Part shown: piece by piece, positions 1-64,000 of the stretch
Layout of the letters: every line of letters starts with the position of its first letter
Position numbering within the stretch: the first letter of the stretch is position 1
Assembly (NCBI GenBank): GCA_965649765.1
Contig: OZ287759.1
Span: 8,184,001-8,248,000 of the forward strand
From: Bispira polyomma
Taxonomy: Eukaryota
Reading direction: 5' to 3'
Length of the DNA: 64,000 bases
The notes under the pieces: model-generated
Databases searched by the model: none
What the model was told of the DNA's origin: nothing
The model's input: only the letters and a program-made list of their open reading frames with translations
Program-made: the position numbers and the translations under genes

Positions 1-841
1 GAACAGGGACCAGAAAGTAAAAGTGCATGTGTACTGGGGGTAAACAATGGAGCGTGGTTTACCGGAAAATTAGGTGTTGACAAAGACTTGCTGAAGTGGT
101 GAACTCAGATCCAAATCTGTTGACTTTGTAAACCTGTTGTATTATATTGATCATATTAATAACAATGATATAGGGAATAGGTCGCGTGATATATTTTGGG
201 GTTGTTTTTTTTTTTACTCGTTCATTTTAAGAATAGTCATTGTTGAAATATCCTTTTAATAACACATTTATTTTGGGGGGAGGGGGGGGGGGGGGGTCAT
301 GATTTGTACACTGATAGGGGAAATGTTTACAGCCTCTTGAATTTTGTTGATGTTTAAATGGTCTATTACATAATCTGCCATTTATGTGAAAAGATTGCCT
401 GGCCTTTTCGTTGACAAGATCACTCTCAACATATGTGCTTATCCTTTCTGTAATAACACGATTTGTCAATAGAATAGGAGTTATTGCTATTATTTGCAAT
501 ATGTCGCGTGCCTATGTAGCTATATAAAGCAGATGGGGTATCTGTTCTTGTAAAAATCTTATGAAATGTTGTTTTTTTTTTTTTGTTTTTTTTCTATTCT
601 GAACATTAGATTTTAAAAAACAGGTTATTTATTGTATTGGGGTGGTATGATGTGACCTTTTGTAGTTAAATATACAACACAACTGAAAATGTAGTGCTTT
701 TTCGAGTGGGTAAGGTGAAGCTCTTTGGGGTGAAAGACTAACGTTCAAGTCCAATTGGACAATGCAGTCACGGCTCTCTCGATTCCCTCCTCTGCTCTTT
801 TGGGTTCAAATCTTGACTTTTGGCAGTACACTTGCTGAAAG

Positions 842-2296
842 CCGGTGTAGCGCCATATTTTTACTCCCCTTTTTTTTTCTTGGGGGGTGTGGATTTGGCA
901 AGGGGGTGTGCCATATTTTCACCCCCCCTTGCCAAATTTTTACCCCCCAAATCATAATGGCCATATGGGCATAAGACAAACTATTATAGATCAGGTAACA
1001 CTGTGGTACATAGGTTTTCATTTGTATATGATGGCAAATTCATTTAGGTAGTGAGGTAGGTATTTTTTTTTAACAGCTTTGAGAGTTATTTCAATGTAAT
1101 TAGTTTGGTTAAAACATTAACAACAACACTACTTTCATTGAACTATGAATGTTTTTTAAATGATTTTTATCTTTCCCATTTTCGTACATACAAATATTAA
1201 TTTCCTTGGTTACATTACCAATACAAGAACATATATTTACATAGGAAATCCAAATTTTTAAATAATTGAAGATATAGAATATAGATATTAATTATGAATT
1301 TTACCATTTTAAACATAGGAAACTTTTCAATATCTGTATTATAAGTAAAACAAAATGTCAGTATAATTAAGTAATTCATCTATCTATTTACATGTAGAAT
1401 ACACATACATAAATCTTTTAAGTTAACTAGGTTACTAGATAATTGGCTTCTCATTGTGGTATACACCACAAACTGAGTTGATCAGTTATTACCTAAATGT
1501 GGCTTCTCATAGTACAAGTCATCACTACTTTAATTTAGTCACCAGCATTAAGCTTACTTGATTACTTCAATAGATGTGGCTTCTCATAGTGTAATATATA
1601 TTTTTATGGTAACTTCAGGAAATACCCTTTGAAGTTATTTTGATAGTTGCTTCTTACTTTTATATAGTAAAATTTGACACATGGCTTCCCTTAAAAACTG
1701 GACAACCTTAAGTGTATATAAAGAGGTGCTGTAAAAGCTAACTTCATTATATTTCATGTGTTGTTAGTTGATAAAAGAGTTGTATGAAGTGGTTTTTATA
1801 ATAATAAAAGGACATGACTTGTGTTGTTAGTTTATAAAAGAGTTGTATGAAGTGTTGTTTTTTTTTATTTGATTTATACATTTGATTTGATTTATATATT
1901 TTTCTACTTATTCGATTATATTTATCTTCAATAAAATTGTGTAAGTTTTATTGTCTATTTCTATTGCCTGTATATCACCCAAATACGAATGTCCTGCCAC
2001 ATAACCTGTCAATAAATGCATATCATTAATTATCACCCTGATTGTAATTGAATGCAAGAGCAAGTCAATAGTAATCAGTGTAATTGGATTAATCTTGATA
2101 AGATCACAAAGGGGGTCTGTTTCTGGCAAGGGGGGTCAGTATTTGGCAAAGGTGACTGCCATATTTTTCCCCCTTAATCCTCCTATTGTTGGGGGGTGCA
2201 GAATTTGTTTGCCAAATACTCACCCCCCCCCCCCCCCCCCAGATCAAAGAGGGGAGTAAAAATATGGCAGGGGGCGATTTTATGGCGTTACACCGG
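842..2296. mobile_element. Non-autonomous DNA transposon with terminal inverted repeats
   Basis: CCGGTGTAGCGCCATA (842-857) and TATGGCGTTACACCGG (2281-2296) are inverted, with mirrored sub-terminal GCCATATTTTTACTCCCC / GGGGAGTAAAAATATGGC motifs. A related end (CCAGTGTAGCGC...) lies at ~62108-62200. No TSD recognised. Confidence 0.7.
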
Positions 2297-2389
2297 TGAC
2301 TTGTAAAACAAGAAACATCTTGACTAACTACCTGTAATGATTTCCTCTACCAGTGATAAAAACTGCTTGTGGGGAATATTAAGGTTATC

Positions 2390-2602
2390 CACGGGCGGTC
2401 GCAATGTTGGCCGGGTCATAATATTGGTTGACGCACATTTCAATGTCTAAAACGTGGATTTCTTAAAAATAAAATAGAGAAATCTGTATTGTAATTCATA
2501 GACTTAAAGTAGAATGTGCTTTCAATATTTATTTCTGTATTTTAGTTTATTAAAAATGCAACAGACCACATTATGAGCCGGCCAACATTACAACCTCCCG
2601 TG
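2390..2602. mobile_element. MITE (Tc1/mariner-like)
   Basis: ~35 bp imperfect TIRs CACGGGCGGTCGCAATGTTGGCCGGGTCATAAT / ATTATGAGCCGGCCAACATTACAACCTCCCGTG; TA on the right flank. Confidence 0.75.
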
Positions 2603-3399
2603 TAGTAAACTTTTTCCACACATACACCAGAGCCAAGATTCAATCCCATGTGTTCCGGGGTGTAAGCAGTATCTCTCCACTACACCACTGAGCCCCTCCC
2701 ACAACAACCAGTCTTTTAAAAAAAAGTATTATTAAATTTTACTGACCAAATCAGTCAAGGAATTGTAGTCTACATTATTTCAGACATCCTCCAAAATCTT
2801 TCAAGGATCCATTGTAAAAACCTAGATAAATTATAACACCCCCACTCCCCCCCCCCCCCCCCCCCACTCACTCATATACCACTCATATCCAATTTAAACA
2901 TAATTTTAAAAAAAAAATGACAGCTGCACTAATAGTGTTTCAAGATTACCTTTTTTATCTACACAAAGACATACATAAAGTTTTCTTTTTATGTGGCCAA
3001 AAGTTTAAAAGGCGTATTTATTCACCAGATCATTAGTTTTAACCCCCATAAGAGTGTGTTATATGTAACATGTCAATCATCAAGGGTTGTTTTACAGACT
3101 GTTCCTGTTTTGTTTTTTTTTTCAATCAATGACACTATCTTTAGTAGATTTAAAATCCCTCGCCCTAAACAAGCCCCGCCCACTTTTTGTCATACCTCGT
3201 GGTCCCTATTGAAGTTCATCTTATACTTTTGAAATCACTTCTTCACTTGGCTGGTTGTTTATTGTTGTATGTTCTTTTAGTGACAGGTGTGTACCCCTTT
3301 TAAGCGGATGGGGAGGGGTGGAGAGGGGGTAGCCTTGTTTAGGGCTCAAGTTTGGTCTATAACCAAATAATAAAGTGTTTTTCAGTCAGTAAAGTAACT

Positions 3400-3960
3400 G
3401 AAAGAATTTGGGTGTTACTTTCGACTCCCACTTTTCTTTCGATGATCATATTTCTAATAAACGTTGTTTCCGCTCTCTATATATTTATGACCTCAAAAGA
3501 ATCAGGCAACAACCTTTCCTACCAAACTGCCATAACCATAGCAAATGCACTTGTCAGCAGTCTATTGCACTACTGCAAGTTTCTACTTGTTGGTCTAAAG
3601 AAGTACCAGCTGCAAAGGTAACAGTGAATCCAGACTCAATTGTGCAGAGTTGTGGGCTGTGTGTGATATTGAATCATTACCACTCCTTTTCTCAAGAGGC
3701 TTCATTGGCAAAAAATAATGTATCATTTTCAAACCAATGTTACTATATACAAAGCTGTAAACCTTTGTCAGCCCTCATATCTTGCCTCATTGTTATCTTT
3801 TAGCAGGCTTCTCAGGGAAAACAGAATTTCTGTCTCTGAAACCAGAACCTGTAAACGGATTGGATCCTGTGCCTTATCTGTCGTAGCACCAATCCTATAG
3901 AATAATTTACCAACCCAAATAAGATCCCAGAAACCTTTTCTGGTTTCAGAAGCAACATTA
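3400..3960 (+). mobile_element. Decayed L2/CR1-type LINE, ORF2 3' fragment
   Basis: Frameshifted peptides GVTFDSHFSFDDHIS, DLKRIR, TAITIANALVSSLLHYC and YKAVNLCQPSYLASLL are typical of the L2 RT C-terminus. Confidence 0.75.
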
Positions 3961-6900
3961 TAACCAATCTTGTGGATTTTCAAAGGTTTTTATGAATAAA
4001 ATAAAAATTAAACAGATAGACACAGGTGGTTAATATATAATTAACTATACCAAACTATTACAAGAATAGCCTTTTAAAAATGCAGATCGAGGGGAGATGT
4101 TATGATTTATATGATAAAGATTGTAATATGAGCTTTGATGTGCTTTTTGTTTAATCAAAATTCTTCATGTATTTTCAAAGTTACAGTTCTCTTTTGCGGG
4201 TCTATCTAGGTGCCGAATGACATTCCAGGCTTTTAGAGTAGCATTTCGCTAAGCCATTTGACCCACTTTGTAATTACGTCAGCTGTGCCGCATGAGGACA
4301 AGAGAATCCCAGAAGTTAAAAAAGGTGTGTGAGACATTGTATTTCTACAAAAATTAATTCTTTACGTTTTCTTATGCATTAAACTGCTATCAGTCAACCT
4401 ATGTAAGAGAAATATATTGACCATAAATATGAGACAAATATAACAGCAACCACGATCATACAAGATATAAGTTTTCATGAATATGAGCAATAAATCTATA
4501 CCCCCTAAATGGTTCATCTTAGACCCGTCATACAACATGGCGGTTCCCAGCTAACGATCACGTTAAAAGGTCTCTGACCTACAAAAAAAGGGTACGAACT
4601 ACACTAAAGTTACATTTCTACAAATACAACAAAATGGATAACAACATCAAAATGTTTTTTTGTTTTTTTTAGGTTAATTGTTGCTGCGCATGTGCAGTGT
4701 GTTTACCATTATTGAGGGTGTGTGTTTGTGTCGGCACACTTGTGTGTTTTTTTCTGTAGTAGGTGAAGCTCTCAATTAAAGCAATCATGTCATCAAAGAG
4801 TGACCTTTGGCGATTGTCTGCGTTTGTAGATAACTTGGCCACACAGAAAAAGGAAAGGAAGAACATTTTAATGTTTTACTACCAAAGATATCTTTGAGTT
4901 TTGACTTAAACTGCTCCAATGTGTGAACAAAATAATTTGGGGAAACAACTTAGATATTAAAAGTAGGCTTAACTATTTCTGTCTCTTATAGCTGTCATAT
5001 ATTTATACAATAATACTAGGGGTTTTTATTTATATTATTAAGATATTTTTCTATTGGATATAAGTTAAGGCCACCTTAATTCAATATCTGGCATTTCCCA
5101 CAAGGCTTTTGTTCAGATTTTGAGTCATTTTCATTTCCTTAGTTTGTAACCTAATTACAAGACCGTATTAACCCCAAATAGAGTTAAAGTCCTTATCAAT
5201 TGCAAATGTGTGTGTGTGTGGTCTTCCCTTCTACCCTTAAGATCTTTTTTTCTAAACATTTTATGCAAATTCTGATTAGATATGGTTGTTTTCGCCTTCT
5301 TTCATTAGATAAAAACTCTCAACTATTTTTTTTTTTTTTTTTTTGAGGGGATAAGGGAATTATATATCATTTCCCCATCAGCTTTACAAATTTATAATTT
5401 ACAGCCCCCCTACGCCCACCACCACCACATCCCTCCTGTCACACAACTGTGATGCACTTGTCACCCAAAGGGTGAGCCCATTACAAAACATCAAAGAATA
5501 AAGTGATCAAACAAAAACAAAAATCCCTCATTTATCTTTTTTGTTTCCCCGCTCCTGTATTTTCTTTGACGAATGGGGCTTTTGTGTTTTTTAGATCCAA
5601 CCCTACGTTTCGGTTCCTTGCGTGACGTTCGGTTTTAACGCGTCCATTGTGTTGCTTATTCTATTATCGCCCGCCTAAGCTTATTAACCGGGGATATTGA
5701 GTAGCTCTTGAGCTGTTTGTGAGAACAATAGGGGGTTTGGGTATGTAGTAGTTGTGTGGCTAGTGGTGCATTCACATGTAGAACCTAATGAGCCACGTGT
5801 ACAAAGACGGGGTGTCTTGAAATAAAAGCTACAGCTCTCTGCTAAGAAAGATATTCCTGACACGTGTGTATAGGGGGTGTGGGTGAGTGATTTTGATGTT
5901 CAATTCTATCTATCATGATGGGTTAATAAATTTGATTGATTTTATTTTTACACATACACTGGGTACATGACAAAATGTATTACAAACACACAAAAAACAC
6001 TCATGTAAACCAGTGTTGACAAAAGTAAATTTCAGTATTTACAACTAAAGAGATACAAAAATAACATATCGAAGAGATAATTATACATTTATACATTGTA
6101 TATATTAAAAAGTATATACTACATGAATATGTAATGATTTATTTCACAATGTCAAAAGGGACAAGTTTGTTTGTTTTTGTAACTGTTGTTGTTACCCTTT
6201 GAACCTCTTTTAAGAGACTCGACAGAATCCATGCAGTTGTTTCAATTGAGAATCAGCTCTAAGACGGAGGGTGGAAGTGAATACAAATAACCTTTAAAAG
6301 AATGACTACTTAAGATACTTGGAATATATTCTCCCAGTTAAGCTTATATCAATTGGAATACTTTCTGGGTTTAGGAGAAAGTCTAAAACCTATCTCTTCA
6401 AATACCCCATTATTTTGCATCCATCTTTGCAACCTTGGCTATGTTTTTTTCACTTTTCGATTGGTTAATTATTTCTGTTGTTGTGCTTTGTAAGATGCCT
6501 CTCATCAATAAGGCGCGTTAAAAATGCAACATACAATACTGTGAGATATCAAATGCCATAAAAGTAAACAAAAAACGTCTTATTAGCATGTGACCTGGGC
6601 TGGTATACACAAAGATTGATATCCTTAAATATTAGCATCAACATATTTTATTGGCTAAGTCAAAATTCAAGAACGAATCTGATTGATAACGCTCAAGAAT
6701 TTCAGTCTTAAAATGTTTGTGAATTTGGCCCTTGGATACCAGATAAATAATGCATTAAGATTAGAGGAAATACTATAGCATGATGTTACACAAAGCCTGC
6801 ATGAAATCTCAAAGAGAGGTGACAGTGTCCATTGGATCTTCCTTTGAATGTATCAATAGCTGTCTGGGTGTTGACATTGTTTGGGCATGGGATTGTAAGC

Positions 6901-9438
6901 AGTCGGTCATTTTTTATTTGCAGAGACTAGATCTCAGGATCTACTTTTAACATATGTATATATGATCGTAAATATGGGAAATCAGTAAATATGTGTATTT
7001 ACTGACAATCTGCTCTGGTCAATAAATACACATAATTCCTAAACATTTCAGTAAGTACATATATTTAGCCTAGTACACTAGTAAGTACATGTATTTACTA
7101 ACTTGTCTCATTATTTTCAAGTGATGATTAACTAGTCAAATAAAGTATTTCTTATCCATATGATGTATTATTATGTGGTGGTGGTGATTTTGCAAATTAA
7201 TTATTTATGTGTCCATCTTTATTTAGGTCACTTTATTTAAGCTCGAACCTTACACAGTTATCAAGCTTATATCTTGAAAAATACTCCTCAATAAAAGTTT
7301 GTACTTGGTGCAAAGACTTGCTAGAACATGTGGATGAGCAACGTCAAGCTCAGGACTCATTTCGCTAGTGATCTTAGGATATTGACCTTGACCTAAAATA
7401 GATTATATGCATAGCTTCTAAATAACATTTTATCACATAAAAGTTCATACTCCGTACAAAATTATGGTGGAAATTAATTTGACATAACCTTGCATAAGTG
7501 AACTCGACCTCAATTTTTTTTACACATATGAGGATCTACATGGGCTTGGTACACTCATATCGACTCCAGGGTGTACATATGAAATGCCAGTGACACATTG
7601 GCCTCATTTCCACATTGGAGTTCTGATCTTGATTTTAATGTAAAACTATTCTGTTCTAACTATATCTGAGTAACTAAACTTCACAAGAAAGTCATACTTC
7701 AAACATATTTGCTTGGCAAAGCCTTTCATCGTAGTTTTTTTTTTTTTTTTGCTACTAATCACTTTCTGACTGCTTTGTGTTGACCTTTTGGATTAAAAAT
7801 GTTCATTTAGACGGTTGAAATGTGGTTTCTGATTTAGATGGTGCAACTTTAAATCTGCTAGAATATAGATTAAGCGATTTGTTTCCTTATCGTTTCATAT
7901 TTGATACGAATATCTAGATATGTAACATCATGACATGACCTTGTTCTCACCTAGGAGTCATAATATCACAAATCTTGTCGAAACAATGTATCCGAAACTA
8001 TCATCTTCAATTAACTTTTTTAGGCAAAAACTTTTTATAAGTGTCGTATTGTAGAGAGTAGCATCATATGTTGATCTTAGACTCTTAGTTTGGTCTTTTC
8101 GCCATTATGTCTCAGTTTCCTTAATATACTTAAACAAAAGTTTAAATTATTTAATTTTGGTCCTAATCCGGTCAGAACTACTGATACATGACCTAGCAAG
8201 ACTTTTTTTGTTGAACTATGGTGCCTTGATGGAGGCATTTACTCTACTGAGTGTCCTTTTAGTTAATGTAGTTATTAATTACTGTAATGCTTTCCTGTCA
8301 TACTTGTGACAGCTCTTATTGTGACAAGCAGACTACCCAGAGAGGGATGAATTGTCATGTCCATTAATGAGCTGATTGCGTCACAGAGCCCCCCTCCCAC
8401 CCCTCTGTCCCCACATCCCCTGGGTTGCAGTATTGACACATTCTTGTGGTGCCATCACACAGTTGACACAGACACAGGGATTAGCAGTATGAGACTATGA
8501 CAAAGAGAGAGGTTAAGGTTTGTAATAAGGGCTTGGAATTATTGTCAAGTATTTACTCAGATTTTAACACTATCCACCAGGGAAAATCCTGTAAAAGTGA
8601 AAATGTTTACCAGGAAATAATTTTACCTAATGAGTTGGGACAGTGAAACTTAAAATTCATAATTTGTAATGTCAATTTGGTGGCCTTCTTGAAGCCTTCT
8701 CGAAAATGCAATTGGTTGATCAGGGCTAGTATTGAAAATATGATCTTTAAACTATAGTTGGTTCCCCTTTTTGGAGGTATTTTTTTATTTTCATTCATTT
8801 GACTTCTAAATGTATCAATACTATTCTATAACCGCCTAGCCTTAATCCAGGCTCAAATTTGTGTTTGGTTATTTTAAAACATTTATTATTAATTTGCATG
8901 ATATTCTCAATATGTGTTTGCACACAAAATTCACATTATTTAAACTTTTATGTTTTACAAGCAGAAAAGTCATTTATTCTAAAGTAGTCATTGATTGCTT
9001 AAAACAGCTTCTTGAGTTTTTGTATTTTGTTCTATTGCCAACAGGGGCCACTCGAGCATTCAGTAAGGATGATATTCACGTTGGCACAGAATTATGTTAG
9101 TTCTAGGTGTGTGTGGCCTTTACAAGGAGCAGATTAGAAAACTCTTCACACATCCTTCAGTCAAATTAGACTTATGGTATAAGAAGTGGGGGTTTGACCA
9201 CTAGTAACTAAAGTGTTAGTCCCCATACTTGACATAACTCTCTTATATAACTCTAAAGCCCCTACTGGTCAAGTAGTCTCTTATACTAATTTGATTTACC
9301 TTTAAATACCACCCTCCTTCAGTTTGATTACACTAATTCAATCTATGCCCCCTGAAGGGATGGGTGTCACAGTGCAAACTCAAAACTATGACCCCCCCCC
9401 CCTCCTCCCACCCACTCCACTCCACATCACATATACAC

Positions 9439-9665
9439 GGGGCGCGTATTCTTTAAAAAAGTTCAAACTAAACTCAACCAGAAAGCTCAAATCTGAGATC
9501 CCCATATCTCTGGCTAGAGTGAAGTTAAATCAAATCCGACCACATATTTCAATTCAGTGTTGAAGACTTTATTAAAATGAATGGTCACAAGTATAGGTTA
9601 TTTCCTTATGCAAGTACTACCCGATTGTTTTCGTGTAAGTTAAGTCTGAGTTTATGCTTAAGTTG
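9439..9665. mobile_element. Short palindromic MITE-like repeat; second copy at 30249-30495
   Basis: Shares AAGCTCAAATCT, AAATGAATGGTCACAAGT and TAAGTCTGAGTT blocks with 30249-30495. Confidence 0.55.
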
Positions 9666-12274
9666 TATTGTTTTTCAAAATACTGACTTTAAAATATATA
9701 GTTTATAAGTTCCTTCACATTTTAATTTTCTTTCAATATTCTTCATATTTTTTTTTATTCTACATATCCCCCTCGAAAAAACGTTTAAACAAACATTCAT
9801 TTTTCGTAGTAAATATTTTTTTTTATTTCGCGTTTAAGTTTCTTAAACTATGCAATTTTAGTTTGAGTTTACGACTGAACCCTTAAGACCATACAGTAGC
9901 GTTTTTGTCCAACACCCCCACCCCTAACCCAAGACTATCACAAAAACATACCCCTAACCCCCCAGCACCCCCCCCCCCCGCTACACTGTTGCCCCACCCG
10001 TCGGGGGTTCGTTCTGGTGTGCAAAAGGACTTGGCCATTTCTAACATGCTCCAGGAAACTCCAAACCATTTCAAGGGGCTTCTCAAGACAGCCCATTAAT
10101 TATGTTATAATACCCTGACTGAAAGACGCAGGACCAAGAGAGAGAGAAAAAAAGTGTCTTTTCCGGGAGAATTGGCCCTGACACGAGTCATGGCAGCCAT
10201 CTGTCCAAAACTGGCTTGGTTTTAGGGGGGCAAAAAGGGTCCAAGTGGACTGGCTTACAGCATGTCTACATAAGACCTTTTGGTGCTGGGCATTGCCAGG
10301 AACTATTTGGACTTCTATTTTGGAAGCCAGAAGGTATTTATGTTGTCAGCTATTTGTTATGACAATATATGTCCTTGTTTATTTTATAAGACTGGTAACT
10401 TTTCTCTCTTTTTTTTTTTAAGAGGTAGTTACACAAATACTTTGCATAGCTTTAAGGGGCAATGTATTCTTATGTTAATTTAGAGTGGATTTCACTTTTT
10501 GCTTTTGTGGCTTCTAGGGTAATCATTTGGCAAGAAGCTAAATTAACAGTTTTACGACACTTTTAACACACTTGTGTCATATCGCAGCATATAATTTATG
10601 TTAATTTATTTACTTTTAATAATACATTTTTCTTGCAAAACAATGAAACTTGATGTATATTTATATTCCTAATTTTTTTTAGAGTTATTTGCTGCACAGC
10701 GCAGAGAAAGGGAAATTTGTCTTCTACAGATTGATCTGAGCAATAAAGACATTGTTTCATGCAATTGTTTTATATGATAAAGACCAGTTTAAATGTGTAA
10801 AGATAATTAAGGATTCCCATTCTAAGTTGTGCTAAAAGTGATCTTTGAGACCTTGTTATAGAATACTTTACATATTTCTCTACATTGATATCTTGCTTAA
10901 ATATACTAAACACTGAAGAAATAAATAAATAAAAGATATGAGATATAAATAAAAACAAAACAAACAACTTGGCAAAAAGGGCAAAAGAAAACAAACAAAC
11001 ACAGCAACAAAATCAAACAAAACACACTACAAAAGAAAAAACTAGTTAACGAAAATTTAAAAACAAACAATTTATTTTTGAAAGGTAATCGCATTAAAAA
11101 CGTTCTCAATAAATCAATATTTTATATATTTTTTCTTTGAAATTTTTATAATAAGCTTGACTAAAATCAGTGCAATCTATGAAATTATGATGCACCGTAA
11201 ACTTAACTTATTAGCAAAAATGAATAATTTCTGGTACATTATTGTGGAAAATTTCCAGTAAAGCAATTGAAGGGCCTCAAAAAGCTTGTTTGCAACAGTT
11301 TACATATTGTATTACAACGGAAAAGTTCATTGCTTGGTGTAAAAAGCAAATTACAGTCATTGGTCAAGATTCCTGAACTGCAAAATATCATATTTCAACA
11401 AGTCAACTGCCAACTTTCTTACATGTATGCGAGAGCCGTGATTCGAACTCGCATGGTTGTGCCAATTCTAGGGTTTCTGTGAAATTATATATCTAGTTTG
11501 AATTTGGCTGGGTTTTTATATTACTTTTAACAGCTTACGTCACATAACAACGACCAGATTTAATGGTGGGAGAAACTAGTGGTAAAACCAATGAGATATT
11601 CATCCAAATTACCTAATGGGAACTTGGTGAGAATAAAGGTAACACACTCTGTTCCCACCTATATAATCGTGTGTTCAAACCTAGGCCCTAAGACGTATAC
11701 GGGGAAAATTAGCAGTAGACTTGTTGAAGGATTCCAATCATGATAAAACACACAATCAGATGAAAGCGCGATCAAAACCTTGGCCCTTTTAACCCCCTTT
11801 CTGTTAAGGGCTAGCACGCGATGGCATTTTTTCTCCCAGAATTTAACTCTGTCGGCAAACAATCGACAACACCCCAAAAATATTATTTTATTTTTTTTCG
11901 GTTTGTCGCAATAGAAAATGGTAACAAATTATACATGAGGCTGTTATTGAAGTAGTCTGTGGGGCTGTGACTCTAGCTATATGTAACCTAATTACCAAAA
12001 AAAGGGTTAACAGGTTCAAAAAGTTCATCATACAATTTGCTTGAGAGATAGAAACTTTCACAGAAGCGTTCAATTGCACTTAAAGTAGGCTAAAGTAACA
12101 GCAACTATATACCTTATACAACTGAAAACCTAATATGTATATGAAATCCAGTTACCATGGGAACATTTTTCAAAATTACAATAGTGTCGACAGCTCTTTA
12201 CAAGTGCATTTGCAACTTATGCAAGTTCTTTGATCTGTAGTTAGGGTGCTCAAACAAAATGTTAATGTTTTTAC

Positions 12275-12670
12275 TTCTATAGCGCCACAATCGATGACCA
12301 GGCATCCTCTGTGGCGCATATCCTAATAAGTGTGCAAAAGGATAGTCTGGTTGATGGTAAAAGGTTTGTGATCAGAGTTCAGTCATGACCAGCTGATGAA
12401 TGCTAGGGTGGAAAAGCGAGCAGATACAGATGTGTTTTGAGCTTTTTTTCTGAAACTTGTGATGCTTGTCTCAGTCCGAAGACTAGTAGGGAGGCTATTC
12501 CACTCAGCAGGTGCTGCAACTAAGAATGATTTTGAACCAGCTGATTTTTTCGGTGGGAAACTGAAAGTGGAGAGACGATTAATTCTAGTGAGATTGCTGA
12601 GAGACTGCATAGAAGATAAGTAGGCAGATTGATGTATATGGACTGTCTTAAAAATAAGGACAATAAAATT
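12275..12670 (-). mobile_element. L2-type LINE 3' fragment
   Basis: Minus-strand peptide KSAGSKSFLVAAPAEWNSLPTSLRTETSITSFRKK; nucleotide similarity to 24140-24500. Confidence 0.75.
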
Positions 12671-14274
12671 AATGTGTGTGGACAAAACACAGGCGGATAA
12701 ACTGGAAACGGTGGACAAAATGCCAGGCCATTTTTAGGGTGGCTGGACAAAATGCGGGTGTTGTTGGTTCTATAATTAATGGCATGGTATTAATAAAATC
12801 TGTGAAGCTCTTTGCTTTTTGGTATCAAATATAGTCTACTTAAAATAAATCATATAAAAGTCAGCAATTTGGGGTTTATTTTTTTTTAATTTATTGATTG
12901 CACATTGAAATTTAAATTGCCATCTATGTGGTATACAGTCCTATATACCTACATATAATATTTGGGTATTTTGTTAATTTAAAGAATAAAAAACTATTAA
13001 AAAGCACAATGACAAATCTTACAACAATACTCATTTCAAAACAATTATGATGTTGCCAAAAGTCGAAAGTTGCCAATCTTTTGTTGCACCAGGTAATTTG
13101 GGAGATGAAAAAAATTAATAGCCAGTTTCCTTCCAAGGTGTCAAGGTGTTGAATGTTTGTATGGGAGTTTCCCCCGACTCCTCCAAACCTACCCACAAAC
13201 CCCCCTCTAAATCTCTCACACCACAGATGGTCAGTTTCACACCCTGAGGGGGGAGGGGAGTCATGTCGTGGGTGATTGTGTCTGAAACTCACAATGAAGT
13301 GGGGGTAGGTAAACCCTTGCCCTCCCATCTTCAGGGGACCAATGTTCCCTGAAATGTCTCAAGACTTAATGACTTAAGCTCAAGTATAAAATCTCCCTGG
13401 ATTTGACCGGATTTATATTGTTCATACCTGAACCTAATACAGCTTTTAGCAAGTTAAATCAAAGCAGGGGGTAAGAACATTTGGATGTATTTAGTGTAGA
13501 CATGGGTATGACTTTATTAAAAGCTCAAATGCCAAATATCCCATGGATTTAACATATTCATAAAGCATACCTCTTTCAATCTACTCGAGTGTTGAAGCAA
13601 GCCTTGAAGCAAGGGAACTAGATACAGGCAGTTCTGAGGATTTGCAAATAAATCATGCACACAGAGTTACAGTGTAGTGCATATACCTCTCCTAGGTGCC
13701 ACAGTTTCCGAGAAAAAGAAGCATGTGTCACCTTGGCGAAGCTATTCACTCCTATATAGTTTAATGAGTTCTTCCTTAGTCTCTGCCCTAGCCCTCTACC
13801 AAGTTTGAGTCAAATCAGTATTTGTCCCGTCATCCTGCAGGGATGTTTTTCACACTTTTTTGTGACGCCTTGGTGGAAGTATGCACTCCGCCAGAGTTAT
13901 TCCCTGGTCCATGTGCATAGCCCTCTAAAATGTTTGGTAAAAATTAGTTTTAGTAGTTTGTTTTTTTTTTTGTTTTTTTTTTGAAAATCCTGTTGACCAA
14001 CGTCGACTATGTGATAGCATATCACAAAGTGTATGAATAACTACTTTGCACAAAAAAGTCCCTGTTCCCAGAAGTTGTTAAGTGTATGAGGTAAATATAT
14101 TTTTGAATTCCACAGTAGCCAGTACTCTCGGTCTTTACTAAGCTTTATTCAAATCATCTGAACCACAATTTGATAGGTTCATCCCTTGACTCATGTCCTA
14201 GCTTTCCAAAAAGTTTGGTCAAAATCGATTCAGGAGTTGATGCTTAACAAACAGGCAATAAACAGGCAGAATTT

Positions 14275-14495
14275 AGTTGGGGTTTTTATGTGGTTTTCAA
14301 CAGTTCAGGTCATATCACGACGGCCAGATTTGATGGTGGAAGAAACCAGTGCTGAAGCCATTGTAAACCACTAGCCCATGGAAAGTACCTGACAAACATT
14401 CCCTCGTGAAGGAACTGACGAGGATTAGAACCCATATTGGTGAGTGGCCAGTGTTTGTGAAGCAGGTGTTTCTAGCCACTAGGCCATCACAGCCC
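14275..14495 (-). mobile_element. tRNA-derived SINE, family B (Meta-SINE-like body)
   Basis: Reverse complement has a GGCCTAGTGG A-box head, a GGTTCTAATCC B-box and a GGTTTCTTCCACCATCAAATCTGGCCGTCGTGATATGACC body. Homologous to 26117-26350 and 36283-36510. Confidence 0.7.
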
Positions 14496-16309
14496 TACAT
14501 CAAACAGACAGAATAAGATTACAGTCACTTTTAGTTTTATATATTTCTTTCACCCAAAAACATTTTAAGTTAGTTTAAGCAAAACATATTTTTCACCATA
14601 AAAAAGTATGACCTTGTGATTTTTGTAATGGACAACAAGCCAGTCTAGCATTGACAGGTGATGAAGTATCTGACAGCAGACCCTTGTCAGCAATATCCTC
14701 TTTTGTATCGTCAAAATAGTTGTCAAACAATGGAGAGGGGGAAATGATCAACAGTATTCATTTCACTAATGACAAAGCAAATTAAATTTTGTGTAGGAAG
14801 CAATAACTCAAAACTATCAGGAAATAGATTCGTGGAGGTAATCAGAGTCATTTTATGTAATTCCTACAATTTCAAGATTATACACAACATTATACAGGAA
14901 TTAAAAATAAAGTACTATCCGATTTTGTGGCAGATTTCTTGGCCCAGTTTATTTTCTTCAGTGTTAAATGACAAAAGAAATGCTTCAGTTAATTTATTAA
15001 TAAAGAGATTCTCTGATACCCTTTAAAGCTGACAGCTATGATGAACTTACCCTTAAGTAGTTTGTGGCAGCCCAAAAAACTCCCCTCTACCCCCCCCCCC
15101 CCACCCCCTCCCTCTCTTAGCCACCCCCTCCCCAAATCCTAGTGACATTATAGTACAACTTACAGCAAGGTGATAATTAGTGTCACAAATGTCTATCACT
15201 GTGCTAGCTGTGTTACCTATGGGAGACCCAAGGTCCCTCACCACGCTAGTAGGGTGGAGGGGGTGTTGGTTATTTGGTGAGGGGCTGGGCAGAAAGAGGG
15301 GTTAAGGAGGTCAATATTGTGATTGTCTCTTGATAGACCTTTAAGGTTTTTGTAACACACTGTAAGAGAAAATAAGTGTCCAGGATCTGAGTCTTAGGTT
15401 TATCAATGGTTATAATATAATTCAAAATTTTCTTGTATAAAAATAATATTGATAAATGTTGAGTGTTTTTCAGGAAGGCAAATATTTGTTAAAAAAGAAA
15501 AAAAAAACCTGTTTGTAATAACGTGTTAGTGAATATATTTATGTGTTTCTGTAACAACTGGCTTAAGTTAATACCTAAATTGAGGTTTGGGTTTTCTTTA
15601 TAGGTATTTGTATTGTTTGGTGAGCATTTTGTTGTCAAGCTGTAGACACATAACCCTTGGTAACCTCTATTATTGATGTTGAGAATGGAGGGGGGCTACA
15701 ATTATGTGTAATTCTTCATTTTCCTCAGAGAGTTTTCCACAAAGATTATTTAATGAGCAGTTTCCTGAACATTTGGTGACTTCTATTCTATTGTATCTAG
15801 TGACAAATTCCAATTACCTCAAAACATTTTGCCCCAGACTATAGTGAGGTGTCTCAGGGGTTCACAAAAGTCCTTCTGGTGAAATACTTAATAGTGAAAG
15901 TCAGTTTTTATATTGAAAATCAAAGGTGTAAAGACTTCTTAATGAAGGTCACTCATTATACGTGGGATCAAGCATTTGTGCACAAGCAAATCTTGCAAAA
16001 TATAGTGCTTATAAACAGCAACAGTTTTTTATAATGAATGTATCTCATGAATAATTATTTTGAAATCATCGTATTTCTCCTATAGAACGCTATTTAGCAA
16101 CATAAAAGTAAAGGAAAATTTTTTTTTCTGAATTATTAATATTTCTTAAATTACTATTTCGTAATTACAAGATACTAAGTTATCTATACAACATAAAATA
16201 TATTTTGGTTTCCTGTTTTTAAAGATAAATTACCAAGTCATAATGATATAAAAATATTATGAGGTTTCCTGTTTAAAAATGTTGTATCTGGTATTTGCAA
16301 GATCGTAAA

Positions 16310-16775
16310 TTGTAAAAAGTTCTTAAAATATCCAACTTGGCTTCCATCCAATTCACTATCGTATCCTGTTTAAAATGCACGTAACTACCTTTAAAGCCGT
16401 TGTCTCTCAACAGCCTCACTACCTGACTACAAAACTCTCCTTCAGCAGCCTTAAAAGAGGAAAGAGACTCTGTTTCCTCTAAAAAACCCACTAAGAGGGT
16501 TGGACCTAGAGCCTTCTCGGTCACCACTCCTATGCTATGGAACCGCCTTCCAGTTGAACTTAGAATGCTTGATTTTCTGGATTTCAGAAAAAGCTAAAAA
16601 CCTATCTCTTCAGGCTTGCCTATTCTCCGTAGTCATTTCCCTAGGCGCTGACGCATCCATCCTTATGACCTGGCTATTGTTTATCGATTTTTCTATTGGC
16701 TGATTGATTCTGATGTTGCGCCTTAGGAGATGTCTAGCATCAATAAAGTGCATTAAAAATGTACAATACAATACA
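16310..16775 (+). mobile_element. L2-type LINE 3' fragment with (ATACA)n-like tail
   Basis: Encodes remnants HWLP-like, VGPRAFSVTTPMLWNRLP and KLKTYLF, ending AAAATGTACAATACAATACAA. Confidence 0.7.
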
Positions 16776-17200
16776 AAAATAGACATGAATTTTTTTAAAC
16801 GGGAAACCAAATATTTTATCTCATAATTAAGGCTCACTTTATGTGTCACCAGGATTATTACACAGAAACTATTGAACCTCAATTGGTTGAAAGCTTAGGA
16901 TCAGGAGCAAGGAATATATTTATTGAAGTTTGGAACAACGCCAGAACAAAAAGGCGCAAATCTGGGATTTTTTTGACAATGTAGCACTTTGGCGGAGGAA
17001 TGAATGTCTGTCTAGTTACAAATGAGCTTTAATGGTAAAACAATTATTCCATATTAAGACTTTAACTTTATATATTACCCTACAAGTTATAAAAAGGGTC
17101 AATAATAGTTTGTAGTGAAATACGAATATATACACACTATGCATTCTGTAAATGTTTGAGTCAAACAAAAAATCCATCAAAAACAAACAGGCGAATCGGA

Positions 17201-17692
17201 GACGAAACCCTTACGGCATGAAACCCCTAGCTGGATAAAACGTTTACCAGATGAAATCCCATCTAGATATAACCCCTACTGGATAAAACATCTACCAGAT
17301 GAAACCCCTTGTGGATGAAACCCCTACTGGATAAAACATCTACCAGATGAAACCCCTTGTGGATGAAACCCCTACTGGATAAAACATCTACCAGATAAAC
17401 CCTCTACTGGATGAAACCTCTGCCAGATAAAACTCCTACTGGATGAAACCCCTACCAGATATAACCCTTACCATATTATTCCCTACTGCTGCCAGATAAA
17501 AGTCCTACTTAATGAAATCCCTACCAGATAAAATCCTTACTGGATGAAACGCCTACTGAATGAAACCTTTACCAGATAAAATCCCTACTAGATAAAATTC
17601 CCATCAGATAAAACTCCTACTGGATGAAACCTCTACCAGATGAAACTCCTAATGGATGATATTCCTGCAGGAAAAAACGCTGCCAGACGAAA
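17201..17692. repeat. 16-bp minisatellite (~30 units) with a local 48-bp higher-order repeat
   Basis: Units GATGAAACCCCTACTG / GATAAAACATCTACCA / GATGAAACCCCTTGTG; the triplet is repeated exactly within 17282-17393. Confidence 0.9.
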
Positions 17693-20495
17693 TAAAATAT
17701 CATTACTTATTGGACAAATATTGGACAAATATTTCAGATAGTGGCACTTACACTAAAAATTAAGAGACAAAGAGTTATCATTTTTTAGGAACCATACTTA
17801 TATGGTTATATAAAACGCCTCCGCTTGACATCAAAGAACTATTTTGTTTAATTATTCTTAGTATGTACCTTATAAGTCATTATTGTACATTTTCTGAACT
17901 ATATTATTTAATTTGTACATAATATCTGAGCCGTTTCTTAACGAATTTTGGTGGGGAAAAAAGCACAGTAATCACAATAAAATAAGCTTTCGCATGCCAT
18001 TTTCAACTTCAACATCTGACGAATATTGAGTATATATCGGATGAAAACTATACCTATGATAGTGTTTTTGTAGCCATTTTTGTTTCAAATCGGTCAGTCC
18101 TCCCGATTTCCCCCCTCCCTGACAAATAAAATTGTTGGCCAAACAGACGTCGGCTGACGCCTGATCGGGTCTGATACAAATCTTCTGAAAGGAAGCACTT
18201 GGTAGTATTGTATAATGAGGGGAAAAATCGGCCGGCGTCGGCCGATAAAATGTGCTGAAAGGAAGCGTAGGCTAAGTAACAGGGATTTTTCCCATCCTGT
18301 CAAAAACACGAACATAACCTCATTTGTCCGAGGTAACTAGTTATTGTTAATGACCTCTTTGCTGATATCATTAACACAATCAAATTATGGAGGAGGAAAT
18401 CAGTTCCTTATGTCATTCAGCTGTGCATAAGTGAAGTTTGCAGATTGAACCAGAAGATACCCCGATGTCAAACGCGTCCAAAAGATAGGTTTACCAATAT
18501 TGAGATTTCACGTCTCCCAACATAATTATAAAGTTCCAGAATAAAAGGCACGGGGAAAAAAAGACACATGGAAAAAAGACATGGTGTGTTTCGAGAATAT
18601 TGGAAAAAAGGCATGATGCTTGATATTGTTTTGTGCTAAGGAAGACTTGAAATAACTTTTAGTTCCAGAGCTTTTTAATTATATGATAACAATATACAAA
18701 TATTTTAAAAATGTTCTCTAGAATTCTGTAAAAAAAAAATTAAATAAGGATACTTTGCCTTATTTTCTGACCAGTGTGCATTGAAATCAAACATGATAAG
18801 TTTTGGGATAATCATAGGAAAGCATTATCATTGTCACTCGCAAAATATTGCCGACTGTGATATCAGATATAATATGTAAAGTCTGTTTCTGAGATTCCTT
18901 GAGTATAAATATCAGAATACAAACTATGTTTCTAAGCACAGGCAAACTTATAGAATCCTAAATTGACCCAAGGGCCAATCCCAAGATATTATCTGAAATT
19001 GGCCTAGCAATGTCTCACATTGCTCTGTATTTCCCCAAAATCACCTAGTCAACATTTTAAACTACTACACAACTGTTAACACATGATAAAGCTTCAAACC
19101 TTGTTCTATAGAAATCACGTGACATCAAATAACGTATTTCCGCTTGTCATTTAATTCTCTGGTCAAAACCTGGATATAACACACAACAATAAAGGAAGTT
19201 CAATTGGGGAATACTAATCACTACGAAAAACATGGTGAATACTAAAATACAAAAAAAACGCAAATCAAAACCTTCCTATTCGATCCATCAATCATTCCCT
19301 TAGAATTTAGAGGGTGGGGGTCTGGTGGGGTAAGGGGCAGTGTATCCCCACATTAAAGACCAGAAATGCAAATGAGAGGGATTTTTTTTGTTGTAAAGTA
19401 ACAATCACCAAATTAGCTGTTTGTTTAAATATAAGCTGGGCTTGATAATGAAAATGAAAGATTCGGGGAAACCTTTTGATGTTTTGGTTTTGTTTGTGTG
19501 TCCAGATATTGTTTGATCGAATTTCAACTATTTGAACACACTTGTGATTTGGCCTTTTTTTTTCGCTAATGGCAGGGTTTGAAATCTCAATTAGTTTTTT
19601 TTTTTTTTTTTTTTTTTGGGGGGGGGGGGGGAGTTAGCACAATTTTATTCTAAATTCAAAAATTTCAAATTACATACTCTTTATAGATGGGGACAATCGT
19701 TCATTTTAAAACGAAGATGTGTTAAACCCATGTTCATATTTCAACAAGTATTTTAATTATATTTTGTACTATGTGCAAAATGCTTTGATTGCCTCACTTT
19801 AAATGGGAAATCTAAAAAAAAGATCCTACCTTAAATAACTCCTGTATCTTCAAATATGGCTGAACAAATCTTACCAAATTTATTTTAAGGTATAGGACAA
19901 AATCTCCCCTCGTAAATTATTTTTATACAATAATCTATGAGACACTGCTTGTACTTTTTTATTTTTGTTTTTTGTTTTATTATATCTGTCTCTTTTTGTC
20001 TTTTCTACTCATAACTTCCCATTCTCCACTTCAAACCTTTAATCATAGGTCCCTCTTATTAAAAATAAATTAAAAAAATTATAAAATCAGTCAAGATTTA
20101 CTTTTATTTACATTTGTGATAGGGGGGCTTTTTTCCGAGGGGCTTTTGTCTAGGAGTTGCTTTTGTCCTTAAATCTCTTAAAAGACTTTGTATTCCTAAT
20201 TTAAGCTCTACACTTTTTATTTTACTGTTAAGCATCTTAAGCCTAATTTTCGTCAAAACACTAAAATGTAGACAACTGCATCTTTGTTTGCTAATTGTTC
20301 TTCTGAAACACCTCAGTCTCCCAAGATTCAGAATCAAAAAGTGACCTCATTTTGAGTGGAGGATGGGGGGTACAAGTAGTAAATCTAATTACAGTGAATA
20401 ATTTGCCTTTTTTTATATTCTCAACTTTACACATGTTAATATGATCAATAAGGTTAAAACATGTATTTGATACATTCTACTGTAACAGCTAATTC

Positions 20496-20752
20496 GGGGG
20501 CCGCGGTGGCCTAGTGGTTAGCAAGCATTGCGCTTCACAATCACTGGTCTCTCACCTCTGGGCGATGTGAGTTCGAATCCTGTCGATGCCTATGTGGGAA
20601 AGGTGGTAATTCCTTACTGTGGGCCGCTGGTTTCTCTGCAGAACCTTGACCGACTGTATCCAGTGTTTCCTCCAGCGTTTCCAACTACCTGTCCCAATAT
20701 AACCTACCAAAAGGTACTAGAGTCGACCTTAAATATCTAAATTCAAATTCAA
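20496..20752 (+). mobile_element. Full-length tRNA-derived SINE, family A
   Basis: GGGGCCGCGGTGGCCTAGTGG A-box head, GAGTTCGAATCC B-box, (ATTCAA)n tail and a perfect 14-bp TSD GTAACAGCTAATTC (20482-20495 / 20753-20766). Confidence 0.92.
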
Positions 20753-21045
20753 GTAACAGCTAATTCATATATTCAAAAGTAAATAAAACTCTGATATATA
20801 TGTACTTATAAAACCCAACATATTTTGCAATTTAATTGCTTTAGCTTTTTTATTTGTTCCATGCAGTTTTGGCCATCACAATAAAAGAACCCAGTCATAC
20901 AATGTAAGTTGGTGAAACTTAATGCAAGAAAAAATGCTGGTATTGTGAAAACATCAAACTAGGAGCAGATGCAATGACATGTTGGTATTCGTTGTTGTCC
21001 TGGAAAATCCCAAGAGCTCTGCACAGACAACCAAAAAAAAAAACG

Positions 21046-21204
21046 GAATAAGTCAGTGCTGAAGCCACTGTGCAAACCAGGGTCCAGGGCCAGTACCTGA
21101 CAAACTTTTCCCACACAAAGGAGCAAATGGGATTCAACCCCACATTAGTGAGAGCCCAATGATTATGATGCAGCCTTTAAAACCACTTGGCCACCGCGGC
21201 GCCT
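21046..21204 (-). mobile_element. SINE family B, 5' half
   Basis: Homologous to 14275-14495 (AGTACCTGACAAAC...GGATTCAACCCCACATT...CCACTTGGCCACCGCGGC). Confidence 0.6.
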
Positions 21205-22924
21205 GTGAAGTAATAAAATAAACCTATCTGTTACATATCTAAACCCACCAGTATTAAAACACAATTTTATTTTCGCTGTGACTGTGAAACCGACAACGGT
21301 AGCGCAAAGTACGTCTTTCGGATGCCGTTGTCGGTAGCGCAAATCATCAGTTTAGGCTACCGTTCATCATTTAAGACACATTTTATTGAGTTTATATTGA
21401 TACATTTAATAAGTTTTGATAAAAAATACACAATTAAATTATACAAAAGATACATCAAACTGCATAAAACTTATCAAAAAGGATCTGTGTTCACATGAGA
21501 GATAACTGACTTCATTATTGTAGCCGCCTATTTACACAGATAATAAAGAACATGAAAAAATTAGTTGTGAGAAACCCATTCATTGGAGCCTGGTATTTTA
21601 AATAAATGGAGAGTCTGTATGGTAGTGGCCAACGTCTTTTATTTTGTAATTTATACCCCCTACATTTAGCACCACCTATTTAAAATATCAATATATCCAA
21701 ATATACACACAGGCGCCCTGATATGCTAATATATCGTTTAATCAATAACTATATTACACAATATTGTACCTTCACTAAACTGACAACCATTTACGCTCCA
21801 TCAGCCAATCACACAAACACGCACTCATTTACCCTTCCAATATTCACGTCACGCCCTCCGCGTCAGAATGACGTAATACATCGACCCAAGCGAAAACTGG
21901 GGAGGCGACCAAACAAATTGGAAACCAATTAGAACAACCAAAGGTTGTAAACAGTAAAGACTAACGCTAATAACATACGTCCTTTTATACCTTAATAGGC
22001 TGGCGTCCTATTTTCTACGTGGACTTTTTTTTCTGTTTTGAGTAAAATAAGCTTTATCAATGTTATTTATTTCATGGTAAAAACTGTATCAACTGATATT
22101 TATGTCATATGCTGGAATATCAAAAATTTAGAAACATTTTGTGTACATGTTATAATTGCAATTTTTAACATATATTATAGACTCTGTAAAGATACTATTT
22201 AAATTAAGACACCCGCCTCCTCACAAAACTGACTCCTCTAAAACAAATGAAGCCATAATATGTTTCCCCGGGGCGACAATCGTTAGACACACGTGACTTT
22301 TTCACACATCCCAGATTACCGGATGAAAGGGCGTAAATAAATGATGACCAGTTACTTTCTCTCTTTAAAAAAAAAACACAAACCACCCTAATGACCAGTG
22401 TTGTCTGGCCACAAATAGGAGTGAAAGGGTAATTACTGACGAGATGAATGGCTTTTAAATGGACCAATTTTTTTTCACTGTGTGTGGGACGTTCTCGTCC
22501 GTTACAAGTTTAAGCCAGGGCCCCTCAAGTTGGTATAATTTGCCGTGCTCAATAAGAGGAAAATTTGATCACACTTTGGAAAAAGTTAATTGTCTTTGTG
22601 TGTGAGTGTGGAGGAGAGGGAGGTGGGGGGAGCTGGTAGAGGGGGTAGTTATGTGTTGTGTCTGTTGGGGTGTGGGATGGAAGTCAAGATGCTATTTACA
22701 ACTATAAACCCCTGTTATCTGAACATATTATGGGAAAGAGAGCAAAAAATTGTTTGTTCAGATAATAAAAAAATGGTGTCTTCTCATTGAAATAGAAAGG
22801 GTAGGCATTTGTGTAGAGAACAAATAAGACAATATATATCTTTGACAGAGTGGTGGTAATATAAATTCATAAACTTGAAGTACTGTTTTGAGTGAGAAAT
22901 TTTATCCAGAAATTTGGCTTAAGT

Positions 22925-23178
22925 TTTTTTGGGGTTTTTTTTTTTAACGTCCACTCTAGTACCTGTTTAGGTTATATTGGGATGGGTAGTTGGAAACGCT
23001 GGAGAAAACACTGCATACAGTTGATCAAGGTTCTGCACTGAAACCAGCGGCCCACAGTAAGGAACTACCACCTTTCCCACATAGGCATCGACGGGATTCG
23101 AACTCACGCCCCCCAGAGGTGAGAGACCAGTGATTGTGAAGCGCAATGCTTGTTAACCACTAGGCCACCACGGCCCCA
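22925..23178 (-). mobile_element. Full-length SINE family A
   Basis: Reverse complement closely matches 20496-20752; A-rich tail; TSD GCTTAAGT (22917-22924 / 23179-23186). Confidence 0.9.
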
Positions 23179-24139
23179 GCTTAAGTGGTACAATTAAGAT
23201 CAGTTTAGTGTAAATCTGGATGTCCTTACAATTATAGGTTTTACGGTAATGATGGTTGTGTATAAACGTATTTTACTTTGGTGATTAATGTCCGTCTATA
23301 TTAAAGACTTGAAAGTATATTGTGTATAGGCTGTGTGGTAAACAGGTCTGGTGGTATGATGGTGTCTAAAGAGAGAATAACTCTGTAGTTAATAATAAAG
23401 GTTGAATTGTGGGGGCCCCTCTACATGGGTTTTGTTCAAGGTAAAATAGTTCTCTAGTCTGGCTGCAGCCATACATTCAACCTCTTGGGTAACCTAATTG
23501 TTCACTCTATGGATTTGCTCAGGTCTTGTGACCACCGTTGTCAGACGTATATCTCTATAAAAGCTGAGGTATACATTTGGTTCCCTCAGTTTTAACAAAA
23601 TACCAGTGTGTATGTAAATGTAAATGTATAGCAATGGTATGAATTAATGGCCCAAACTATATATACTTGTGGTTATTATTGTGTTATATGCTTAATTTAT
23701 GTTCTTGGCCTCATTCAGCTCTGGTTTTACTTGATGGTTTATCTGGTTTACATCATGACTTATACTTGCTTGAGATTTTGATTGGTTTGCATCTGCATTG
23801 GTTCACACCTTGGTCTTGCTTCAGGATTGTAAGAGAAACTTAATTAAACAGCTGTTTTAGCTAATTAGCGTGCATAGTGTGAAAATTATATCCAGTCAAC
23901 ATTTAAATATGTATTTATACCCTATTAAAAAGTAAAAACAATGGTCGATAGTAAAAAAAAACCCATTAATTTCGGCAAATTTTTCTAAAAAGGTGCAAAT
24001 TAGTCAAAATATCTTCCAGCTAATATTTCCACTTCCGCAGTAACAGAATCAGAAGTTCAGATAATAGAGGTTCTACTATACTTTTTAGTTGGTTCATTCT
24101 GACTGGGTTTTCTTTCTTTCTTTGTTTAATGTTTTCACT

Positions 24140-24500
24140 TCTATAGCACCACATTCGATAACCAGACATCTTTTGTGGCGCACATCCCAATCAAAATGCA
24201 AACGGATGGTTCGATAGGAGAAAAGGGTCAGTGATCAGAGTTCAGTTATAATCAGGAGACAAATGTTACGACTGCGTTGATACAGATGTGTTTTGAGGGG
24301 TTTTTTCGCAAGCCTATAATCCTTGTATCAGTATGAAGACTGGCAGAGATACTATTCTATTCGGTAGGTGACTGCTACATTTTGGGGTAAGAAATTTGAA
24401 GTGGGCGGGCGATTTTCTCCGGTGAGATTGCTGACAGATAACAAAGATGTAGGTTGGTTGCTGCATATCGACAATTTATAAAATTAGGACATTTACTTTG
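24140..24500 (-). mobile_element. L2-type LINE 3' fragment
   Basis: Colinear with 12275-12670 (CTTCTATAGC.CCACA.TCGAT, GTGATCAGAGTTCAGT, GATACAGATGTGTTTTGAG). Confidence 0.7.
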
Positions 24501-25034
24501 AATTATATACATAACTCAATCGGTACATTATAAAGTATGTGGAAAAATTTTACTGAATAATATTTTACTAAAATTATGTGATATTTTTTGTATTTATAAC
24601 CTAAAATGGTTGGATTTTTTTTTTTTTTTTTGTCATTTACAATAATTGTACCAGTTGCCTATGTTTGTAATAGTATGTGTAAAAATAGTAACCATGGTGA
24701 AAAAATAATCATCCAGTCAAAACTCCTGTCATGAATTCATGGCATTTTCTTCCAGAAAAAATCACTACTTGTTTCTTTCAAATGTATGATCAATTTAGTT
24801 GACAAGAGTTCAATATTCAATCTTGGCAATTCTTGTCAAAGATATGTGAAAACTGGTTAGATACGGTTTTGTCTATAGATAAGCAGGTTGCATTGTAAAA
24901 TGTTGGGTTAGTATCTTTGTTGTTTTGGGGATACACAAAGTGTTTAATTTAGTTTAGGTTTGCGTTACTAGTTTAGTTTAGGTTAGCTTAGATCATATCA
25001 AGACCGCTAAATGTTATGGTAGAAGAAACCATTA

Positions 25035-25840
25035 CATTATACATTACATTATACTATTGATATAGCGCTTTATTAGGAGGTCTTATCAAAAGCGCTCACA
25101 GTAGCTGTGATTGAATAAGAAAATTTTTAGGTTCTTTTTGAAGTCATCGATTTTGTCCATTTTTCTGACTTGGAAAGGTAAGGAGTTCCACAATTTGGGG
25201 GCAAGCTTTTTCACCGTAAAATTTTGTGTTGTATCTTTTCTTTTTTAGGGTGAACTGTTTTTCAGATCTTAATAAACGATTTGGTGTATACCGCTCCAAT
25301 AAGGCAGAGAAATAGTCTGGACCAAATCCATTTAGCACTTTGAAAACAAATACTAACAAGTTGTACTCAATTCTTGGTTTCATTTTGAGCCAGTGAAGTT
25401 GTTTTAATATTGGAGTGATGTGGTCATATGTACTTGTCTGTGTTATGAGGCGGGCACACATATTCTGAAGTTTCTGTAGTCTATTGATCTGGTAAGCAGA
25501 TAAATCGACAAGTAAGGTATTACTGTAATCCATTTTGGAAATTACTCGTGTATGCATTAAGGTTTGGGTCCTTTCTGTGGTTAGATATGGATGCTCGATC
25601 TGAAGGAACTTTTTTTTTTTTGTAAACTGTGGATATGTGGTTTTTGAATGTAAGGTGGTCATCAATAATTACCCCCAGGTTTTTTGCTGATGTACTTGAA
25701 TGTATTGCATTATTGTCAATTTTGATTGTTGGTTTGGTTGGCGAATGTAGTTTAAATTTTGATTTAATGATCATAAATTCTGTCTTAGCTTTAGTTATTC
25801 TTTGACACCCAGGACACGATTTCTGACAGACACTTTTCAA
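25035..25840 (-). mobile_element. L2/CR1 LINE ORF2 C-terminal fragment with (GTAAT)n tail
   Basis: AKTEFMII, SAKNLGVIIDDHLTFKNHIS, ISKMDYSNTLL, RLQKLQNMCARLI, DHITPILKQLHWL; frameshift at a poly-A run. Confidence 0.9.
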
Positions 25841-26116
25841 CTACATCAAAGGTTTGGTTTTCTTTTTCAGATGACCTTGGATTGTAGCCTTTATTAATCT
25901 GACTGCCATAAGTGAACAAGTGGTATGATAAAAATAAGGATCTTGACTGAACCGCCGACCTACAGCAACCAACCTGACTAAATTTTCCACATTAAGGAAT
26001 GAATAGGATTTGAAGCCACATGGGTGTGCCACAAATAATATGCCTATACAAATCTTGCTAGGTTTGCATTGATTAATGTTGTCTATCAATGATTTGATAA
26101 ACCATTTTCTGGTTTA

Positions 26117-26350
26117 GGAGCCGCGGTGGCTTAGTGGTTAGAAGTGCCTGCTTCATAATCACTGGCCCCTCACAAATGTGGGTTTGAATTTACATTTGTT
26201 CCTTCATGGTTGAAAGTATGTCAGATACTTGCCGTAGCTCGGCTGCATACACAGTGGATTCAGCTACGGTTTCTTCCACCATCGAATCTGGTCATTGCGA
26301 TATAAGCTAAGCTATTGAAAGCGACATAAAACCCAACTCAATTCAAATCC
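26117..26350 (+). mobile_element. SINE family B
   Basis: GGAGCCGCGGTGGCTTAGTGG head, GGTTTCTTCCACCATCGAATCTGG core, CTCAAATTCAAA tail. Confidence 0.75.
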
Positions 26351-26659
26351 AAGAATTTTTGTGTCATCTTAACAAACGTATACATCCTTCTGAGTTCGCC
26401 TCTAGTTCAAATAATAATAGTAATAAAGATGTTGGAAGTAGTGTTATATCAGAAATATTAAATTTGTGCAAAAAGAATATTTTTTTCACAAAAACCTCGG
26501 AGAAGCGATCATGTGATTAATATATTCAAGAAACAAATGTTGTTATTAATGTTGTCCAGAATCAAAAATATTTTTTTGTAAATGCCGGAAATTAATATTA
26601 CATTGGATACACAGCTATTGGTTGCTTCACAGGATATCGAGGAACATTCAACAAATGAA

Positions 26660-36510: not shown

Positions 36511-39500
36511 ATTTTATTTTTTAGAATAATGGAAAGGTAGAGTCTTTCATCAAGGCTACCTTTGGAGCTTATCTCTTTAATTAGGCCAAAGTGTAATAAT
36601 ATTATCATCACTGTGTGTGTGTGTAAAATTGTAATTTCTTTTTTTATTGATAGCAAGTTTTCGTGAAAATTTATGGCTACACTTAAATAAAAGCTAATCA
36701 AGGATCAGTTATGAGCATTTATTAATATACTGGAAATATATTGAGTTATTTTTGGACAGGAAATTACTATCAGGTTGAAATTAATGGATAGTTGCCTCTT
36801 TAAATCACCGTTGGTATTTTTAGTGACTTTGCTGATAAAACTCCTTAGGCGCTGCCAGTCAGCAAATTTTAGGTACACACATAACATTCTCCAAAATGTG
36901 TGTAGGTTTATAGTTTGATATCACCTCTTATTGAGGTATCGCCCGACATTTCTGTTTTGTCACCAATTTTAATTTAAACTAATTTCACATAAAATTTTGT
37001 AGAAGGATTGGGCATGAACCAAAAAAGTATCCATTTCAATTTTCGAGTGGATCCTTTGTGGGTTTGAATCCTGTCCATTCCTTCGTGTGGCAAAGTTTGA
37101 CCTCACTTCCACCGTTAAATTCCACTATTCAATATGACCATCAGTATATGTTCTTAATCTAAGCTGTTGAAAATGACGTAAACTAAATTTAAACTCGAAT
37201 AGCAGAGAGTTTAACGGTCAAGCAGACTGATTTTGGTATGTAACCCCCGAAGACCTTGATGAATATCCGTATATTCCACTTTCCTTAACTAATTTACTGA
37301 CCATCAACCATATTACAGATAATACAATTGTGTTGAAAGCAAATTTTTAAACCCTTTGAACTAAATTTAAAATCCAATAATATATTATTATGTCCATCCT
37401 TTTCTTTACAGAAGATAAATATGAGATTATATCAAACTATTGAAGGTGGAGAACAGATTGCACCATTGTATGAGACGGACAACATGACATATGGGGACAT
37501 TGAATACATTAGTTTAAATGCCCTCCAATTTACACACAATATTATGTGTATCCTCACTGATGACAGAAAGTGGACACTTAAACTACATCAGAAAAACCAC
37601 ATCGAGGCTAATTTACCCCAGTGATGTAGTAGTATCAAACGGTTCCTCTTTTAATTGTGGGCTACAAAAACGCGTGGCTTAGGCTCCACTGTTTTCAGCT
37701 AGCCTGGAAATATTTACTAATATTCTTACTCTTGGAATAAGAATTTTTTTTTAATTTTAAAATTATCCTATTCTTAGATGAAAGTCGTATTCAAAAGTCC
37801 ATTCTTAGTTAAGATTTGTTTCTTAGAATATGTAATTTTCTCAGCTAAAGAATTGTGCATAGAAATGTGGGAATGCATGTTTTAGAGTGGTCATATGACT
37901 ACTCTTTACAAAACTCTCGTCTGCAAATATAAAAAATAAGATTTTAGTGAATGCCAAAAGTCTTAGATTTTTTTAGGAATCCTTGATTTTCTAGAGAGAT
38001 ATTCCAAGAATAAAAGAAATTTCAAAAAGAGTGAGACTGTTGGGTGAATACAACCGGCACCTGGTTTTATTTACAAGACGCTCTCATTTTCGACTTCTGG
38101 GGCAGTCATTTGCTTATGAATATCGTTCATAGCAGGTTTAAGGAAAAATTGGCAGTAGACTTGCTGAAGCTATTGAGGGTGACGTAAGACACAACTAAAT
38201 TAAAACAACAGCAAATCCACTAGAGTCTTTTTACAAGTCTAAACAAAACCTGAACATCAGTGATAAACTTAAAGTTGTCTTAATGGAGGCCTCTCCACTT
38301 GATCAAATACTTCCGACAGGTCTATACTTTGAAGTTCACCAACTAGGTGACAATTAGGCAATGAATATCACTGCAACAGGGCCCCCGGGGGTGTGGGGAG
38401 GAGTGGGGGTGTGGGGTGCCTTTTTAGACGCACCTGTTCTAAATCTGTGCCTGACGCTGGCCTGTGGGCTGGGGGGGGACAAGCCACTGCAGGTAACAGA
38501 AGGGTTGGTGTAAGGTAGGACAGATTAATCAATCAGAGGCGGTATAGGTAACTCTAGTGAATTGTCTAATGGAGAGGGGCATTTTATTACAGGCTTAAAA
38601 GTGAATATTCAAGTGTTTTCAGCAGTGGGATATTATATTGTAAAACCACTGAAAGTGAACATAAATTGATCGTGTAAATTGGGTGTCAAATTTATTAATA
38701 GAAAGTGGTTGTATATATCTCAATTATTATTAATAAATCAATAAAGTCGCGTGTTTTCTGGTTTGTAGTTGTTTAACTAATAGAATGATTTTTATTAGTA
38801 CAGTACCAATTATGAGATCAGTGAAATAAATCTCATGAATCTTTTTTCTTAAGGAAAGTATAGATGACTAATATTATTATTTAGATTCACAGTAGATATG
38901 GACATGGAATAGGCATACTATCTTCCCCCTTTCTTTCAATGTTTGTCTTTCTAACATATTTGTAATTTTGTTATTAAACCTAAACGAGAATAGATTACTG
39001 AAGATAAAAAAAAGCACTTTCTTTTATTTATTTAGTTGCTTAATTTTAATTGTTCTGACTATTTATTTACCTATGTAAGCAAACTAAATAAGTAACATTC
39101 TAGAAACCTTATCGCAATCAGTGATAATCAAATACTTCCGTATATTTATATGTGAATTTGAGAATTTGAAGCCCTAATCTCACTGTGTTTTTTAAATCAC
39201 TCAAAAGTAAAAGTATTTCATTAATTTTGTTCATGAGTTCTGGTTTCAGCGAAATTCTAAATTGCATACCTGATTGTTTTGTGTGTTGTTTTGTCAATTA
39301 ACTATATGTTTCAAGTGACATTTAAGTCCACATATACAGGGTTGGATATTTATATGTGCAATCTTTTGTTTTTGTAATTTACTATATATTATGATTGTAG
39401 ATGTCACTATAATAAATGGATACCAAAAATCAACTGAATAAAGAACCTGAAGTGCTAATGAGCTTTCACAGTGGACACTAAAACCTGAACTTTGAACAAC

Positions 39501-40703
39501 AACAAAAACCCCATCACTGACCGGAATCGTTAATCAGGCGGTAATATCCTTTGAAGTCTCGGTTCGGCAGACTTCAAAGGAATTCGTTTTTCATTGTAAT
39601 TCATTGCTAAAAATGACTCTGACCTGTTCTAAAAACGAAACAACAGGTTGACTCGCCCTAGGGGTCTGATATGTAGGGGGAGGGGGGGGGGAATCTTACC
39701 TAACCAGTGGATTAACCACACTATTAGGAAGGCCTTAAGGGTAAAATAAATTGTTTGTACCTTCATAGAAGATTCTAGCCAGAGGCTTATAATTCATAGC
39801 AAGGGTGAGTGTGTAATCTGAGAAATTCCCCACTAATCACACTTTACCCATTACAGAGCTGATCTTTTGTTTATAATTGCCTTAAAGCAAATCCCTCTGT
39901 AGTTGAGAAGGTTTTTGTTGGTGATGCTGCTGGTGTTTTGTCATCTGCATATAAAAATGAAAGAAAACAAGAAAAATAAATAAATACTGGGGGTAGGGGG
40001 GGGGGGTAATGACTTAATGAAAGAACAGTGACCTGTGATGTCCATAATGCCATTAGTGACTTGTGTTTTAAGTGAGTAAATATAACTAAATGATCTGTGA
40101 CGTCATTAATGTTATTAGTGATTTGTGTTGTAAAGTGAGTAACCAAATCATAGTGACCAAAAAAGAAATAAAAAACATCAGTATAACAAATCTTTGACAA
40201 ATTCACTGGGAAGCAATAAATATGCTTATGGGATATTTTTGGCACTTAATTTTTTGGAAAAATATTATTTCATTAGAATAGATTAATGAACCACTATAGC
40301 AACAGCGTGTGATTGGTCAGGTTGATGAGAATATTCAGGAATATTTAAAAAAAGAGTGGGGTTTATTTTTGGTTTCATATGTAAACATGCTGATATTAAT
40401 GATTAATTATTTTTTTTGAGAGTTAGTTTAGATGTATAATTTAGTTGTTATTTTAAAAGTATAGTGTGGAATAATATAATACAGAGAAAATGGCATTTTT
40501 TTGTCATTTCAACGAAACAAAATATCTGTCTATTGTCAAAGATACACACATACAAATTTTTAAATGAAAAATATTACTAAGTAGTATTTTTTGGAATTTT
40601 CATTCATTTCGATCCAAGTAGGATTTTCCAAAAATACTTACTTACTTTGTAGATTGAAAAAAAAAACTTACTTAGAATTCAAGTAAACTAACATGCTTAC
40701 TTA

Positions 40704-41400
40704 TGCCATGGTCACATTGGCCTTACATTTCGATTACGCCTGAAAAATGGCTAACCTAAGGTAAAACGTAGTAAACGGAAGTAAAACGGAAGTAAAACGT
40801 AGTAAACGGAAGTAATGGAAGTAAACGTAAAAAAGGTGGTACCTTAAGTTTTGTTATCTCCTGCTTTAAAAAAAAAACATTTTAATTTTTGAACTTTACG
40901 AAATTTTTTTACGCTTTTAGCCGTTTGCTGCAAAAATTTCTAGAAACGGGTGGTGTGTTCGCGGCAAATGTATGAAACGTATTCAATGCGTATTTGACAT
41001 GAAGAGCCTGAGTAAAACGAACTATACCTACACATAATATAAGGGACGAGAAGAACTAGAACGAAACGGGTTTACAAACGTTAAAAACGAGAACGAGACT
41101 GAAACAGGTTTATAAGCGTGACTAACGTAGTTCTAAAACGTGGCTAACAAGGCTTAAACATGGCTAACGAGGCTCACGTATTATTAAAACGTGGCTAACA
41201 AGATAAACATAATTGAAAAAGCTATTAAAACGTATTAAATGTGTGTACAAACATGTACAGATGCGTACTGAATCTGTACAAAATGGCCCATACATTTGAT
41301 TTTTGCTACGTTTCTCCATTTTCCCATAGTTTTTAACTTCGTTTTCTCACGTTTACGAAACAAAAAACGTAACGCGAACGTACTCAGTGTGACCACGGCA
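40704..41400. mobile_element. PIF/Harbinger-type MITE
   Basis: TIRs TGCCATGGTCACATTG / CAGTGTGACCACGGCA; TTA on both flanks (40701-40703, 41401-41403); internal GTAAA(A)CG repeats. Confidence 0.8.
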
Positions 41401-42544
41401 TTAGGGTGCCAAAGTACATATTTAAACAAAGAGTTAAAGCAGCGAAAATGGAGATTTACTGGGGACAACAAAGTTTTAAAAAACATATCTTTCCATACCA
41501 GGAGATAACAGTCTAAAGTACAGGTATTTGACTTACTTGGATTATAATAACAAATGTTGTATAAGCGGATTTTCGAGAATACTTAATCTAAGTAAAATAA
41601 AAACAAAAACATCACACTTACTTTCCAAAGTCAGTAAAGTAAGTCCAACATTCACTCGTTGGAAAACCCCACCTCGAAACTTGTTCCATATAACTCATAA
41701 TTTGACAACTAAAAATAGCTAAATGTTTGTAAGATTACTGTGAACATAACGTACACATCTAGAACACTTACACAGAACTGTTGAAAAACGACAGGCAGAC
41801 ATTTCCCAATTCAAATTCATGTTTTCATTCTTGTTTTCTAACAATCAATAATCAGTCCAGTCAATGTGCTTCAAGCTTCTAAAACTACTATATATTTTTT
41901 TAACATTTCATTTATGAAAATTACTAATAATGACACAATGAATCCAAACTGAAAATCTGACAGAAATATGTTAAAAGTGACGTCAAAGCAAAAATAGGCG
42001 CCACGATTGACCTATTTGTTAGAAGTGCATGCTCATTTTTAATTTCATTTATTTTTATTATAGTGACATGTATTATTTATACTGTTACAATAAGAAAAAA
42101 AAACATATAGGAAAAATACCCACTCTATTGGGCTTATAAGTCACTTTGAAAGGTACTAACATGATTGGTGCAATTGGTAATGTGCAATTAGATGAGCCAA
42201 AAAAATAAATAAAAAGAGAATTAAATTAAATTAATTAAGAGAATTAACAGAAAAATACCTTTGTTGACAAATACACACATGTAAAAACTATAATAAAATA
42301 TATTAAACATTTAACATTCAGGAATTAAACCATATTACGTCTCAGTTACGTCTTCGTATCCATATTGCTTCAATATATTTGGCAAGATATTTTATATCAG
42401 ATTTCACAACAACAATAAATTTTTCATTTAAGTTCAGGCAATCAAAATTAATATATAAATTTCTTAGATTTTCAAAAAAAAATTATTTCTTTCTGCATTA
42501 TATGCTGCACAGCAACAAAGAAAATGCCTGCATCATAATCAATG

Positions 42545-42752
42545 TTCTAATCTAATCTAATCTAATCGTACTTTTATAGCGCTTAATCTTTGTACAACAA
42601 ATTCTAAGGCGCAACTAACCTAAGCATTAATCAAAAAAATCAGAAATGGGGGACGGATGGTGGTCATAACCAGAGAGACTACCGGGATGGTTGCCATGGC
42701 TAAGGTGGAAAGGCCTGTTCGAAAAGGTAGGCCTTCAGTTTACTCCTAAAAT
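42545..42752 (-). mobile_element. L2 3' end with (TTAGA)n tail
   Basis: Minus strand encodes FRSKLKAYLFEQAFPP followed by the L2-like UTR and microsatellite tail. Confidence 0.7.
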
Positions 42753-45700
42753 GTTGGTGTGAAATCCCTTTTTGTTCCTTTTTTGTGGGAAAGTTTGTCA
42801 AGGGCTTATCACAGTTTATTCCACAATGAAATCTGGCTGTCGTGACCTGAGCTGTCGAAAGCAAATGTAAATTCAACTAAAATTCAACAGGTGTAAGTGT
42901 GATGGTATAAAATGCATTAGGCCACATCTAAAATGGTCCTATTATTGCTCTTGTCTTGACAATTTTTTTTTTTCACTTCTATACAAACCCGGCCAAAAAT
43001 AGGAGTCGATCCAAGCTAAAACAATCGAATTAAAAAACAAGAGTTTGTCTTTTTTTAAAAGACATAGGTGCACAGTGTTAAATACACTGACGTAGATATA
43101 TGCCCATTATACATACTTAATTTTCTAAGATGGCGGTGACCTCTTGCCACAACTCCTTTGCTTCAAAAATTGCACTGACTGCCAATTGAGTTCCATATGA
43201 TATTCAAAGTAAAAATAGCCTCAAGACTGTCCACGTGCAGAAAGCCAGCCTACTTATCAACTATCACCTTAGCACTGGTTGGCGGTGACCTTTTGGGCGT
43301 GAAAACAATAATACAAAAAAAATCACATAATCCAATTTGGATATCTCGGTGTGAGCCTTAAACAGGCTAGCAGTCCAGGGACCCAGTGATACACACAAAA
43401 GCCTAGATTAGCCATGCAGGTCAGAGTTCTACAATACACCAGGGAGTTTACTGTACAGAATCAAATCATGGTAATCACTGTCTCTTTAGACCACCTATTA
43501 GCATAATCTCATGGAAAATGATTCAGATTTGTATAAATTGCAGTAAACAGGTGCAAAAAAAATTGCTGTGAAAAGGTTGACTTTTTATTTATTTTAAACC
43601 CTACAAAAATGGAAGTATATAGGAAGGAGTCATATATTCCACTTTGACCCAAGACTTTCTCAGAGGTCTTAATATTTGAACAACAGTAATTCAGTAAATT
43701 ATTCTCTCGGAAAATTTAGTCTATAAAATGTAAGATATTGAAAATAATAATAATTCACTAAGGAAACTTTGGTAAGGGGTGTTTACAAATGTCAGTTACA
43801 GCTTAAAAAATGTTCAAAAGTATTTAACAATAATACCCCAACAATAGCTAGAAGGAAACTCACTAGAGTGCATTCTTCCGCCCAGGGTACCGCAGTGCCC
43901 GAAAGCGAAAAAGAAAATACATGTACTAGGACCTATCAGAAGAAAAATCAACCTCAGATTATTAATGCCAGTGAGATATATCTGTAAATCCATGAATATG
44001 ACAATCACATGTACTTGAGACCCGTCCTTTTAATAGAGGTTTTAGCACTAAACTTGAGTCAATGCAGTGAGATTTCACCTGTCTTTATGCTCAAACCCCG
44101 ATAAATTTGTACCTGAGATTTTACCTTACAGTCCCTGGATGTACAGTTTATTATTTTTTGTTATGTCATCTAGGGATCAGATGAAGACCAAATCAAATTT
44201 AGGACAAAAAAATTGAACTTTTTTCGGATCAACTCAGGTTTGGTATATAGTTAACAGTTAATCTGATTTATTTTTAGATTGAATTACTGATTAACTTTGG
44301 TCAAACCAATTTGATGAATTAAAATTTGGATCAGGTAGGATCAAATATAGGTGACAGTGGATGTTTTCAGGAAACTAAAAAAATATATAAAGTTAAATAA
44401 ACATAAAATAAACTTAATTTTAATAAAATATCTCAAATCTAAAGTTTTTATATAAACACAGAGCCAAATTTTGTAAATTGGCATTTTTTGTTACTTTTGT
44501 TAGTTTTATTCAGATATTTAAACAACTGAAAGGTGAATAATACCCATTGACAAACTTGAATTTCAAATTTTACAACTCAAACTTCCACTACAGTTGAATA
44601 GTTGAAACCTAACTTAAATTAAAAGTAAAATTCTTATATAATATTAATAAAACTTTGGTAATTGTTTGCACTTCAGAGTAGAATTTATAAATTTCCCCCA
44701 TTAAACAAGCAGACATCCAATTACCCAGTTAGCACTGCTATGACCTTCAATTTACAGCTTTTAACTGCATTGTTTAACATCAAGAGCCTTTCACGCCCAG
44801 GAAGAAAAGAGGAGGAGGGATGCGCGCGCAGACACACAGTTATACGCACCAACATAAAGGCCAGGGAGAAGGGTTGGTGGGGGTGGGGGGGGGGGGGGGG
44901 TTAAATCCCCTCCGGAAAATTGCTGGCTCCAATTGACGGTCATTCTTCTATTCTGGTTTTTTTGTTGTTTTTTTTTTGTCGCTGTTTTCAGCCGTAGATT
45001 AAGAGATGGGAAGTTGATGAATATTCATCAAGTGCAAAGAATCAAAGGGCTGATTTTCAGGGAGAGGGCGGGATAGGGGGGGGGGGGGTACATTTGGGGG
45101 AGGGAGGGGGCCGAGGGATGATCTGTTAATGACCAGCTCCCTACTACACGGCCACCTGTCCCCGAAAAACCTCTTCTTTTGAAAATAGTGTGATTAAATT
45201 TCCCTTGAAGTTGTCCCCCCACAAAAAACGCGGGGGGGGGGGGGGGCATAAATGGGGAAGGGGGATTCTGGAAGAAAATCAACAGTGTGAAAAAGTAAGC
45301 TTGTAAAAAAATTATTGCACGAGATCAACCTCAATGTATGTATATACCGAGTTTAAGTCAAGATTTTGAAATATGTATTGTGACTTAAGTGAATGCTTTA
45401 AATATGTTTGTATCTCAAGGACCAAAAACATGGCAGTATTTTAATTAACAGTCTTAACTTATTTTTTTAGACATTAAGTTTAACCCAATATTTATATATC
45501 CAGATTAAGTCTAACATTAATACTGTTTTTGTTGGTGATCATTTAAATATAAAAGACAAAACAAATGGCAGTTGTAAAGAAGTATTTTATTGACAGTGTG
45601 AAAAAATTGTGTCTGTTCGTAGAAACAAAAAAAAATTGTGTCTTATTTTTTTTTCGACGATATTAACTTTAACCTTTATATATTAATATATATACATAGA

Positions 45701-46394
45701 TCAACCCCAACCTTGCCACTTTTAAGTATTGCCCTTTTTAAATATATATTTCAAATATTATTTATGTCTCAAGTAGCAAAAAAATGCAGTTCTAATGAAA
45801 AAATATTTTATCAGTTGATATTTTTCAAACCTTAAAAAATAGGGAGTAATTTATTTAATACTGTGAATACCCCCAAGTTATATTATTGTTGTGGTAAAAT
45901 TTTAACTCAAATCTATTTTTATATACTTTTTTTATTCTGTGTTATTATATATTCCTGTTATTATGAATTGTTGTGCTTTATTTATCTGCAACACACATAC
46001 TGGTTCTTTTGTTTTATGTTAAAATTGACTACTAAGCCCGATGGACTGGGTACTGAAATGTTATTGTATATATTTATTGTATTTTATGTACTTGGTCACC
46101 TTAATACAAAAATATCTATCTCCATCTGAATAATAATTCATTCACAGCAACATTTTTAATGCTCTGTCATTCACCCACCCCACCCCACCCCCTTATTCCC
46201 CTGGGGTAGGGGTACAAAGGGTGGGTAAAAAAACTCCCCAGTCAAGTTCTTGCATTGACCATTGTCGTGTGTGTGTGTGTAATTCAAATACAAGAGGATC
46301 TCATCCACTTGTCATACAAACTATAATGTGTCTGTCCTAAGGACATACAAGAGTTGTCTTTTTTTAAAAGACACCGGCGCCACACAGTGTGAAA

Positions 46395-46690
46395 TATCTA
46401 ATCTAATCAAACTTTCATAGCACTTAATCTACATTAAGGTGGATTCTAAGGCGCATCTATTATGATCGTATTCAAGTCTTGTAAAATCCTTTTCCAGAAG
46501 GTCGTCGTATCCTAGGAGACACCAGAATGAATATGTAACTATGAAGGGAATGCCCTTGGCAAACAAGGATGTCTTGAGATTGCTTCTAAAAGATAACAAG
46601 GTAAGAGCGGCACAAATTTCTAGTGGAAGACTGTTCCATATTTTTGGTGCATTGTAGGAGAAACTGTGATCACTGAAATACACAGCTGTT
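46395..46690 (-). mobile_element. L2 3' end
   Basis: DHSFSYNAPKIWNSLPLEI...FRSNLKTSLF; same family as 60165-60415. Confidence 0.75.
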
Positions 46691-46937
46691 GTTATGGGCA
46701 CTATATAAACTCAGCCAAATCCTACATCTCTCTCCGCTTCGCCTGATAAAAATAATAACTATTTGACACCCCTTAGTGTTAGATCAGTTAATTGCTTCCA
46801 ACCAATCTCTGATAAAGTCTTACATATTACTTCTACGATGGCAATGCTCTTTACGGAATAAAAAAAACCAAATATCAGGCTATGCCTGATAAAAAGTGTC
46901 TTCATTTTGTGGACAGTGTTTTTTTGTTTTTTTTTTT

Positions 46938-46969
<32 letters not shown>

Positions 46970-47474
46970 GGGGGGTTACAAAGTCACTTGTTTATGAATA
47001 ATATTTCAGATCAAAGAATTTTTTTTAGAAAAGTTTAAAAATACTGGTATATTTGGGTTGGAGGTTTTTGGATCGAGTTTACTGGCTGTATACAAATTTA
47101 CCAAAAGAAATAGATTGTGCTTTAGAAATACAAAGACAGATTTAAATATCTCCAACAATGTTAATGTTAAAAAAGCACCATGCCTTTTTTCAATATTTTC
47201 TCAAAACGGACCATGTTTTTTTCCACCTGCCCTTTTTCCACCTTGTTTTATTTTTACCTGCATTTTTTCGACCATACCTTTTTCCACCATGCCTTTTTTC
47301 TTGGATTTGTCAAGACACATATCTTTTTTGTGAATACCAGTGCTGCTCTCCTGTGGCTGTATTGACAAAAAAGTCTCCTGCTATTGTTAAGGGCCATGTT
47401 TGTTCGATGTATGTTCAAAACTACCACATTGGTCCACAAGTCTTTCAATACAGGCCTCCCAAAAATACCTTGGC

Positions 47475-47705
47475 TCATATCTCACTCTTTACTCTTAGCA
47501 AGTCAATACCCACCGTTGTAATCCTCACAAATTGTTCCTCAATGTTCCTACTTTTGATCGTCGCAGACACAAATTAAAAGTCAATTTATGAAAAGTGCAT
47601 TATAGTTCCTCATATGCTAAACCTAAGTTATGGAATGGCCTACCACAAGAAATTAGATGCTTACCTTTTATTTCAAACTTCAGAAGCAAGCTCCAGACCT
47701 ATCTG
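47475..47705 (+). mobile_element. L2 3' fragment interrupted by the foldback element
   Basis: SYAKPKLWNGLPQEIRCLPFISNFRSKLQTYL, cut off at the start of the next element. Confidence 0.65.
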
Positions 47706-47709
47706 GGGA

Positions 47710-48432
47710 ATATAGTTAGGTGGTTTCTAAAACTCGGAGCTCCGTACGGAGCTTGGGAGGTAGCTTTAAAATCGCCTAAATCTTGGGAGGTACTTTAAAA
47801 TTACCTAAATCCTGGGAGGTAGCTTGAAAATCGCCCAAATCTTGGGAGATAATTTAAAATTTATAAGGAATTAATTTCATAATTAATAATTAATTTCACA
47901 ATTAATTTTTTAATTAACTTTTATAAGGAATTAATTTTGTATAAATGTATAATTATATGCGTTCCACTAAATAACCATTGTATTGGGTGTATTGTTATAT
48001 TTATTCTTCATCCCATTTGTGGATTATAATATATAGTCTAGGATTTAATTTTGTATTTATATATTCTTATATGTAGTATTATATTTACTCTTCATCCAAT
48101 ATGCCTGAATGAAGAATAAAATACGACAATAAATTAGAGAGTTTATTATATGGTACCTTATTTTATTTAATATAGATGATTTTCAAGCTAACTCCTAAGA
48201 TAGAGCCAATTTTAGAGCAACCTCCCAAGATTTAGGCGATTTTAGAGTTAACACCCAAGATTTAGGCGATTTTCAAGCTACCTCCGTAGATTCAGGCGAT
48301 TTTAGAGCCACCTCCCAAGATTTAGATGATTTTGGGCGATTTTTTTAACCCTGTATAAAGTGCATTAGGCAATTTTAGGCGATTTCTCCGTCACGGAGGC
48401 GATTGCCTCCGAGTTTTAATATTAACCATATA
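47710..48432. mobile_element. Foldback-type DNA element with inverted arrays of a 30-bp sub-terminal repeat
   Basis: TAAAACTCGGAG (47728-47739) / CTCCGAGTTTTA (48407-48418). Left-arm repeats CTTGGGAGGTAGCTTTAAAATCGCCTAAAT; right arm is the reverse complement; AT-rich centre. Confidence 0.8.
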
Positions 48433-48479
48433 GTCACTAAATAAATAAACATACATAAGTATCAAATATAATATTATAT

Positions 48480-48935
48480 ATCAGACTTTTTTAGTGCTTA
48501 TTTTCGTTGTAACGAATTCTAAGGAGCAAAAAAACCACAGCCAGAGTCGAAAAACATAGGTGATAGACAGAAGGAAGTTGTCATCAATGCGTCCACCGAG
48601 AGTGGGAAAGAGACTATGGAGGGAATGCATCATTGAACAGATAGGTCTTTAAACTGCGCCGGAAGGAATACAGGGATGTAGCTGTCCTAATGTGTTGAGG
48701 CAAACTATTCCTTAGGGTAGGGGCATCATTTGCAAAACTTTTATCAAAGTGAACCTTTGACCTGTGTACTTTGGACTTAAATTTTGGAACAAAAAGGAAT
48801 CTATTTTTGGGAGTGGCTCTCCTGGTGTTGACATTGCACTTGTAGTAACTCAAGTGTGGTTCAAAGTATTTAGGCAAACCTGAATTGAGAAACTTATATA
48901 CTATTGTAGCAGTTTTAAAAACACACCCATACCTG
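48480..48935 (-). mobile_element. L2 ORF2 3' fragment
   Basis: VFKTATIVYKFLNSGLPKYF...SFANDAPTLRNSLPQHIRTATSLYSFRRSLKTYLFNDAFPP. Confidence 0.85.
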
Positions 48936-49312
48936 TGAAAAATATGGAAACGTTGTACTGAATAAAAATAGGCTTGAAAGCAAAGAAATTTTAGATGTTT
49001 TTTTTTCTTTTGAACACTGGCATTTTGTCCGCACACAAAAGACACTCATATGAGGTGACTTTTTTTTGCAAAAATGGCTTCATTTTGCTCTGAAACGCCT
49101 ATATTCTGGCTATTAGGTCCACACGGTTCTTTTGTAATTTTTATATTTTTCATGGTTGTGCAACACTTTGAGCTACACAGATAAGCGCTATATAAGTAAT
49201 CATATAATAATCATAATACTAGTAGTCTTTTCATAATCTCGGAGCCCCGTAAAATAAATAGTACGGATTGTGGTACCCCAACAACATTTTAGCATGCACC
49301 TGCAAAACAAAA

Positions 49313-49471
49313 ATGGCGATGGAAAATGGACAAATGTCGTCTCCACCACCTCACAGCAGTGAAAGTGGCAAATTAACACACTTGCAGAGGGTAGCACAAA
49401 AGAAACAACAAGTAAAAAGTTTACCCCGGACGAAAAAACTGGAGAAGTTGGCTGTGTATTCGTCTTGTAAG
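49313..49471 (+). CDS. KAT2A: KAT2 (GCN5/PCAF) histone acetyltransferase, coding exon 1
   Basis: MAMENGQ...QKKQQVKSLPRTKKLEKLAVYSSCK matches the PCAF KKLEKLGVYSACK motif; AAAATGGCG start context; AAG|GTATGA donor, phase 0. Confidence 0.9.
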
Positions 49472-51643
49472 GTATGACGCGTTTTTGTTCTGAGGAGTTC
49501 ATAAATACCGGTCGCATCACAATAAGCCAATTCGTAGTTCAACGGAAATGAAAATCTTTGGCACACATAAACAAATTAACTTATATGACTTTGCAAAATA
49601 TATTAAAATGTTATTTCTCAGTTATTATTCGAAATAATGGCCTCAGATTTAGATATATGATGCATAAGTAGTGGTTCTTTGTTAATATATTTACTTCATC
49701 ATTAAAGGATAACATTCCGATTGAACTTTTATACAAGCACAATATTTTGTAAAATAAAAATGCTGATTATTAATCATTTACTCAGAAAATACTGTAGGTA
49801 AAAATTTCACAAAAATATGATGAGAAAGCTTATTATATTGCGATTACTATGATATTTTTTGCATCAAAATCCCTTGCAAAATCGCTGAGATATTAAATTT
49901 TAAATACGGGTACCCACGTTAAATTGGCTGTTGGCTGCACATTTGTCGTGTGCAGGTGCTTCTTGTTTATGTGCCGTAAACAAGACCGGAAGATTGTAAC
50001 TATGGCTGCGCACTCAGATCTACAAACTGGCTTATACCGTTCGATGGATATTTTATTCGGCTAGGTTGTATCTCAGGAAATATTTCTCGGAATCGAACGA
50101 AAACGTTGTACATCTGGAAATCATTACGGGAAACGTATATCGGAAACACTAATTAAACACAACGAATAACCAATGATTTGACCTCATTTAGATTATTTTA
50201 TTTACTTACGTTTTAGTAAAATATGATCTTTTAATGCAGTTTCATCAATTTATAGATAAATTGTCTGTGGACCTTGTTTTTTATTAGGTCCGTGGCTGAT
50301 ATATACATACCTCAGAAAAAAACAACCTAACCTTTGATGTTTGACTTGGCAAGAACCGCCAATATATAACACCTTATGTCTATACCTTATAAAGATATTT
50401 AACTGTCTTCAGAAGAAAGCAATTGACGGAACTTCACAAAAATGTCTTTGATTTTTGACTTTCTATTATTAATAGTGCCAGTATACTTATTGTTTACCCT
50501 ACTGTATCTTAAAAACATTACCTCCTAAAATATTGTCTTTTTAGAAGAAATAACTTTAAAAATAACGTAAAAAATAAAAAAATAATCTAACTTTTTACTT
50601 CTCGGTGTTTCTTTACTCTTAATAATTGACTTCCCGGCATACAACGTTTTTGTTTGATTCCGGGAAATATTTCCCGGAATACAACCACTACGTATTTTAT
50701 TATTGAAGTGTACTATTATTGAAAAAGTTCTCATGAAAAACTTTTCGTACATACCAAGCAAGATGTATACATTATTATTGTGCAATACAATAACTCAGCA
50801 TATAATGTGGAAGGAATCAAGTCTGCTTTTTTTTAGCAATAGGATAAGGGAAAGTGTAGTATATCGGGTCCCGATCGTTAAGTACCAATCTTACCCCTTA
50901 AAATTATGGTTGTTTTAGTAAAATATGATCTACAGGTGAATATTTAAATTTCTTCATTCTTTAATGAAGTTTTATCGATTTATAGATAAATTAACTGTGA
51001 ACCTTGTTTTTTATAAAATGTGTGGCTGATATATACCTCGGAAATGAAGCACGTGTATATTAGCGACAATGGAAAAAATTGATGCAAATTAGGCAATCTA
51101 TCATCGTTGGGAGGCCCCCGCAAGCATCAACTTCCATATAAAGATGTTTAACTGTCTCTGACCTTTGACTCGGCAGTAATTGTGAACATTTATTACTTTA
51201 TATCTACCATATCAAGTTATATTATGTGGCAATATAAATACATATCAAAGACTTGGTAGATTCAAAGAAAATATGGACCTGACACATAATTACTTGTACA
51301 TCGGAGACACAACGTCTATTTAATGATTTACCTATTTATTTACCTATTTATTTTCTTAAGCGTCTGTCAGCCGACGCATCATCTCTTCGAATTTTTAAAT
51401 GATTAGTCGCAATTTCTTTTATTTCACTTTATATATTGTTAAAGTTTTATTAATATATGTGTGTATGTATTAACTTATATCTATACCTATAACTTGGTAA
51501 AATTTTTAATTACAGCCCGATCGATATGGTTGCTTTTAATGTATTGGGGACCTGATCGATTAGCACATTTCTTATATCTCGGGGACCACTTCTATAGCCA
51601 CTTCATTTTTTTTATCAATGAGCATCAAGTCACGATGGAGCAA

Positions 51644-51839
51644 TTCTACTTTACTGGTACAAGATTTTAACAAGACTTTGTGTCTAAGATTAGATAAGGT
51701 ATTTTAGTGTAATTTTGCGGGATATCCCCCAAACCCCTTTTATTGTTTGAACTTTAGTTTGGAATGAATCTTCGGGATTTAAATTTAGGTGTGAACACGA
51801 AATCTTGCATAAGAAAAATCTTGTACCAGTAAAGTAGAA
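51644..51839. mobile_element. MITE
   Basis: Perfect 25-bp TIR TTCTACTTTACTGGTACAAGATTTT / AAAATCTTGTACCAGTAAAGTAGAA. Confidence 0.8.
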
Positions 51840-52245
51840 ACTATCCTTCACAATATCGTAAATTTATGAAGTTTTAACTTTCTTCCACGGCGACGAAAAT
51901 AATAATAAAAATTGCTATTTTCAGGACTTCAATCCCTTCCGTACTGCTGCCATGCCCATTATGGGCATATTAACATTTTTTAAGAATAACTTCCTAATTT
52001 GGTCAGAAATGGGTTGGTGTTCAGTGGCATAAAATTGTAAACCTTTGATGTAAATAATATAATTAATCAATACAAACATTCATTTTGAAAAATATACAAA
52101 ATCAGACATAATTTTTTAGTATGCCCATATTGCACCCCTATGCCCTTAATGCTCAGGTTAGCAGCAAGGTTCTGTTATCATTGTTTTACATGGTATCAAT
52201 GTATGCAAATGTAATACCTGTATTTTTAACTTTTGTTTTGAGTAG

Positions 52246-52366
52246 ACAGACTCTTGTAAATGCAATGGCTGGAAGAGTCCTAACTCACTTCCTACAACAC
52301 CAACAGATACATCTCATCCACAAGCCAGTCTGACTGATCCCTGCCGGAGTTGCAATCACACTCTTA
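52246..52366 (+). CDS. KAT2A: KAT2 exon 2
   Basis: TDSCKCNGWKSPN...DPCRSCNHTL (PCAF_N zinc-binding motifs); TAG acceptor, GTAAGT donor, phases 0 to 1. Confidence 0.93.
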
Positions 52367-52558
52367 GTAAGTGAAGGTGTTGTCTACTTTTCATTGATCT
52401 TTATAATGTACATCAATTAAGGGGAGTTGAGAAATACGCAAATACCAATGAGTCACCACCAAAACAACTCGCACCCATCAACTCGCACATACAACTCGCA
52501 CCCTATTTTGATAGTTACAAGACATCGAAAAAATAAGAGAATATATAACCCAAATATA

Positions 52559-53329
52559 TGTTACATATACGGACATTGTGGTATGTTAAAGCATTCTGCT
52601 AGAGTGATCTATTTATAGATTTGGGGAAACCCCTAAGCTTCTAGAAGCTGTTTCTATTTTGTTTCTGTTATTGAAGCTGTCCTTATTTGTTTACATCTCA
52701 ATCTGGAACATTCTAGCAATTGTTCACATATTCTAGCAACCTTCTCTGGCAGTGGTATATATAAGGATTGACAGCCTGGCCACAGACCAGAGTTTATTGG
52801 GTTGGGGTGCTATATGAACTGCTATACTGTGAAACATTTTATTTCTTTTCCTGTGGATATAAACTGATTACTATATATGTTTTTGTGGTGAACTCATTGG
52901 AGTGAACTAGATAAAAGTTGTGGATCTACCAGAGATTGGATTTACTGCATATTGGATATTGTTGGCATCCTGGACTGGATAGCTTAGTTGTGCAGACTCT
53001 CTGGATATATACATTTTGTGTTTGTGGACACCGAACGGATAACAGGATACAGGCATTGTGTGGACACTGAGCAGATTTGAAGACAGATTGCTGGATACAG
53101 TGGACAAACTTGTTTAATTGTTATTTATGTGGACAAGACTGTGGTCAGGTCAGATTGGTTTCATTATTGTATTATTGTATGAACCATTAAGAGTATCTTG
53201 GTTGACTGTAATTCTGTAATTGTTATTTTATTTTTAAATAAATTTGTTAAGTGAAACTTTTTGTCTTTTCCTGTTACAACCTCAAAGCAACCGGTAATTG
53301 CTACCGCGCTTGCTCCCGTGACCGTAACA
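52559..53329 (+). mobile_element. Solo LTR (Ty3/Gypsy-like), 771 bp, in KAT2 intron 2
   Basis: TGTTAC...GTAACA termini; 4-bp TSD TATA (52555-52558 / 53330-53333); internal TATATATAAGG (~52756) and AATAAA (~53237). Confidence 0.85.
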
Positions 53330-54379
53330 TATAATAATACTATTAAGATATTTATTATAAGTTCATATTTTGATAAATTTGATTACTCTTTAATAAAGAT
53401 TCGTTAATAAATAGATACTGTTAAATTTCAGACGTTATTTTTTAATAAGTCCGTGAATAAAATTGTATGTGAGTGACAATGGAAGAATTTTATACAAATT
53501 AGGCAATCTATCATGGAGAGCAGCCAGAAGGTACCAACTGTCTCTCACTTTTACTCAGCAAGAATCACCACCATAAAAAAAAATAAATATATATATATAT
53601 ATTTATTTATTAACTTTTTCTACACAAAAGTACACATATACTTTAGAAGGAAGCAATTAATGGAACTTGCTGAAAATTTTCATTGCATTGCTGTTAATGT
53701 TCTGTAATAAATCAATATAAAAATAAAATTTTAGATAATAATCGTAAACAAAACATGCTTTACATTTTGGGCAGTAAAATCTGCTCAAGTTGTTTTGGTT
53801 AAATGTTTACTTATTAACTATTATAAGTTCTTCACACCTGTGTTTGCAAAAGGTGACATATATATATGAGTCCATGTCCAGGTTATTACTTTTTGTTGTG
53901 AATGGTTGTTGTAATGTACATTTCGCTATAATAATGTACATGTCACTGTTATAAATAAACTATCTATCTACTGTTATTTCTGGTACCCAGATGAGCAAGT
54001 GTTCTGTTTAAAAAAAAAAAACCCACAGCAATGAGGTTTAAACACAATCAGTATTTAACTTAATAGGCATAAACAAACAGGAGATATAGTAAGTACTAGT
54101 GTCGCGATCAAATTTTTTATTTACGACCGGTTTTCAAAAAAAATTTGCTGTCTCTCCCATCCATAATAATAAGATGCTTATGGTGTTGATATGGTAAAAT
54201 TACATGGATTTTATGGTTTATATACAATTTTGTACTTCCCATAGATTGTTCAGCATTTTAACCAAACAGAAATATATTATCCGGTTAGCCGCCTTCTACA
54301 CTAGTGACTACCCTATTTTACACACTACTAAATGAGAGTATAACTTAGATAACACAGTGTCATTATTTCTGGGTTCCAG

Positions 54380-54525
54380 ATAACCACGTGTCCCATCTGG
54401 AGCAGACGAGTGATGAGGAGTTGAACCGTCTACTGGGTATTGTGGTTGATGTGGAGAGTATGTTTATCTGTGTCAGACAAGAGGAGGACGGAGACACCAA
54501 ACAGGTCTACTTCTACCTCTTCAAG
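54380..54525 (+). CDS. KAT2A: KAT2 exon 3
   Basis: HVSHLEQTSDEELNRLLGIVVDVESMFICVRQEEDGDTKQVYFYLFK; CAG acceptor, AAG|GTCAGT donor, phases 1 to 0. Confidence 0.95.
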
Positions 54526-54584
54526 GTCAGTAGTTCGAACCACTTCAAGGTCAATAGTTTAAACCTCTTCAAGGTCAGTAGTTT
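54516..54584 (+). repeat. 24-bp tandem triplication spanning the exon 3 donor
   Basis: CTTCAAG|GTCARTAGTT occurs three times, with GT at 54526, 54550 and 54574. Confidence 0.9.
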
Positions 54585-54600
54585 GCATGTTGTACGAGTG

Positions 54601-55140
54601 CACAGGTGGCGCTCGCTTTAGCCTACCCTTAGCCTCAGCCACCCAGTAAAATTAAAACAAAGTCACTGTAAATTTCAAAGTGGCCAGGGCCAAGATGAGA
54701 CATCATTATGTACCGCAATATCGTGAAATCATGTAGAGACAGTATAAGTTTAGGTATGGTGATTACAGTCTTGAAATCGTGATATTGTGGGGACTTTGAA
54801 TTTACTTCTTGTTTTAGGCACTTGGATGCAACCTACATGTACCAAATTTAAGGCATAAATCATAAATTTTAGAGCAATGTATAAATGAAATAGGAGAAAC
54901 ATGACCAAGTAGAGCATAAAAATGTCGGAATTTCTTAAAATATAACAACAATGTTGACCAATAATCTTGCATTATAAATAAATGAAGCCAATAAAAATTT
55001 TGGAAAAGATTTTATGTACATAATTTTAATCCTGACATTATCGTGGTATCATCATGAAATTCTGGTGATATTGTGATATCATTCTTCACTTGTGATACCT
55101 CGGTAGGGCCAAGGGTAGGCCGAAGTCAGCGCCACCCATG
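54601..55140. mobile_element. Non-autonomous DNA transposon (hAT-like ends)
   Basis: Imperfect ~35 bp TIRs CACAGGTGGCGCTCGCTTTAGCCTACCCTT / AAGGGTAGGCCGAAGTCAGCGCCACCCATG. Confidence 0.65.
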
Positions 55141-56126
55141 TACAATGTACAATAAATATGCAGCTTGAGGAGTACACTATAAAAAAATCAGTAATAATGG
55201 TCCTAAGATCTAGCCGGTTGTATACATACACTTGTTGCTAGTAATGTTGGGTCTAGTTTGACCAGGTCGATCAATCACAAATTTTCCGACCGATCATCGA
55301 CTCAGAATCAGTTTTAAATTGCAATGATTAGTTAAGAGATTGTTTGTGAAAGAGAGGGCTTTGCGACTCGATCATGTATATTTTATTCCCCGTTGGCCGA
55401 ATTTCAGTATGTGCCCCAAAAGCACTTTGGTGCTAAGAAAAAGCATAATTAATTAGCTTGACAAGAGTGCAATTTTATGTGATTCATACACTTCAATTTG
55501 AAGTTATGTGGTGGAAAACATAAGAAGATAGTTTAAATTTTTTTTTTCTAGTGCATCGGTCAGTCTGTGTGGGCGATATTTTATACAAATGACATACTCA
55601 CATATTTAACCTTATTACTTTGTACTAAAGTATGTCTTTTATTAAACCTTCTATTACATTAAAAACCAAATCTTGCTGTCACAACTTGTTTAGATAACAA
55701 AAATTCTTGTGTAGTTGTGTATTGCAGTGTGTTCTCAAAGAAGTAGTGTTGGGACTCAGTAAATTTTTACTATGTCAGTTAATTGCAAAATTTCTGACCG
55801 ATCATCGACTCGGAATCAATTTTAAACAAACAGAATTTGTTTGTTTACACAACACCATACTTTAGTAGTTCCAAATATGGCAATAGATTGTAAACAATAT
55901 ATCTTTTGCTTTAAATTTCAGCCAATATTAAAGGAATTTGTAAATGGATTACCTATTTTCTTTGCCTGGTTGCTTTCATGTAATTTTACTAGTTATATTT
56001 AAATAACCGATTCCTTTAATTATCTAACGAATAGATGTCTGGCGTGTTACACTACCAGTGTTCGTCTTGTCACAACTCTACAAGGAACCATTTTAAGAAT
56101 TCATTGTTGTCATTTTTATTTTTCAG

Positions 56127-56216
56127 TTACTGAGGAAATGTATATTGAACATGAGCAAACCATCGGTGGAAGGTCCTCTGGGTAATCCGCCATTTGAAAA
56201 ACCAAGCATTGCAAAG
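56127..56216 (+). CDS. KAT2A: KAT2 exon 4
   Basis: LLRKCILNMSKPSVEGPLGNPPFEKPSIAK; TTTCAG acceptor, AAG|GTAATC donor, phase 0/0. Confidence 0.95.
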
Positions 56217-56341
56217 GTAATCCATTTCAATACAGTCAAAGTAGAACTCTGATAAGAGGAATTACATGTTAAGTAGAAGTTATTTTAAGGTTTCATTGCT
56301 ATACAAAAACAACTATACACTGGATATATTCTACTTTACAG

Positions 56342-56523
56342 GGTGTCACCAACTTTGTTTTATACAAGTTTGGCCACTTAACTCAGAAGGAATGGCAGAC
56401 AATGTATGACTTGGCGAAGATGTTCTTACACTGTCTGAACCACTGGAAGCTAGAAACTCCAACCACTAGGAAGAACCACGCACAGACTGATGACGTGTCC
56501 GTCTACAAAGTGAACTACACCAG
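56342..56523 (+). CDS. KAT2A: KAT2 exon 5
   Basis: GVTNFVLYKFGHLTQKEWQTMYDLAKMFLHCLNHWKLETP...YKVNYTR; CAG|GTGAGT donor, phases 0 to 2. Confidence 0.96.
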
Positions 56524-56554
56524 GTGAGTACAGTTTCCTAGTGGAGGACTTTCA

Positions 56555-56941
56555 CAACTTAAGTTGAGGAATAACTTCCATAACTCAGTTGAGAAATAAC
56601 TTCCATAACTTTTATAATTTAAGTTGAGGAATAACTTCCATAACTTAGTTGAGGAATAACTTCCATAACTTGGTTGAGGAATAACTTCTATAACGTGGTT
56701 GAGGAATAACTTCCATAACTTAGGTGAGGAATAACTTCCATAACTTGGTTGAGGAATAACTTCTATAACTTAAGCTGTGGAAAAATTTCTATAACTTAAG
56801 TTGCAGAATAACTTCTGTAACTTAAGTTGAGGAATAACTTCCTTAACTTAGTTGAGGAATAACTTCCATAACTCAGTTGAGGAATAACTTCCATAACTTG
56901 GTTAGGGAATAAATTCCATAACTTGGTTAAGGAATAACTTC
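56555..56941. repeat. 25-26 bp minisatellite (~15 units) at the start of KAT2 intron 5
   Basis: Unit GTTGAGGAATAACTTCCATAACTT(A/G). Confidence 0.92.
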
Positions 56942-57344
56942 AGCTCTCTTGCTAAAATTACTAAACAACAGAAATAGCTTGGCTCTCTGTTGTAAACTTA
57001 TAAAGAGGCTTGCTACTGCTGGGATTCGATCCGTGGACCTTGCAGATCTTGAGATTAATAGTACAGTACACTAACAGTTGAGCTAATGTGCTGGTATAAC
57101 AGATGTACAAAAACCTACTCAACAAGAAATGACATCTCGAAAACTTTAAAAGCCTAGTGCACACAGAACTTCTGGCATTCTCTCTTCTCTGATTTGCCCA
57201 GTACTCCACCATTCCCAGATTCAGAATTACAGTACTTGCTAAAGCATAAAGTTATCTGTAGCCCAGTAAGTTAATTAAACATTTAAAAATCTATCATATC
57301 ATGTAATTTGACTGACTTTATGGCATGATCTCCCATATGACACA

Positions 57345-57600
57345 GGGGCCGCGGTGGCCTAGTGGTTGGCAAGCATTGTGCCACACAATCACTGGTCTCT
57401 CACCTCTGGGCGGCTTGAGTTCGACTCCCATTGATGCCTATGTGGGAAAGGTGGTAGTTCCTTACTGTAGGCTGCTGGTTTCAGTGCAGAACCTTGATCA
57501 ACTGTATGCAGTGTTTCCTCCAGCATTTCCAACTACCCGTCCCAATATAACCTAAACAGGTACTGGAGTGGACGTTAGATATCCCAATTCAATTCAATTT
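57345..57600 (+). mobile_element. Full-length SINE family A flanked by an 82-bp direct repeat
   Basis: Matches 20496-20752; (CAATT)n tail; flanks 57264-57345 and 57601-57682 align without gaps. Confidence 0.9.
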
Positions 57601-57708
57601 CAGTAAGTTAATCAGACATTTAAGAATCTATCATATCATATAATTTGACTGACTTTATGCCACAATTCCTCATATGACACAGTTTTCTCTTCTTTTGTTT
57701 TAATGTAG

Positions 57709-57900
57709 GTGGCTCTGTTATTGTCACGTGCCGGCAAATTGTGACAGTTTGCCTAAGTACGAGACAACAGTCATCTTTGGGCGGACACTTCTTAAGTCCG
57801 TGTTTCACACGATGAGGAAACAGTTATTGGACAAGTTTAGGGCTGAGAAGGACAAGATGCCGCCGGACAAGCAAACATTGGTGCTGACTGATTTCCCCAG
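57709..57900 (+). CDS. KAT2A: KAT2 exon 6
   Basis: WLCYCHVPANCDSLPKYETTVIFGRTLLKSVFHTMRKQLLDKFRAEKDKMPPDKQTLVLTDFP; phase 2/2. Confidence 0.96.
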
Positions 57901-57908
57901 GTAAAATA

Positions 57909-58107
57909 CAGTGTTAAACCTCTATTATCCAAACTTATATCACCTGAAAATTTTCGAATTAATGTAATGATTTCAACTCTTCCTACACATTTAAGTTTTC
58001 TGTACTGATTCATACAAAAATCCCATCTTCAATTTTGTAAAAACCATCTCTTGTCTGAACAGAATCTTTTTCTTCCTAACATGTTCAGATAATAGAGGGT
58101 TCCACTG
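57909..58107. mobile_element. Tigger/pogo-derived MITE
   Basis: CAGTGTTAAACCTCTATTATCC / GATAATAGAGGGTTCCACTG ends, similar to the TIRs of 62237-63591; preceded by TA; begins 8 nt after the exon 6 donor. Confidence 0.65.
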
Positions 58108-58658
58108 TGCAGCTAAACTACAGTTTACTTAAACTTGTGTTATTTAGTGATTGACATTTTAAAAACTCTGACTGATTCTCATGTATCATCACATTAGTGA
58201 ACAACCAATAAATCTGGTGACAACAAGAACTCTCTAGAATTAGTGAGGACAGCCTCACAAAAATTAGAGCTAAAATCAGCAGCTCTTCCTATTGCAGGCG
58301 AACCCCTTAAGCTAGAACTCTGTTAAGTTGAGCAAGGAAAGTCTTTTTGTTGTAAGTTTATTCTTTTTAATGCTTAAAATAATGCTAGTAGATAAATTTA
58401 TCCTAGAGAAACTCCTAACAAACACTAAAATGTGAGTTTAAAGAGTCTGGAATATGAAATAATAATAAAGAGTTTAAAAATTGTCTCCAAGTTAAATGGC
58501 TTGATGTCAACTGTTGATTTTTTCCTGTAATCTATGGCAAATCTGCTTTAGTTGCTGATAATTGAGAAGAAACTTGTATTGGAGGAATTTGTAGAGAAAT
58601 TTAATAATAATTATTAAAGACATGTTAGTCCAACTCTAAAATTTGATATTTTGGTCAG

Positions 58659-58774
58659 GTTTCTTGAGATGCTTGAAGAAGATATTTATAATGACGACTC
58701 TCCAATTTGGGATCCAAATTTCCAGCATCCACCGACATCATTACACATACCAAACTCCAGTGGTAGTGGCCCTG
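58659..58774 (+). CDS. KAT2A: KAT2 exon 7 (end of PCAF_N domain)
   Basis: FLEMLEEDIYNDDSPIWDPNF matches PCAF FLSMLEEEVYSQNSPIWD; CTG|GTAAGT donor, phases 2 to 1. Confidence 0.93.
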
Positions 58775-59345
58775 GTAAGTTTTAATTCCCCACTAGTGCC
58801 GTAGGTGAGTTTTAATCCTCCATCAGTGCCCTAGGTAAGTTTAAACCCTGCACCAGTGCTCCAGGTAAGTTTTAATTCCCCACTAGTGCCCTAGGTAAGT
58901 TTTAATCCCCCATTAGTGTCCCAGGTAAGTTTTAAACCCTGCACCAGTGCCCTAGGTGAGTTTTAATCCCCCATCAGTGCCCCAGGTAAGTTTAAACCCT
59001 GCACCAGTGCCCTAGGTGAGTTTCAATCCCCCATCAGTGCCCTAGGTAAGTTTAAACCCTGCAATAGTGCCCTAGGTAAGTTTTAACCCTGCACTAGTGC
59101 CCCAGGTAAGTTTTAACCCTGTACCAGTGTTCTAGGTGAGTTTTAATTCCCATCAGTGCCCCAGGAAAGTGTAAACCCTGCACCAGTACCCTAGGTAAAT
59201 TTTAAGCCTGCACCATTACCCTAAGTAAGTTTTAACCCCTAGGTAAGTTTTAACCCTGCACCAGTACCCTAGGTAAGTTTTAACCCTGCATCAGTGCCCC
59301 AGGTAAGTTTTAACCCTGCACCACTGCCCCAGTTAAGTTGTAAAC
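58765..59345 (+). repeat. 30-bp minisatellite (20 units) built from the exon 7 donor junction
   Basis: Consensus GTRAGTTTTAACCCTGCACCAGTGCCCYAG; two subtypes partly alternate, giving a 60-bp higher-order period. Confidence 0.95.
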
Positions 59346-59599
59346 CATATGTATTGCAATATATTGGATTACGATACTTTTACAAAATCTTGTATGCTCG
59401 CACCCTTTATTTCTAGAATACTAAGAATTGAGTGATATTGAAAGATTTTACCTAAAATAATATGTATCTAAAATTCGCCACCAAGACAATGGGATGCATG
59501 TATGGAAGATATAAATGTGCCCCTGGGGGGCAGTGGGGGGGGAGGGGGGTGTCACTAAAATTTTCCACTGAATGACTGTACTTCTTTACTGGTATTACT

Positions 59600-59805
59600 G
59601 ATCCCTATGTAGAATAGGAAATCTAAAATTTGCCACTGTATCTGCAATTCGCCCCCTGTTTTAGAATAGTGGGAAATATTTGGTGAAATTGAGATTTTTG
59701 TGACTATTTTGCCCTTGCTTACCTACATTCCAGTTATTTTTCGCCCGTTTTTATTGAGTTGCTTAACATTTAAGGGTGGCACATTTCAGATTCAGCTGAA
59801 TTTCC
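59600..59805. mobile_element. MITE-like repeat; second copy ~61700-61910
   Basis: Shared GGAAATCTAAAATTTGCCAC...AATTCGC and GGGTGGC...ATTT blocks with inverted ends. Confidence 0.55.
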
Positions 59806-59822
59806 CTCATTGCTTGTTTCAG

Positions 59823-59942
59823 TAAGCAGTGCCGACGAGTCCACCCCGACTAAAGAAATCCTGACGAACGGCCACACAAGTATGGCGTCCACTCCCGAGA
59901 GACCAGAAAGGGGCAGACGGAGAGTGGTAGATCCAGACAGGG
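59823..59942 (+). CDS. KAT2A: KAT2 exon 8 (low-complexity linker)
   Basis: VSSADESTPTKEILTNGHTSMASTPERPERGRRRVVDPDR; TTTCAG acceptor; 120 nt, phase 1/1, fits between exons 7 and 9. No recognisable homology, as expected for this linker. Confidence 0.78.
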
Positions 59943-60096
59943 GTATGGCTAGTGGGTTATTTATAGATTACCACAGACAGAGGTACGGATAGTGGGTTAT
60001 TTATAGATTACCACAGACAGGGGTATGGATAGTGGGTTATTTATAGATTACCACAGACAGGGGTTCGGATAGTGTGTTATTTATAGATTACCACAC
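59934..60096 (+). repeat. 40-bp tandem repeat (4 units) spanning the exon 8 donor
   Basis: CAGACAGRG|GTWYGGMTAGTGGGTTATTTATAGATTACCA, with GT at 59943, 59983, 60023 and 60063. Confidence 0.92.
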
Positions 60097-60164
60097 TTCT
60101 TAAGTATAGTCGGTGCACCGTATATCAGGGACATAAGCAAGTGCATAGTAACTGACTAAAATCA

Positions 60165-60415
60165 ATAGTAAATCCAAAACTCATTTTGATCACAGTTTCT
60201 CCTACAATGCACCAAAACTCTGGAATATGCTCCTACTTCGTCATCTTTCAGGAGCAAATCAAAGACATACTTGTTTGCCAAGACTTCCCTCCCCAGCTAC
60301 ATGTTTATTTCGGCATCTTGAAAACAACCATCTTCCGTTAAAGAACGTTGCACGACTTGAATATATGATCAATGCGCCTTAGAATCCACTCGTGTGGAGA
60401 TTGGAGTTGCAATAA
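60165..60415 (+). mobile_element. L2 3' end
   Basis: HFDHSFSYNAPKLWN remnant; homologous to 46395-46690. Confidence 0.7.
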
Positions 60416-61039
60416 AAAAAATAGTTTTTACTGGTTTCTAAAATATATATATTAGCCCATCATCGATGCATTAATGTAGTGAGCCAAGAGAAACGATACA
60501 TTGAGCCGGGTTTTGCGACTCGATCATGTATTGAGTACTCCCTATTGGCCGAATTTTAGTATGCACCCAAAAGCACATTGTCGTCGTGAAAATGTAAGTT
60601 AATGTTCATTTTACACCTTAATTTGAAGGTATATTGTGGGAAAACATAAAAAAAGAGTAGTGTGTAGGTATGTATGAGCACTTTATTTGGTTGGAAATTG
60701 TTTGTCGATTAATCGACTGATACATCCGTGTGGGCGATAATCGATGCACTTCACACCCCCCGACTCGCAGCCTTATTAGCCCATAACAAGATGTAGTGTA
60801 ATGGTCATGATGTGGATATGGTGAAACTTTAAGGTTTGTACACAATTTTGTGCAATGATTCTTCTTAAATATATAGTTTTTAGTCAAACCGGTTCTGACT
60901 TTTGATTCCCAATAAATTGTTTTTATCATTTAAACCAAATGGAAAGCTATTATCCTAATGGAGATTAGGGACAATAAAAGTTTGATTATGTAAGATTAGA
61001 TTTCTAGCGACAGAAAATAAAGACATACACTACTTATAG

Positions 61040-61182
61040 GTGAAAAGAGAGTAATGGAAGACAACAGCAGCCCAGCTCCAGAAGACATGAAGAAGAGGAA
61101 AATAGAGGGAGACGTTACCATGGCCACTGTTTGTGATGTCATAGAGACCATTACTGAACCAGAGAAGATGTTGGGCCCGGAA
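61040..61182 (+). CDS. KAT2A: KAT2 exon 9
   Basis: GEKRVMEDN...KKRKIEGDVTMATVCDVIETITEPEKMLGPE matches PCAF GEKRK...GDIPMELINEVMSTITDPAAMLGPE; phases 1 to 0. Confidence 0.92.
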
Positions 61183-62236
61183 GTTAGTATTGCACACTTT
61201 AAATGTTTAATTTCCTGTTAAATAATTTAGAAATTTGACATTTTTTTCTTTTTACTGATCAATGTGAGTAATCTAGGACCTGTATAATTCCAAAGCTTGT
61301 TCCAAAACCTAATTTGACTGTTGTTTTTGCATGATTATGCCAATGCTTATTGGCATAATCCTGCTTTCCTGGAGAAAGGGAGTATTGAAAGAACCTTAGT
61401 TACTCATGGTTACAACGTGTCCACAGGGTAATCTCTGAATCTGTAAGGAGTTATGCTCTTAAATTTGGTATATATACACTTTTTGGTCTCTAGTTGTTCC
61501 AAAATTAATTTGGTGTGATTATATGCAGTATAGTAGAAGTTATTTAAGTTTTAAATATTGGGATCCTCAGATTTGATTGAAGGTTCATTACAGCCCATTT
61601 CAAATGGTTTCAAAAGGAATAAAAACTATACATGACAAACATTAGGTTTGGGAAGATATATAACATATATATACATTCTTCGGTTAATGGATGGTTGTGG
61701 CTGTAAGGAATATAAAATTTGCCACCATCTGAAATTCGCAACCCAGAAAATGTTTTGTTTTGTGTAGAATTGTGGTAATTATTTGCTTAAATTAATATTT
61801 TTATGAATAGTTTGCCTTCCTTACCATTGTTTGCCAGTTTTTATTTATTTGGCTTAAATTTTAGGGGTGGCGAATTTAAGATACAGGAGCAAATTTTAGA
61901 TTTCTTACTGTATTAAGCTGAGAAAAAAATATATGGTGAACCTAATATATTGCATACAGGTTAACTGGAATATTTTAAAGGATAAAAATTACAGAAGCTA
62001 TATGTGTCACAATAGGAATAAACCATATGGGGTGAGAAATGGATGGTTTTTGATGGCAGGAAATATATTGTTTTTGTTTGGTAACAATTATAATTGAACT
62101 AAGTGTTCCAGTGTAGCGCTAAAAAAGTGTATGGGGATACAAAATATGGCCAGAGGGGCTTGCCATATTTTTGTATCCCCTTGCAAAATAATGTATCCCC
62201 TGGAAAACAAATAAATTTATTCTCTGACTATATATA

Positions 62237-63591
62237 CAGTAAAACCTCTATTATCCGACCCTCTATTATCCAGATATTCGATTTTACGGCCGAAATATGA
62301 TATTCCCAACATTTCAGTCAATTATTGGACCCCCTGCACTTTTAAAATAGAACACACTTGCAGCACATAGCTGATCCCATGGGGTAATGTGAAAGGCCTA
62401 CTAAATAAAGCCACTGAAAACATGACCCACAACACACTAAAAAGAATAAAAGGTTCTTTTAATTGTACTTATCTAGTGTTTTTGAAGTAATCCTCTCTCC
62501 TCCTAGTCTGTTTATGATCAAAAGTGACAGCCGGTGAAAGTTAAACACAGTGTGTGCCGTTTATATGTGGAGGATCAATTACAAGACCCACAAGTTGGGA
62601 TTGCAACCCACCTCAACATATCTAGCCTTGAAATCGGCTTTGTGCAAAACTATCAAGTGGAAACTCTTTCTAAATATGCTCAGGTTTATGAAGTAAGATT
62701 ATCTTTAGTTTTACATTAGAAGGATTTCTTTGAGATGTAACTGTACTTCAAGTCCTTTAAAGTTGCATATTATTTGTTTAAGTGTTAATCCTGTCCATTG
62801 AATTTGTGTATAAATACAGCCACATTATGAACAATTTTTATTACACAAGATTAAGTTTCACTCTGTGTACATTCTGTATTTAAGAATTATGTCTATTCAA
62901 AAAGGTGTAAAACATAAGAGAACTGCACTAAGTCTTGAGACAAAGCTAGAGATAGTGAAAAAATTAAACTAGGAAGGACAAATGTGAGTTTGGCTGAGGA
63001 GTACAGTATAGGAAAGACTACTGTCAGTGATTTAAAAAGAGACCAGGATAAATTAATACAATTTATAAATACAGGAGTTGCTATGACTTTCTTGGCAAAA
63101 AATAGGCCCAGCCAGAGATCAACACAATGCACATGTCTGTACTCAGATTGTTAAGACAACAAACTTTAAATGAAAAAAAAACCACATGTAGAATCCAAAA
63201 AGAAATACTGCTCTTTTTAGTAAGTTGAGACTATAATTTAAGGGGCACTTTTTTTGTCGACAAATAAAATGTCAGTTAGAAATAGGAACACTTGTAAATG
63301 TATACATGTATATAAGTTTATTTTTGGGTTTTTATCTGAGTTTGTGTTCATCTTAACTTTATCCTTTTTTAAGGTAATGTTTTCTGTGTATTTCATTTAG
63401 TCCGTCTCTAAATTGTTTAATCTTCATGTACAGATATCACCAACTGAGCGATAATGTAAATAAATACATCTCCTGATAAGTGTTGTTGATGATTTGACCC
63501 TCCACTTGCATCCCTTTCTGTTATCCGACCCTTCTATTATCTGACCATATTGTAACTCTCCCTTGAAGGTCGGATAATAGAGGTTTGACTG
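62237..63591 (+). mobile_element. Internally deleted Tigger/pogo DNA transposon
   Basis: TA-CAGTAAAACCTCTATTATCCGACC...GGTCGGATAATAGAGGTTTGACTG-TA. Frameshifted CENP-B-type HTH from ATG 62889: KHKRTALSLETKLEIVKKL / LAEEYSIGKTTVSDLKRDQDKL. Confidence 0.88.
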
Positions 63592-63990
63592 TATCTATAA
63601 TAATTATATTTATAAGCTTAAACCTCATAAGCCATTTTAGCTGAGTGCTATTTTATTTACCTTTTGTGATTTAGATTATTAAAGGATAAAGTAAGTGTGA
63701 CTAAAATAATTAATCTATAAAAACCTTTTGTGATTTGTAAAATGTTTATGCATAGAACAGCGACAGTTTAGTAAAAACAAAATCTGTAATTGAATTAAAC
63801 ATGGGCTTTGATTAGGAAGGAATTAATTTAAGTGATAGATTTGTTTGGGGTGCTTCTGTACTGATGACTAGTACTTACTTTTGTTTATAGGGATAGTAAC
63901 TAGTGGTTCACTATCTCCTGACTAATTTTGGACGTTTTGCAAGCTATAACAGCTAAAAATGAAAATAAATTATGGTTTGGTCGTTTCTAG

Positions 63991-64000
63991 AGCTGGGGCC
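63991..64000 (+). CDS. KAT2A: Possible start of KAT2 exon 10 (truncated by window end)
   Basis: TTTCTAG acceptor followed by GC-richer sequence; only 10 nt visible. Confidence 0.35.

Follow-up and report, generated by a model that had tools for sequence, protein, structure and literature searches.

The KAT2 gene and its intronic arrays

The window (the whole 64-kb stretch of DNA that was analysed) contains, on its forward strand, nine exons of a gene which, judged by its predicted protein, is a KAT2 (GCN5/PCAF) histone acetylase gene. The PCAF_N profile matches five of its exons, and full-length homologues that combine PCAF_N with an acetyltransferase and a bromodomain align to it in 15 pieces, over residues 33–813. 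The coding part of exon 1 (49313..49471) starts at an ATG, ends at an AAG|GT donor and matches PCAF_N. Exons 3 (54380..54525), 4 (56127..56216) and 5 (56342..56523) were placed by reading frame and PCAF_N, and the 3′ end of exon 3 also by homologue alignment. Frame and alignment with homologues place exons 2 (52246..52366), 6 (57709..57900) and 7 (58659..58774), while exon 9 (61040..61182) follows from homologue alignment and the frame of the whole gene. The 3′ end of exon 8 (59823..59942) is the one favoured by homologue alignment and the 60% GC of the exon; its donor, GT at 59943, is putative because the linker region is poorly conserved among homologues. An in-frame GT at 59880 was considered as an alternative end, but the homologues fit 59942 better. 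These nine exons give a stop-free frame of 423 codons inside the window. The complete gene has 16 introns, seven of which lie beyond the window together with exons 10–17, and its frame comprises 786 codons when the first donor of each array is used. In a quick KAT2 tree (protein cut at residue 672), the host groups with two annelids. Vertebrate gene structure suggests that these KAT2 intron positions are old.

Three of the introns start with a tandem array that spans the 5′ splice junction. The first, at exon 3/intron 3 (54515..54584; 24 bp × 2.9 by TRF), has a unit of 11 exonic and 13 intronic bases, with the authentic GT at 54526 and decoys at 54550 and 54574, which, if used, would add 8 or 16 in-frame codons without a stop. 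Homologues continue across the first donor copy, and 11 of the 12 aligned have no insertion at this junction; the twelfth has one of 11 residues. The second array, at exon 7/intron 7 (58765..59343; TRF 58769–59343), has a 30-bp unit of 10 exonic and 20 intronic bases and 20 donor registers between 58775 and 59333. Its authentic donor is CTG|GTAAGT (58775), and five of the decoys are perfect CAG|GTAAGT sites (58865, 58925, 58986, 59106 and 59303); each of the 17 decoys tried would, if used, lead to a stop at codon 339. The third, at exon 8/intron 8 (59934..60095; 40 bp × 4.1 by TRF), has 9 exonic and 31 intronic bases per unit, a probable authentic GT at 59943 and decoys at 59983, 60023 and 60063, each of which, if used, would give a premature stop. 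The GT is retained in 2 of 2, 14 of 15 traced and 3 of 3 decoys of introns 3, 7 and 8, respectively.

A fourth array, the 25-bp minisatellite of intron 5 (56548..56941; TRF × 13.3 at 56605–56941), begins 24 nt inside the intron. Its unit contains no splice site and spans no boundary, and, therefore, it does not belong with the other three. The four units are mutually unrelated (local alignment scores of 11–20 over the six pairs). Within the arrays the copies are not identical (77–93% matches by TRF). The 25-bp and 30-bp arrays have their own locus as sole match in the genome, in a search that can skip common words, and a dispersed-element origin of these two units, looked for in the genome, was not found; the arrays of introns 7 and 8 have no match elsewhere in the DNA searched. 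All KAT2 arrays end 479–1542 nt before the acceptors of their introns. Short-read contigs from three of three runs cross the exon-3 array with no differences from the assembly, and contigs covering 58079–58849 (two runs) and 59034–59648 (three runs) likewise match the 30-bp array; none of those listed bridges 58850–59033, nor the 25-bp or the 40-bp array. The contigs stem from three runs on two samples of one study, possibly the assembly's own source, and they agree with the assembly where they reach but cannot reveal length alleles.

The preliminary description had reported three unrelated donor arrays of 24, 30 and 40 bp at exons 3, 7 and 8, the second of 20 copies, and this is borne out. 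The array it placed after the exon 5 donor is present, with the stated 25-bp period, but offers no splice site. Its count of four array-bearing introns out of nine holds in the window but not for the gene: none of the seven introns further on carries a junction-spanning array, giving three spanned donors, one array near a donor and no spanned acceptor for the 16 introns. The single large minisatellite it saw outside KAT2 becomes four TRF arrays (score ≥100, period ≥15) at 17200, 40761, 47752 and 48178, of which the first alone is long.

Frequency of arrays at exon edges

We have examined 493 introns of 20 dynein genes in the same genome, which were not picked for arrays and which represent a single gene family besides KAT2; introns were defined by homology and GT-AG scoring. 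Arrays span 40 donors (8.1%) and 44 acceptors (8.9%; donor versus acceptor, p = 0.74); that is, about one in 12 exon edges of the sampled genes carries a mirage array, intron starts as often as intron ends. The density of seed units in intron interiors predicts 8.2 per edge type, an excess of about 5-fold on both sides, the size of which depends on the null and here counts only the seed unit of interior arrays. The corresponding binomial p-values (5e-16 for donors, 5e-19 for acceptors) are too small, since genes differ in array frequency (from 0 of 72 to 14 of 80 sites spanned, p = 0.0007). By raw coverage, 13.9% of interior intron bases lie inside arrays, a larger share than that of splice sites (28 and 31 of 353); we rejected this null because interior coverage counts all copies, but a junction can be crossed by the seed unit alone. 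The excess appears in both gene sets: 28 donors and 31 acceptors against 5.9 expected in 12 genes (353 introns), and 12 and 13 against 2.3 in eight further genes (140 introns). The recurrence of independent amplification at splice junctions, claimed from KAT2 alone, is thus found at about five times chance in two gene sets.

In the 271 short introns, 26 donors and 33 acceptors are spanned against 5.5 expected. With dispersed repeats masked, the fold rises to 5.6× and 6.2×; 293,519 of the 431,145 collapsed intron bases are unmasked, about one-third being dispersed repeat, and in 4 of the 84 edge arrays of the dynein genes most of the sequence is masked as dispersed. Divided into three classes by array identity, the excess is 5.5×, 9.8× and 5.1×, the first for the most homogeneous arrays (≥92% identity) and the last for the most diverged; the median identity is 88.5 for edge arrays and 85 for interior ones (p = 0.17). 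Interior arrays themselves start more often near junctions (14.6 per 10 kb at ≤25 nt from the donor versus approximately 3.1 deep in introns), with a like rise on the acceptor side, and the excess, symmetric at both exon edges, fades within about 100 nt. The units of 12 out of 39 near-edge arrays resemble their own exon edge, and these look like old, drifted mirages. Authentic sites with and without arrays do not differ in strength (p = 0.77 and 0.73), and CpG o/e, a methylation proxy with little range here, does not correlate with it across 12 genes (rho = −0.21, p = 0.52). Intron GC did correlate over the same number of genes (rho = 0.71, p = 0.01), in one of six tests and partly circularly. 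In the seven two-copy arrays, the measure of junction microhomology was broken by mismatches in each case.

Genome-wide searches returned 962 matches to the donor triple motif AGGTAAGT versus 228 for its reversed control (4.2×), 2174 versus 334 for the donor triple motif AGGTGAGT (6.5×), and 120 versus 54 for the acceptor triple motif TTTTCAGG (2.2×), all counts being of overlapping matches, not of separate arrays. Such searches favour donors, because exact AGGTAAGT marks 13 of the 493 sampled donors and exact TTTTCAGG only 4 of the 493 acceptors, most acceptor units exceeding the 50-bp pattern limit. Of the AGGTAAGT matches listed, the first 100 comprise 22 distinct arrays, which were taken for an exon test: an exon-like stretch ends at the first copy in 17 of the 22, while among 116 background motifs the share is 14% (p = 6e-9). 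Pfam scores are above cut-off for 7 of these 22 listed arrays and weak for one, the scan having covered 24 of 29 candidate frames at 19 of 22 loci; the three other loci lack a 20-codon open frame.

Against this background, the 3 spanned donors out of 16 in KAT2 are compatible with the dynein-sample rate (P = 0.135), and KAT2 does not stand out as a special gene. Nor does the suggested link to donors survive the comparison of array positions at the two kinds of site. The donor-specific, single-gene pattern as first stated is a chance draw from a genome-wide background.

Unit geometry, reading frame and decoy sites

In the dynein sample, acceptor units are longer than donor units. An intronic part of less than 18 nt occurs in 14 of 38 donor arrays (two of the 40 were dropped, no in-register copy being traced) and in 4 of 44 acceptor arrays (p = 0.003), where 9.2 are expected (P = 0.03). 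The scarcity of such short acceptor units suggests a splicing filter. No frame preference is evident, the period being divisible by three in 9 of 38 donor and 14 of 44 acceptor arrays.

The nearest decoy is intact in most arrays (GT in 37 of 41 donor arrays, AG in 39 of 44 acceptor arrays). Amongst decoys alone, the proportion of variable columns is 11 of 30 for GT and 100 of 326 for other columns (p = 0.54), and 4 of 26 for AG and 54 of 278 for others (p = 0.80). Comparison of decoys with the authentic copy gave fewer mismatches at GT (16 of 250 versus 304 of 2737 in the flanks, p = 0.019) and at AG (7 of 190 versus 234 of 2048, p = 0.0003), which points towards better-kept decoys; we judged this comparison biased, since the authentic dinucleotide is fixed and the copies are non-independent, and replaced it by the decoy-only test.

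As none of the 493 dynein introns is covered by an array from end to end, reading frame is ignored, and GT and AG vary like their neighbours, two further proposals of the preliminary description, intron gain by AG|GT duplication and selection that uses the extra donors, are left without support.

Relation to known mirages and origin of the arrays

The arrays of KAT2 introns 3, 7 and 8 belong to a known class, the “mirage” minisatellites. Their unit spans the exon–intron boundary, the authentic copy lies at the array edge with the extra copies intronic and the reading frame intact, the copies contain GT or AG, the unit is locus-specific and of minisatellite size, and both boundary types occur, as they do in the dynein sample; KAT2 itself has donor arrays alone. 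In amphioxus, mirages have been described in Adh3, the globins BflGb6 and BflGb9, troponin C and PGBD5, with units of 10–72 bp (Adh3) and 150–160 bp (globins), normal splicing despite their presence and reported length polymorphism; in the accessible text, these are single-gene accounts that call the mechanism unclear (PMC3087553, PMC3902484). The arrays described here share with them the boundary-spanning unit, the intronic extra copies, many with GT or AG, the occurrence at 5′ and 3′ boundaries and, at 21–140 bp, an overlapping unit size, although the host is not a lancelet but groups with annelids. What goes beyond those cases, as far as that text extends, is a rate of 8–9% per edge, an enrichment over a null, the donor–acceptor symmetry and the geometric filter on acceptors. 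The literature searched, with most subscription papers outside it, held no genome-scale mirage rate or donor–acceptor comparison; PMC12783039 and PMC10078293, in their accessible parts, have no bearing on junction-spanning arrays.

The layout of the three KAT2 arrays is also that of the 37-bp VNTR in intron 7 of human F7, the first unit of which contains the exon–intron junction and is followed by near-identical donor pseudo-sites; experiment showed use of the upstream-most donor, with only perfect-consensus decoys competing and drawing some splicing (PMC1557585). Unlike F7, KAT2 intron 7 has, to judge from its sequence, five natural decoys of perfect consensus behind a weaker authentic site.

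The reading that we favour, with a probability of roughly 0.6, is that mirages start as short local duplications, with exon edges as the preferred place for their formation or their survival, and that they then grow by ordinary minisatellite turnover and are tolerated. A duplication that crosses a junction keeps the exon intact and leaves all extra copies in the intron, and the arrays are likely harmless, since the copy next to the exon would remain the one that is spliced. Duplications wholly within exons would be purged, which would leave only those that cross an edge. Duplications may arise more often around exons than elsewhere, in a zone that extends for tens of bases inside the intron, and this, rather than the donor motif itself, would account for the excess over intron interiors. 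An acceptor copy would have to accommodate a branch point and a pyrimidine tract of its own, and any leakage to the decoys of introns 7 and 8 would be cleared by nonsense-mediated decay. The present data do not separate more frequent origin at exon edges from longer survival there, and array identity is a poor clock because of homogenisation. A stronger form, to which we give somewhat less than even odds, holds that tandem duplications of 20–140 bp arise in germline hot zones at exon edges, via exon chromatin or co-transcriptional exon definition, and seed both splice sites at least 5× faster than intron interiors.

Retention alone, with duplications arising evenly and lasting longer beside exons because the deletions and transposon turnover that erase arrays would there often harm the exon as well and be purged, appears rather unlikely. 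It would agree with the symmetry and rapid fading of the excess, with the 12 apparently drifted near-edge arrays and with the share of dispersed repeat in the introns; the excess is, however, as high among homogeneous arrays as among the most diverged, edge arrays show no greater divergence than interior arrays, masking increases the fold, and edge arrays too can contract to one copy. Seeding specific to donors, by U1 binding or by polymerase pausing or R-loops just past the 5′ splice site, is very improbable: it draws on the three donor and no acceptor arrays of KAT2 (p = 0.25) and on the higher motif ratios at donors, from searches biased in their favour, and it is contradicted in the dynein sample by the near-equal numbers of donors and acceptors.

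We consider it improbable, too, that decoys are used and selected, be it for the dosage of KAT2 through nonsense-mediated decay, for added residues (intron 3) or, in intron 7, as AG|GT points for stepwise splicing. The nearest decoys largely keep their GT or AG, the comparison with authentic copies leans the same way, the intron 3 decoys are in frame and stop-free, some intron 7 decoys are stronger than the authentic donor (13.9 versus 10.6 bits), and its AG|GT junctions score 3.5–7.7 bits as acceptors versus 6.8 for the true one; in F7, decoys of perfect consensus attracted part of the splicing (PMC1557585), and the five of that kind in KAT2 intron 7 are a point against the favoured reading. 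Yet decoy dinucleotides vary as often as other columns, periods show no frame preference, and all but one of the homologues lack an insertion at the exon-3 junction. That introns are being born is hardly credible, and so is an assembly artefact. The donors here have A at −2 in 80% and G at −1 in 85%, and since AG thus precedes GT in most of them, donor arrays create AG|GT junctions; the Rogers model has introns arise by tandem duplication that includes such a junction (cited in PMC3087553; PMC3265369), and a mirage-based route to intron gain has been proposed (PMC3087553). The Rogers route, however, starts from exonic sequence, the duplication of which yields both ends of the intron, whereas here an existing site is duplicated and the far end kept: no dynein intron derives both ends from such a unit, and the KAT2 arrays stop well short of their acceptors. 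An artefact would sit poorly with copies that differ from one another and with contigs that, as far as they extend, are identical to two of the arrays.

The repeat type is already known; two questions now become testable, namely whether exon structure shapes where short duplications originate, and by what rule the spliceosome selects one site when decoys are identical or stronger. The upstream-most donor rule can readily be tested on KAT2 intron 7, and mirage arrays can mislead gene prediction in such genomes. If exon edges are indeed hot zones, about one intron in six would carry copies of its own splice junction, and a single genome would, by extrapolation, offer natural decoy-site experiments in the tens of thousands, their unit geometry filtered by branch-point rules.

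A KAT2 gene with tandem arrays at its donors

All four arrays lie in a KAT2/GCN5-PCAF gene, recognised by a domain match and by its homologues; with the window extended by neighbouring genome stretches, the full model comprises 17 exons, 16 GT-AG introns and a frame of 786 codons. In a quick tree with long branches, its protein groups with those of Paralvinella and Helobdella (SH-aLRT 96), which makes an annelid host likely. TRF and pairwise unit comparison bear out the preliminary description in that the arrays are real, that three hold an exon end with its donor and that the units are mutually unrelated: the 24-bp array (54515-54584; 2.9 copies) starts 11 bases inside exon 3, the 30-bp array (58769-59343) 10 bases inside exon 7 and the 40-bp array (59934-60095; 4.1 copies) 9 bases inside exon 8. 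The 25-bp array (56548-56941) is also present; it starts 24 nt past the exon-5 donor, rather than about 30, with no splice site in its unit. The 25- and 30-bp arrays, the two searched, match the genome at their own locus only. Contigs from three runs of one study, which may be the source of the assembly itself, agree with the array at exon 3 and with each half of the one in intron 7 at 0 differences; among the contigs listed, no piece bridges the 25- or 40-bp array. Arrays had been reported at four of nine visible introns; over the whole gene, 3/16 donors and 0/16 acceptors are spanned (that is, lie inside the tandem unit), and 0/7 introns beyond the window carry an array.

Tandem duplications at 5′ and 3′ exon–intron boundaries, called mirages, are described in lancelet genes with normal splicing, their mechanism being termed unclear in the accessible text (PMC3087553, PMC3902484). 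Judged from their DNA, the KAT2 donor arrays share every mirage feature tested here and, on that footing, belong to this known type.

Short dispersed elements occur in KAT2 introns 4 (56239-56303, half of this 125-nt intron) and 5 (56962-57086), with 18 and 10 matches in the DNA searched. About 1 kb upstream of the gene, two 30-bp arrays (47752-47860 and 48178-48333), whose consensus units look like mutual reverse complements, flank an AT-rich core and may represent the two ends of a foldback element. The claim of one large minisatellite outside KAT2 holds for long arrays (17200-17680; 16-bp unit, 28 copies, 48-bp higher period), although four arrays appear at one threshold. On the minus strand at 28767-30047, a frame of 427 codons, open from stop to stop, contains a bHLH that appears NeuroD-like.

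Predicted outcomes of decoy use

Computed translation predicts that the decoys (extra GT copies) of intron 3, if used, would add 8 or 16 codons, stop-free; all 17 intron-7 decoys tried would run into a stop at codon 339 and all three intron-8 decoys into stops at codons 390-392. Five intron-7 decoys score 13.9 bits versus 10.6 for the authentic donor (matrix built from dynein donors of the same genome). In the human F7 VNTR, the upstream-most donor is used and only perfect-consensus decoys compete, according to the accessible part of the report (PMC1557585).

At the end of each 30-bp unit (58805-59106, plus strand), a pyrimidine-rich stretch with YAG abuts GTRAGT. These junctions therefore resemble sites of stepwise splicing (zero-length exons); as acceptors they score 3.5-7.7 bits (true intron-7 acceptor, 6.8), and an additional AG lying 8 nt before has a poor score. 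An in-frame CAA|GTATGG donor at 59880 (plus strand), 63 nt inside exon 8, scores 6.1, slightly above the inferred exon-8 donor (5.7), and would drop 21 linker residues. In the Strigamia KAT2 model P0111, 11 residues starting with V are inserted precisely where exon 3 ends, as if that gene model had continued through the corresponding donor.

Splice-junction arrays beyond KAT2

As genes picked without regard to arrays, we used 20 dynein heavy-chain loci, each within a 50-kb stretch, and called their introns from GT-AG scoring combined with alignments to 86 long homologues. Among 353 introns of a first set, 28 donors and 31 acceptors are spanned, against 5.9 expected from seed units; a second set of 140 gave 12 and 13, against 2.3. 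By raw coverage, 13.9% of interior intron bases in the first set lie in arrays, above the splice-site rate; we prefer the seed-unit null because raw coverage counts every copy and only the seed unit can cross a junction. Pooled, 40 donors and 44 acceptors of 493 introns are spanned (8.2 expected; donor versus acceptor p = 0.74). The recurrence of tandem amplification at splice junctions is general to both edges in the genes sampled, and the claim that it is specific to donors is wrong. Intron gain by AG|GT duplication is also unsupported: the KAT2 donor arrays fail the Rogers-type test as given in the accessible text (PMC3265369), and 0/493 dynein introns are crossed end to end by an array. 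At the dynein rate, three spanned donors of 16 in KAT2 has P = 0.135, and its three donors versus no acceptors p = 0.25.

The excess is 5.6x for donors and 6.2x for acceptors with dispersed repeats masked, and 11.7x and 12.9x against deep interiors only; 271 short introns have 26 donors and 33 acceptors spanned (5.5 expected). Arrays starting or ending ≤25 nt from a splice site without crossing it, as in KAT2 intron 5, have 4-5 times the density of deep ones; the edge of their own exon is recognisable in 12/39 but not in the remaining 27, so the zone reaches slightly past the splice site. Dynein genes differ in mirage load (p = 0.0007), which makes our p-values optimistic. The load is 14/80 splice sites at L071-L075, 0/72 at L081-L085 and 0/60 at L116-L120, and tracks intron GC, a partly circular correlation and one of six tried. 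In a dynein intron of 6,773 nt at L126-L130 (G000:C1:24404001-24454000, minus strand), a donor mirage with a 41-bp unit, repeated about 158 times, takes up almost the whole length.

Genome-wide, three copies of AGGTAAGT at a 20-50-bp period gave 962 matches (228 for the reversed motif), the AGGTGAGT triple motif 2174 (control 334) and the acceptor motif TTTTCAGG 120 (control 54); all these figures count overlapping matches. The first 100 of the 962 matches comprise 22 distinct arrays with differing units, all examined: an exon-like stretch ends at the first copy in 17 (the same measure gives 14% for 116 background motifs and 96% for 492 dynein donors), and seven match Pfam above cut-off, one weakly. 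The AGGTAAGT motif occurs 30 times per Mb on the antisense strand versus 13 times at called donors of the same Mb. Since it is frequent outside genes too, what distinguishes these arrays is the exon edge rather than the motif. A 35-bp array of at least 2.3 kb (G000:C1:31201351 onward, minus strand) has the AGGTGAGT motif in most copies.

Unit geometry and origin of the excess

Units at acceptors exceed those at donors in length (p = 0.007), and fewer of them have <18 intronic bases (4/44 versus 14/38, p = 0.003; two donor arrays of 40 were not measurable and were left out), 4 versus 9.2 expected for acceptors (P = 0.03). This would fit a need, common in splicing, for room for a branch point and pyrimidine tract in each acceptor copy. 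The rate and this apparent acceptor filter, which derive from a single gene family and a single null model, were not found in the literature searched, most subscription papers being outside the search. Periods are divisible by 3 in 9/38 donor and 14/44 acceptor arrays. Among decoys only, columns holding GT or AG are as likely to vary as the rest (p = 0.54, 0.80); against the authentic copy, GT/AG mismatches are fewer than elsewhere (p = 0.019, 0.0003), a comparison that we consider biased, yet the sole result in favour of maintained decoys.

The location, rate, symmetry, geometry and intact frame of the arrays are established; the five-fold excess could arise from a higher input of duplications around exons or from their longer retention there. 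The edge excess persists in each of three identity classes, and its presence in near-identical arrays leans towards input without settling the matter; we regard longer retention as unlikely. A CpG proxy for methylation shows no correlation with mirage load across 12 dynein genes, among which it ranges little. We favour higher duplication input around exons, at a probability of roughly 0.6. A short duplication across the junction would leave the exon whole and be tolerated as long as splicing takes the innermost site, duplications inside the exon would be purged, and later array growth would be ordinary minisatellite turnover.

Follow-up and report, generated by a model that had tools for sequence, protein, structure and literature searches.

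The closest described counterparts of the locus analysed here are the amphioxus mirages, in which tandem copies with units of 10–160 bp lie across an exon–intron boundary (PMC3087553; PMC3902484). Cases named in these reports include Adh3, the globins BflGb6 and BflGb9 and PGBD5, and in RT-PCR the mirages leave splicing undisturbed (PMC3087553; PMC3902484). Among human VNTRs, the unit measures 37 bp in F7 intron 7 and 31 bp in CBS intron 13 (PMC1557585). In the F7 VNTR splicing is confined to the donor lying furthest upstream, with no competition from stronger pseudo-sites that have consensus values of up to 91; in F7 minigenes, perfect-consensus pseudo-donors took 70–90% of splicing from the weak native donor (PMC1557585). 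According to the comparisons drawn in the same report, two extra donors are used in CBS and 6-16, and only the true donor is used in lamin B2 and PDGF (PMC1557585). Ratchet points, the sites of recursive splicing, are conserved, isolated, found mainly in long introns and accompanied by a sawtooth RNA signal (PMC8605326).

The window, by which we mean the whole 64-kb stretch of DNA that was analysed, contains the 5′ part of a KAT2 (GCN5/PCAF) gene on the plus strand, the acetyltransferase exons of which continue past the window end. KAT2 is single-copy, the PF06466 matches in the genome being confined to this locus. Exon 6 (57709–57900) contains the end of the PCAF_N domain (PF06466). Coding exon 7 (58659–58774; 116 nt; FLEMLEED…SGSGP) ends in phase 1 and shares 89% amino-acid identity with the orthologous exon of a relative (ENA ERZ22147071, locus L059), whose KAT2 exons are 68–100% identical in protein and which is 44% divergent at four-fold sites. 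The native exon 7 donor, CTG|GTAAGT, lies at 58772–58780, and its GT at 58775 is the only one that keeps the frame open and gives the full protein. Intron 7 (58775–59822; 1,048 nt) ends in a CAG acceptor (59820–59822) preceded by a U-rich tract, with the same acceptor context in the orthologue. Exon 8 (59823–59942; 120 nt; donor GGG|GTATGG at 59943) is 68% identical in amino acids to the exon in the relative and has a like exon at locus L034, and exon 9 (61040–61182) starts with G-E-K-R. KAT2 exons were searched against other species one by one. As the source of the DNA, homologues suggest a lophotrochozoan. The exon numbering, the native donor and the position of the next exon at 59823 given by an earlier sequence-only reading of this DNA all hold, and the orthologue supports the acceptor. 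A splice straight from exon 7 to exon 9 (P-G-E-K-R) was considered and set aside, since exon 8 is conserved in two other species. Exon 8 is a fast-evolving linker exon that preserves the frame (phase 1 to 1); it is a candidate cassette exon, as the frame would stay open if it were skipped. Elsewhere in the window, a single-ORF NeuroD-like bHLH gene (PF00010, PF12533) at 28767–29933 on the minus strand is 73% identical to that of the relative, and conserved non-coding blocks at approximately 30712–30851, 32988–33080, 26650–26810 and 22238–22602 are candidate enhancers. At 17200–17680 there is a degenerate 16-nt minisatellite, repeated about 28 times and also showing periods of 32 and 48 nt.

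The donor of exon 7 lies within a minisatellite (58765–59343, plus strand) that spans the exon–intron boundary. Nineteen units can be delimited (58775–59332), 16 of them 30 nt long and one each of 31, 29 and 18 nt, with the consensus GTAAGTTTTAACCCTGCACCAGTGCCCYAG, a period of 30 and 77% matches; a 20th start at 59333 has decayed, its GT reading TT. The array of 20 tandem units that had been described as beginning at the native donor is real, as these 19 units and the decayed start. The last 10–11 nt of each unit correspond to exon-end sequence and the first 20 nt or so to the start of the intron, so that the unit spans the boundary and repeats the donor, which bears out the likeness to the donor-spanning VNTR of CBS that had been suggested. 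Fifteen junctions are perfect YAG|GTRAGT (GT at 58805 to 59303), exactly those listed before. Four are damaged, among them 59165 (GA), 59195 (A at +5) and 59225 (TAA|GT); the splice signal is therefore repeated in many, not all, units. The AG is altered in one of the 19 units. Outside the array, YAG|GTRAGT is matched only once more in the window, by the donor of exon 5 (56524). Five of the copies read CAG|GTAAGT and match U1 at 9/9 positions against 8/9 for the native donor, in agreement with the better U1 match that the sequence-only reading had noted for several copies. Its two statements about the reading frame stand as well: unit 1 contains a TAA (58783–58785) in frame with exon 7, and since this codon precedes every internal donor, the use of any of them includes the stop and truncates the protein just after PCAF_N.

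Contigs from three public DNA runs (two samples) agree letter for letter with most of the array, the segment 58961–59033 being covered partly by the listed pieces, and none of the contig joints listed for 58300–59900 falls inside the array; such contigs drop variants. Their agreement argues against an assembly slip, and the runs may come from the source sample. An origin of the array from a dispersed repeat was rejected because it has a single match in the genome (in a search that skips common words), and a protective RNA structure was rejected because shuffled versions fold just as well (z = +0.89). Behind the array, intron 7 carries a very high-copy dispersed element (59340–59810; summed contig depth >100,000; many opposite-strand joints) that looks as expected of a MITE-like inverted repeat, and related pieces occur at approximately 61860–61915 and in the KAT2 introns of the relative.

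Exon 7 is not the only exon of this gene with an amplified donor. Three of the nine KAT2 donors in the window are amplified, those of exon 3 (54515–54584, plus strand; 24 nt × 2.9; junctions AAG|GT), exon 7 and exon 8 (59934–60095, plus strand; 40 nt × 4.1; junctions GGG|GT or GAG|GT). The arrays at exons 3 and 8 lack YAG junctions, and the relative has no array at any of the three donors. A 25-nt minisatellite at 56548–56941 (13 copies, 87% matches) begins 24 nt past the exon 5 donor and excludes it.

The origin of the unit is clarified by the relative, the single species on which the orthologue comparison is based. There, exon 7 ends AGT GCA CCA G|GT (S-A-P-G) and is spliced at the same codon position, at CAG|GT. 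The commonest CAG-type unit of the array ends AGTGCCCCAG, one synonymous change away from this exon end. The native exon 7 now ends AGT GGC CCT G and differs from the copies by a synonymous CCA-to-CCT change and an Ala-to-Gly replacement; the former weakens the native donor at −2, a position at which the relative retains CCA G|GT. The YAG of the units is best read as the last proline codon plus G of an older exon end, copied together with the donor; as the 3′ end of the unit so closely resembles the exon end of the relative, it would be explained by descent. CAG|GTAAGT is the donor consensus, so that any donor-spanning duplication gives an apparent acceptor–donor pair. No array was found in the exon 7 intron of the relative, where the 700 nt next to the donor are free of GTRAG, and the best local score of the unit against that intron is 24, with shuffles at 22 ± 3. 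From this one outgroup and the array itself, the relative appears to show the ancestral state.

Similar ladders are frequent in this genome. Triple YAG|GTRAGT ladders with 27–33-nt spacing number 285 genome-wide against 79 in a reversed control, and triple RAG ladders with the same spacing 272 against 17; at 34–45 nt the figures are 894 against 81 (YAG) and 651 against 120 (RAG), all of these being counts of pattern matches, not of arrays. The first 100 YAG matches at 27–33 nt correspond to 18 separate arrays. RAG makes a poor acceptor and a normal donor. Ten other arrays were picked by eye because the frame upstream of them looked coding; six of these begin at a recognisable coding-exon end, and the preceding exons encode dynein AAA, eIF3i, a Roc domain, a bromodomain, phospholipase C and phosphorylase kinase alpha. 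Perfect junctions are at least as numerous as in the KAT2 array in five of 18 other YAG arrays. Taken together, the YAG and RAG counts and these junction numbers show the KAT2 array to be typical of its class, which is common, conforms to the donor consensus and has no acceptor-like junction preference. Two near-identical 32-nt donor arrays (L057, 3626–4375; L058, 3450–3962; counted on the minus strand of contig C4 of assembly G000) lie about 9 kb apart, the latter after a phospholipase C exon; they may have arisen when one array was copied to a second donor, or by local duplication. A 35-nt tandem unit with GAG|GTGAGT recurs at distant sites of the same assembly (C1:3553402, C1:97797938, C2:100837978, C2:107274818 and C3:1495585), and some of the pattern matches thus belong to a dispersed repeat family and not to donor-born arrays.

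It had also been suggested that substitution rates be compared between splice and non-splice columns. In the KAT2 array alone, the constancy of the core GT and AG is not significantly higher than that of the other columns (p = 0.09–0.31); seven splice columns are less variable (p = 0.01–0.04 raw, 0.02–0.11 base-matched) in an array that was picked for that look. From a sample of 33 arrays (L041–L073), 29 were entered into a conservation test in which three matching units were removed and the controls were base-matched and equally ascertained. Over this set of 29 there is no conservation of the AG (p = 0.34) and no difference between arrays of the YAG and the RAG type (p = 0.95). The apparent better retention of AG in YAG than in RAG arrays seen in a first pass vanished under phase-free alignment and ascertainment control. 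The GT and positions +4 to +6 are about 4 points less divergent than control windows, with lower values in 21 of 29 arrays (p = 0.0014) and YAG and RAG arrays alike, in a test that was post hoc and made on motif-found arrays, with ascertainment partly controlled and units within an array not independent. In this comparison the acceptor dinucleotide shows no conservation, and the donor core shows a modest degree of it. This pattern argues against acceptor function; for retention of the donor core in the copies it is a modest hint that residual ascertainment could explain.

We favour, with a probability of roughly 0.75, the reading that the array is a lineage-specific donor-spanning ‘mirage’ minisatellite that is tolerated by the gene, with the first donor used. 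A single local tandem duplication across the exon 7 donor would have been followed by expansion and partial homogenisation through slippage or unequal exchange; the true exon end would meanwhile have drifted to its present sequence. By analogy with F7, lamin B2, PDGF and amphioxus, the spliceosome would mostly take the first donor after the exon, and the intron would be removed, array included, in a single step. Now and then a downstream copy would be used, yielding a premature stop and a transcript probably cleared by NMD, the array being tolerated and not a selected device. Production of normal mRNA from the authentic site is suggested by the single-copy state of KAT2 and its intact exons. 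Some leak into stop-containing mRNA is plausible given the five copies that outmatch the native donor for U1, and these could compete as the perfect pseudo-donors of F7 did, although the native KAT2 donor, at 8/9, is much stronger than that of F7. Pure drift does not predict the lowered variation of the splice columns in this array or the modest conservation of the donor core over the 29 arrays.

If such competition were strong, the array would act as a leaky poison element: downstream donors would take a sizeable share of splicing, the resulting mRNA would be degraded and the dosage of KAT2 would change with array length or sequence, on the model of human CBS and 6-16. The five better-matching copies and the stop shared by all downstream donors are compatible with this, as are the two extra donors reported for CBS and 6-16 and the competing perfect pseudo-sites of F7 in the comparisons of that study (PMC1557585). 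We nevertheless regard it as unlikely, because the array is absent from the relative, in a manner unlike conserved poison exons, and because no length variant was seen among the DNA contigs, which drop variants; moreover, if the native −2 A was lost while the copies were already present, as the presumed order of events has it, competition is probably weak. The conserved GT and +4 to +6 columns, similar in YAG and RAG arrays and without a corresponding effect at the AG, would alternatively fit extra donors kept for U1 binding, through protection from premature cleavage or help in exon definition, or a U1-binding bias in array birth or mutation. We hold this to be quite improbable: the supporting test was post hoc and motif-ascertained with non-independent units, one early pass showed no effect in RAG arrays, and the KAT2 gene of the relative manages without an array.

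The sequence-only reading had put forward a recursive, self-correcting ladder, in which splicing to internal YAGs regenerates donors or remnants left by wrong donors are re-spliced to the normal junction. Its geometry is indeed present, in the shape of 15 exact YAG|GTRAGT junctions, a motif resembling TTAAC that lies some 19 nt before the unit ends, a pyrimidine count of 10/15, at the high end among YAG arrays, and an AG changed in just one unit. The YAG is, however, accounted for by descent from the exon end, and ladders with RAG are no rarer than those with YAG. The acceptor context is weak: the tract is C-rich and U-poor, and the 20 nt before the internal YAGs contain 3–7 T, against 9–15 in seven of eight real KAT2 acceptors. 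A second AG lies 8 nt upstream in 14 of the 15 perfect junctions, whereas seven of the eight real acceptors have no AG within 15 nt. This extra AG sits in a zone where human introns show a depletion of natural AGs (PMC9284458), although an AG near the branch point can be bypassed (PMC1431707). Conservation of the AG is likewise missing over the 29 arrays, and the 1-kb intron with its unconserved sites, absent in the relative, is unlike the setting of ratchet points (PMC8605326). Once a wrong donor had been used, re-splicing would have to proceed beneath the exon junction complex (EJC), which is reported to suppress it (PMC8184009). The supposed 60-bp higher-order period, which would have suited 60-nt steps, is not significant, and neither is a 90-nt one: identity is 0.82 at lag 2 and 0.80 at both lag 1 and lag 3 (permutation p = 0.23). 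A recursive ladder is therefore highly improbable at this locus. The wider proposition, that some YAG-type mirage arrays including that of KAT2 are removed stepwise or re-spliced in 60–90-nt steps, with wrong donors corrected and copy number setting KAT2 output, is held to be just as improbable; if true, a minisatellite in a short intron would have given rise de novo to a tandem ratchet.

Taken by itself, the KAT2 array is an ordinary case of a repeat class already described. It offers a natural test of 5′ splice-site choice, in which a weaker first donor is followed by five perfect and ten near-perfect ones. All of the copies are preceded by an in-frame stop, the gene is a chromatin gene present in single copy, and the case bears on first-donor priority outside mammals. 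At the level of the genome, the interest lies in the frequent amplification of donors in this animal and in the possible retention of the donor core.

Compared with the known systems, the array shares with ratchet points the juxtaposed YAG|GTRAGT and a following sequence that is out of frame or contains a stop; it differs from them in having 15 unconserved sites 30 nt apart, a 1-kb intron and a weak acceptor context. The premature stop recalls conserved poison splice events, unlike which the element is unconserved in the relative. The resemblance to the VNTRs of F7, CBS, 6-16, lamin B2 and PDGF is closer: in each, the first unit spans the exon–intron boundary and every unit carries a donor, and CBS, with 15–20 copies, is also similar in unit size and copy number. 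The F7 pseudo-sites are identical to the native site, whereas several of the KAT2 copies are stronger than the native KAT2 donor and all of them follow an in-frame stop; donor use has been measured in the human genes, and the KAT2 array is known from its sequence. In the amphioxus mirages we find boundary-spanning tandem units, a size range (10–160 bp) that includes that of the KAT2 unit, an AG/GT in many units, a unit identity of 77–82% and an outer unit unlike the inner ones, as in KAT2. Amphioxus is a cephalochordate in which splicing was followed by RT-PCR; the KAT2 case, known from DNA alone, places such an array in a lophotrochozoan-like animal, and there the class extends genome-wide.
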